In this document: one piece after another, positions 1-64,000 of the stretch
How positions within the stretch are numbered: the first letter of the stretch is position 1
Layout of the letters: each line of letters opens with the position of its first letter
From: Azolla caroliniana
Lineage: Eukaryota; Plantae; Polypodiophyta
Length of the DNA: 64,000 nt
Assembly: GCA_043228905.1 (NCBI GenBank)
Contig: JBHGNT010000007.1
Coordinates: forward strand, 22,444,001-22,508,000
Reading direction: 5' to 3'
Notes under the pieces: generated by a model
Seen by the model: only the letters and a program-made list of their open reading frames with translations
What the model was told of the DNA's origin: nothing
The model's database searches: none
Program-made: the position numbers and the translations under genes

Positions 1-480
1 TTTATTATGTCTATCGTTGTCTTCCTTAAACTTCCAACTTTTGTCAATGTAAAGTCATACACAATGATATTCACCTCACTAGGGTCAATGATAGATGTAT
101 TACAAAGGTTTAATGTATCACCACATCCCAAACTTTACCAATCCAGAATTGGTGCCCTAGGTCATGGCCATCTACATGTGTAACTATTAATATCCCCACC
201 TTGAGTTCTTGCAAGTTTCCTTGTCACCTAACTTATGCTTGTGTTGGCATCCTTGGTTCGACATAAATGTTTCTTTGTTGTGGATGGACCAAACTATGAA
301 GATAAACATTAAGTGCTTGAAGTGGTGATTGAGACCATAAGAATATTTTATAGACCATGTAAACGACATTTCCAAGGTTCAATTACCGTCAACACAATTA
401 TCAATGGTTTTTTGTTGATCAATGAAGAACATGTTCACCATAGTGTATCTTGTTGTGCAACATAATTCTTTGCATTATCA
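1..480 (-). pseudogene. Degenerate coding remnant, possibly the C-terminus of a DNA-transposon protein
   Basis: Minus strand reads in broken frames as ...ELKVGILIVTHVDGHDLGHQFWIGKVWDVV...LYDFTLTKVGSLRKTT. It looks protein-like and has stops and frameshifts; family not established. Confidence 0.3.
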
Positions 481-501
481 ATATGCTTCTTTTTCTCTTG
501 T

Positions 502-1092
502 AAAAACAAAGATTTTAGTACAATTTGAGTTCTTGTTTAAAAAAACTCTTTTATTTGAAAAAAAGAGAACATTTTAAAACATGAACTCGATACATTGTAT
601 CGATTTGATGTAAAAAGGAGAGTTTCCATCACAATTTGATACAATGTATCGAATTCATGTTCAACATTTTTTTTCCCAAATTAAAAAAAATAAAATAAAA
701 TTTTGAGCTTGAGTTGATGAAAAAACTAGAGTTTTCATCACAATTTGATACAATGTACTGAGTTCATGTTTAAAATATTTTTTTTAAATTTTTTTATGGG
801 AAAAAAACATTAACATTAATTCAATAAATTGTATCAAATTGGGATGAAAAATCTGGTTTTTTCATCACTTCAAGCTCAAAATATATTGAAAAAAAATTAA
901 AATAAATAGAAAATTAAAATAAAAAAACAAAAAAAACTTTAAACATGAACTCGATACAATGTATTGAGTACATGTTGAAAACTCAACTTTTCAACGTGAA
1001 CTGGATACAATGTATTGAGTTCCTGTAAAAAATAGAGTTTTTAGCATGAACTCGATACATTGTATCAAATAGTACTACGAAATCTCTGTTTT
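502..1092. repeat. Foldback-like array of ~7 palindromic motifs (CATGAACTCGATACA(T/A)TGTATCGA-like)
   Basis: Copies at ~580-603, 635-659, 744-768, 814-838, 944-974, 995-1024 and 1045-1070, in both orientations, separated by A/T tracts. The ends 502-528 and 1065-1092 are imperfect inverted repeats. Confidence 0.75.
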
Positions 1093-1506
1093 ACTATTAA
1101 AATGATCGAGTTGCTAAATAAATTATATATTTTCACAAGATTTTCCATTAGAAAAATTGCTTGATGGGGGTGTTTTTATTACGCTATTTAGTATTTGTTT
1201 TGCATATTGTTTAACAAAAATTCATTAATTTTTGCGATATTTCGCATCTACCTGTCTCTTTTAGGTATTTCAAGCCCTTTTCTAGAGTTAACCGAACTTT
1301 AAACATATAAGTTGTTAGAAATTACTTATTGGTTCATATAATTGAGTTTCTCAATATTTTTTGATCTTGTGCCTACAAGGACAACTGAATATCAGGATGA
1401 GTGTACGGTCAAGAAAATTTGTTTGAATAATTGAGGCTCGCCTTTAGAATTTGCTCAACGTGAGAAAGCCACGTATAGTCAGAGAGCAAAGTAATATTGT
1501 TCAACA

Positions 1507-2107
1507 ATGATATACCAAGATAGTGATGGTAAGAAATTGAGAGAAGTTAAAGATATTGTTGATTTTCCTACCTCATTTCTTGCACATCTTGAAAGAGCGC
1601 GGAAAGAAAAGGACTATCGTTGTGTGAAGGCATATGGTGTAGAAAATGGTGGCACTTTTAAGAAATTTAGCTACAAAAAGGATGTCACATGGAATTTATA
1701 CTAGAATGTCTATTGTGGTGATGTGGCTGAGATGATACACATATTGCCAACAAAGGAATACATATTATTGATTGTTGACATACCATACGGATTTCGTATG
1801 GTTGGATCAACATACGATGATGAAGCATTTATGTTTAAACAACTTGAGAAGATGGTGAAAGATTTCGCACACACAATATCCTTATGGAGAATTGTTGTAT
1901 TCCATAGCATGACCAAGGATACTCTATAGCACAGGCCTTGAGATCTCATTGCCATGAAATAGAAAACCTTGCTTAATAAGGAATATTTGTCTTACATGGA
2001 GAATTTTGATTTTCCCATCAATACATTCCACTTAATATTGATATTTTTCATTTGAAATGTTCTCCAATGAAGGAGATTGGATACTAGATTTGTTCTCCGG
2101 CTCGGGT
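1507..2107 (+). pseudogene. Decayed beta-class DNA amino-methyltransferase (N6-adenine/N4-cytosine type)
   Basis: ORFs 1507-1704 and 1723-1929 are one frame split by a TAG: NVYCGDVAEMIHILPTKEYILLIVDIPYGF (motif IV, DIPY at 1777-1788). At 2051-2107, FEMFSNEGDWILDLFSGSG (SAM-binding motif I) is followed by a GTAAAT donor-like site. Motif IV precedes motif I, the beta-class order. Confidence 0.7.
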
Positions 2108-2944
2108 AAATTATTATAACTTCGTTTGCTATGCCTTTAGAAATCAATATAGTTTATGTTTAGCTAAATCAATCGTCATTTTAAATTGTTAATGTGTACT
2201 ACATTTGCATCTACATTAAAGCTATTTAGAAATACCATTGCACTTAAAAAGGATAATAAGCAAGTGAGTTTCATTAACACGAGGATTAATGCCTTAACAT
2301 TTTCAATATGCATTCCATGAGCCTATTCCTTCATTAGCTGGTGAACCTAGGGAGTTTATTGATTTTGTCAACGAGCTATTTGAGGACCCTATCCTTACTA
2401 GCCTATGTGGAGCAGATAATACTGCACAAATTTTGTAGGGGGGCTCTCAAAAAGAAGAAGAGGAAAGCAATGTGGATATCCTGATAACTGTGTGATATGT
2501 TCAAATGGATATATTAATGTTCACATCTAAGTTTGATAGATTATGAATATTGTGTACATTTATTGAGTTGTGAATTTATGGATGTTGATGAGCACTAAAT
2601 TTATAGTTGATGACACTAAGGATTACAGTGTTACGCTTCAACAATTGATTGTGTCTAGAAACATGATGTTATTCAGGAGTTTAGCGGCATGGTGGAGCAA
2701 GAATGGGGATAAGGTAAATCAACAAAATTTTAAGTATAAAAAGTTGAGAACAAACTGTAGCTACAATCCTAAGTTGATTAACAAGGATGGATCATTGTCG
2801 GAGGATGTATTTGGAGATCATGGAGGTAGTCACAATTCACTATCGTGGGCTACTCTCATACAATTATAGTATTTCCCCGAACAACCTACTCTAACAGAAC
2901 TTGTTTGATCAAGGCAAAAAACCAGGGTGGACTTGGGTTGGTGG

Positions 2945-3281
2945 TGTGAGGAATAGACGCTTGGCCACAACCGAGTTGAACACTCAATGGAAGATCTAAA
3001 CAGAAATGGAGATTAATACACTTAGACAACAGAGAGGACACATGATGTTTACGTGGAAAACCCTAATAGGGAAAAACCACAGGAACCCACAGACTCGAAC
3101 TATCACTATGAGAAGAGAGGGTTACAACGCGAGACTCAGAGGCAACGACCTCGAGCTCTATGCCTTCGCCAAACAGGCGGTTACAACAAAAAATCCTTTA
3201 TGTATCTCTCTCTCTCTCTCCACACTATGTACAACAGATAATAACATGTATACAGTGATTGACCTAAGTCATATTTATACT
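2945..3281 (-). mobile_element. 3' half of the Copia-B 3' LTR, separated from its 5' half at 48532-48692
   Basis: Has the Copia-LTR-like motif GATGTTTACGTGGAAAACCC...GGGAAAAACCAC and ends in CA on the minus strand at 2945. Its start (AGTATAAATATGACTT) continues the LTR fragment ending AAGTCATATAAGTAT at 48692. Confidence 0.6.
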
Positions 3282-3325
3282 TGTAAAGAAATGAGGAGCA
3301 AGAGTGGCTGAGATGCAACGGAAGG

Positions 3326-3360
<35 letters not shown>

Positions 3361-3584
3361 ATAAAGCAAAACAAAGAGAGAGAGAGAACTTAAGATAGAG
3401 ATAAAAGATTCTATGTTACATTAACCAAAATACTTCCAACCATAGTTCTAGCCATACGTCCCATTCGTGTCATACTCAAACTCCAATATTCGTATCATAC
3501 TCATACGTGAAAAGGCTCCAAGTATGATTGAAATCCATACGCGGTACATAGATATATACATATGGTGTATATGGTGTACATAGT

Positions 3585-3596
<12 letters not shown>

Positions 3597-3659
<63 letters not shown>

Positions 3660-3727
3660 TGGTCTAGAGAGAGAAGCCTTGTTTTGCATGTGTGAGGAGA
3701 CAATGGTTGAGTGTATATCTAGACTCT

Positions 3728-3755
<28 letters not shown>
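3597..3755. repeat. (GA)n microsatellites
   Basis: Long GA dinucleotide runs at ~3597-3657 and ~3728-3755. Confidence 0.95.
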
Positions 3756-3758
<3 letters not shown>

Positions 3759-3991
3759 CTATGGGTTTTGTGTATGTGAGGGAGTGTGTAATATGTATAT
3801 TAGATATCTAGATTTTGTAGAAAGAAACAAAGAAAGATATATTAACGTCTTCTAAGGCCAAATTTGGCCCATGAGACAATTGGGTTACAACAAAAATGAG
3901 TGTTTATCCAATCATCAAAACTAAAATAAAAGAAAATAGCTTAAGCTAAGAAAGTTCTAGTAGTGTACAAAACTTTGTACTAAGCCTAATC

Positions 3992-6900
3992 TCATTTCCA
4001 CCCAAGTCTCTCAAAAAGAAGTGGGAGGTCAAAAGTTTTTGGTGTGGGTGTGACCCATGGTCCCGATGCATAGAGTGCCCTAGCCATGGCTTCTAGGCGG
4101 TGTAGTTCACGTTCCCTTATTTTCTTTATTGCTTCTCCATCCCGTCGAGTTGCTTTGAAACCTGGCATCCAAGGGCGTTTGGTTCTTCTTTGATTTTCTG
4201 CTTCATCAAGGAAAAGCCTGAGTGGTGCAGGTGTGTCGACATTCATTGTCTCCCCCTGTTCCTGAAAAACTTCATTTGTTACATGTTGGTAAACATTAGC
4301 AACATTATTATCAACGTTTTGTAACTTATTCTCTCTGTGTTGTTTCAATTCTAAGATGTATCTACCTAATTTCTTTATATCTAGTGTATCTAATAGTTTA
4401 GGGAGGGTGGGAGAGGAACCAAGTATGTCTTGGTATTTTGCCCTTATCTCGGCATAGGTGGGGCATTTGCATGTAAAATGGTACTCATCCTCTATCTCTA
4501 TGTGGCATAACCTACATATCCTTTCCTCCCTAGAGACTCCATTAGTACGTCCATTCATAATCTCAAGTTGGTGAGATGATATTCTAAGTTGACCAATGGC
4601 AACCCTTAGTGCATGTGGTAAGAATACATCTAGATATTTTGGGCGCGTGATAAAACCTAACTCAGAGAAGTGCATAAAGTGTTCCTTATAGTACGCCATT
4701 TTAGATGGGAGTGGCTCTAGTGGGGTGATCCATTTATACTGAGTATAAATTTGCCATATTTCTTGGCGTATTACTTTATTACGGTCCTCATGAGAGATTA
4801 AAGTGTTATCAGTCGTGTGGTCATACTTAAGGGGGGGGAGGTTATTAATGTCTAGACCGTTGGCAAGAAGCCAACTCACCATCATGCCATACCATGAGCT
4901 AGTATAGCCGAACTCATACAGTGCTCGAGAAGCCTTAAAGGCTTGGTGGGATATTCTATCAAGTGGTTGGTTATGTATCCTGTGGATAAAGACTACAAGT
5001 TGAAAAAGTGCTTCTACTAACACAGGGGGTAGAGTGAACTCAACCCTAATAATGTCATGTGGGACCGACGATTTGCTTCGGAGTTGGCGTGATAACATCA
5101 TCACCAATGGTCTCTCTAATTGCGTCCACATGAAAGATGGTAGTCCTGGAGCCCAAACCGCTGATGCATACATGAGAGAGGGAGTCACTAATGAGTCAAA
5201 GAGCCACCCTTTAGTTCGTGGCTCTTGGAAGTATGCTTGGTGGCATTGTCTCTCGAGGAGTGAGAGGGATGCATGTCCTCTTGTAAGTCTATCCTTCGCT
5301 GCTTGTGTCATCGAAAATTTACCTAAGCGGGCACTGAAAGTGACTCCGAGATAGACATATGATCCAACCACCTCAACTGGGCTATGGGAGATAGTTAGGT
5401 GACACTTAGCTCTAACTTGGGCCGACGTGTGGAAGATAAGGACTTTAGTTTTCCCTAGATTCACTACCAATCCTCGTTGTGTGCAAAAGTCATCTAAGGC
5501 ATTAAGGTGCCTTTGTAGGTCGTGTTCGGATTCAGAGAGCAAAACTATGTCGTCTGCATAGAGCAAGATACGCACCTGCGTATCCCCAAGGACTACTCCA
5601 TTGCCTCCCTTACCAGCAATAAAATTTGTGATCTCATCAATGTAGATCCCAAAAAGAGTCGGAGATAAGGGGCAACCTTGTTTTACACCAATAGTGCTAG
5701 TGAAACTCTCAGATATGCCGCCTGGGCATCGAACACACCCAGACACTTGTTCATATAGTGCGTAGATGGCCCAAACCATGTCATCTGGTATCCTCAAGCT
5801 CTTAAGCCTATCAAACAACCGCTCTCTAGGGACCGTGTCAAAGGTTTTGCGGAAGTCCACAAAACAACAATATAGTTTCTTCTTACGAGCCTTAGTCTGG
5901 TCAATTAAGCATCTAAGTGTGAAGATATGATCAATAGTGGAGAAGGCTCATCTAAAGCCAGCCTGTTCAGGTGCACGAAGATTTAAGGTCTCCATATACT
6001 CGCTAAGCTCTGCCTCCATTAATGCACCATATAATTTAGCAAGGGTATGACCTATCATAATGGTCCTATAAGTATTTGGGTCCATGGGGTCCCCCCCTTT
6101 ATGTATGGGGGCCATTGTGTTCATGGTCCATTGTGGTGGAAAACCCTCTGCGAGGGCACGATTGAAGATTAGAGTTAGCAAGGGAGCTAGGCACTCTCTC
6201 GCATATATGATGTGTTCTGCTCGCAATCTTGTGTGGTCGATGGACTTCCTATGTTGTAATTTCTTTATGACCTTCATGACCCTAGAGGTCGTGAAGAGTG
6301 TCCCCACAGTAGGTCGGGGTGTAGAAGGCATTGGAATGGGTGGTTGGTTTGGGATTTGGTAAAGTCTCTCTGTATAAGTGTGCCAAGTTTCGGGATCTTC
6401 GATGGGTGTTTGTGGTCTTGGTTCCCGTAATCTCTTCCATGCAGTGGCACAATCGCTACTCATGAGCATATGGTAGAGTTCCCAATATTGGGATGGCTCC
6501 CATGCTCGTCTCTTATGATGTGTCATCTTGCGCATTTCTTTACGAGCTTGTACTGAGGTAATACTACCATTGAGTTGCGATATTGTAAGTTGTCTATGTA
6601 AGCACCTACAATCCGCATCATACCATCTATTTTGTGGCATAGATCCTACTTTACCTTGATTGGAGTGTTTCGTGTATGGGAAACTGCTAACTGCTGCAGA
6701 GTGAAGGATGTGTGTGAGTTTCGTACTAAGGCTCTCTAAAGGTAGGGAGGGATCAAGGGAGGAGAGATGGGCTTGAACATGTTGAGCATATATGTCAGAG
6801 AGCTCATGTGTGAAATGTATTGTGATGTCATGGCGTGGTTGACTAGAGTTGGTGACATTAGAGATATCGCATTTTAGCTCGAAGTATAAGAAACTATGGT

Positions 6901-7735
6901 CCGCGCCAATAGGACATGGGGCCATTCGGAAGGAGTTAATCATGTGGGTAGCTTCAGGGCATCCTATTAGATAATCAACTGTGTTTTCCCCTCCTCCATG
7001 TGGGAAACATGTGAGCTCTTCTGAACCTGGCCACTTGGCTAAATCATTATATATGACCATTTGGTGCCGACTGCCGAGTTCGAGCAAATGATGGCCAAAG
7101 CTCGTGGCGTCCACACCTTGATCCTTTGATCTACGTGTGGTGTCTATGTCTAAAGGATCAACATTTACCATTTCTAGGTTTCTATTCATTTGAAATATTG
7201 TGCATTGTCGGGATTGGGTTCTCGCATTAAAGTCTCCTACAAGGAATACTTCTCCTTTGGAAGAATATTGGATTATGTCATCCGATAGAGGTTCATATGG
7301 GGAAGGCCCATGTGGCACTCCGTCATCAACTAATCTCGCCTCGCCAGCCAGATTATAACGAGAGCCTTTCGGGGGAAAGTAACAAATGGCGAAAAATACT
7401 GCCTTGTCCTTGCTTGTGGAGACTTTCACCCACATAAAACGAGCTTCTGGGTTTGTGCTCAGTATTTCTATCATATTATGTAGCTCCCTCCGAAACAATA
7501 TTGCGACACCTCTAGATCCCCTGGTAGTGCATCGACGTGAGGTTTGTCTAAAAGCCGACTCCCAACGAAATCCTTCGACTCGTGGGAGTCCCCTATTTGG
7601 GCTTTGGTGTGTTTCTACTAGGCAAACTATATCTGATTCCTTTAATATCCCCTCTAGGCGGCCGGGGTGTGTCCAGAGTGCGCCGTTACAATTCCATAAG
7701 GTCATCCTAAGTGTGTTTTTTGTCACATGGGCCAC
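3992..7735 (-). pseudogene. LINE ORF2: APE endonuclease-reverse transcriptase with one in-frame stop
   Basis: WNCNG, LVET, GDFNA, DY and ADH endonuclease motifs. QAGFR* at 5948-5950 continues in frame to AFSTIDHIF...FVDFRKTFD, GVKQGCPLSP and LYADD. C-terminal LRISSHQLEI..GR..ERICRLC..EDEYHF..C. Confidence 0.92.
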
Positions 7736-7741
7736 ACGCCG

Positions 7742-8548
7742 TCAATTAGTAGTACGATCATTTATGATCACTCGCCCATCTCGATAAAAGGCGCGATGCC
7801 CGTCTTTACGAGCTTGCATAACATTTGACATACAACTCTTGCGATGCTCAATTTGTATCTTGGTGAGGTCTTCATCGAGATAGATAGGGTCCCCACCCAA
7901 TCCTCGAAGAACTGGTCTCTTCTTAAAGAAAGTGATTCTAGAGTCTAAGTCTTTAAATTGAAGAACTAAGGCTCTCTTCCTAGTTGTGTCGCGTCCGGCC
8001 CTCCAAGCTTTGGTGATAGGTAGGGTCGTTGTGTACCCTAACATTTTCCCGAGTGTTTGTGCATCCTCGTCCGGGGATGCATCTTCCTTGAGCCCAGTGA
8101 CACGCACATTTAGGCGTCGGGCCTGACGCATTTTCTCCTCTTCGAGGGTGGTATTAACAATATTTTCATCCTTTATTTCTTTTTTAATGTTTCTTTTAAC
8201 CACATCTACCCAACCCGTTTTTGCTAACTCTATGTTATTTTTAACCTCCCCTTTAACTTTTTTGATCTCATCTTTTATATCCTCTATGGAGGATATTTCA
8301 CCGTCCTCTCGGGATACCTTGATGTCATTAAGTTGTTGTTTGAGGTTTGTGTTTTCCTCTTTAAGTTTTTCTATTTCGGCCTTGAGGGTGTCTTTTTCCT
8401 CTCTATCTTTTTTCTTGTGGGTTTCGGCGTCTTTCACCCATTTTTTAATATCCATCTCTATTTTTGTTAAACAGTTAAACATATCCAAAAAGTCCTCCTT
8501 ACTTATAGCCTCGTCTTGTGTATCCTTGTGTTCCTTTCGTTTAGACAT
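7742..8548 (-). CDS. LINE ORF1p (coiled coil plus RRM-like nucleic-acid chaperone)
   Basis: Intact 268-aa ORF directly upstream of ORF2; heptad-rich N-half, then RRLNVRVTGLKE and IYLDEDLT motifs typical of LINE ORF1. Confidence 0.8.
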   Translation of the reverse strand: MSKRKEHKDTQDEAISKEDFLDMFNCLTKIEMDIKKWVKDAETHKKKDREEKDTLKAEIEKLKEENTNLKQQLNDIKVSREDGEISSIEDIKDEIKKVKGEVKNNIELAKTGWVDVVKRNIKKEIKDENIVNTTLEEEKMRQARRLNVRVTGLKEDASPDEDAQTLGKMLGYTTTLPITKAWRAGRDTTRKRALVLQFKDLDSRITFFKKRPVLRGLGGDPIYLDEDLTKIQIEHRKSCMSNVMQARKDGHRAFYRDGRVIINDRTTN

Positions 8549-9407
8549 TGTAGTGTCAATAAGAAAAAAAAAAGGATAAAATAAATGGGTTCGAGACTTA
8601 GCCGAGTTTGTGTGTATGTCGTAGTCACATCAGCATTTTGTATGTGACGAGCACACTAAAAGAACAAGGATGCGCCGCCAAGAAAAGAAACACGACACTC
8701 AGCAACCTCAAGAACAAGGAGAAGAACACGACAACGGCAATGGCGACTACGACGGACGATGACAAACGGCAGCAGGTCGTCCAACACGCAGATAGCAGAC
8801 GACGACGGACGTCAGAGGCGGCAGCGCGGCAACAGACGACAACACGATGGGGGGGGGGAGAAAGAAAGAAAGAAAGAAAGAAAAAAAGATATATTAACGT
8901 CTTCTAAGGCCAAATTTGGCCCATGAGACAATTGGTTTACAAGAAAAGAGTATTTATCTAGTCATCATAACTATTTATCACGACCGTTGCAGAGAAGATC
9001 TGTCAGTTCTCGTGTGAGAGAGAAAGAGAGTGTGTGTGTAAGACGTCACTTCTATTCACAAAGAATTATGAATATAAAAAAAAAGAAGCCAACCTCGCCC
9101 CCCCCCCCCAAAAAAAAAAAGCCAAACGAATATCGCGTATCATACGCGTACGTTTGCAAACGTTCGTGTACGTCCAGTAAATTGGACGTACGCGAATATT
9201 AGGAACTATGCTTCCAACAATAACTAAGTTACAAGGGGTTGGTTTAAATACCAACTAAACTAGGGCAAGTGCCCTTTCTACTATTTACAAAACTAGCTTG
9301 GTATGACCATAAGCTAGTGTGAAACCTATTACTATGGGAAGTTGAGTTCGACTCTCAGCACACCCCTTCGAACACAACTTCCATTTGTCGAAAAGTTGTT
9401 TCGGTTC

Positions 9408-12400
9408 TGTCATGATATGGCAAGACTCGAACCCATGACCTTATGTTACATGTATTGTAATATAAAGGATATTATTTTCATTTAAGTTTTACTATAGAAA
9501 ATTGATGTATATTCCAGATTTCTCTGGAACATTCTAGAAACTTCAAGAGTACTCCTGAAAACACTATAAATGGAGGCACAAGGCATTATTTCAAACCAAA
9601 CGGTTCAACGCCAGTCTTAAGCCTCCTAGCTACTATTGTATATTCTCTTAACATAATATATATCTTTTGTTACCATCATTCTCTCTATCGCTCTCTATCG
9701 CTCTCTCTCTCTCACTCTTTCCTTCTCTTGAGAGTTATACACCTCCCTTAGTACTAATCCTCATCTTTTAGTACTAATTCCTTCTCTGTTTTAGTATTGT
9801 TCCTGACAATACTTCTTTGTCTTAGTACTACTCCTGACAGTTTGAACTGATTTTTCCTTTCTTCTCTTCCTTTGTCTTCTTACTTCTCCCTCCCTTCATA
9901 CTAATCTCTTGTTCCTCTTTTCTCTCATACTATGGCCACTGTTAGCGCTCAAGAATATCAATCCGTTTTTTCGGAGTTGCAATGCTTGAAAGAGAAGTTT
10001 CTCGCATTGGAACAAGAAAATCAACGAATGTTGGGGGAGCTTCAACAAATCTCGTTAGAGAAGCAGTAGATGCAACAACAACACGGGGAACTAGTGTTAC
10101 GCATGTAACACTTGAAGCAACCATAGTACAACAATGCAACAACAAGGACCCAGTATGCAAGGGGTTCATAAAGAACCCAAGATCGGCCTTCCCATGAAAT
10201 TCGATGGAACGCGATCGCAGTTTAGAGGATTCCTTAATTAGGTACAATTAGTCATTCAAATGCATCCTTCTCGATATCCCACCGATGCATCATGAGTGGG
10301 ACTAGTAGGCACGACTTTGGCATGGTTCACCCCCCTGTTAGAAAAAAGCTCTCCCTTGTTAAATAATTTCGAAGAGTTTATTATCGAGTTTAAAGCCTGT
10401 TTTGGAGATACCGATAATGTGAGAACAACAATCAACATAATCCGAAGATTGCGCCAAGGTGAGTGGCCGGCCTCGGCTTATGTTGCGGATTTCCATATTC
10501 TCCCCACAGATATTCCCTGGGATGACCAGGCACTAATGGAGCAATTTTGTTTTCGCCTACATAATGATGTTAAAGATTTACTCTTAACTTTCTCGGAGGA
10601 ACCAAAGTCATTGACAGAAGCAATCAGTCGTGCGGTGGGATGCGATAATCGCCTCTTCGAACGATGTTCGGAACGTTGTCGTGGAGAAAACCGTCCCCAG
10701 GTGGAAACCGGGTATGATGTGCGTAAACCGGCCCTTACATGTGGGCACAAGTTTTGTTGAATAGCACGTAGATAGGTACAAGTCGGCTGAGGTGAAATCC
10801 TAGGTAGCACGCATTCATTAGGGAGAAAATCAAGGTGTATCCCTGTCCGAAAGGACAGGGAATAAACATGATTTAACGGGTGGTAACGGCCTCCCTCCTT
10901 GGGCTATAAAAGAGAGGGAGAGGTATTGTATAAAATATATCGCGTTTTAGAGGGAGGACGAAGTGCTGCCGGACTGGAACCGAGCTCTTCTCCTCTGTCT
11001 TCTCCATAGTTGTTCTTTGCAGGTTTTTGAGAGGCTGACTCTGCTCCGCGGAACGCCCAAGTGCTTCCGGCAGAGTCTCCATCTCGTGTTCTGTGAATGT
11101 GTGTGTGTAGGCGTCGGAGCCTGTCACTCGCCGGCTTGCTGGTTGTAACTCCTTGACTTATATATACATATACATTCGTTTTGTCTCCATCGTTCAGAGT
11201 TAGTTGCAACTCCTGTGAATGTGTGTCTTTGTGCGCGTGTGAAGTACATCGGTAGTTTCCTTCCCCTCTTCTCATTCGGTTATTTCTCGGTCCAAGGCCC
11301 CCGTGGTCTTGCCTCGTTCTCCACGCACGCGCGTAACAACGCGACGACGTCAGTTCCAAATGCCAAGGACAAGATCAGAGCCCACCTACGCTTCAATCGT
11401 AGCAAAGCCTTTCCCAAGGCAGTCGTTCAATACCTCTCCAAAAAATACTCCGACTCCAATGGAAATTGATACCATACATCGTTGTGGACCACTATCGGAA
11501 GAAGAAAAGTAGCGACGTTGATTATGTCTTTATTGCGGTGGACCGGGGCATATTGCAGTGAATTGCCCCCATCGGCTGAAAAGGCAGGTAAATCAAATAA
11601 CCGCTAGTACTAATAGTACTAAACCTGAGTCTATTTCTCTAGGTGTGTCTGATAGTCGTAATAGCCCAAGCCTTTCAAACATATTTGAAATCCTTAGTCA
11701 ACTAGAAGAAGAGTTAAGCGATTAAGTCCAACCAAAATAGGAGCCGTTTGGTTGGACAACCCTAGATCTGTGGAACCCATTACTGGTTCCATTTCCTCTA
11801 AGCAAGTTAGCAATGTGTTCTTAGCTCAAGTAATGGTTAGTACTAAAAGTACTCCTCTAGTACATGTCTTAGTACTCTTAGGTTCCAGAGCCAACTCTTG
11901 CTTCATGGATAGGAAATTTGCCCAAGCTCATCAAATATCCCTAAAAAAATTCCCGTGTCCAGCCTGTGTAGTAGTCATTGATGGTCGTCCCATTGCTTCC
12001 GGAAATATTATAGAAGAGTCAGAACCCGTTAATATTGTCCTAGATAACTTAGCGTGTGTAGCATCATTTAATATAATTAGTATCCTAGAACATCCCATTG
12101 TTTTGGGATTACCATGGTTCTAATTACATAACCCAACCATAGATTGGAGAACAAGAGAAATACAGTGTCGACAAACCCGAGGATCTACTCATAAAATTGC
12201 AACCATTTCGCTACATCAGTTGCGCGAGGAATGACGCAAGGAAGAAATGTTTGTCTTCTCAATATTAGAAACCCCTCCAGTATCAATAAAGAGGAGACCA
12301 CCGTTCAACTTCCAGAGAAGTATCATCATTATGCTGATGTGTTCGATAAAGTATGAGTCAATACGCTTCGTCAACATCGACCGTATGATGGTCCCATCGA

Positions 12401-15227
12401 TTTACAACCGGGAAAAGAGCCACCATGGGAACCGATCTACAATTTGTCACCAACCGAGCTAGAAGTCCTTCGAGCCTATATAGAGGAGAATTTGGCAAAT
12501 GGTTTCATTCGACATTTGAAATCTCCAGCCGGCGCACCCATTTTCTTCGTCAAGAAAAAGGATGGATCACTTTGTCTCGTCGTAGATTACCGTGGATTGA
12601 ATAAAGTCACCATCAGGAATAGGTATGCACTTCCCCTTATCTCAAATCTTTTAGAACGGATCAATGGTGCAATGTTCTTCACAAAGATCGACTTACAAGG
12701 AGCATATAACCTCGTACGGATCCGACTAGGAGATGAATGGAAGATTGCGTTTCACACCAGATATGGACACTTTGAGTATACGGTCATGCCATTCGGCCTC
12801 ACTAATGCGCCAACAGTCTTCTAGCACATGGCAAATGATATATTCCGAGATCTCTTGGATGATTTTTTGATCATCTATTTGGATGATCTACTGGTTTATT
12901 CGAAGACCCAAGAAGAGCATGATTCTCATGTACAATTAGTACCAAAACGACTTCGAGAACATGGTCTTTATGCAAAGTTGGAAAAATGTAGTTTCGGGTG
13001 CAACAAGGTAGAATTTTTGGGCTATGTCATTTCCTCGGAAGGCATCTCCATGGATCCAGCTAAGGTCAAAACGATGGTAGAGTGGCAGAGGTTGCGTTTG
13101 TTGCGAGATGTGCAATGATTTTTAGGCTTTGCCAATTTTTACCGCAAGTTCATATAGGATTACTGAAAACTTGTTCTGTCTCTCGCACAACTTACCAGGA
13201 AGGGACAATCGTTCATTTGGTTTGAAGAAGCGGACATGGATTTTGAGAGTCTTAAGAAGGCATTTACATTAGCTCCTATTTTAGCTCATGTTGATCCAGA
13301 AAAACTAATCATCATTGAAGTAGATGCGTCAGATTTCGCCTTTGGTAACATTCTGTCTCAACAAGGTGATGATGAAAACCTACATCCTGTTGCTTTCCAT
13401 TCACGCAAGTTTGACGCTGCGGAAAGCAACTATGAAATTCATCATAAGGAGCTATTAGCAATAGTGAACTCTTTTACACAATGGAGGCATTTTCTAGAGG
13501 GGTCTTCACATCAAGTCATCGTATTCAGTGATCACAAAAACCTTGCCTATTTTCAAAATGATCGTGTGTTAAATAGACGTCAAGCTCGGTGGGCTCAATT
13601 CCTCACTCGATTCAACTTCAAAATTACATATCATCTAGGGAAGCCACAAGGGAGGGCAGATGCATTATCATGACACTCGTATCTAGCACCGCGTCCCAGC
13701 AAGCCTGCTTTTGATAACCAAAAGCAAGTAATCCTGGGACCTACACGACTGCAAGCAACAGAGGTTTTCGGTATGCCCTTGGATTCCCACGTTATCAATA
13801 CCATACGTGAGAACTTGAAGATAGATGCTTTCGCTCAAGCCATTCTAGCACAAATTGATCCCTCTCGAGCATCTTGTTAATAGTCACAACAACCAGGTAC
13901 GGACTATCGACAATTTGAATGTCATGATGGATTACTATTCTTTAAGAAACTCTTGTATGTTCCTAATGGTACTTGTCGCCTTCAAGTAGTCCAAAACTGT
14001 CATGACACATATACAGCTGGGCATTTTGGTAGTACTAAAACACTAGATTTAGTACAACGATGATTCTGGTGGCCCCATATGCGACAATTTGTTGAAGATT
14101 TTTTCAGACTTGTGATACATGTTGCAGAGCAAAAAGGCCAAGGCATCATCCAGATGGTTTATTAAAACCATTACCAATTCCAAGCAAACCATGGCAATCC
14201 ATTGCCCTAGATTCCATCACAGATCTTCCGGTCTCTAAGGGATTCAATGCGATCTTAACAGTAGTAGATCGATATACGAAGATGGTCCATTTCCTGCCAT
14301 GTACTAAGGAAATCTCTAGTGAAGAAACTGCCGAAATTGTCATGCGTGAAGTATGTCGGCATCATGGCCTTCCCGATAGTATCATCAGCTACCATGAACC
14401 CCCGTTCGTCTTGAAATTTTGGAAGCACCTCTTTAAAATGCTTAAGGTAACTTGTAACGTCTCCTCTGGCTACCACCCGCAAACAGACGACCAAGCAGAA
14501 TGAACAAATCAAACGTTGGAGCAGTATCTTCGGTGACTGGGCGGATATTCTCCACTTCGCTGAATTTGTGTATAATAACTCTGTCCACTCATCGACAAAG
14601 GTGACACCATTTTATGCTTACACAGGCTGTCACCCCTGGTGCTGTGTATTGGAAACCCTAGAGTTACCTACAAATCCTTGCGCAGAGGATCGTTTGGAGC
14701 GGCTACGTAAGATACAAGCAGATTTATCTACTCATCTACAACAAGCTCAACAAACACACAAGGTTTACGCGGATCGTCATCAACTTCCATCCAGTTTTGA
14801 CATTGGAGATCGGGTGTGGCTACTACGACGACACATCAAGACTACTCGCTCATGTGAGAAGTTGGATTATCGGAAAGATTAATGATGTCGCTTTTCGTCT
14901 CGATCTACCTCCGCAACTACGGATATATCCGGTGTTCCATAGTTCTCTCCTAGAACCCTATCAGGAGAGCACCATCCCAGGTCGTATTAAACCACCTCCA
15001 CCCCCGATCGAACTTGAAGATGGACCTGAGTACGAGGTTGCCATCATCCTCGATTCCAAGTTTGTTCGCAACAAGCTCTACTATTTAGCCGCTTGGCTAA
15101 GATATAGTCCCAACGAGCAATTGGGAACCGATAGAGAATATAACCAATGCTCGTGCTCTTCTCGTGACACTTGTTGTTTTAAAGGAGGGATAGTGTCATG
15201 ATATGGCAAGACTTGAACCCATGACCT
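9408..15227 (+). mobile_element. Degenerate Gypsy chromovirus (Tcn1-like), 3' LTR truncated
   Basis: LTR start TGTCATGATATGGCAAGACT at 9408 and 15194, PPT AAAGGAGGGATAG at 15181-15193. Gag with CxxCxxxxHxxxxC knuckle, protease, RT (YLDD), RNase H (DAS), integrase and chromodomain (EYEVAIILDS...YL..W, ~15025-15120). Many stops. Confidence 0.92.
10677..11346 (+). mobile_element. Gypsy solo LTR inserted in chromovirus gag
   Basis: Starts TGTCGTGGAGAAAACCGTCC, similar to the LTR of the 17617-22331 element; ends GCGACG; 4-bp TSD ACGT; gag resumes on both sides. Confidence 0.85.
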
Positions 15228-16950
15228 ATTTCATAAAATAAGAAAGAAAGCTTATAAATTTTTTCTTCATGAGGGAAATGTTTGGAGACATCCAAAAGTT
15301 GTCGAAGGGATTCCGCAAAGAGTGGTTGGAAGAAGGGAAGAGCAACAAAAACTAATATTTGAATTTCATGATACTTTATGGGCAAGTCATCGTGGAGTTT
15401 GGGCCACCTACTCGAAATTAAAAGAGAAGTTTTGGTGGGCTGGAATGTACAATGATGTTGCAGATTATGTACAATCATGTGAGAACTGCCAAATGTATTC
15501 GAATATTTGGCATCGTGATGGGTTGCAATCTACTTATTCTTTATCTCTACATTATAAATGGGTTGTGGATATTGTAATGATGCATGTGGGGGTTTGGCAA
15601 ATGAGATATCTTGTATTGGCAAGAGAAGATTTGACAAATCAAGTGGAAGGCCGAGCCCTACGCCAAAAAACCACTTCAGTTGTTTGTAAGTTCCTTCTTG
15701 AAGATGTGATATGTAGGTACAAGTGCATTGGGAAGATTGTTGCAGACAGAGGAGAACTAGATTCTAACAAAGCTTAACAATTTTTTTCAAGAATGGGAAT
15801 TCGATTATCCTTAACTACGACATATAACCCTGAAGCTAATGGGAAGGCTGAGCGTGGACAGCCCTATAGTAAAAGCTTTGGTGAAAATTTGTGATGGCAA
15901 GATAGTTAACTGGCCTCATCTGTTACCATATGCACTATGGGCTGACCCCACTACTCACAAGATAGTAAAAGCTTGAAGATGTGATATGTAGGTACAAGTG
16001 CATTGGGAAGATTGTTGCAGACAGAGGAGAACTAGATTCTAACAAAGCTTAACAATTTTTTTCAAGAATGGGAATTCGATTATCCTTAACTACGACATAT
16101 AACCCTGAAGCTAATGGGAAGGCTGAGCGTGGACAGCCCTATAGTAAAAGCTTTGGTGAAAATTTGTGATGGCAAGATAGTTAACTGGCCTCATCTGTTA
16201 CCATATGCACTATGGGCTGACCCCACTACTCACAGTTTCGTAACTGGCTTTATGCCATCAGAATTGATACTTGGTCAAAAACCAATTATGCTAGTAGAGC
16301 GATCAGTATTTTCCTGGTTGCCTTGCCATGGGCAGATGAAATGTGTTGAGAAGATTTGCTTGGTCTTAGAATAAGACAACTACAAAGAAGTGATGAAGAT
16401 GTTCAAATAGCTACAGAAAGGATGAAACAATGTCAACTATGGAACAAAGAAAGATTTGATAAAACCCATTGCCTTCGACCAAGAAAGTTCCAAGAAGGTG
16501 ATTGGGTCATAGTTTATGGTAGCAGCTTGGATAACCAACATAGTACTTCTCGCAAATTTGCCAAAAGATGGTTCGGGCCATATATTATTAGACAAGTGAA
16601 TAAAAATGCAATGTATTTCCTAACTGAAATAGATGGAGTTGCTTTAAAGTTACCAATTGCAGGAAAACGAATTAAGCTATTCAAGAGAAAGGAAGATCAA
16701 AGCACTAACTTCCTCAACGAAGATGACATCCATGAAGTTGAAGAAGGAGACATTCATTGACGCATGCCAGAGGATGCACAAGTCTAGAGGGGGAGGATGT
16801 CGTGACATTTCCATGCCACAATGAGAAAATAACCTCTACCAATATATATGAGCTTATTCAAATGTTTATAAAAGGTTATATAAAGTGCGAGGCCTTGATG
16901 AATAGGAGTGTGTGGGGGTTTAGGCGTCATGAAGGATTTGCTTCACGATA
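15228..16950 (+). mobile_element. Old non-chromovirus Gypsy fragment (integrase, PPT, short LTR)
   Basis: Integrase homologous to those at 18315-19955 and 23315-24600 (LAREDLTNQVEGRAL, RWFGPY). PPT GAGGGGGAGGA, then TGTCGTG at 16798. Confidence 0.85.
15697..16234 (+). repeat. Tandem duplication of ~263 bp (period 275) within a dead integrase
   Basis: 15697-15959 matches 15972-16234, with a 12-bp filler between them. Confidence 0.92.
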
Positions 16951-18314
16951 GAAAAATAAACTAAAATAATGTATTGATCAATTGCGTATAGTGCGCATGT
17001 AGCTTGTAGTGCGTGTGTCACTTGCAGTACTCCCCCTCAAGCTCGGCAATATGGATGTCATGAGACCAAGATCCAATGCGAATTGCCCGAGCTTGTCGAC
17101 TCCTAAGGCCTTCATAAAAATATCAGCAACCTGGAGTTGCGTACTAATATGTAGTAGATCGATTTTTCCAGCCTGTACGCGCTCGTGGATGAAGTGGTAG
17201 TGCACTTCGATATGCTTAGTATGCGCGTGAAATATGGGGTTTCACACCAAGTAGATGTTGCTCATGTTGTCGCAGTATAGGCGAATCGGATCTTTGATGG
17301 GTACGCCCAGATCTTTAAGAATGCGCTTGACCCATATGGCTTCGCATGCGGCGACTGCGGCACCCCTGTATTCGGCTTCCGTGCTCGACAGTACGGCTGT
17401 CGGCTGCTTCTTACTGCTCCAGGAGATCGCTCTACTACCAAGGGAGAAGACGGATCCGGATGTGGATCGTCTATCCGCTTTGTATCCTGCCTAGTTCGCG
17501 TCTATGTATCATTCGAGTCGAATGGTCGTATTTGACTGATACATAATGTCGTAATCCATCGTCGTACTGACATACCAGAGTATCCTCTTAGCGCAATCAA
17601 GATGAAAGTTTCGCGGTGTCGAGGTATTCCTCGCGGATGCGTGGAATGAGGCGGGACCTCGGGGGTCTTGTACCGAAGAGCAAGAGAGAAAAGAGAAGAG
17701 ACCCACTACGTGCGAGAGTAGATTCACAGGGACACGGCCCTTCGACACAAAGACGCGAGTCGGACAGCGACACAGAGAGACACGAACGTATGTATGTATT
17801 AACAAAGACAAACAACAAAACACGAAGTTGGTTACAACCGAACAGGCCGGCGAACAGATGCCGATACCTGTTCGTAAACGCACAGAAAGGAAGGAGTAGG
17901 TTGGAGGTGCTGCCGGAAGCACTCGGGCATTCCTCAGAGCAGCGCGAGCCTCCCGAAACCTGCACAGAAGGAAGCTATGGCATTTGCGAACCAGAGAGAG
18001 AGAGAGAAGCCTTCGCCCACGAACTGACAACACTTCGTCCTCGACTCTCCGCGGTCCCTTTTCCCCTCCTCGTCTCCCTCCTTTATATAGGCAAGGAAGG
18101 AGCCGTTTCCCCTTTACTTCCTACCTACCGAATCTGCCTGCCTAGGATCTCCTATGTACAACATAAGGCGCACGTGCATGAAGAGCCGGTTCCTATGCTC
18201 CGGTGCACCGATTCCGCTTGTGGACGGTTTTCTTCACGACATCCGCCCCCACCTAACCGCGCATCCACCGGCATGCGCCAAATTGAGTTGGGACGGAGAA
18301 AACCGGTCCAACCT

Positions 18315-19955
18315 TTATTCCCCGCCCGTCGGTTCTTCTTCGGTTTCGGATCGTTCGTCGTCCCGGTCCAGGTTATCCGGATCCGGCTCGTCGTCGTGAC
18401 GCTTCTTGAACGCTTTGATCCGCTTCCCAGCTACCGGTATCGCCATTCTCGTGCCGTCGAGTTCCGCCAGATGGTACGTCCCATTGTCGTTGGCGCTTTG
18501 TACCACGTAAGGCCTGAACCACCTTCTTGCGAACTTCCGTGTCGCTCGGTGCTGGTTGTCGAGGCTGCTGTCGTAGACTAGCACCCAGTCGCCTTCCTCG
18601 ATCTTCTTCGGTCGGAGCCGGTGCGTCCGGTCGAACCGGGCTTTGTTCCTCGTCCTGGCCACCCGAAGCCTTTCCGCAGCGTGCTCCACGTCCTCCGGTC
18701 TTCGCTCGAGCTGTCGTATGCGCGCCGTCAACAGTTCCTCCCGGATCATCTCGTCTCTCCAGTCCACGGTTGCCCATGAGGAGATCGTACGTTCCATCGG
18801 CATGATCAGCTTCTGCCCAAACATAAGCTCTGCCGGCATGAATCCGGTTATCGAACTTTGCGTAGTTCGGTCAGCCCACAACGCGTAAGGCAACAGCCGT
18901 GGCCAGTTCCCGACTTGCCCCCCGCATGCCCGAACTAATGCCTTGACGATCGGTCCGTGTCCGCGCTCCACCTTCCCATTCGCCTCCGGATTGTACGCAG
19001 TGGTAAACGGGAGCTTGACTCCTAGCCGGTCGAACAGCTCCTCGGCCTCTTCGGCGTCCAACTCCCCGCGATCCGCCACGATCTTCCCAACGCACCCGTA
19101 CCGGCATATTACGTCCTCAATCAGGAACCAACATACGGCCGCGGTCGTTTTGTTCTGAAGGGCTCGGCCTTCCACCTGGTTCGTCAGATCTTCCCGAGCC
19201 AGGACCAGATACCGCATCTGTCCTACGCCCATCGGCATCGTCACCAGATCTACCATCCATTTGAAGTGGACGGTCGGAGGGTACGTAGGGTGAAGCTCGT
19301 CCCGATGCCGAACTATGGAGTGCATCTGGCAGCTCTCGCAAGTTGTCACGAACCGATGCACGTCCCAGTACAGTCCCGGCCACCAGTACTTCCCCTTTAT
19401 CTTCTCGAACGTGGCCCACGTTCCACGGTGACCAGCCCAAGGGCTGTCGTGGTAAGCCGTCAGCAGCTCCTCCTGTTCTTCCTTCACCGCCACCACCCGG
19501 AGCGGGACGCCGTTCCTCTTCTTCGGGTGCTTCCATAAGTATCCGTCCCGGAGAAAGAATCGGTAAGCTTTCTTCCAGATCCGGTTGGCCTCGTCCTTCG
19601 TCCATGACGCATCCGGCGTCATTGTCCTCAGAAACCCACTGATCTGCAGCCACTCGCCGTCATACTTGCTCTCGTCGAAGCCGTTAAGTACCGGAGTGCT
19701 CGCCCCATCGGTCGTCACGTACGCCACCTCGAAGAAGTCCACGCCGACTTCTTCGTCCTCCGAAACCATGCCGCCCTCGTCATCAAACCTCGCCCTCGAA
19801 AGCATGTCGGCCATGGTGTTGTCTTTTCCGAAAATGTGTCGTATTTCCGGGTCCAGGGACTTGATGTACGCTATCCACCTGAGCATCGCCAGGTCCGGTG
19901 TCGCGCATCCGGAAACCATGCCGAGAATTGGCAGGCAATCCGTCTCGATAATCAC
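18315..19955 (-). CDS. Gypsy C RNase H C-terminus plus integrase (open 546-aa segment)
   Basis: HHCC motif (H..PWAGH...CESC), DDE core and GPY/F-like RWFRPY. Confidence 0.85.
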   Translation of the reverse strand: MIIETDCLPILGMVSGCATPDLAMLRWIAYIKSLDPEIRHIFGKDNTMADMLSRARFDDEGGMVSEDEEVGVDFFEVAYVTTDGASTPVLNGFDESKYDGEWLQISGFLRTMTPDASWTKDEANRIWKKAYRFFLRDGYLWKHPKKRNGVPLRVVAVKEEQEELLTAYHDSPWAGHRGTWATFEKIKGKYWWPGLYWDVHRFVTTCESCQMHSIVRHRDELHPTYPPTVHFKWMVDLVTMPMGVGQMRYLVLAREDLTNQVEGRALQNKTTAAVCWFLIEDVICRYGCVGKIVADRGELDAEEAEELFDRLGVKLPFTTAYNPEANGKVERGHGPIVKALVRACGGQVGNWPRLLPYALWADRTTQSSITGFMPAELMFGQKLIMPMERTISSWATVDWRDEMIREELLTARIRQLERRPEDVEHAAERLRVARTRNKARFDRTHRLRPKKIEEGDWVLVYDSSLDNQHRATRKFARRWFRPYVVQSANDNGTYHLAELDGTRMAIPVAGKRIKAFKKRHDDEPDPDNLDRDDERSETEEEPTGGE

Positions 19956-21684
19956 TTCCGTCCCGATCAGGTAGTCTTTGTCGGCCTTTACTGCCGAAAC
20001 GATACCCCAGAGTTTGCGTTTAACCTGGGCGTACCCTCGTTGTCGTTCATTGAGGACCTTCGCGCCGAATCGGATGCCGTCCCCGTCTTTGGTTGACGAC
20101 CCATCCGATCCCGGTCGGACTCGTATCCACCGTTATGTATACCGGGGTACCCTTCTCGTAGACAGCCTTCCGGAGCGCCGGTGCTGCCGCAAGAGCTTCC
20201 TTCAGCTTCCGGACCGACTCCGTGTGCTCGTCTCGCCACTCGAATCTTCGCCCCTTCTTCAGCAACCCGTATAGTGGCTCCGCAACGTGGGCGTAATGCG
20301 GGATCCATATGTGGTAGAACGCGCATGCCCCCGGGAACCTCCGAACTTCCGTAACCGAGCTACAGTCGGTCTTCATCGCGGAGATGGCTTCTACCTTTGC
20401 CGGAGACGGCTTCCGGCCATATGGTCCACATAGGTGCCCGACCACCAGGATTTCTGATTGCCCGAAGGCCGATTTCTCCCCGAAGAAGGTGAGCCTCGCA
20501 TCCTCTAGCCTTTGTAGGACCTTCTCGCAGTCGTCGATGTGTGTTGCCACGAATCGCCGGCATCTGTCCGGCCCGAGTGTCTCGTTCTTCTCTTCCACCG
20601 AGCACCCCTTGATAGGGATGTCGTCTAAAAACAGCATGGTGATGTCCGGGATGCAATCCCTCAGTACTTTGTTCATTGCATTCACCATGTGGGCCACCGA
20701 GTTGGTCCCTCCTTGTGGCAGGGTACACATTCGCAACACTTCCTCAACGCTTCTGCGAAATCGCCGCAGTCCTTCCGGATGTGGCCGACCTTGTCGCACC
20801 ACATGCACCTGTTCCCTGCTACCGGCCGTCGGTCACGAGCCGGTTCGCCGCCTTCCCTTCGAGTCTGGGCGATCTGGAGATCCTTTATCACCCGCGTCAA
20901 CTCCTCCAGCGCTGCCCCTCCGGACGAGCCATTGACCATGCAGGTCGAAGCCGGACCGGTTTCGAGCCATTCCCGGGTTTCTTCCCTTCGCACTTGTGGT
21001 GCCGGTTCAATCCTCCTTGCTGTGACAGAGCCCGCACCGGCCGCCCCGTTGTCAGCCCATTCTCGCTGTTTATCGAAACGGCCACAGACTCTCTTAACCG
21101 CAGCCCAGTCGGTTGTCAGCCCATCCTCGGTTTCCAGCAAGGAGCCGACTTGGTCCCGGTCCCGCTCGTCCACCGACTTGACGAACAGTAGGACCCGGCT
21201 CGTATCCAGAACGGTTCGGTCAAGCGCCGAAAGGCGCGCAAAGCGTTCTTCGAACTCCCGGAGGAGTGCCGTCGCGTTTCTTCCCTTGCCGGGGAACTCC
21301 ACCCATTCCATGAAGTTCCGTTTCGAAAGCCCGAGCGCGTCGTCCAGCCCGTATTTTTCTAGGAGTCGGCCTTCGAACTCCTCCCAGGTACGGCTCTCCG
21401 CCCTCACCTCGAGCACCTCCGCATGGATGCTCGGCATCTCCACTCGAGGAAACCCGGCAAGACGCTTCTCTTCCGGAATGTCCCGCATCAGCATTTCTGC
21501 CCCGTAGGACGCCAAATACTTCGTGGCATCCTTTCCGCTGAACCGGCCAATCGTACCGACGACCGCCTCAATGGCTCTATCGAGGGCGCCGGTGCCCTCG
21601 CGTGCACTCAATATCCGATCCACGGCCGAAGCCATGGCCTCTGCAAGATCCGACCCTTTCATCTTCTGCTCTTCTGCCGCCTCC

Positions 21685-21702
21685 TTCACGTCGGGTTCAC
21701 CA
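21685..21702 (-). other. Primer-binding site complementary to the tRNA-Trp 3' end
   Basis: TTCACGTCGGGTTCACCA on the + strand matches the plant tRNA-Trp 3' end as recalled; identical 18-mer at 29003-29020. Confidence 0.85.
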
Positions 21703-22716
21703 AATGATGTCGAGGTATTCCTCGCGGATGCGTGGAATGAGGCGGGACCTCGGGGGTCCTGTACCGAAGAGCAAGAGAGAAAAGAGAAGAGACCCACTAC
21801 GTGCGAGATTAGATTCACAGGGACACGGCCCTTCGACACAAAGACGCGAGTGGGACAGCGACACAGAGAGACACGAACGTATGTATGTATTAACAAAGAC
21901 AAACAACAAAACACGAAGTCGGTTACAACCGAACAGGCCGGCGAACAGATGCCGATACCTGTTCGTAAACGCACAGAAAGGAAGGAGTAGGTTGGAGGTG
22001 CTGCCGGAAGCACTAGGGCATTCCTCAGAGCAGCGCGAGCCTCCCGAAACCTGCACAGAAGGAAGCTATGGCGTTTGCGAACCAGAGAGAGAGAGAGAAG
22101 CCTTCGCCCACGAACCGACAGCACTTCGTCCTCGACTCTCCGCGATCCCTTTTCCCCTCCTCGTCTCCCTCCTTTTATAGGCAAGGAAGGAGCCGTTTCC
22201 CCTTTACTTCCTACCTACCGAATCTGCCTGCCTAGGATCTCCTATGTACAACATAAGGCGCACGTGCATGAAGAGCCGGTTCCTATGCTCCGGTGCACCG
22301 ATTCCGCTTGTGGACGGTTTTCTTCACGACAGCGGATTCTGCATGAATAACTGAGGTCGGGTCGCGTTGACGATACTGAGTTGACTCGCACTCGGATGTG
22401 GCAGAATCGGCATCAATCTTGAGATTACGATCGAGAGGGGTAGACACAAGTTTGCACTCGATCATTCCAAACTTGTACAGAAGGTTGAGAATGTAGTGTC
22501 GTTAAGAAATCATTATTTTGACTGGTGTCCGAATTACCTAAATGCCAAGGAAGTAATGGAGCTCGTGCAGGTCTTTCATTTCGAATCTGCCAGAAAGAAG
22601 TGATTTGACCTTGTTAATCTCGGCGGGATCCTTTCCTTTGATGACCAAATCATCCACGTAAAGGATGATGAAAATCGGGCTATCCGACTCATTTCGGATG
22701 TACAGAGAAGTATCTG

Positions 22717-25700
22717 ATGCCGCCGCCGGATGCCGTCAGTCGCCGGATACCGCCGCCGGATGCCGTCGGTTACCGGTGCCTCGCCGGATACCGGTGCCGC
22801 ATGCCGCCGCCGGATTGCAATCGGATGGCATCGGATCACCGGCTCCATCGTCGGTCCGGTTTCGGTTGGCCAAAACCCTTTACGAGTAGCTACCCACTTC
22901 CACTCTTAGTTCAAGTTACCTTGAACTCTCTATGCTCCACACATAGACACAAAGATAATATCTTTTGCTCCACCTTATATATGATGAGAGTTGTATTTGT
23001 CGTGCCTATGTGGGATATCTCACAATTTTCTCCTTTCCTTTTACAAACTTTATACCCTCATATCTTGACATTTAGTTCTCCGTTTCTCATGTAATAAAGT
23101 GCATTCGAAACCTCCATCATTTTGTACTTAGATATTAAGTCTATTTAAAATGTTATCTTCACAATTATTGTACTACGTGATTCATACTCGATTTCGTACG
23201 TTTTATAGGATTTTCACACTATTGCCGAAAATCTTCACGACATCCACCCCCACCAAACCACACGTCCTCCGGTACGTGCCAAGAAGAGAAGAAGTGAGAT
23301 TTCGGCTACGATGATCAATTAGATTCCTCCATGTCTTCATTTTCATCCGGCCTATTATGTTCATTGTCGAGGTAATTGAGGTCAGGATCCTTGTCTTGTC
23401 TTTTCTTGAAAAGCTTTACTCTTTTTCCCACAATGGGTACGGCCAACCTTGATCCGTCTAGTTCCGCAAGGTGGTATGTGGCATTATCGTTGGCACTTGT
23501 CACCACATACGGCCTGAACCATCTTCTTGCGAACTTCCTTGTTGTACTATGTTGATTGTCAAGGGTGCTATCGTAAACCAAAACCCAATCCCCTTCTTCA
23601 ATCTTCTTGGGACGAAGTCGATGCGTGTTGTCGAACCGAACTTTGTTCTTTACTCGGGCTGCCTTCATCATCTTTCGCGCTTTCTCTAAATCTTCAGGTC
23701 TTCTTTCAAGTTGCCTTATCCGCGCCGCTAATAACTCTTCACGGCTCATCTCGTTCTCCCACGGTATCGCTACCCATGAGGCGATCGTCCTTTCGATGGG
23801 CATAATCAGCTTTTGTCCATACGTAAGCTCCGTCGGCATATACCCTGTCACCGAGCTATGTGTCGTTCTATTGGCCCACAAGGCATAGGGTAAGGCCAAT
23901 TCCCGACTCGACCGTTGCATGCCCGTACGATGGCTTTAACGATAGGTCCATGCCCTCGCTCGATCTTCCCATTTGCTTCCGGATTGTAGGCAGTCGTGAG
24001 GGAGAGCTTCACGCCTAGTCTTTCGAAGAGCTCCGTCGCTTCGTGTGCGTCCAACTCCCCTCGGTCGGCCACTATCTTCCCTACACATCCATATCGGCAA
24101 ACAACATCTTCAAGTAAAAATTTACAAACGGCTGAAGTCGTCTTATTTGTCAAGGCTCGTCCTTCCACTTGATTTGTCAAGTCTTCCCTTGCGAGCGCTA
24201 AGTACTTCATTTGTCCCACTCCCATTGGCATCGAGACCAGATCCACCATCCATTTGAAGTGAATGGTGAGTGGGTATGTCGGCTTTAACTCATCACGATG
24301 ACGTATATTTGAATATATTTGGCAAGTTTCACATGTGGACACGAAATGGAGTACATCTTTGTACATGCTTGGCCACCAGTACTTCTCCTTCAATTTTTCG
24401 AACGTCGCCCATGTTCCTCTATGTCCTGCCCAAGCACTCTCGTGGAATTCGGTCATCAGCGTCTCTTGCTCTTCTTTCTTTACCACCAATCGACGTGGTA
24501 TTCCTGTCCTTCTTTTTGGATGTCGCCAAAGGAATCCTCCCTTCAAGAAGTATCGATAAGCTTTCTTTCGGATTCGTAGGGCCTCCTCCTTTGTCAACGA
24601 AGCATCTGTCGTCAATGTTCTTAGGAATCTACCGATGAGTAACCATTCTCCTTCGTACCCGTTCTCGTTGAAGGCGTGGAGGGTTTGCGTGTCCTGGTCT
24701 TCCGCCGACAATCGAGCCATCTTGAAGAAGTCGAGGGCGACATCTTCATCTTCCGAAACCATGTTACTTACATTTGAAAATCTTGCCCTCGACAGCATGT
24801 CAGCCATGGCGTTCTTCTTCCCTGCGATGTGATGGATCTCTGGGTTTAAAGACTTGATGTAGGCGATCCACCTTAGCATAGCAAGATCTGGGGTCGCACA
24901 TCCCGAGACCATTCCGAGAATTGGGAGACAATCTGTCTCTATTATCACTTCTAACCCGATCAGGTAATCTTTGTCCATCTTCACTGCTGACACAATACCC
25001 CAAAGTTCCCACTTGACTTGGGCATATCTTTGTTGTCGTTCGCTGAGAACCTTTGCTCCGAACCGGATGGCATATCGCGCATTATCTTCACCTTCTTGGT
25101 TGATGACCCACCCGATTCCGGTTGGGCTCGTATCTACGGTCACGTAAATTGGTTTCCCTTCGGCATAGTCGGCCTTCCTTAGTGCCGGAGCTTCAAGAAG
25201 CAGTTTCTTTAATCTTTGCATCGCCTCTGTGTGCTCGTCTCGCCATTCGAACTTTATTCTTTTCTTTAGTAGTCCATATAACGGTTCGGCGACATGAGCG
25301 TAGTGAGGAATCCATGTATGATAAAACGCGCACGCTCCAAGGAACCTTCGAACCTCCGTTTGGTTTTTGCATTCTTCTTTCATGTCTTGGATTGCGTTCA
25401 CTTTGGATGGTGAGGGCTTCCGGCCGTATGCTCCACACAAGTGACCTACCACCAAGATCTCCGGTTGCCCGAATGCGGATTTTTCTCCCGAAAATGTCAA
25501 ATTCGCATCTTCGAGCCTTTGAAGCACCTTCTCGCAATCTTTCATTTGATCCGCAACGAACTTTCTACAACCTTCCTTATCTTTCGATTCATCTTTCTCC
25601 TCATCCGAACATCCTTTTATATCATCCAAGAATGGCATCGTGATGTCCGGAATGCAATCCTTCAAGACTTTATTCATGGCATTCACCATATGAGCCACCG

Positions 25701-28700
25701 AGTTCGTTGCGTCTTGGGGTAAGGTACACATCCGCACAAGCCCGATCGGAGTCCTCATGGTTGTAATGTCCCGACTGTCGATCGCCAATTGGAATTGGTC
25801 ATATCCGGAGTAGAGATCGCCAATGGAGTAGATGGACCGGCCCGCAAACGCTTCGGCAAATTCGTCCACGCTCGGACCGATTCCGGCATTTCGAATTGTC
25901 ACCTTGTTGACGGGTTGAAGATCTTGGATGAATCGCAATGATCCATTCTTCTTCGGCACCGTGAACCACCTATTGGAATAAGGAGCATTCGACGGTTCTA
26001 GAATTCCCATACTCACCTTCTCCTTTAAGAGCTCGATCAGCTTCGGAGGTGTGCTCTCGGAACCGGTATCGGTTTCAAATTCCAAGGCACATGAGGCACC
26101 GTGAAGATCACCATTGGCTCTATAACCTTTGGGTCGGCGCATCCGATTTCTCGTGGGAAGAATGTGAAAGCCTTCCCATGTCTCTCAAGCATATCGCGAA
26201 ACATTCGCTCCTCTTCAGGGAGAAGGAAATCCTCCTTTCCAACTCGTAGCTTCCCCTTCGTCTCTTTGGTGAAGTCATGACCTATCTTCTTCGGATCTCT
26301 TAAGCTTGGATCGTTAGCGACTTCCTTCATCTTTTGCCAGCTATCTTCCGGTAGCGGAACCGCAACTGGCTTGATCTTCTTATCCACCATTTTATATTTC
26401 GTGTTGATGTCAGCTTCCTTCATCGAGATGCCACGACGGTATTCATTGATGATAGCGTACATGTTGACGGAGTTAACCGAAATCACACATTGGTTGTGAA
26501 GATAGCTCAAGTCCACGACGTCCTCGATTTCGCCGATGGTGTCGTTAAATGAGGCTTCTTCCATAATATGAGTCACGAACTCCCCTTCTTCTATTATGTT
26601 CTCTTCTTTCAGCATCTTCTCGAATTCTTGTATCCGGTGCTTGTGCTTCTTGTCGGGTAGTACTAGTTTACATGCGCCACTAGGTGTGACACATGTTGCT
26701 TCTCCTTGCAATCCACGCACTCTTCTTTCTTGTGGGGTCTTGTGATTGCTCGGACTATTTGTGCCCCATGCTTCAATAGTCCGCTCTAAAAATCCGAGGA
26801 TTCGCCTCCGAGACTATCTCGATTCCTTTCATGATTGGCTCGCACTGTTAGGAATTGGACTGATCTTTGGTTGTCAAGACTCTTTATTCGTGCGAAGGCT
26901 GCTCCATTATCGAACACTTTGGTCTCCATCCGAGATGATGTGATATAAGGTTGCCCTAGGATGACAAGATGCGACGCCGATTCTTGTACGAAGAAGTGTT
27001 GATCCATCTCCACATCCCCGATCGTGACTTTGACATTGGGACAAGCTCCGTACAAGTCCTCCGTAGACTTTGTTGCCGCGCGAATCTTCCATCCGTGGTT
27101 TGTATTGATTGGCCATCTTCCCTTTTTGTAGAAGTCGGTTGACATGAGGTTGATCTCCGAGCCGTGGTCGATCAAGGCTACGACGGTCTCTTTCTTCTCC
27201 CCGATCTTCACCGGCGTCTCCGTTGTCGCTCGTGCCCAATGAGGTCGAGTGTAGTGGTTGTCCACCATATCTTCATCGATTTCGTCTCTTGCCATCGTTA
27301 TGGCATTCGTTTTTGCTTTCTGCGGCTTCTCTTCTTCCTCGTCCGATTGTTGTCTCTTTCTCTTTACAAGGTCCACGATCGTGTCATGGAACTCCTTCTT
27401 CGTAATGCCAAGCAATTCCCTCAAGGACAAAGTTACGTGGCTATCAAGAACTCGTTCTTCGAGAATCTTCTTTAGGTCCGTCGTCTGCTCTATGTCCGAC
27501 CTTAGCTTATAGGTAGGTATGGTCCTTGTCCTCCGAGCGGGGTCTTCGACACCAACCTTCACCGGCCGAACCGTTTCTTCAACTCTTATGCTCGACTCCC
27601 CTTTTCGGCTTGATTCTCGTTCCTCCGTTTGTAAAGGTCGACTCGTCTCCGCATCGTCCTTCTTTTTCGCGTTCCTTGTTTCATGTCTTTTTTATGGCCC
27701 TTGCTCTTCTATTCTCTTTCTCTTTTATTCGACGAACACCTCGTGGTTGTCGCACATCACCTCTGCGAGTATGGTGTTGTCGTCCACCGGATCCGACCAC
27801 CCGGTTATGCTTTGCACGCTTCGGTCCGCAAGCTCTACCTCGTTCGATGTGATTTTTCCCTTCTTCTCATATTCGAGAACGGAAGTCCAAAACTTTGCTC
27901 CCGCTCTAGCAGCTTCAGTCTTGTCTTTCCCGACTCTTATTCCGGCGGACGCAGCATAGTGCATCGCATCCACATGAGTCGCATCGGCATCCTCCATAGA
28001 TCTCTTCATTCCTCCTCTTCCGAGTCTCACTTGAGCAGATCATGTTGTCCTCTATGTATACGATATTTTGTCGAATCGCCTCTCGAAGGCTCGCACAATC
28101 CCTTCTCATGTGGTCCATGCTATCGCACCACACGCATCTAAAGGGTTCTTTTCCTTTAGGGCCCTGACGATTCATGTTGGCTAGAGTGACCTTCTCGAAC
28201 TTCTTCGCTAGCTCTTCAATGATGTCGTCATCAATCTTCTTTTCTTCCACGTTACTTTGTCTTGGTGGCTCAGCTACTTTCGGCGGTCTTGCTTTCTCCG
28301 TGGTAGTCGGTCCTGTCATGTCGGTGTCATCAACCCATTGGCGACGCTTGTCAAGCCTATTGCATGCCCGCTTCACCGCGATCCAGTCCGCTACGAGCCC
28401 ATTTGCTTGGGTATCATCTTCGAGAAGAGTCCCCAACTCCCGTCTATCCTTTATGTCCACGGCCTTCAAGAAGTACAAAGTCTTGTCCTCTTCAAGCAAT
28501 ACTTGGTCCGTATTGGGGAGACGACTAAACATCTGGTCGAATTCGTCGTACACCCTCGAGACGCTCATCTTCTTATTCTTCTTCTCTATCCACTTCATCA
28601 GGGCATGTCGAGTCATCCTCGTTGAGTCTTCAGTCACGAACTCCGCTAGTATCGTTTTCTCGAACTCGGACCATGTTGTCTTTCCTTCTTGAAGCTCGAT

Positions 28701-30091
28701 GACGCGTCTTTGGATGTTGTTGGAGACAACTCTCTTGAAGCTTGCGATTTGACGTGCCTCGGACACGTCCCTTTGATTCATCTCCCTCTTATATGCATCA
28801 AGGAACTTCGTAACGTTCCTTCCATCGAATTGGCCCTCGAGCTCTACGACACGATCGACAGCCTTCTCCACGCTCGTGTCGTTGTCCCGAGATCTCATCA
28901 TTTGCTCGACGATTAGCATCATCCTTTCGAGCTCTCCTGCTTGGTTGCTTGAGGACGCCATCTCCAAGTATTAATCTCGACTTGATCCTTCCTACCGCCT
29001 CTTTCACGTCGGGTTCACCACTTAATTATGTCGTGAAGATCCGTCACTACGCGCGGATCGTGAGGCGGAACCGCCGGGGTTCTGGACCAGAAGGATTTAG
29101 AGTCGATACAAGCTTTGGCGAGAAAGTACTTAAGATAGATTGGGAAAGAGAGAAGTTGAGATTACACGATCAATTTGATAACGAATTTCTTCCTCTTAAT
29201 TTTCATAAAAAAAAAACCGTGTTTTTTCTCCTCCCCCTTCCCTCTTTTATAGATGCTCTCATGCATATGATGCATGTGAGGGTACAAGACATGCATAAAT
29301 TGCATGTTTGCCATTTGGCGCTTAAGTATTACATGTGGTGCATGCTAACCATGTCACTCATTTTAGCTCTCATGTATGAGAATTTACATGTAAAAGTACA
29401 ATGATAGAAATATAATTTCAACTAAATACCATGGCTTAATGGTAAGCCATTTGACTTCTAACTTGGAGGTGCAAGGTTTGAATCTTTACTTGCCCTCCTT
29501 GTATATGTAAATATGTATATATATTTATATATTTATTTTATCTAGTCGTCGATTCGCCGGATACCGGTGCCTCGCCGGATGCCGCCGCCGGATGCCGACA
29601 TCGGATACCGGTGCCGCCGCCGAATGCCGACGCCGGATACCGGTGCCGCATGCCGCCGCCGGATTGCGATCGGATTGCGTCGGATCACCAGCTCCATCGT
29701 CGGTCCGGTTTTGGTTGGCCAAAACCCTTTACGAGTAGCTAGCCACTTCCACTCTTAGTTCAAGTTACCTTGAACTCTCTATACTCCACACATAGACACA
29801 AAGATAATATCTTTTGCTCCACCTTATATGTGATGAGAGCTGTATTTGTCGTGCCTATGTGGGATATCTCACAATTTTCTCCTTTCCTTTTACAAACTTT
29901 ATACCCTCATATCTTGACATTTAGTTGTCCGTTTCTCGTGTAATAAAGTGCATTCGAAACCTCCATCATTTTGTACTTAGATATTAAATCTATTTAAAAT
30001 GTTATCTTCATAATTATTGTACTACGTGATTCATACTCGATTTCGTACGTTTTATAGGATTTTCACACTATTGCCGAAAATCTTCACGACA
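22717..30091 (-). mobile_element. Gypsy D (Phygy-like), near full length; left LTR truncated
   Basis: 5' LTR 29029-30091, partial 3' LTR ~22717-23242, PPT at 23243, tRNA-Trp PBS at 29003-29020. Gag 27915-28961 (CVWC..H....C), protease (LIDHGSEIN) 26786-27562, RT-RNase H-integrase 23315-26720 with frameshifts. Inserted in the LTR of Gypsy E. Confidence 0.93.
29553..29700. repeat. GC-rich CCGGAT/GCCGCC minisatellite inside the Gypsy D LTR
   Basis: Repeated GCCGGATACCGGTGCC and GCCGCCGGATGCC units; a variant arrangement occurs at 22717-22860. Confidence 0.85.
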
Positions 30092-30147
30092 ACGCTTAAT
30101 CCGACTTAGTTAAGTTACTTATTAGGATCGTCTTTCATAACATGCGT

Positions 30148-30795
30148 TGTCGCGAAGATTCGCGCGTGCGTGTGCTACTCGATCGACCACCGGGGTCTTG
30201 GACTGGGGAGGATGTTCGCGGAATTATCGAAGAGATGACGATCAATGTAAGATTAGATGAAATTGGTTTACTTGAGAAGAAGAAAAATTGTACACTTGAG
30301 AAGTAGAAAAATATGAAGAAGGTAAAGACAAATATAATTATATTGATGATAATGGTGTTGGTGATATCACATATTGAGCCCCCCCTTACACAAGCCCAAC
30401 TAGAGGCTTTTATAGGTCTTTCCATGCTCGTGACATGCACAAAACCATGGGCTAAAACCATGGTTTTGTGCACATGGTTTTGCTTATGTCATGCACAAGC
30501 CATGGGTTTAAAACCATGGTTTTGTGCACATGGTTTTCTATGGTTGTTTCGTCTATAATTTGTATATGAAAAGAAAATACATAAATTCTACACTATATGA
30601 TAGTTGTCCTAGTGGTAAGGCAATTATCTTGTATCTTAGAGGTGCAAGGTTCAAACCTTCCTTGCACCCCTCTGTATGAACTCAAGTGCCACTAGGCCTT
30701 AGGAGGCTTATTTACTAAGTTTATGTGCAATGTTGCACATCCTTGGTTTATTCGTCTCACTCGGTTTCACACCGTAGCCGAAAATCGTCACGACA
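30148..30795 (-). mobile_element. Gypsy solo LTR inside the 3' LTR of Gypsy E
   Basis: TGTCGCG...CACGACA; 4-bp TSD GCGT, single-copy in the uninterrupted sister LTR at ~40233. Confidence 0.9.
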
Positions 30796-31139
30796 GCGTA
30801 AGATATAACAATTAAGACTGAACGGCAATTAACACAGAGAGATAACAACGCTTAAGCTTTCATTAATTAACCGCTAACTATTACATTGTATCCGGGCCTT
30901 TAAATAGGTTTCCAGTCTGTATTACAAAACGGTGCCATCCGCACCTGTTCGGGATCGGTCCAGATCCGGAACGGCATACCAATTCCGGTCCGTCCGTCCA
31001 CACTCATAGCTTAATTACAACCACATTCCTACTACTTAATTAGCTCTCCGTTTCCCACTCTAGACTCCTTTGCCGGCCGGTAACACATGGCACGCCCGTG
31101 GGACAGTACCTTGTACGTCGAATCCACAACCAACCCTTG

Positions 31140-33889
31140 CTATTCTTCGTCCAAAATGTCCAGAATGCTTTGTTCGAGAGGATCCAATGGTTCATCTGGA
31201 AGTGGTGGTTGTTGCTGTTGTTGCTGCTCTGTTGTTGTCGGTTGCGGCGGGTCCGTTGCTGGTGGATGCGGCTGCTCCTCCATTTGTGGCTCTGACCCCG
31301 GCATCTCTGTCGTTGCTCCCTACGTCGTAGTGGTCTCCGGTTGACTGGTTCCCGGCTGGCCCTCAGCCGGCGACGGTTCCTCATCACTAAGGTTAACCGT
31401 TGTCGCTTCCCGTGCTTTTTCTTCCCGTACCCGGGACAGCTCGTAGCTTTCAAACTGGATTTGAGCGTCCAGCCTATCATCGTCCAGCTGAGCTACGAGC
31501 TGCCTGACCTGCGCCAGCTGTTCATTTGCCAGGACTTGGAAGTCGTCGGCCAGCTCGTCCCGTATGGCGGTGAAGTCCTCGGAAGTCAATGTATAACAGT
31601 CATCTCCTTCCTTCCGCCGGTTTGCCACATCCGCCCGTAGCAACTGGAGTTCCGCCGCGTTTTGTGCCCACTTTGTCCACCATTTTACGGAGCTTTCATC
31701 AATCAAGTGTTTCGTCTGATTCAGCCATGCCCGGAGGATGGACTGAATCCGGCTCGTTCCCAATTGCGATTTGGTTTCCGCCGCTTGCCGTTCCTCCTTC
31801 AGTTGTTTGATGATTTTGACGTTGTCCTCCGCCTGCGTCAATTGCCTTTGATATGTACTTTGTAATTTCTGCAATACTGTTGACGCTCTCTCTTTGTCTT
31901 CCTGCTGCTGCCTCTGGAGCTCTATCCGGACCTTCTCCGCCTCTTCCAAGCGTCTTGTATTTTCCGCCCGTTCGTCGGCGATCGCCGTCGCGGCCCAATC
32001 AACTGCCTGCTGGAGCTCGGCCATCCGTTCTTTATGCTCCGTTTCCAGCCGTTTGTAGTCCCGGTGCAGGTGCTCAAAATCATCCGTCTTTTTCTTGAGC
32101 CGTGCATTGATCTGACGACGGGCCCGGTCCTCGCGGTCCTTCTGCTGGCGGAGCTCTTCCTTTAGCCGTTCAATCTCTGTTTCCGCCGTTTTCCGCAGCT
32201 TGTCCTTTTCCTGCAGCACTTTGTCTTTCTCCTCCTTTAGTCGGTCGTACGCTTGATGGCCTTTCCGGAGGCTCTCCTCTGCCCGGTGGAGGTTCTCAGC
32301 AGTCTTCTTTAATTCGGCTTCGGCCACCGTCTTCAATTCTCGTTCACGGCTCCTTGTGCGGCAAGTTCCTCTCTCAATTCCGCAAGCTCCCGAGCTTGCG
32401 CCGCATCTCTCGCCGGAACGGTTTCCGTTGTCGGGGTCTTATTGCTATGTACAGGTCGTTCTGTTTCTTTATTCTGTACACTTACCGGAGTCACCGGTGA
32501 TTGGATCCGTATTTTGGCCATCTCTGTCGTGACCTAATCCAAATCTTTTTCAAGGCACCGGATTCTGGACCGGGCCGTCTCTAGTTGTTCGGTTGTGACG
32601 AGCAACCGTTCGCTTTGCGCTCTTTCTTCCGCCTCTATATACCCCACTGCTCCGGCTATCTGTTCGCTTATCCACCGGAGCCACAGGCTACCGGTGCCTT
32701 GTTGTGCTTGCACGGAGGTTTGATAGATGGGCTCACTTGTAGAGGGGTGGTCCCGCCCGGTTGCGCCGAGTTGCAGTTCCTTTTCTGCCCGTGGACCATC
32801 CTGCTGTCCTGGTTCCCCTTGCGCTTCTTCTTGGCTGACCGAGGGAGGCTGCAGTGACCTTTCCGGCTCTGGCGGGATGGGACTTGCCGGTGTTGCCGGT
32901 GGTGCCGGGGCTTCTGTTTCTGGTGCCATCTGCACCAGTTCCGGTTCCTTCCTTGGCGTGGGAGTCTCAGTCTGGGGAGCCAATGTTCCCTCCATCTGAG
33001 GGTCCAAACGTTTCCCGACTGTCTCAACGGTCCTTGCCGACAACCGTCGCTGGAGGTGCTCCATAGGCTCCTCCTCTATTTCCTCCTCCTGAGCTCCAGC
33101 ATTGAGTTTTGCCGCCAAGGGGTCCACTTCTCGATTCACCGGTCGGTGGAGTGTGACCTTTACGGGCCGTGCCGGTGGTTCCTCCTGCGCCTCCGTTGGG
33201 CGCTTCCGGCTTCCGCTTCCTGCTGCCGCCTATTCTGCATCCACCGCCTTTCCCTTACTGGTCTTAGAGGCCAACAGTTGTTGCCGTTTGGAAGCCGTCC
33301 TTGGGGTGCCGTCCGGCACTCTTCCTCGCTTCTTGGGCTGGACGGTTTGAACGGGTGGCACCAGCAAGGTGAGCCATTGCGTTACGACGTGCCATATCCT
33401 TCGTCCATCTCGGCCTTCTTTGCCGTCTTTGCCTCTGACAATCTCGATCGCCGCACACAACCCGTCTGCAATCAATACCGGCCAATCCACCTTGATCCCT
33501 TCATAGGTGGCGATGATCATCCTTGCCCGGTTCTGCAGCATGACAGGGGGTCTAGGGTATATGTGGCCGTATTCATGGAGCACACGAGCAATTTCGCGGA
33601 ACAGCATATCTCCGCCGCCCTGTGTCCGGTAGCCCTTGTTGGCTAGAGAGTACTCACCAAAATACCTGATGAGTTGCTCCGGGGTTGGATTGTCGATCGT
33701 GAGTATGCCTCCCTTCGGAAGGCCTGTTAATGCTCTAATCGCCTCTGCCGTTATGACCTCTGTATCGATTTCCTTGATCACTTTGTCGGCTTCTTTGTGT
33801 GGCGGTACTTCCATCATCATCAAGAAGCCCTCGAGCCCGTGTTGCTTCAGCCATGTCTTGGCGGCTTCCGACAGCGTTTGCGGGTCCAT
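31140..33889 (-). pseudogene. Gypsy E extra ORF (~900 aa: globular N-domain, Pro/Glu linker, long coiled coil)
   Basis: ORFs 33230-34111, 32534-33139 and 32333-32521 share one frame split by TAG stops. One frameshift leads to 31320-32336, which continues past a TAG to ~31140. Confidence 0.75.
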
Positions 33890-36800
33890 CTCTGTGTCGG
33901 GGTCGGATTGCGGTGGTGAGGATGGATGGTGATGAGAGTGGAGTTGAGAAAGAGAGAGTTTAGAAGGCGGGGGTTCTTTGTGCGCAGGTTCTCGTTTGAT
34001 GATCTTGCAGCGTTTCGGTGCTTCTGTGCTCCTGGGTTCGCGAAAGTAGAGGGTCTCTACGCGCAATGGTTTTTGTCTGTGCATTCTGGCGCCTTTTTCG
34101 AGTTTGTGCATGTCGCGTACTTAAAATAGCATTATGTCCTGTGGTGGCACTTTAAATGCCCACTACGTACCTTTTCGCTCCATGCTCTTTCCTCCATTCA
34201 TTCCTCGCTTTTGCATGATTGTTTTTTTTTTTTTTTCAGTTATTATTATTCTTAGTGTGACGTCACATGTCCGTTGGTCCTCCTGGACCCTTATCGGCCT
34301 CATTCTCTCCGGTTCCCGGCTTGCCGTCTCTGCCGTCTTGGTGGTTGCCGTCGGTCCTTTGCTCAAACGGGTTCTTAGGCATTGGTCCTCTATATGCCTT
34401 TAACCGGAATCCGTTGACCCATTTGCCCAGCACTTCGCCGGCAAGTGTCCCCAATTGGTAGGACCCATTATACTCTCGTGTTAGCCAATATGGTCCGGTC
34501 CATCTAAACCTTGGAATACTAACACTTGCCCATCCAGGTTTGGAATACTAACACTGGTTTGCCGATTGCGAACATTTTTTCGTTACCTTTCTTGTGCTGG
34601 TCAACGAATGCTTTCCGTCGCCGTTGCTCCAATTCTAAATGTAGGATGTTGGCCAACCGTTGTTCCTCCAGCTCACACAGCGCTGTCAACCTTATTGTCT
34701 CCGACTCCTTCTCGTTCAGCCGTTCTCGTAGCTGGATCCGTAAGCTAGGTACTTGAAATTCTACCGGCATGACCGCCTCGAGTCCGAACGCCAATCGGAA
34801 CGGTGTTGTTCGAATGCTCGTTTTGTATGCCATCCGGTATGCCCAAAGCACGCTATGTAGCTTTGTGTCCCAATCCGTCCGGTTCTCGTTGACGATCTTC
34901 CGAAGGATGTTCTGGAGCGTCTTGTTTGTTGATTCCGCTAATCCATTCGCCTGTGGATAGTAAGGTGTGCTTCGTTTGTGGACCACGGCATAGAAGGTCG
35001 TTAGGCTTTCCACTACTTGTCCGAGAAAGTGCCCCCCTTGGTCACTTATCAATTCAATGGGGCATCCGTAACGGCACCAGATGTACTCATATAGAAACTT
35101 TGCCGTTGACGCAGCAGTGTTATCCCGTAAAGCTTTGGCCTCCACCCATTTCGTGCAGTAATCCGTAGCAACGATAACGTACCGATTACCCGTTCTCATT
35201 GCCGGTGGCTTGAACGGTCCTACAAAGTCCAGCCCCCACTTTTGGAATGGCTCGAGTGGTAGTACCAGCTAGTGTGGCATACGAGCCTGCTCCGTTGGCT
35301 GGCCCATTCTTTGACATAGGTTACATTCTTTTGCGTACCGTACCGCATCTCTTAATGTCGTTGGCCACCATAGGCCACTTTGCCATATTTTTCTGGCTGT
35401 CGCATCTCCCGCATAGTGACCTCCGGCAACTCCGCAGTGGGCTTCCCTCAGTATCAGTTCCTTTTCATCGCTGCGCACCGCCCGTCTCCATATGCCGTCA
35501 GCGCCCTTGTGGTACAGTGTGTCTCGCAGTAAGCAGAAATGTTGGCTTTGTACTGCCAGGCATTTCCGTTCGTCCCGGTTCAGCTCTTCCGGAGGCAGTC
35601 CTGTGCTCAGAAACTGGTGCATATTTGTGAGCCACTTGTCTTCCTGGGCCACTGTCTCATCTGCTGCCGTCTCCGTAGTGACTCGAAACAGCTCCGCATC
35701 CGGAAACTCATCCGGTACTCCGTCACCCGTCTCTCCGGACTCCAATCGGCTTAAGTAATCCGCTACGGCATGCTGTATACTGGGTCAGTGGAATATTTCA
35801 AACTCGAACTCCTGTAACAATAAGGTCCACCGGGCCAATTTGCCGGTGAGTGACGCCTTGGACACCAGGTAAAGGAGTGCCGAATGATCTACATGGAAGG
35901 AAAACTTCCTTCCCAATAAATAGTGCCGAAACTTTGTCACACTGTAGATCATTCCTAGAGCTTCCCGTTCCGTAGTAGAGTAGTTCCGTTCTGCTTGGGA
36001 TAGCTTCCGACTGGCATAGTACACTGGCCGGTACCACTTTGGTTCCGTAAGCTGCATCAGTACGCTTCCGATTGCGATGTCGGAGGCGTCCACGAACACG
36101 TGAAATTCTTTACTCCAATCTGGAGGTTGTACTACCGGTGCCTGCGACAATAGTACCTTGAGGGCCTTATACGCCCTATCCTCAGTATCGGTCCACTGGA
36201 ATGGTGTCCGATGTACGGCGGCATGCAACGGTGTAGCCAGGTCGGCCAAGTATCGGAGCATCCGGCTGTGCCACCGGATCTGGCCAAAGAACCGGCTTAA
36301 TGCCTTTGCCGTTGCCGGCGCCGGTGCTTCTAATATGGCTTTCACTTTGTCCGGGTCGACTGCAATACCTTCCTGGCTCACGATATGTCCTAATAAAGTT
36401 CCACTGGACACACCAAATACACACTTTGCCGGATTCAAGCTTAGTTGGTACGCTCTACACTTTTCTAGACAAAGACGGAGGTGCTGAAAATGGTCCTCCT
36501 CCCGGCTATAGACGGCGAAATCGTCAAGGAAAACCTACATAAAAGCCGGTATATATTCACCAAAGATTTCCATGATGATTCGTTGAAACGTTACCGGTGC
36601 CGTTTTGAGTCCGAACATCATCACCACGGCCACAAACACCCCCCATTCGGTGACGAATGCCGTTTTCTCTTGGTCGTCGGGGTGCATCCAGATCTGATTA
36701 TACCTGCTGAATCCGTCTAGGAAGCTATAGACCTCGTGGCCGGCGACGGCATCCAACACTCCATCTGTGAACGGAAGTGGAAACGCATCTGTTACCGTAG

Positions 36801-39800
36801 CCGCATTGAGTTTCCGGTAGTCCACGCAAACTCAAATTTTTCCGTTCTTCTACGGTACGACTACGATCGGGCTCAGCCATGTCGCTTTCTTTACCGGACG
36901 GATAAAGCCAGCTCTTAGCAGTTTGTCGATTTCTTCCTTGACCTTGGCAGCATAATTGGGATTCATCCAGTACCGTCTTTGTGCCACTGGTTTTGCGTCC
37001 TTGCTCAAGTGCACTTGATGCTGGTATAACTGAGGGTCGAGTCCTCGCATGTCTTCGTATGACCATGCGAATACGTCGCGAAATTCCGTGAGAAGTGTTA
37101 TCATCGCCGTTTTGTCTCCGGACTTCATCTCCTTGGCAATGTGCACCGGTTTTACTTCGTCCGTGGTGCCTAAATTCACCTCTTCCAGTTGCGATGCTTT
37201 TACGCGCTGTGAAATGGCCATTTCCCGTTCCAACGCTTCCTGCGCTTGCCGTAACTCCCGGATTGCGTCTTTATCCGGTTCTGCTTCCGCCTCTTCCGGT
37301 TGCGGTAAGTACGGTGCTACGGCTTCGGCAATGTCAATTTCGAAGAGGGGTATGATCTTCGGGTTTTCCTGCAGGTATTGAGCTTCTTCTTCGTCCGCTA
37401 ACCCTTCAAGCATGTTGACGCATTCCGCATACAACGGTGTACATTCCTTGCCAGTGCTCGTCCTTGGCTATGTTGGTACCCATACCTTGGCTTTTCCTCG
37501 CCGGAAGGTAATTATATTTTTTCGCCAATTCTGTTTGATATGAGCCGTTTTCAACCATGGCCACCCCAGCAATAGCGGGTATGCGCCTTGTGCCTGTAAT
37601 TGTAGCACTACGGCCGAGATGTGAAATGTATGCCCGCCGACAGTGACTTCTAATTTCCGTATTAATCCTGTCGGCCGCACTGAGCTTGTATCAGCCATCC
37701 GCAACTAGAACGGACACGGCTCCCACTCGTGGATTCCTAGGTCATCACACGTCCGGAGGCTTATTACATTTACCCCAGAGCCTCCGTCTATAACTGTGTC
37801 GGGGAATTCTTTCCCTTTTACAATGGCAGTGATTACCGGACTGCTGGTGTCTACCACTGTTGGTCCCTCCTCCGGATTCGAGAAGAGTACCGGTGCCGGT
37901 GATGGTTCTCCTGCCGTCATGGTCGTCTTCAGTCCTTCCGTGAATCTAGGCACGAGTTGTAGGAGTCTTCCTAGTGGTAACGTAATCTGGCATTCTTGCA
38001 ACGCCTGCCATGTCTCGTTCTCGGAGTGACTACCGCCGGCAAGCCCTGCGGTGTTCTCCTTTTGCTGCTGTAAGTCTGTGACATTCTGCTCGTTTGCTTT
38101 CTTTACCCATTCCGTTGCTTGTTTGCGGATGGTCTCATGTGTCTCCCATTCTTTGGCCATGCCCTTTGACCTTGTGGTCATCTGCTGCAGGTCTGCCACC
38201 TCAGGGACTACCATATTTACCGCCGGTCGTTTTTCATAGCTCTTCACCGGGCATTGGTTACTATAATGGCCTTCCTGTCGGCAGTAGTAGCAGTAGGCTT
38301 TCCGAGCATTGCTAGATTCGGCCTTGTCTGTTGTACCCGAGGCAGGTCCTACGGTACGCGCGGGGTTTTGTACCGGTTGGTTACTTGGAGCGCCTTGTTC
38401 CGGATCCCGGGGGTAGCCGCCTTTTTTAAAATGCCATTTTTTGTTAAAGCTCTTCTTATTACAGTACTCTTGACGGGGTTGCCCGTTATATCTGTCGTAT
38501 TCCTCCCGTTGCTGACGATACCCGGGGGAGTGCTCCCGGTCGTACTGTTCGTATCGTCTATTGTAATCCTGGTACCGATCATGCCGGTCATAGTTATCTC
38601 GCCGATCACCGTACCGGACATCATTTTCCCGTCGCTCGCCATACCGGACATCCTGTGCCGGTCGGTCACGGTCCATTCGCCGCCAGCGTTCGTCTTCTTC
38701 ATCCCGGTTGCTGCGTGGCTCAATTTGTCGGACGGGCAGTGCTTGCCAAGTCAACAGATTATACTCGCACCTATCCGTCGTATGGCTCTTGGATTGACAG
38801 ATTACACATTGCGTCCTCATTGTGCATTCTAGAGCCGAGTGTCCGGAATTCAAGCAGGTTGTGCATTGTATTGCTTGTCGAAACCGGAGGTCTTCATCGG
38901 ACGGTAACGCCTGTTGAAGTGCGCCCAGTGTGAGCCAGGAGCTTGTCTTTTCCATCTCTTTCACCCGGTCAATGACCTGGTTGATGGTACTTGTGCGGAA
39001 ATCGATTACCGTGCAAACCGTGCGTAGGGGTTCCCGGAGCACATTTAGGAATATCGTCCGTAATTCCTCCTCCGGGGGTGCACAGGCAAGCTGACTATGC
39101 ATCCGTTGAAACCGAATGACAAATTGGGGAATGCTCTCCCCTGCCTCTTGCCGGATGGTATAAAATAAGCCTACCATTACGGTCTGGTCCACCTCCTTTT
39201 GAAAAAAATGCATGAATTTAGCTTTTAAATCTGCAAAGGTGTTGATGGTAGACGGGTCCTGCATCCGGCGCCATCTTGCTGCCGGTCCCTCCAATGTGAC
39301 GCCAAACTCTGCTATCTTAGAGCGTTCTTCTTCCTCCGGTGTCAGTCACTGGGACACATGGTTGGCTTCCCATGTCTGTTCAAAGGCGTGCACTTGAGCT
39401 TCCGCATCCGGATCATCTCTATACTTGAAGTACTGGAACGGCATGTCGTCGTCCGGTATCGGTGCGCGGGCTGGTAGTGTTGGTGCTCGTTCCGGAATTT
39501 TCTCCGGTGTTGGTGGTCTTTCCCGATTTGATTCCGGTGTCGGTTGTTTCTCTTCCTTTGGTGACGGAGGCCTCTCCTCTTCGACTTCCGGTGTCGGAGG
39601 TCGTTCTTCTTCTGCTGGTTCCGGGGGTTCCAGCGTTAGCACTTCCGGTTCCGGTTCCGGTGTCGGTAAGGTATCCGATCCTTTGTCCTCCGGTCCGCCC
39701 AGGGTTTCGTTACTGCTACGGTAGTTCGTGTGCACGTTGTATTCCCCTTCGGAGTTCGATTCATATGCTAAAAAGGCCTCTGCTTCGCCTTCTCCGTTTG

Positions 39801-40522
39801 CCAACGCGTGGAGAAGGGATTCGGTTTCCCGGAGGCTGCTTAGGCTGCTGCCGTCGTCCGGGTGCGATGTTTGCTGTAACCAGAGGGAGTCCTCCGCTAC
39901 TCTCCAGATTACGTTGGAAAACGAGCGATCCGCTCTAATTTCCTGCGCCGCTTGCTGGAAAGCCTCGCGTCTCCTTTGCCTTTCGGCAAGGCGTCGAGTT
40001 CGATCTGTAACCAGGTCGTGCGTTGATCTAGACATCCATCCGTGCCGTCGTTCGCTGCAAAAACAGGAATCGTGGTCGCCAAAAACTGTGTTAACTCTTC
40101 GGGCCGGACAATGGCCTAACACAGGGTGTCTACGGGAGACACTTCACCAAAGGGTGTTACGGCAACCGGATTAGACTTCAACGCTTCATCCGACTTAGTT
40201 AAGTTACTTATTAGGATCGTCTTTCATAACACGCGTAAGATATAACAATGAAGACAGAACGGCAATTAACACAGAGAGATAACAACGCTTAAGCTTTCAT
40301 TAATTAACCGCTAACTATTACATTGTATCCGGGCCTTTAAATAGGTTTCCAGTCTGTATTACAAAACGGTGCCATCCTCACCTGTTCGGGATCGGTCCGG
40401 ATCCGGAACGGCATACCGATTCCGGTCCGTCCGTCCACACTCATAGCTTAATTACAACCACATTCCTACTACTTAATTAGCTCTCCGTTTCCCACTCTGG
40501 ACTCCTTTGCCGGCCGGTAACA

Positions 40523-42641
40523 GGAGTCGAAGTATTCTCTGGTGCGTACCAAGATGCGTATTCGTCAAAGACTACGTCTCGACTTATTCAAACTTTTCGG
40601 GTAGATGGTTGTAGCATGTGTACCCCTTCTATTCGAGTGAGTATCCTACAAGGATACATTTCTCCGACTTCGGGTCAAGCTTTTGTTGCGTATTGTCGGG
40701 AATATGCACGTAAGTGATTGCGCCGAAAATGCGAACATGTGATAAGCCCGACTTCTTTCAAAAGAACTTCTCATGACGAGTTACATCGTGTACTCTTGAG
40801 GTTGTGCACCTATTCATGAGGTATACAACCATGTTCACCGCTTCTGCCCAGTACGATTTCGGTAGGTTCTTCTCATTCATCATAGCCCGTGCGACTTCTA
40901 CTATGTGTCGGTTTTTACGCTCAGCTACACCGTTCTGCTAAGGTGTGTGACGGCATGAGAATTCTCGTCAGATTCCTTCCTTTCGGAGATACGTCATAAA
41001 GTATTCTTTGCCTCCATCCAATCGAAGGCAACATACATGCCGATCCGTAGCTTTTTAGACTTCGGCTTTGAATCTCTAGAAGTATCCAAACACTTCACTC
41101 TTTTGTTTCATCGGGTAGATCCAGGTGTTCCTGGAAAAGTCATCAATGAACGTAATGTAATATCAACATCCTCCGAGTGTGCTTGTTTGGCCAGTCGCCA
41201 TACATCTGAATGTACGACATCCAGGATCCCTTTGCTCACATTCCGCTCTTTAGGGAATGGATGTCGACGTTGCTTTCCGAACTGGCACACTTTGCATACA
41301 CCCGTAATCTCCTTCACAGTAAAGTTCGGGAGTCCAATTATGACTCATTTCGATTGCATGTTCTAAAGTTTTTGGAGATTGATGTGGTCGATTCTTTTGT
41401 GCCACAAATTTAAGTCCGTTTCGACTTTGAGGCCCTTGGCGAACATGGCTGACTTTACCCCGTTCGATTCGAGGGTAAACTTATAGCCTTCTCGTCGAAC
41501 GTGAGCTACGACTTGACCGCCCCTTTCGATGAAACACCAGTCATTGTTGAATCGTACTTGCATTCCTTGTTCGACAATCTGGCCAACTGAGACCAGGTTT
41601 TTCATGATTTGTTTTCCAATGTTCCTGATATGTTGTATTGGATGAGTCGTGTCATCTCCTATTTCAACATATCCGGGATGTTTGGGCTTCCGTACTTGCC
41701 GAAACCAATCTTCATGAGACGTCATGCGATTGGAAGCTCCCGAATCGACAAACCATACGTTATTTGAGTCGGAGGCACTAGTTGAATCTTGTGCTGACAT
41801 CGAGTGTGCTTCGTGTCTCATTATGAACATTCCCCTACGACCTAAATTTCCACGACCGAAATTTCTTCTATCATCCGACTAGGAGTAGAGCATATGACCC
41901 TCTGGTGCGTTGCTCCTTTTTCGGGCGTGATTTTCATTAACCAACAATATTGATTGGAGATCGAAAAATGAAGGAGGGTTCTCCCTTGCAAGGATGGTCA
42001 ATCTAATCGAGCCAAATCGGGGTGCTAAGCCGCTGAGGCATATTTGCACCATCTCGTCATCATCAATTACAACATTAATCAAACCGAGGGCATCACACAA
42101 CTCTTTGATCTTTAAGGTATAGCCTGTGATCGACATGTCCCTTTGTTGCATGTTGTTTAGCTCCTGTCGAAGTTGGAGCTTTCGTGTAGCCATGTTGGCC
42201 GCAAAAATCTTCTTGAGATTTCCCCAAGCTTCTTTTGGTGTTTTTGAATCTCAAATATAGCCAAGCATATGATCATGAACGCATGATGCAAGGCAATACA
42301 ACACACGGCTTGTGGCCTACTCCCAAGCGGGATAGTCGGCGTGTGTTGGGTTGGGTTGAGTTTCGTGAGCCCCCTCAATGTAGCTCCAGTAACCTTGTTC
42401 GACAAGGTATTGATGCATCTTGTATTCCCAAGATGCAAAATTCGTTTTGTCAAGCTTCTCGGTAGGAAGAGCGCTTTCCATCTAAGTGTTCATTACGTCG
42501 ATTTCTTCTCTGTTGATGAGCCGGTTCTATTGATCGTCGGCGTGTACAACAACACAATTGAATAGATTCGATTAAGCAACCATACGCTCTGATACCATGT
42601 AAAGAAATGAGGAGCAAGAGTGACTGAGATGCAGCCGAAGG

Positions 42642-42721
<80 letters not shown>

Positions 42722-43255
42722 TAAGGCAAAACACGGAGAGAGAGAGAGAGAGGGAACTTAAGACAGAGATAAAAGATTGTATGTTACATTAACCAAAATA
42801 CTTCCAATAGCAACTAAGTTAGAACGGGTTGGTTTAAATACCAACTAAACTTGGGCAAGTGCCCTTTCTACTATTTACAAAACTAGCCTGGTATGACCAT
42901 AAGTGTTACCCGTAAGAATATACGGGGAGGCATAAGGGTAGGTGTAATGATGTGGTTGATGTGTATGTGTAAAGTAAATGAGTGTGTGAGGATGAGTATG
43001 TGTACAAGAATGTGTAACGGTCTTATTTATAACGGTCATGTAACCGTTACATTGGATGTATTATATAAACCCCTTATGGGCATGTAATGAAGATACCTTT
43101 TTTCCCCTCTCACATTTGTGTCATTTTCTATTTGTCTTTCTCTCTAGCTCTCTGCCTATGGTAACCCCCTTGGGAGAAGGCTTCACCCCCCACCCCAACA
43201 ACAATAAGCTAGTGTGAATCCTATTACTATGGGAAGTTGAATTCGACTCTCAACA
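40523..43255 (-). mobile_element. Copia-A 5' part (copy 2): 5' LTR, PBS, gag, protease, integrase
   Basis: LTR 42598-43255; PBS TGGTATCAGAGC (tRNA-iMet) at 42586-42597; gag KLDKTNFASWEYKMHQYL, protease WFVDSGAS, WHKR..H and CKVC motifs, VHSDVW. Confidence 0.92.
42904..43203. mobile_element. 300-bp solo LTR inside the Copia-A LTR
   Basis: TGTTACC...CAACA flanked by 5-bp TSD ATAAG (42899-42903, 43204-43208); absent from the other two Copia-A LTRs. Confidence 0.9.
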
Positions 43256-46200
43256 ACCCCTTCAAACTTTTTCAACATTATTTCAGACTCATTGATTGGT
43301 TCGACATGAGAATCTATCTCTTTTACACTTTTCGTTGGCACAAGCTCCTTATAGATAAGCAAATCCGCTATCTTAGACCTAGTAGTTTCTTCTTTAATAA
43401 AACTTACTTCAAACTCTTGTATAATCATTATCCACCGTTTCATACGTGGGCTATCTCCTGGAAATCTTAACACATGAGGGAGCAAAGCACATGAAGTTAA
43501 AACTATTGTGGTTCGTCCTAACAAATACGACTTCCATTTTTGGAGGGAAAACACCAATGCCCATACAAGTTTTTCTTCTTGTGTCCAAGCCTTCTCTACC
43601 ATTGACATCTTCCTACTAATATAATATATTGGATGCATATATGATTGCTTAATACCTTTTTGCATTAATACTACACCTATTGCTTCAACACCCACACTCA
43701 AACTACCATAGAATGGTTGATCCCAATTACGTGGCATTAGGATGGGTAGAGTACTCAATCTATCTTTTACTTCTTCAAAGGCATTTTGCTCCACTCTTCC
43801 CACACAAATGGATCTCTCATTGAGGCTCTTTGTAGTGGTTGAATATACTCTACCAACATTTGAAATGAACGTGAAAGATATCGTACCTTTTGTACAAAGC
43901 TTAACAATTGCTTTGTAGACGTCGAAGCGTCCATCAATAGTTAAGCTTCTACTTTACTTGGATTAGGGGCAATCCCATTAGCACTAACTTCATGCCCAAG
44001 TAGAATAATTTTACTATGTGCAACTTTGCACTTATTAGGATTCAATTGACCTCCATGTCCATCTATTTTAACAAAAATTTGATCAAGCTTTTCTACATGA
44101 CTCTTTCTATCACTATATATTCCTATGTCATCCATAAATGACCTTGCAAATTTTCCAAAGAAAGGACTTAACAACCTATCCATCCATCCTTGAAAAGTTG
44201 CATAAGCATTAACTAACCCAAAAGGCATCCTAGTGTAACAAAATACACCCCATAGAGTGATGAAACTAGTCAACTTTTGATCTTCGGGTGCAATTTCTAT
44301 TTGAAAATATCCACAAAAGTTATCACATATTAAATACCTTTCATGTCCCGCCACTTCATCCAATATTTCATCTTGGAAAGGCATTGGGTAATGATGTCGC
44401 TTGGTTGCCACATTTAAAGGCCTAAAATCCACACATACTCTCCACTTGCCATTCTTCTTAGGCACTACGACCAGTAGGGATATCCAATCAGCATCATCTA
44501 CATGTCAAATAAGTCCAGCATCCAACAACTTGCTTACCTCTTCCTCCAAAATCTCTCTCCTTATATTGCCCAACCTTCGTAGTTTTTGAGGAACTGGCAT
44601 TGCATTGCTATGCAACTTTATATCGTGTAACACAAAATGCGTTCCCCTCATCTGAGTATACTCCGTAGCAAACAATTTAGGATACTTATCAAACAACATG
44701 AAATATTGGTTTTTCTCTTCTTCAGTCAAATTAGGGGCTAACATTACCATGAGTTCCTCCTTGGGCACATTGGGCTGACTTTTGGTGGGTTCTAACCCAA
44801 TACCACATAGGTCGACTCCTATGTGCAATTCCTTATACTCATCATCAACTTTATCCTCTTCACTTGAAGAAAAGGATTCCTCATCTGAAAATTCTTCAAC
44901 ATCATCTTGCCCTTCTTCTTCTAGTCTACCATCTAGGAAATAAAGTAATTGTCTTGTCTTCATATCACACTTCACTCTCTGACCATGAGGCTTATTGGTG
45001 AACAATTCTAATTCCCCACGATGTCAATCTTGTCTCACTCTCATACCCATCAACCATGGTCTTCCTAGTATTAGAGGATAAGTCCTTGGTCTTGCCAGCA
45101 TGATGTGTAAATGCACCAATACTTGTTGCCCTAACACATACAACTTTATTTGCTCTGCTACTCCCACACATCGCACTACTACATTATTTGCCATATTCAT
45201 GTTATATGCATGTTTTCTATTAATCTTTAATTATAATCTTCTTGCCGTATCCTCCGTTATGACACATACTTGTGCACCACCATCTACATATGTTGTGGAC
45301 ACCACTTGCCCTTGACACCAAACTTCTAGTACTGGCAACAAATCTTTTTCATGATTGTAACATATTTGAGGGATATCTTGAGTATCTACTCTACCTATAT
45401 TAGTAGTTTCCCTTCTACCCATCTTAGAAATACTCACAACTTTCCTCCATTCTCTACGTAGCTTAGGAACTAGTTCTAATTCTTGGGCAAAGGTCATATC
45501 CACTTTTCTTTCTTTCAAGTCATTCAACAATGAATATGATTCTTGATTTAAACCTAATGGATAGTCCTTGATAGCTCTCCTCCTCTTTGACTCTAGAGAT
45601 TTCTTTCCTTACTTATCCCTATGCTTACTAGGTTCTCCCTCTTGTGATATTGCTCCATCTTTCGCCTTATTATGCAACCTAGTTCGCATTCTTGAGCCTC
45701 CCTCGTGCTCCTCTACACGAGCTCTCTTTCCCACTAAAACATCATATGAATCCCCATCTAACATGACCTTCCCACATGTTGTATTTAATGCATCATTTAC
45801 GTTATTATTCTTCTTAAACTCAATCAAATTAATACCATGAGAATTTAGTACTTGATTTTGTGACCTTTGCTCTTCTACTTGTCTTGGAATCAGGGCAATA
45901 CCTCCTCCTTCTCACTTAGGATGTGGGTAATTTGGTGAAATATACCCTCGTTCAAAACAATTATAACACTACACTTTGGGATTTTGCCTCCCAATATCTT
46001 TCTTTTGTTGAGAAACTTGCATAGATCTTGTAAGTTCACCTTGGTTGATACAAATCTTACTTACTTCATAAGCCATCTTTGCCACTTGTTGTGCAAGATC
46101 CATGGCCCCACTTGTAGAAGACTCTCGCCGTGAAGACACATCAGGACTTTTCTCATGTACCCTATGAACGTATGTTGTCGCACCTTCAATAGCTTCATCA

Positions 46201-47710
46201 TCTTCTCTCATGTCCCTCCCAAGCTTTCACATCCTCTTTCTCCATTTACTTATTGCCACTTCTTTTGCCCTTTCAAAATATTCAGGTTCCTTATCATCCA
46301 CCTTCTCTTTAATATCCTCATGCAAGGCCACGATAAATTGGTCATGCTTCATAAAATCGGGTGGAACTTGATCATTTCCTAATCGCTCCAATATCCTATA
46401 TAAATCTTCAAAACTCCTAATAAAATCCCTAATATCCTCTTCATACCCTTGCCTTACCTTTCTAAAATTCTTCCAAATTGCTTCTGGAGTCTCGGTTTTT
46501 GGAAATTGGGTTAACAATGCTTGTTGCAAACGTGCCCAATCATTCTTCACCTCCATTGGCACCGACTTTACATACCAATCTAAAGTTGGCCCATCCAACA
46601 AAAGGCTTACCATTATCGCGACATTAGCATCACTCTTCCCAACTTGTAGAGCCCAAATCTTCAACCGACGCACGAATTGCACCACATCACTATTCGTCCC
46701 GGTGAAAGGCTCACTATAGAGATCCGCCATTATTTCGAAACACCCAACTGCCAAAATATGCAACAAATATAACAACACCAACAATTCCAATATTAAAGTA
46801 CTTGGCCTTGATTATGATGAAACCGAAAGTCCTCGGTTGCTGTCAAGATTGGTCCTCAGTGGGGGCACCAAAACGTGTTGTGCAAGAATTTGCCTCTCAA
46901 AACTCTACCACAATACAACTAGAAACACACAAGGCACATCATCATAGGGCACCATAACAACATCATTGAGTTTAAGAAAGACCACAAACACAAAAGGAGA
47001 TTACTCGGTATGACAAAGACAATCAATGAAGAAACATGAGAGGGGAGGATATATATCAAGAGTTGATAACATTATATACATATAAATTTTCACTACATGA
47101 AAGAGGTTCTACAATATTTTATGATAATCATCCACGTACAACAAATAAGAGATTGGAAGTGACAAAGATATGTACCATAATCTATGAGAGAGGAACGGAG
47201 AATGAACATACAGTATGTATTAACAAGACGAATATAAAAACTCACACTACATCAAGAGATATATTCTAAGTCTATTCTATTCTCAAGGCGTCCACACTCA
47301 TACTTATATACAATAGGGGCTTAATTGTTCGTTCTTGCATGTATCTTGCCACGTGTCGCACATGTAACACTTCAGCCACTTTCCTTTGCATGTAACCGAT
47401 AGATCTTCTATTTTGGGTATGAAGATGCTTGATTCTATCCACGATCACTCGTAGACATTTGTAGCAAGTCGAGCAAGCTTTCCAAACAATGTTTATTTAT
47501 TGAAATCCATTATTCTCTTGAAATATTACGACCAAAACATTGACTGCATATTGTAAAGGTACTCTTTGACTATGTCACATCAATTCATCTTGATTTTTCA
47601 AATCTACCTTCGACTAAAGCATCCACCATCATGCCTAAAGTGTCATAACCAGCTTGTGTCCATATTTTACTATCCTTTTTCCACTTTGTTGAGCACAAGT
47701 ATTTACAACA
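43256..47710 (-). mobile_element. Old Gypsy F (5' LTR, gag, protease, RT, RNase H)
   Basis: LTR ~46876-47710 (TGTTG...CAACA); PBS TGGTGCCCCCACTGAGG at 46854-46870 (possibly tRNA-Thr); gag 46227-46790, VDGGA protease, RT (FMDD), RNase H. Interrupted at 43256 by Copia-A. Confidence 0.85.
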
Positions 47711-48692
47711 CAACAACGTGACAAAGGTGCTTCAACAGTTCAACATGACGGATGCGAAGCCGGTCGGGTCCATACTTCCGGCAAACTGCTAGTTGTCCAG
47801 GTAGCAAAGTCCGAAGACCAAGATGGAGAATTCAAAGATGATGAAGATACCATATGCCTCCACCGTCGGGAGCTTGATGTACGCAATGGTGTGTACCCGA
47901 CCGGATATCGGTTATGTTGTCGGAGTGGTAAGCTAGTTCATGAGCAATTCGGGAAGAGAACATCGGAACGCAGTCAAGTGGATACTTCGGTACTTGAAAG
48001 GCACCTCGAGTATGTGCCTCCGATTCAGCTCCAAAAAACCCCAAATTGAAGGATTCACGGATTCGGATATGTCTGCTGATGCGGATACCAGTCGGTCAAC
48101 CTTCGGATATGTTATGACATATGCAAGGGGAGCTGTATTGCGGCAGTCGAAGCTGTAGAAGTCCGTTGCATTATCGACAATGGAAGCGGAGTATATGGAA
48201 ATCGTGGAAGCCGGTAAAGAGGTAATCTAGATGAAGGACTTCATCGGAGAGCTAGGGATCCGGTAAGAGGAATTTTGGCTATACTGCGACAGTCAAAGTG
48301 CCATCCACCTTGCAAAGAACGTGGTGTACCACTCCAAGACGAAGCACATTCAACGTAGATACCACTGGCTTCAGGAGAGAGTCGAAGATCAAGACTTCAC
48401 GTTGCTAAAGATCCACACGAAGGAGAACAGGTCAGACATGATGACCAAGGTGCTGTCAGTTGACAAGTTGGACGTGTGCAAGAGACGGATCGAATTGACA
48501 AGACATTCCATGCCGGAGTGAAGGGGAGCATTGTTGGGAAATCGGTCCCTCCATATGGCATTCGGATGAGAATCGGATGAACCGGACCGCACTGATCCGG
48601 TTTTAACCGGATCCAGGGACATATCTATAAATATGTTTCTGATGTGCCTGTCATGGCTATATTTGTAAATAGTCATAAAGTCATATAAGTAT
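47711..48692 (+). mobile_element. Copia-B fragment: RT end, RNase H, PPT and 5' half of 3' LTR
   Basis: VKWILRYLKGT, GFTDSD, YHSKTKHI..RYHW motifs; PPT GAAGGGGAG at 48520-48528; LTR starts TGTTGGG at 48532. Confidence 0.9.
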
Positions 48693-49562
48693 TGTTGAAA
48701 GTTGAACTCAACTCCCATATTAATAGGTTTCACACTAGCTTATGATCCTACCAAGCTAGTTTTGTAAATAGTAGAAAGGGCACTTGCCCTAGTTTAGTTG
48801 GTATTTAAACCAATCCCTTGTAACTTAGCTATTGTTGGAAGTATTTTGGTTAATGTAACATACAATCTTTTATCTCTATCTTAAGTTCTCTCTCTCTCTC
48901 TCTCTCTCTCTCTATTTTACCTTATGTACACACACACACAAAGTTCTTCTGATGCATCTCAGTCACTCTTGCTCCTTATTGCTTTACATGGTATCAGAGC
49001 GTGTGGTTGCTTAATCGAATCTATTCAATTGTGTTGTGGTACACGACAACGATCAACAGACAAGAAATCAACATAATGAACACTCAGATAAGAAGCGCTC
49101 TTCCTACCGAGAAGCTTGATAGAACGAATTTCGCATCTTGGGAATACAAGATGCATCAATACCTTGTCAGACAAGGTTACTGGAGCTACATTGAAGGAGC
49201 TCACAAAACTCAACCCAACCCAACACACGCCGACTATCCCGCTTGGGAGCAGGCCGCAAGCCGTGTGTTGTATTGCCTTGCATCATGCGTTCATGATCAT
49301 ATGCTTGGCTATATTCGAGATTCGAAAACACCGAAAGAAGCTTGCGGAAATCTCAAGAATATTTTTGCGGCCAACACGGCTGCACGAAAGCTCCAACTTA
49401 GATAGGAGCTAAACAACATGCAACAGAGGGACATGTCGATCACAGGCTATACCTTAAAGATCAAGGAGTTGTGTGATACCCTCGGTTCGATTAATGTCGT
49501 AATCGACGATGACGAGATAGTGCAAATATGCCTCGGTGGCTTAGCACCCCAATTTGGCTCGA
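48693..49562 (+). mobile_element. Copia-A 5' part (copy 1): 5' LTR, PBS, truncated gag
   Basis: LTR 48693-48988, PBS TGGTATCAGAGC at 48989-49000; gag closely similar to 42020-42590 in inverted orientation. Confidence 0.92.
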
Positions 49563-50117
49563 CGAGAAGGTCGTAAGTTTATCCTCGAATATGATAACAA
49601 TGCCCCTTAAACGACAATGCAAACAATGTGTTGGGTCAAATGAGGGAGAATGTTGAAACTCTCTTACATGTGATTTACCAAGTCAATGCTTTCATATTAG
49701 CATAATGTTCATTCATGTTGTTGTTTTACCCTTGAAAAAATGGCATAAAGATTGATGTCAAAAGGGATTTATTTCACACGGTGCTTTAGGGAATGTACTA
49801 TACACATTAGAAAGTAAAATATAAAAATGTTAGTCCTCTTAACAATTTAATATGAGATCATGTTGAAACAAGGGTTACATAATTTATGTTTATATTTTCT
49901 CCATAACGAAACTAGTGAAACAAATAGTGTTGTTTCTTGATATTTTCTTTTGGTAATGATTCCATTGATAAAAAGAATAGTAATCGTGTGATGAGAAGGG
50001 GGGACATGGTGACCACATGGTAGAGGAGAAAGTGGAGATGAACTGGCTATCAATTTAAGACCCTTATAAATAGCGGAACTATGAAAGCCTAGAAAGAAGA
50101 AGAAGAAGATATTTAAC

Positions 50118-51430
50118 ATGGTTCTCACTTGTAGAAATATCTTTGAATCAATAGCCATGATGACCATACTGATGGGTGTATTAATGGTGATGGTAATGTT
50201 GACCATGCCAGTAGATGGTGCGACCTCAAGTCCAGATCCGAATACCATAAAGTATGTGATGTTGACAACTGTGTCGAATCGAGAGAGAGCTCGTTGCTTG
50301 GCTCACAATAGTTGCTACCTAAAAACCCTCACATGCCCCTCCCAATGTGCGAAACGCATCAACCCCATTGCTGGAAAACCCTCATGCTTCATTGATTGTT
50401 CCACCAAATGCCAAACTACATGCAAAAGTAATCAATTATCGATTAATTTGTTCATTTTTATGTGATTCAATATGATCTTCTCATAGCCATATGGCACATT
50501 GTGTTTTCATACATGTTAAAATAATATTTTAAAAGAGGTTAATAAACATGCATCATCTTACTTCTGTAGAGCGTAAACCGAAGTGCTCTGGCTACTCTTC
50601 TGTTTGCTACGATCCACGCTTCGTTGGTGGGGATGGTGTCATGTTCTACTTCCATGGAAAGGCCAATGAGGATTTTTGCCTACTATCTGACACCAACCTC
50701 CATGTGAATGCACATTTCATTGGCCTTCGCCCGCAAGGTCGGACACGAGACTTTACTTGGGTCCAAGCTCTAGGTATTATGTTTGATAACCACACATTTA
50801 GCATCGGTGCCAAGAAAGTGGCCACATGGACCAATACCGATCATTTCGTGTTCACATATAATGGACAAGAGATTGAATTGGAAGTCGGTGTTGGCAACAC
50901 TTGGAGCTCAGAAATGGGGGAGGTTGAGTTACAGAGGACTTCCGAGACTAATACTATTCAGGCTAGTATAAAACTCAAGTTAAATATTACAAATTTTGTT
51001 CTTTCGCTAATTACAAAATTTTATTTCATCTATATAGGTGGTTATTGACGGAGGTTTGATGGGCATGACCATAGAGGTGGTTCCTATCTCAAAAGAGGAG
51101 GATCAACTACATCATTATGAGTTGCCCGAAAATGATTGTTTTGCCCACCTTAATATCCAATTCAATCATTTCCGTGGCTTATCCGACAATGTGGATGGTG
51201 TGCTAGGACAAACCTATCGACCAAACTTTAAGAACCCTGTCAAAGCAGGTGTACCTATGCCTATCATGGGTGGTGAATCCAAATTTAAGGCCTCTTCCAT
51301 TTTTTCAACTGATTGTATTGCCTCTAAGTTCCATCAAATCTCCAAGTCTTCATCTGCTCTACCTATTGTAGACTTCACTGCACAATGCACATCATCTTCC
51401 AACAATGGTGGTATTGTTTGTCGTCGCTAA
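50118..51430 (+). CDS. Root cap / late-embryogenesis-abundant-related secreted protein (3 exons: 50118-50427, 50570-50961, 51038-51430)
   Basis: Signal-peptide-like N-terminus and Cys-rich domain, then CYDPRFVGGDGVMFYFHG, RDFTWVQALG, DCFAHL, VDGVLGQTY, MPIMGG and GGIVCRR*. Exon phases are consistent; intron 2 needs a GC donor. Confidence 0.9.
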
Positions 51431-53211
51431 ACCTATGAGAGGAGAGGGTCAATAATTATTTGCAATCAATTGCAAACCCTTCCACCATTTATGGATTCTT
51501 TGTCACCATTGCTCATTAACCTAGCACGCATATGTGCAATATGTCAAAATTAGGAGTTATAAATTGATTTCCATAGAATATTATGTCGTTTGTCATTTTT
51601 AATTTTAGTTCAACATGGATATGATGCAGCATCATGCTCTAATTGATGTGAGTTTATATTTGACAATGTTACCATTAGAATTACTTCATATGCCTTGGGA
51701 TATATAATTCCATAGAATTTGTGTCTTCAACCTCCATTACTTCCTCTTGTTCATTGTCTAATCTTTGAAAGCAAGGACCTTGCAATAATTTGTATTAATG
51801 AGAAAATAATAGAGAACCTGATCTAGTTATCATTGATGAGGGACCCAAAACCTTCAGTGTTTATTATTGCATTTTTAGATAGGGGTTGACTCTTCTAGTC
51901 CCACAATAATGTATCGTTGCTTAGGCCCTTCTCATGGTCCTAGATCTACTGCGGGGTCATGGTTGCACTTTCTATAGGTTCACATTTAGCTAAGAATACT
52001 ATATTACAATCTATTGGCTCTTTGCACCTCCTAGCTTTGTTGACTAGTGTATCCATTTTTTAAAGCATCTTTGATAACTTTTTTATTTGTGTGCCCTTAC
52101 TCTCTTCCCCCCGACCACTAGATGAGGTTGTCGATCCATGCTTCTAATTTACCCCCATGCTTTCCAATATATCAAACCTAAAATACCCTATCCAAAACGA
52201 CTTGAGAATTAGCCAAGTACATCCTCAACATGTGAGATGTCGTTAGATATCCCTACTCATGTGCTTCGCCTAGAAGTTCGCAATAAAGAAGAGGATTATT
52301 TCATGAAATATAATAGTTTATAATAGTTAGTATATTGTATGGTTAGTCTAATGTTCAAAGAGTGTTCACAAGGTGTCTCAGATGCACAAACTTATAGGTG
52401 GCTATTTATCATAGAGGGGTGCATGGTGGCACCCATTCAGGGTGTACATTTTCTATACTTGGTTGTACATAAAGGGGGTTCCCACCGTAGTTGTACTCAA
52501 GAAGTTCAACACCAATTTTTGGGTATATTGGATTCTATCTATTCTCATCCTCCTCTTCATCATTTTTGCTTCTCATTTTTTGTCTTTTTTGCATTTTATT
52601 ACCTGCTTTAATTCTTTCTTGTTGAGCTTCGTTTCATAGTAGTAAGAGTAAAGTATTAAACCAAAATGTCTTAGCAATTGAACCATTTTTTTAACTAGTT
52701 ATAATATGTAGAAGAACTCTTTGACCTTAAACAAGGAGCATGATCTGGGACATTATGATCTAGGACATATTGTGTGAATTCATTAACAACGAGAACTATA
52801 TTAGGTTCAAATAGTTTGTCAATATCCACCCCCTTGATGGTTGTTTCTTCCATAAGTGGAGTTTGTTTTACCTTATGACATAGTGTGGGTGGGGGTTCTA
52901 CTTTTTTCTCTACTATCTTACCCTCCACTAGATTGTATAATTATAGACTTTGTATACACGTAATGGATTGGTAATGGAAACTACGGTGTAGTTTGAAAAA
53001 GAAAGAATTATATTAGGTTCATGTGATCATTGTAGAAAATGATCTGGTGGGGAGAAGCTTCCAAGATGTGGGGCTAATGGCGAAAAGATCCTCCACATGA
53101 GAATTCGAAAGCTAGAGAACAAAAACTCTGATTGAAAAGGGTTTCTTTTCCCGATTTGAGCCCATTTGAAACTGCGCAGCACCGGCTTTACAAGGTAAGG
53201 ATTAGAATTAG

Positions 53212-53470
53212 TTTACGGTCTGACGTGAAGCGACAGCGAGCCCAAATCGGGGCCGATGGTACAAGCCGGTAGACACGTGAAACGAGACAAGGATCAGAAT
53301 CAGTTTACAATCTAACGTGAAGCGACAACGAGCCCAAATCGGGGCCGATGGTACAAGCCTCTAGACACGTGAAACGAGACAAGGATAAGAATCGGTTTAC
53401 GGTCTTGAAGTGAAGCGACAACGAGCCCAAATCGGGGCCGAGATGAAACAAGCCTCTAGACACCTGAAAC
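53212..53470. repeat. ~92-bp tandem repeat, about 2.8 copies, upstream of NADP-MDH
   Basis: Unit TTAC..TCT..CGTGAAGCGACA.CGAGCCCAAATCGGGGCCGATGGTACAAGCC..TAGACACGTGAAACGAGACAAGGAT.AGAATC. Confidence 0.9.
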
Positions 53471-53904
53471 CAGAGAAGCGAAGAAGCCGAAGCTGGCAAT
53501 TAAAGGCCATGGCGGTTTACGTGGTTCGGTTCGGTTCGGTTCGGTTCAGGTTGGACCGATTCTTCCTGGGCCCCCAAAAGCTTGGAGAAAGGAGAGCCAT
53601 GGCTTGCTTTTCTTTGCTTTTGGGACCATCTCTCTCTCTCTGTCTGTCTGTCTGTGTCTGTGTGTCTGTGTCTGAATGAATGAAGAAATGAAAGAACAGA
53701 TGATTTTGTTTTATATTCCTTTCCAATGAATGGATAAGGTGAATTGAGGCCACACACAGAGACAGAGAGGAAAGGAAAGGAAAGGCAAGGCAAGGAAAGC
53801 AGCAGCAAGACGAAACAGGGGAAGGCCCCCCCACCATCGCTATCAAGCACTGACAAGAAGACTCTTTCCTGTGGAGAATCCATCAGGCTTACAATGAAAG
53901 ACCT

Positions 53905-54037
53905 CCTAACCCTCATCATTGTATATATATAGACGCTCGCATTCGGATCTAGTTTCCACATCCTCCCACGCTTTCCTCTGATCTCGTCCCTCCTCTCCAG
54001 CTCTCTCTTTCTCTCTTTCTCTCTCTCTCTCTCAGAG
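53905..54037 (+). promoter_or_regulatory. Putative TATA box and non-coding first exon of NADP-MDH
   Basis: TATATATA at 53922-53931, CT-rich leader, AG|GTAAGT donor at 54038 and GCAG acceptor at 55081-55084 upstream of the ATG. Confidence 0.55.
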
Positions 54038-54431
54038 GTAAGTTCTCTGCCTCATTTGCCCTAATTCTTCTCTGGAGCTAGGTTTATGCTATGACCACTG
54101 TGGCTCTGAATGAATGCAAGAAGAATACGGAAGAACTCTGTTGTTTCGTTTGGTCTTGTTTATGTAATCTTCTCTTCTAGCTGGGCAATTCATTTGGCCC
54201 AGATTTAGGCTAAACTTTTGAACTGTTTTCCCTTCTTCATTTGATGCAAAGACCTTCACAAATAAGCATTAGAATTAGATTTAGGGTTTCCCATGAAACT
54301 TTTGCATTCAATCATCAAATCTCAAATCTGAATATGGACATTAATTTTCTTGTAAGCACTCTAAATTACCTGTCCATTATTATATAATGAATCTTACACA
54401 CATACACATACTGATTCATTTACAGATAGTG

Positions 54432-54559
54432 AAACTGATATTGATATTGATACTGATACTGATACTGATACTGATACTGATACTGATACTGATACTGATA
54501 CATGTACATGTACATGTACATCTACATCTACATCTACATCAACATCAACATCTGCATAT

Positions 54560-54595
<36 letters not shown>

Positions 54596-54629
54596 TATGC
54601 ATATTCATTTTTGTTTTCAAATCCATATA

Positions 54630-54665
<36 letters not shown>

Positions 54666-54688
54666 TGTATAATATATATATATATATA
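54432..54688. repeat. Compound microsatellite (GATACT)n-(CATGTA)n-(CATCTA)n-(CA)n-(TA)n-(TATG)n
   Basis: Visible directly; lies in the putative 5' UTR intron. Confidence 0.95.
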
Positions 54689-55112
54689 CTTTCTAGATCA
54701 GGCACACATTTACTGTAATTCAGATCTTTTGTTTCACATTCTATGACTAAGCAGGATTTTATATCGGGAAGAGAAACTCCCAAATACCCTCAATGTTTTC
54801 TTTATTTCCTCAAAATGCTCTTGGGTTTTCATAATTTCACCAAAAACCCTTGGTCAACCCCCAAAAGAGAGAAAAAGCAGATCTATTGGCCATCTAATTA
54901 CTCAAATAGCACATAGATTTGAATGAAAGGGGATCATGTAATAGTTCTATTAGGGCTTTGACCAAGAGCATTTGGGGAGATAATGAAAACTTTGGGACAT
55001 TTGGGAAAGTAAAGAAATAGTCTGGGATACTTGTAATTATAAAAGTGAGTTTCTTGAACTTCTTTCCCTCTCATTGTGATGCAGATAAAGTTTGAGATCT
55101 TCACACAAATCA

Positions 55113-58100
55113 ATGGCTGATATGACCACGTTATCTATGAACATATCCTCCTTCCATGGAGATTACTCGGTTGCAAATGTTGAACTAGGAAAGCCAGATC
55201 AATCTTTCAAGTTGAAAAGTGTATTCCTTGGCCACAAAGCTCAAGTTTTGAAGTCTTCTTTGCATTTGGCTCCCACAAAGGGTTTCTCCATCGCACAATC
55301 ACACAAAATATTTTGCTCTATAGCTGAACCAAGGTATTTAATCTAATATTCTAGTTGGATCATTGTGTATACAACATAACTTGACACCTCTTGATCATGC
55401 AATCACATAGAATATTTTACTTCACAGCTGAAGAAAGCTATTTAGTTAAGTATAGTATTTGGGTCATTGTGTGTACAACTCAGCAAGATACATGTTCTCT
55501 TGATCACGGAACAATTAGAATATTTTTTTCTCAAGCTGAATAAAGGTAATTAATCAAATATAGTAATTGATTCATTCCATATAAACCAGTAACGGCTCAG
55601 ACAGTTTCGGCTTAGTCAAGATTAAATCAATTCCCAATGCGGCAATGACTTGGGATATTCTCCTCTGCAGCTGAACAATGACTTGGAATTAGGTTATTTT
55701 GCAATAGTTGGACTGTTTTGACAGTCCCAAAATTGCTCAATCAGGCAATCACATTGTTATGTGCATATATATAACCTACCTTTTAAGAGTCAATTAAAAG
55801 GCGAAAATGAGGCCAATTGGCTTACTTATCCATTTTTCTTGGCCCAACATAAAATAAGAATAAAGCAAGCAACAGTTTAAACGTGTTAATTTTTATATCA
55901 ATTTGTTAGGATTGACATCAATAAATTATTGACTATGTACTTAATGACATAAGAATGCTAGAAATAACTCTCCTTACAACCATTTATCCCCCATACTGAG
56001 GCTCATTAGCAAGGATAAGTAATTAGATACATCCCATACTATACATATTTACATCTAGCATTGTGGTCACTGCCATTCCAAGAATGACAGTAATGAGAAA
56101 TGAATAGAAGGTCAAGACCATCCACATGCAAATGTCCCTAACTTCTTTAGTCTTTTAAATGACTCCTAAAGAGAAGTCATAGGTACGCAGATAACACACT
56201 TAGAATATGGTGCTCTATACCTGAAGAAAAGTAATTTATAAAGGATAGTAGTTGGATCATGTGTAGCCACGTGCTTGTTGGCAAAGGTTAGAAGATAGAC
56301 TGGGTCATTTGTATACACATGCCATTTTCATGCTTCTATCAAGTGTGCTGTAGCTGCTGGGAGCGTGTGGGCTCCTTCAGATGGTTCTCAATTGGGCAAT
56401 CGTATTGAATATTTAGTTTTATAGCTGAACAAATGTGATGCAATGAAGATAGTAATTGGGTCATTGTGCCTATCAATCCTGCCCTGGTTGCTTCAGCACA
56501 ACAGGGATGCTTCCCAATTGTGAAATTACATGGATTAATGTTTACAATAACTGAAAAAAGATGATCAATAAAAATAGATTAATTGGGTCAATATGCATAC
56601 ATCCTTCAGTGAGCGGGTTCCATCATCATGCTTCTATTGAGTGTTTCCAGGAATGTCTTGGAAAATTGGCCCTATCATGATAATTGTTGTGAGTTGGAAG
56701 TTCGATTCTAGCATATTGTGCTCAATAGCTCAGAACAAAGTCAAGATATTAATTATAGTAGTTGGTTTAATGTATAGTGATATTGCCATGATTCTATCAA
56801 TTGTGTCATTCTTGACCCTAAGCATCATTACTTCAATGGTGTAATTAAAAGGGGGTCACGCTAGTTTGGTTGGGGTGGTTAAAAGGGGGTCACCCTAGTT
56901 AGTAATCTTTCCTATGGGCAGGTTTGAAGACCAAAGTATCATTTCTGCCGCCTGGGATTAATTGTGGGTCCTAAATCAAGCCTAGTGAAAAAAAATATAC
57001 ATGAATTCTACTCTCAGATTGAGTGCTAGCTCTATGTTATCCAGAATTGTTTGGATGTCAAAAGTCATTGGGATAATGCTAATGAGAGAAAAGGGTATCC
57101 AATATGTATTGACTTCAAAGAGATTTTCCTTCTGTTTTCAAATGCAGGCAAGCAAATGGGTTTGATTCAGTTACAATCACTCCAGATGGCACCCGGGTGG
57201 AGTGCTATGGTGTCTTTTGTGTCACCTATGATCTAAAAGAGGTACTTTGAAAAATGTTGAATATACTCGTTCGAAGATGTAAATTTGTGTCATACATGCC
57301 TATCATGATCTCTTGGCACGGTTTTTACAAATATATTATATCTACAAGTTTTTGATGGCTCTCTGACTCCTTCAATGATTTTAGGATGAAAAACCAAAAT
57401 CCTGGAAGAAGCTCTTGCGAATAGCTGTCTCTGGGGCTGCCGGAACCATCTCAAATCATTTACTATTCAAGGTATCATTCAGAAAAGTAAATGCATTGGA
57501 CAACATCAGTTATTACTGACACCGTCTCTCTAAAGACATGGTCTACTGTGTTGAGAACCTTAGTTTCAATTTTGTTTCTCCCTTGTACCTGATCTAATAT
57601 GTCAGGATGAAAACATAGTTGTGTTATTCATGAAGGATTGAGTGATATTTCTGATTCTTGTCAAACTGATAGATTAATGCTTGCTAATTTGTCAATCTCC
57701 CTTATGGGTTCCGAAAATGCTATTCTCATCAAGACATTCGCTTTAGCAAGAGGCAATGCATCACGATTGCTGCTTTAAACCTAAATGCCTTCGTTAAGAA
57801 ACTCACCGTTCTTGTTGCTTGCAGATAGCATCAGGAGAAGTATTTGGGGCAGATCAACCAATTGCACTCAGTCTCCTTGGGTCTGACAGGTCACGGAGTG
57901 CTCTGGAAGGTGGGTTATATATATGTATATATATATATTAATAAACATTCGATTTTTTATGTATTTCGTTTGTGTTATAAGCTTTTCGGTTGTATTATGC
58001 ACTCACATAACCTTACTTAAGGGAGTCGATAATAAGGCTAGAGAAGATATGCCCAGTGGCACGTGGATGGCCTTTCTCCATGTACGATCCAGCTATCCAT

Positions 58101-61100
58101 GGAAGGTACAGTAATGGGGTAGCTAGATCTTTATCCAAACCATAGCTATCTAGAATTTATCTCTAGCCTCGTTATCCTCATTAAGGTCATGGGTATGTAC
58201 ATACCATAAGCACATTCTATCCTACTTTGAAAGGTTCATGAACACTTGAGGTAATGCTGTAGGTGTTGCAATGGAGCTAGAGGATTCTTTATATCCCTTG
58301 CTAAGAGAGGTGAATCTTGGTACGGACCCCTATGAAGTGTTTCGTGATGCGGATTGGGCTCTTCTGATCGGCGCCAAGCCCCGTGGTCCAGGAATGGAGC
58401 GTGCGGACCTTCTTGATATCAATGGACAGATATTTGCGGAGCAGGTGCATTTAATACATACATACATACATACATATACACATACATACACATCTATATA
58501 TATATATATACATATATAAGAAGGCACACCAATGCACCTGTAACCTTTTGCATATTTACCAGCATACCCAATGGTTAACCCCTAACATTTTGCATTTTTA
58601 CTGAGGTACAGCTAATTAATAAGCTTACTCAACTCCTAATGTTAGGGGTTCTCTAATGTTTTTCATGTTTACCAGGATATCCTTTCAGTTTCGGAAACTG
58701 CCAGAATACCCCTCGGTTCACCAAAATATCCCTAATTAAGCTTAAGCAACACTTATATACATGGTTTGAATGCATATATAGCATCATTGTCTTTTATGAC
58801 TGGCAATCATTTCAACCTATTTTCTTTTTCTCTTTCCAGGGGAAAGCTCTTAATGCAGTAGCTAACCAAAATGTGAAGGTTATCGTTGTTGGGAACCCTT
58901 GTAATACAAAGTATGTGCTTCAATATAACCAAATTCTATATGTTTCTGTTCTATAATGGTGTGACTAGGTCTTCCATTAACTTAAATTGTGTCTTACAGT
59001 GCGCTGATTTGCATGAAGAATGCACCGAAAATTCCAAAGAAGAATTTCCATGCCTTAACTCGGCTGGATGAGAACAGAGCAAAATGTCAGGTGAGCAAAT
59101 TTTGGCATTTTTTGGTTTTACGAAATCTTTACTGATGTTATGAGCATATATCCATAACCTTAGTGAGACAAAAGCCCATGTATAGGATTCAATGTTTTTT
59201 TGGTTATTCCTCATGCTGTGTCACCATATGTAAGTGAGCTCAATCGTACTCATGTTATGAAGAGAGAATTATTACTTTCCATGGTACTTTTCTTCACTTT
59301 CTTGCTTGCACTAACTGGTTGTGATGCATGATTACCCTAACATACATTGATCCACCCTAGATTTACAACCAATTATAAGGTCAAGACCCAGTATTTATAG
59401 GTCAATCTCTGGGTTGTTGACTCCCTAAGATTATGTCTATGCCCTTACAACAACCAAGAGTATATATGAAAGATAGTAAAATTTGATCCTCATCGATCTC
59501 TTTGTTTCGAGATGTTCACGAGCAGCTTGCTCTAAAAGCAGGGGTTTTCTATGACAAAGTCTCCAATGTGACTATCTGGGGCAATCATTCTACTACTCAG
59601 GTAATTAATCATTTGTTTGTTTTTTCCATTATTATACTTAAGCAATAAATAGGAAATAGATTCCGTTATGATCATGAAATAACTTATTATAACCTAGTTA
59701 TTTCTCACAAAGGAAAACAGCTTAACAAACCCTCTTCATCTGTCAGGTGCCTGATTTTGTGAATGCCAAAATCAATGGAAAACCTGTGACTGATGTTATT
59801 AAAGACCAGAAATGGTTGGAAGAAGAGTTCACACCAACAGTTCAGAAGGCAAGACATATAAATCACATGTGAAGGCTGTGACTATAGTCATAGTAGCGAA
59901 ATGTGTAAAAAATAACTGTGTTCTTTTGCAGAGGGGTGGTGTACTAATAAAGAAATGGGGCCGATCTTCGGCAGCGTCGACAGCTGTTTCTATTGCTGAT
60001 GCTATGAAATCCCTGGTCACACCGACAAAAGAAGGGGATTGGTTTTCTAGCGGAGTAAGCTTCGAGGATTTCATGATGATTTGTACATGTATTTATATGT
60101 ATGCATGTTTATGTATATGCATACATACACAAACGCACACACTCTCTCTCTATTTTATATATAAACATGCACTTAAATGCAGCCATACATACATAAAATA
60201 TACTATATATATATATATATATATCTACCACAGTATATGTATGAATGTTAACATGTGTACATACACACATTCAGATACGTATGTATATGATTTTTTTGGG
60301 CTAATGCAACAGGGAGATACACACACATAATATGATTTTATTTTGCACCTGTTGATAGGTATACACAGAAGGGAACACATATGGAATTGACAATGATCTG
60401 GTTTTCAGCGTCCCTTGCAGATCGAAGGTGAGGAATTATTTCAATTTCGTAACAGCTTCCTAAACTCAGAGACCAAAGTATATATGTCTTCCTATGTGCC
60501 ATACAACATACCTGAATTTTAAAAGAATTTGCTGTGAGAGTGTGAGATCTTGATCAATCTCGGGAAAGTAAAATAACAGCCCTTACATTTATGCAGAATT
60601 TTTCAGTAAACATTTTTCTCCGACGGAAAAGAATCTTGATCCAATGGAAAATGACAACCCTTAAATTTATGCAATATTTTTTAGTTAACATTTTTTTCTG
60701 AAATAATTATGGATGAAATGAAGTGATTCAAAGATGCTGTGAAGATAAAAAACAGAGAAACATATCAAGAAAATAAGAAAGTGCCAAGCCGAAATATTTA
60801 AGAAATGACAATAAAATAAACAAGGCAGTTCCTATGTGCATGATCATTTGAATGTGTGGGCTCCTTTTAAATACATATTGCATATATGTGTAGATATATA
60901 TGCATATGAATATACATCTGTAGATGTATGAATTCGACATGACGTATGTTTGTATACATGCACCGTCATTGCATGTTAGAAAGCTCGGACTTGCACTGCT
61001 TGAAGTAAAAACATTTAATTGCATTGATCTACAGGGTGATGGAGACTACGAGATAGTCCCGGATCTGGAAATTAATGATTGGCTTGCTGAGCGTATCAAG

Positions 61101-61506
61101 AAGGTACTTCTTTTTGAGTACTCATTTTGGGTTGATGAAAATTTTGGTTCCTACGTAGCGCTTCCAAATATGTTTTATATTCATTTTACTTCTTTATTTT
61201 CGTGCATTAATGTGAATGAATATCCTCTCTTTTTCTCCCTTTCGTTTGTGGGTCGATCAACCATCAGAGTGAAGAAGAGCTTATTTCAGAAAGAAAATGT
61301 GTGGCACACTTGATTGGAGAGGTGGGTTTATGGGTTATTTTTATGGTATATTTATTTTACAAATTATTTTCTTTTATTCATTTCAGAATTTACGATGTAT
61401 ATGAATAATGATAATATTAGTTAGAAATGTATTTTTGTTTTCATTTTATCAGGAGAATGGGTACTGTAGTATTACAGAGGATACGATGCTTCCTGGGGAA
61501 CAATAA
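55113..61506 (+). CDS. NADP-MDH: Chloroplast NADP-dependent malate dehydrogenase; exons 55113-55333, 57148-57241, 57385-57471, 57825-57909, 58263-58444, 58840-58910, 59000-59090, 59526-59600, 59747-59848, 59932-60054, 60359-60427, 61035-61103, 61268-61321, 61453-61506
   Basis: Transit peptide, [117 protein letters not shown]. All splice phases are consistent. Confidence 0.97.
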
Positions 61507-62874
61507 TGAATTTCACTGGCTCCCAAAGTGATATACATGATACACAACCGAATATCACATTCCAGAATAAGCGACACATTCCTGTTCTTCTACATCATAT
61601 TTATCGGATTTTATGGTCATCTCCTTTCTTCTAACATGATTTCTTTCTTTCACATAGAAGAAATAAACAAGCATATAGGATTTATTGATGATTTGACCCC
61701 TTTTTAGCTTCTCATTTTTCTCATTGGTCTTAGTATAAGTTGGATCATTTTTCACCCATCACTTGGGTTTTTGAAGAGGGTCAAAAACACATGATAAATA
61801 AGTTGGGTCAGTGTGTGCTCTTCTTTACAAATTCTCCAGATTAGATACATTTAATACAGACATATGCATTGACATATTCATAAATGATTCATGACCAATA
61901 ATTTGCTCTTATATGGATGCCATTTTCATAATGATGATGTATAAGTACCTTTTATACAATATTATTCTATATTGTTAAAAGTTTAATAGATTTTGTTATT
62001 ATTAGTTCTAATGTGACAACACTTAATTTCTAATGCCAAAATTGGTATGTCCTTAGCATGATCAAATAAATTATTTTTACGATGAATAGGCCCATTGTTT
62101 TTAGACTCAGATTCAACAAACCATTTGTAACTAAGTTAACATCTTGTCAATGAACAGTTATGTTCTGAATGAGGGAAATATGTTTTGGAGGGTGCATTGT
62201 AGCATTATATTTCACATTTAGGTGAGAAATACCATGTCGATAATCATCTCTAGAAAGTGTCCTTTGAAGTGTCATGATGAATTCTTTATTGTTTATGATT
62301 GTTGCTAGTCCTAATCTTCACACTTGGAAACTTTAGTGGATGTTGATTTTTGTCAAAACATTGTTAGCTTGACCTAAATAAAGTTTATGTGAATTAATTG
62401 TTCCCTTTGTGTTTCATAATATAATGAGTATGTGTTGAAGTTACTTCGATTGAACTCCATAGCATTGTCGTTAAAGAATGCAACCTGGTTTTCATTTGTG
62501 GTAGTGTAACCCAATGAGCTTGGATACTCCATGAATGATGTAGTTTAACTAATCTTTGTTACATGTGTTTATGTGGCTTGAAGCCACATAGTCTTGGCAT
62601 TCTTTTTTATCACAAAACAGTGTATAAAAGTACAAGTGTTAATCACATTGAACTTATGAAGGAATCTTCATATTCATGAAGCTATTATTCATAAACCATT
62701 TTTCGCATTGATGTCTCAAATTTTGAATTTGTGTTGGTATACAATGACACGACAAACCATTTTTCTCTGTGAAGTCTTAATTTTTGAATTTGTGTTGGCA
62801 TATAATCCTCAAGAGAGTAGAATGACTTACTAGCAACTGATATTTTGACCTAGATACATGTGGGATGATTTTAA

Positions 62875-64000
62875 TCACTTTGGCACTTCTATGATGCGTC
62901 TGGCACGAGGTTTTAATGTAACATAGAACCCCTCTTTCATGTACAAAGTGGTGCATAGTTTGGGAACAACCTTGGGCTTATGGGGAGCTAGGACAACATG
63001 GAAATTGATGATGATGGTGGAGGCGACAACCTTCATGAGTATGTATGCCATTTCCTTACCAAGACATGTGCGTGGACCCGCATTGAATGCGACGAATTCA
63101 AAAGGCGATGCATTGGTGAGTCTACACGATGGTCCATCACCATATAGCCATCGCTCGGGTCGAAAGGATGCACAATCCGGGCCCCATAGGCTCTCCATCC
63201 GGCCCATGCTATAGATATTATACAAAAACCTTTGGCCCTTTTTCACATGGTTACCATCTGGTAGAACATCATCTTGGACTACATACTTCATGTCGATGGG
63301 CACGGACGGGTAAAGACGAAGGGATTCGGACAACGCGGCATGAAGATAGGTCATGTCATTGAGCTTCTCGCGGGTGTGGACGGGGACACCATCGTGAAGT
63401 AGTTGGTTTGCATCACTACCGAGTATTGTCTCGATTTCGCGTGCTAGTTTTTCTTCGACGTGTGGGTGTGAGGCTAGGAGCCAAAAGAACCAAGACAAAG
63501 CTAGGGCAGAGGTGTCCCGACCGGCCAACAAGAAGTTAATAACAACGTCCTTGAGGAACTTGTTGTTGTGGGCGTGGTCATTCGTCTTGTCCTCCATCTT
63601 GATGAAGCAAGACAAGAGGTCAGAATGAGGGGTATGTTTAAGATGGCCACTCGGTTGGACATGATCGACGCGATGACCATTTGGGTGGCCAATGAAGTCA
63701 TTTCCATTTGGGCAGGCAATGTCGATGTGGTCGTCCGGATGCACATTGGCATCGTGTGCACTCGGGTTCACATTGGCATTGTCTGTATTTGGGTGCACAT
63801 AGTCGGCATTGGTCCCAGAAAGTGCGGCCCGGCGATCGTCCACAACTTGTTGAAGGAAAGAGTCTACGCATCGGAGCGCGGAATGCATGCCCGATTCCTT
63901 GCCGAGCCGTAGGAGTTTGAGTAGCTTCCACGAGGATGGAGGGAAATTGAATCGGGAAGTTGCGCAATCGAGCGCGGTCTCGAACGCGGATGCGAATGGG
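62875..64000 (-). CDS. Cytochrome P450, CYP86 clan (fatty-acid hydroxylase-like), 5' end outside the window
   Basis: Frame open from the window edge; FLLAGRDTS I-helix, ESLRLYP (ExxR), FRPERW and FNAGPRTCLG heme motif; no intron in the visible part. Confidence 0.95.
   Translation of the reverse strand, partial: PFASAFETALDCATSRFNFPPSSWKLLKLLRLGKESGMHSALRCVDSFLQQVVDDRRAALSGTNADYVHPNTDNANVNPSAHDANVHPDDHIDIACPNGNDFIGHPNGHRVDHVQPSGHLKHTPHSDLLSCFIKMEDKTNDHAHNNKFLKDVVINFLLAGRDTSALALSWFFWLLASHPHVEEKLAREIETILGSDANQLLHDGVPVHTREKLNDMTYLHAALSESLRLYPSVPIDMKYVVQDDVLPDGNHVKKGQRFLYNIYSMGRMESLWGPDCASFRPERWLYGDGPSCRLTNASPFEFVAFNAGPRTCLGKEMAYILMKVVASTIIINFHVVLAPHKPKVVPKLCTTLYMKEGFYVTLKPRARRIIEVPK

Follow-up and report, generated by a model that had tools for sequence, protein, structure and literature searches.

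Among the closest described systems is Sola1-1_Ec32 of the brown alga Ectocarpus, a Sola1 transposon that carries a gene with ParB-like and N4C/N6A methyltransferase domains on the strand opposite to its transposase. According to the accessible text, its authors propose that the encoded protein binds and modifies its own element (PMC12477816). In the red alga Bostrychia, Plavaka (EnSpm) elements with the accessory genes PAG2 and PAG3 have a ParB-like protein beside tandem inverted-repeat arrays; this protein is likewise proposed to bind its own element, and a PF01555 methylase is carried along (bioRxiv 10.1101/2025.02.11.637652, main text). That transposons bind and mark themselves by means of ParB-type accessory proteins has so far been suggested from the genomes of algae. 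A tested precedent for self-targeting comes from the VANDAL transposons of Arabidopsis, whose VANC protein acts on repeated motifs of its own family and causes loss of 5mC; the accessible text does not describe it as a methyltransferase (PMC5735166).

Bacterial-type amino-methyltransferases are also present in multicellular eukaryotes, as MpDN4MT1 of Marchantia and N4CMT of rotifers. These are host genes with an SPPY or TSPPY motif that write 4mC, and the accessible portions of the two sources mention no ParB domain in them and do not describe them as transposon-borne (PMC8885841, bioRxiv 10.1101/2021.02.12.428880). Sola1 elements of ferns and mosses have a 4-bp target site duplication (TSD), of a length also seen in one of four complete contigs of the family described here; no methyltransferase cargo is mentioned in the accessible texts (PMC12973397, PMC10741241).

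Here, we analyzed a stretch of 64,000 nucleotides of Azolla caroliniana (the window). Positions 1 to ~2500 hold a Sola1-like DNA transposon copy that is dead and has internal deletions. Intact relatives of this copy are 7.6-7.8 kb long, have terminal inverted repeats (TIRs) and carry a DUF7869 transposase opposite a gene for a fusion of ParB-fold, helical and beta-class amino-methyltransferase parts. The family is a land-plant member of the kind proposed from algae, with a predicted function. Likened by description, it shares with Sola1-1_Ec32 the two-gene opposite-strand architecture and the same hypothesis; the algal element is 21.5 kb long with a 1104-aa protein, whereas the land-plant elements are compact, and they have both a palindrome array and a selection test, neither of which is mentioned in the accessible text on the algal element (PMC12477816). 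The Plavaka elements, by contrast, belong to another superfamily and have two separate genes, one that joins ParB to a 2OG oxygenase and one that joins the methylase to a SET domain (bioRxiv 10.1101/2025.02.11.637652, main text). The difference from VANC is that a writer enzyme is predicted here. With the bacterial PF01555 enzymes M.MboIIA, CcrM, M.RsrI and M.BceJIV the family has in common the motif order IV...I, the fold and sequence similarity, but it has DIPY or DIPH instead of DPPY, contains introns, is fused to a ParB part and sits on a eukaryotic transposon. A survey of eukaryotic adenine methyltransferases, in its accessible part, shows no such land-plant clade and few of these enzymes in land plants (PMC4738411). 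We found no land-plant report of a ParB-methyltransferase transposon in the literature searched, which comprised open-access papers and the main texts of bioRxiv preprints.

Results

Anatomy of the window copy

A sequence-only reading had described positions 1507-2107 as a decayed mobile-element copy with a bacterial-type, beta-class amino-methyltransferase gene. Homologues, fold, intact loci with TIRs and a transposase remnant inside the window all bear this out. The methyltransferase relic is real, yet it is one part of a larger element, which comprises the following features:

3-503, minus strand: remnant of a DUF7869 (Sola-type) transposase (tblastn with the transposases of loci L070 and L033, E 2e-18 and 2e-5)
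587-1068, no strand: decayed array of a 17-bp gapped palindrome, TCGATRC-N3-GYATCGA, between two divergent genes; candidate binding sites
1380-1510, plus strand: start of exon A of the ParB-methyltransferase gene (nhmmer with the family DNA profile, E 2.4e-9 over 946-1510; translation)
1511-1526, plus strand: junction of a ~2-kb deletion that took away exon B and, with the ParB and helical domains, the remaining part of exon A
1527-1975, plus strand: exon C, methyltransferase motifs III-VI, with DIPY at 1777-1788
2051-2105, plus strand: surviving 3' end of exon D (last 55 nt) with motif I, DLFSGSG (PF01555 match; alignment to L075)
2106-2195, plus strand: intron, placed as in relatives, which still has its GT donor but no longer the AG acceptor
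2196-2495, plus strand: exon E, methyltransferase motifs II-III and acidic tail (tblastn; nhmmer E 9e-53; alignment)

The left edge of the window cuts into the element, and the remainder of the transposase gene and the left end lie beyond it. What is left of the transposase corresponds to C-terminal residues ~624-833 only and has stops and frameshifts; the catalytic core, whose motifs occupy residues 359-482 of the intact ORF, is absent. The start of exon A is preceded by AG at 1378-1379 and has two in-frame stops inside, and neither its ParB part nor exon B matched anywhere in the window (tblastn, nhmmer). Seven database fragments carry the peptide that crosses the first deletion junction. 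Exon C has suffered a TAG at 1702, a 6-nt deletion near 1875, a 1-nt frameshift at 1910 and loss of the donor GT at 1976; its stop-free stretch (1705-1926) contains the DIPY motif. Most of exon D is lost, including the upstream part with NPYQKP, and exon E has a 56-nt deletion at 2295. The AG before 2196 is present in another copy, seen in loose ends of read contigs.

Both motifs quoted in the sequence-only reading lie where it had placed them, GDVAEM...LIVDIPYG in one frame and FSNEGDWILDLFSGSG in another, the latter at 2060-2105 with a GT donor directly after it at 2106-2107. Of the signature that was read from them, the order stands, as motif IV (1777) precedes motif I (2087) here and also in relatives; the DPPY does not, the family motif being DIPY and not a decayed DPPY. 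The TAG said to be read through is not within the quoted peptide but just upstream of NVYCGD (1702-1704). Nor is the ~270-nt gap between the motifs a single intron, because it holds the frameshift at 1910, the destroyed donor at 1976 and the deletion of most of the NPYQKP exon. The suspicion that the gene contains introns was correct, as the exon-intron structure of relatives and the conserved position of the intron at 2106-2195 show, and the gene extends past the GT donor into the exon at 2196-2495. A guess at a ParB-like domain also proved right for the intact relatives, by fold matches; in the window copy the domain is deleted. The Pfam comparison that had been proposed gave a divided answer: the motif I piece (23 aa) alone matched N6_N4_Mtase (PF01555) with E 4.6e-4 and 20.6 bits, below the cut-off of 26.7, and the motif IV part had no match to PF01555.

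In a tree of 42 rows with long branches, the window copy groups with L075-type loci (support 99/94). The pN/pS values on its branch are 0.081/0.55, with 16 of 34 changes being C>T or G>A, and they mix the time before and after the death of the copy. Profile searches found no TIR in the window, and the GTT at 2903-2905, considered as a right terminus, was dropped on that ground. A very high-copy repeat begins abruptly at ~2901 and runs to ~3150, with loose ends at 2901 and depth up to 6e5; it is LTR-like by eye and may interrupt the right end of the element. At 2490-2630, depth is 3-5 times that of the neighbours in three runs, probably due to another small repeat.

Intact relatives of the methyltransferase gene

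A phmmer search with the read-through frame returned 86 proteins at E<=1e-3, mostly short fragments, many of which stop at one same tryptophan that marks an intron position common to the family. Over 132 aa, the window region shares 77% identity with an intact relative. Seven of 10 long relatives that we looked up are named, one from Ginkgo biloba, three from Riccia sorocarpa, two from Adiantum nelumboides and one from Diphasiastrum complanatum, and they thus span liverwort, lycophyte, fern and Ginkgo. Ginkgo has five models in total (four more after the first), which account for five of the six proteins found when the read-through peptide was used in an alignment search; searching a word index for longer proteins with this peptide returned nothing. 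The Diphasiastrum gene model (P0018) joins a P450 model to methyltransferase exon C, probably because the element is inserted in or beside a host gene or through an annotation artefact.

For the Ginkgo protein P0044, PF01555 matched with E 7.6e-18 and 65.7 bits (cut-off 26.7), and the nearest solved sequences are RsrI, MboIIA and CcrM. Its predicted methyltransferase structure, with a mean pLDDT of 50.8 and higher values in the catalytic core, matched the same three enzymes in Foldseek at E 1e-11 to 1e-9 (MboIIA, E 1.2e-11); PvuII and the rotifer N4CMT matched as well, at E 3e-8.

A metagenome scan gave 236 pattern matches, of which 106 were confirmed and 79 loci kept, a single assembly often having many divergent copies. 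At the DNA level, window positions 1541-1980 are 74-76% identical to the closest loci. The intact gene has five exons, A to E, and its intron positions, like the gene itself, are conserved from liverwort to Ginkgo. For 15 out of 16 loci with all anchors, a single stop-free GT-AG spliced frame of 668-723 residues runs from the ParB domain to the C-terminus, in a test that allowed several splice-site combinations. Full-length stop-free versions of exons C, D and E are present in 59 of 79, 54 of 68 and 47 of 60 loci, respectively. Motif IV is DIPY in 54 loci, DIPH in 22 and missing in three, a census biased by a scan pattern that favours these two forms. Each of the 76 loci that have the motif retains the Asp; the aromatic residue and QKP are kept as well, whereas the first Pro is replaced. 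SPPY, the N4-cytosine form, occurs in none of them. Of 65 long loci, 44 have DLFSG[TS]G as motif I, eight have an altered form, and in 13 the motif was not found.

To assess selection, we picked 13 loci, 11 of which have exons C-E all present and give 55 pairs. The seven pairs with measurable dS have dN/dS of 0.018-0.122 (median 0.041), and the other 48 are saturated. Between L070 and L066, the ParB exon (dN 0.063, dS 1.86) and the transposase (dN 0.10, dS 0.77) behave alike. The intact fusion is under strong purifying selection.

A scan of viral contigs gave three pattern matches, none confirmed, and thus no close viral relative; in a scan of genome contigs for prokaryotic relatives, one of 34 pattern matches gave a weak match of 19 residues. 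Remote prokaryotic relatives could escape both scans, and two bacterial DPPY/RAMA methylases do match at E 1e-7. Loci L001-L024 form an AT-rich clade with DIPH as motif IV, which groups with Ginkgo in the tree and has a different terminus and no such palindrome as described below.

Transposase, ends and superfamily

The transposase (~890 residues; DUF7869, E 1e-52) is present in nine of the 79 loci, and 70 have none within the contig. It lies head-to-head with the methyltransferase gene in L070, L066, L033, L035 and L053; many other contigs start within or just before the palindrome array. Copies have a common terminus ending in GTGTT, beyond which their flanks differ. Four contigs (L033, L066, L070 and L053) have both TIRs, spanning 6.0-7.8 kb. 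One of them, L066, has a 4-bp TSD and is inserted in a Gypsy pol region; the flanks of the other three are unmatched, and these may be collapsed copies.

The transposase has three conserved Asp motifs at residues 359, 440 and 482 that would form a DDD triad. For Sola elements in general, a DDD transposase and a TSD of 4 bp are reported (PMC10741241, accessible text). The 26-bp TIR of a Sola1 cluster from Cibotium barometz starts with AACACC and, by eye, agrees with the TIR of L033 at 16 of the first 19 positions, in a table whose TIR and representative-sequence entries appear shifted between rows (PMC12973397). The Sola2 motifs DF[AS]ENY, SDG..QYKN and ATSHGK..CDG, taken from a published alignment (PMC3627910, supplement S10), differ by eye from DGMDQKK, QLDNT and GHTHDHIDQ of the transposase here. 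Because the element differs from Sola2 in these motifs, has a fern Sola1-like TIR in L033 and shows a candidate DDD triad and, in one contig, a 4-bp TSD, we refer to it as Sola1-like. A BAH domain at the C-terminus of the transposase found no support in PDB sequences or Pfam.

At two loci (L072, 3280-5669; L027, 3993-6332), a second similar element is apparently nested in or beside the first one, as indicated by extra TIRs, by a 10-palindrome array downstream in L072 and by a truncated transposase in L027.

A phased palindrome array between the two genes

The family palindrome, [TC]CGATRC-N3-GYATCG[AG], lies between the two genes. Of 20 long DIPY loci, 17 have it upstream of the methyltransferase gene; none of three long DIPH loci does. 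In the window it is found with at most two mismatches at 587, 636, 951, 1002 and 1052 and with three mismatches at 745 and 821. These first five are among six matches with at most two mismatches in the whole window; shuffled sequences averaged 0.64, and none of 100 reached six. Within clusters, the window palindromes are 49-51 bp apart. Across the family, 23 distinct spacings cluster near multiples of about 10.4 bp, with a mean cosine of 0.49. Four of 10000 random sets reach this value, which is not a strict probability as the loci are related. Each of 62 exact palindrome matches has two CG dinucleotides, which the pattern itself requires. We ruled out that the repeats at 500-1100 are subterminal repeats, because they sit between the two genes. 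At one locus of the AT-rich clade (L013), the stretch from the transposase remnant to the gene contains an 87-bp tandem repeat as well as a block of GC-rich repeats.

The ParB-type part

In Foldseek, the structure predicted for exon A of relatives (mean pLDDT 81.6) finds ParB, Noc and KorB, with E 2.3e-5 over ~290 columns for ParB. Against PadC (VIA) it has a Z of 9.8 and an rmsd of 2.9 over 100 aligned residues, and against pNOB8 ParB (VIA) a Z of 8.1 over 205. PHROGs gave only weak ParB matches (E 0.11 and 0.14). In relatives, the predicted models thus have a ParB/Srx fold at the N-terminus and a helical DNA-binding domain after it. The arginine of GxxR belongs to the nucleotide-binding motif of CTP-binding ParBs. 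At the ParB box, nearly all loci of the family have GG[SN]HS and not GxxR, so we file the domain as ParB-like and not as a ParB CTPase. The ParB half of the protein is as conserved as the catalytic half.

What the fusion protein may do

We have little doubt about the identity of the element as described. As a whole account, it is rather probable that the window copy is a dead non-autonomous Sola1-like derivative of a family whose intact ParB-fold/methyltransferase fusion likely binds the array and likely writes N6-methyladenine on that same family; the self-marking mechanism, taken by itself, has an even chance of being right. Under this account, the ParB/helical part would recognise the helically phased palindromes and the methyltransferase would write 6mA on copies of its own element family. 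Adenine is the predicted target because motif IV has Asp, which marks N6A enzymes, and not Ser, which marks N4C enzymes. The mark may keep the element active or readable against silencing by host 5mC, and derivatives like the window copy could be served in trans, since they kept the array.

Several observations count against the account. Motif IV is DIPY or DIPH and not the canonical DPPY, the ParB box is without GxxR, and the DIPH clade keeps the gene without palindromes at its long loci. A TSD in one of four complete contigs only, and a window in which no TIR was found, weigh on the same side. Other transposon-borne adenine methyltransferases gave no 6mA in E. coli, according to the accessible text of a preprint (bioRxiv 10.64898/2026.05.21.726589).

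The self-marking idea is now directly testable, given the compact intact elements, the phased candidate site, the purifying selection and deletion derivatives that can serve as natural controls. If true, it would name the writer of a non-5mC mark in seed-free plants and gymnosperms and offer a sequence-addressed epigenetic tool. One may go further and propose that the ParB-fold protein loads on parS-like palindromes between two promoters, spreads, lays a family-specific 6mA anti-silencing mark and serves array-keeping derivatives in trans. This longer chain of steps is, in our opinion, doubtful; if it held, a transposon-written adenine mark would have been maintained from liverworts to Ginkgo, with bacterial-centromere-style addressing in Sola1-like elements of land plants.

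The same element could also encode a fusion that has lost methylation and serves as a DNA-binding accessory, that is an anti-silencing factor, autoregulator or transposition cofactor, like VANC or the TnpA of CACTA elements. We consider this unlikely. In favour of this reading are a motif IV that departs from the canonical form (54 DIPY and 22 DIPH among the 76 loci that have it) and the equal conservation of the ParB half. VANC, too, works through internal repeated motifs, and the accessible text does not call it a methyltransferase (PMC5735166); the negative E. coli results for other TE-borne adenine methyltransferases (bioRxiv 10.64898/2026.05.21.726589, accessible text) point the same way. 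However, the SAM-binding motif I keeps its canonical form in most of the long loci, the Asp, aromatic residue and QKP are retained around motif IV, and dN/dS is low across the catalytic exons.

An active enzyme might instead write N4-methylcytosine, for example at the CG of the palindromes, and block host 5mC. PF01555 includes enzymes of either chemistry, PvuII and the rotifer N4CMT are among the fold matches (E 3e-8), all 62 exact palindromes have their two pattern-required CG dinucleotides, and Marchantia provides one plant precedent for 4mC. The motif argues otherwise: in the accessible portions of the sources, N4C enzymes have SPPY or TSPPY and N6A enzymes DPPY (PMC8885841, bioRxiv 10.1101/2021.02.12.428880), whereas the residue here is Asp, and it is N6A enzymes that the family resembles most in fold and in sequence. 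We hold a 4mC writer to be quite improbable.

That the relic stems from one host gene, acquired horizontally or domesticated and since decayed, or from contaminating bacterial DNA, and has nothing to do with transposition, would agree with the conservation of the gene and its intron positions from liverwort to Ginkgo and with the 70 of 79 loci without a transposase within the contig, but it is already largely refuted and barely credible in view of the spliceosomal-type introns, the many divergent copies per assembly with flanks that differ after a common terminus, the TIRs, the TSD in L066, the transposase remnant in the window, and prokaryotic and viral searches that gave one weak 19-residue match and no close viral relative.

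An amplified non-autonomous subfamily

The window copy itself is dead, and the main addition of this locus is the non-autonomous subfamily to which it belongs. We mapped contigs from four public DNA runs, with three organism labels, to window positions 1000-3100. The runs gave 3604, 3517, 2654 and 575 contigs, mostly 80-95% alike. Among the contigs listed, some that differ by 12-18% run across the junctions at ~1520, at ~2000-2050 and at 2295, so the deletions of the window copy predate an amplification. As these three deletion junctions are common to other copies, we place the window copy in an amplified non-autonomous subfamily. The base missing at 1910 is retained by most other copies, and this frameshift therefore arose later. 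Most of exon D, the ParB domain and the core of the transposase are gone from the window copy; the palindrome array was kept in the subfamily.

Surroundings in the window

The element copy lies in plant sequence dense in retroelements. A LINE-like element at 3992-8629 (minus strand) has long open frames for an endonuclease (PF03372), a reverse transcriptase (PF00078) and an ORF1-like product, and it is followed by a stack of Gypsy-type and other LTR retroelements at 10296-47000 with several long open pol frames. An exon at 50533-51048 (plus strand) has no Pfam match at E 0.001; we take it to resemble a root-cap/LEA-related protein. Host genes are further represented by an exon of malate/lactate dehydrogenase (PF02866) at 59803-60330 (plus strand) and by a cytochrome P450 gene (PF00067) at 62875-64000 (minus strand).
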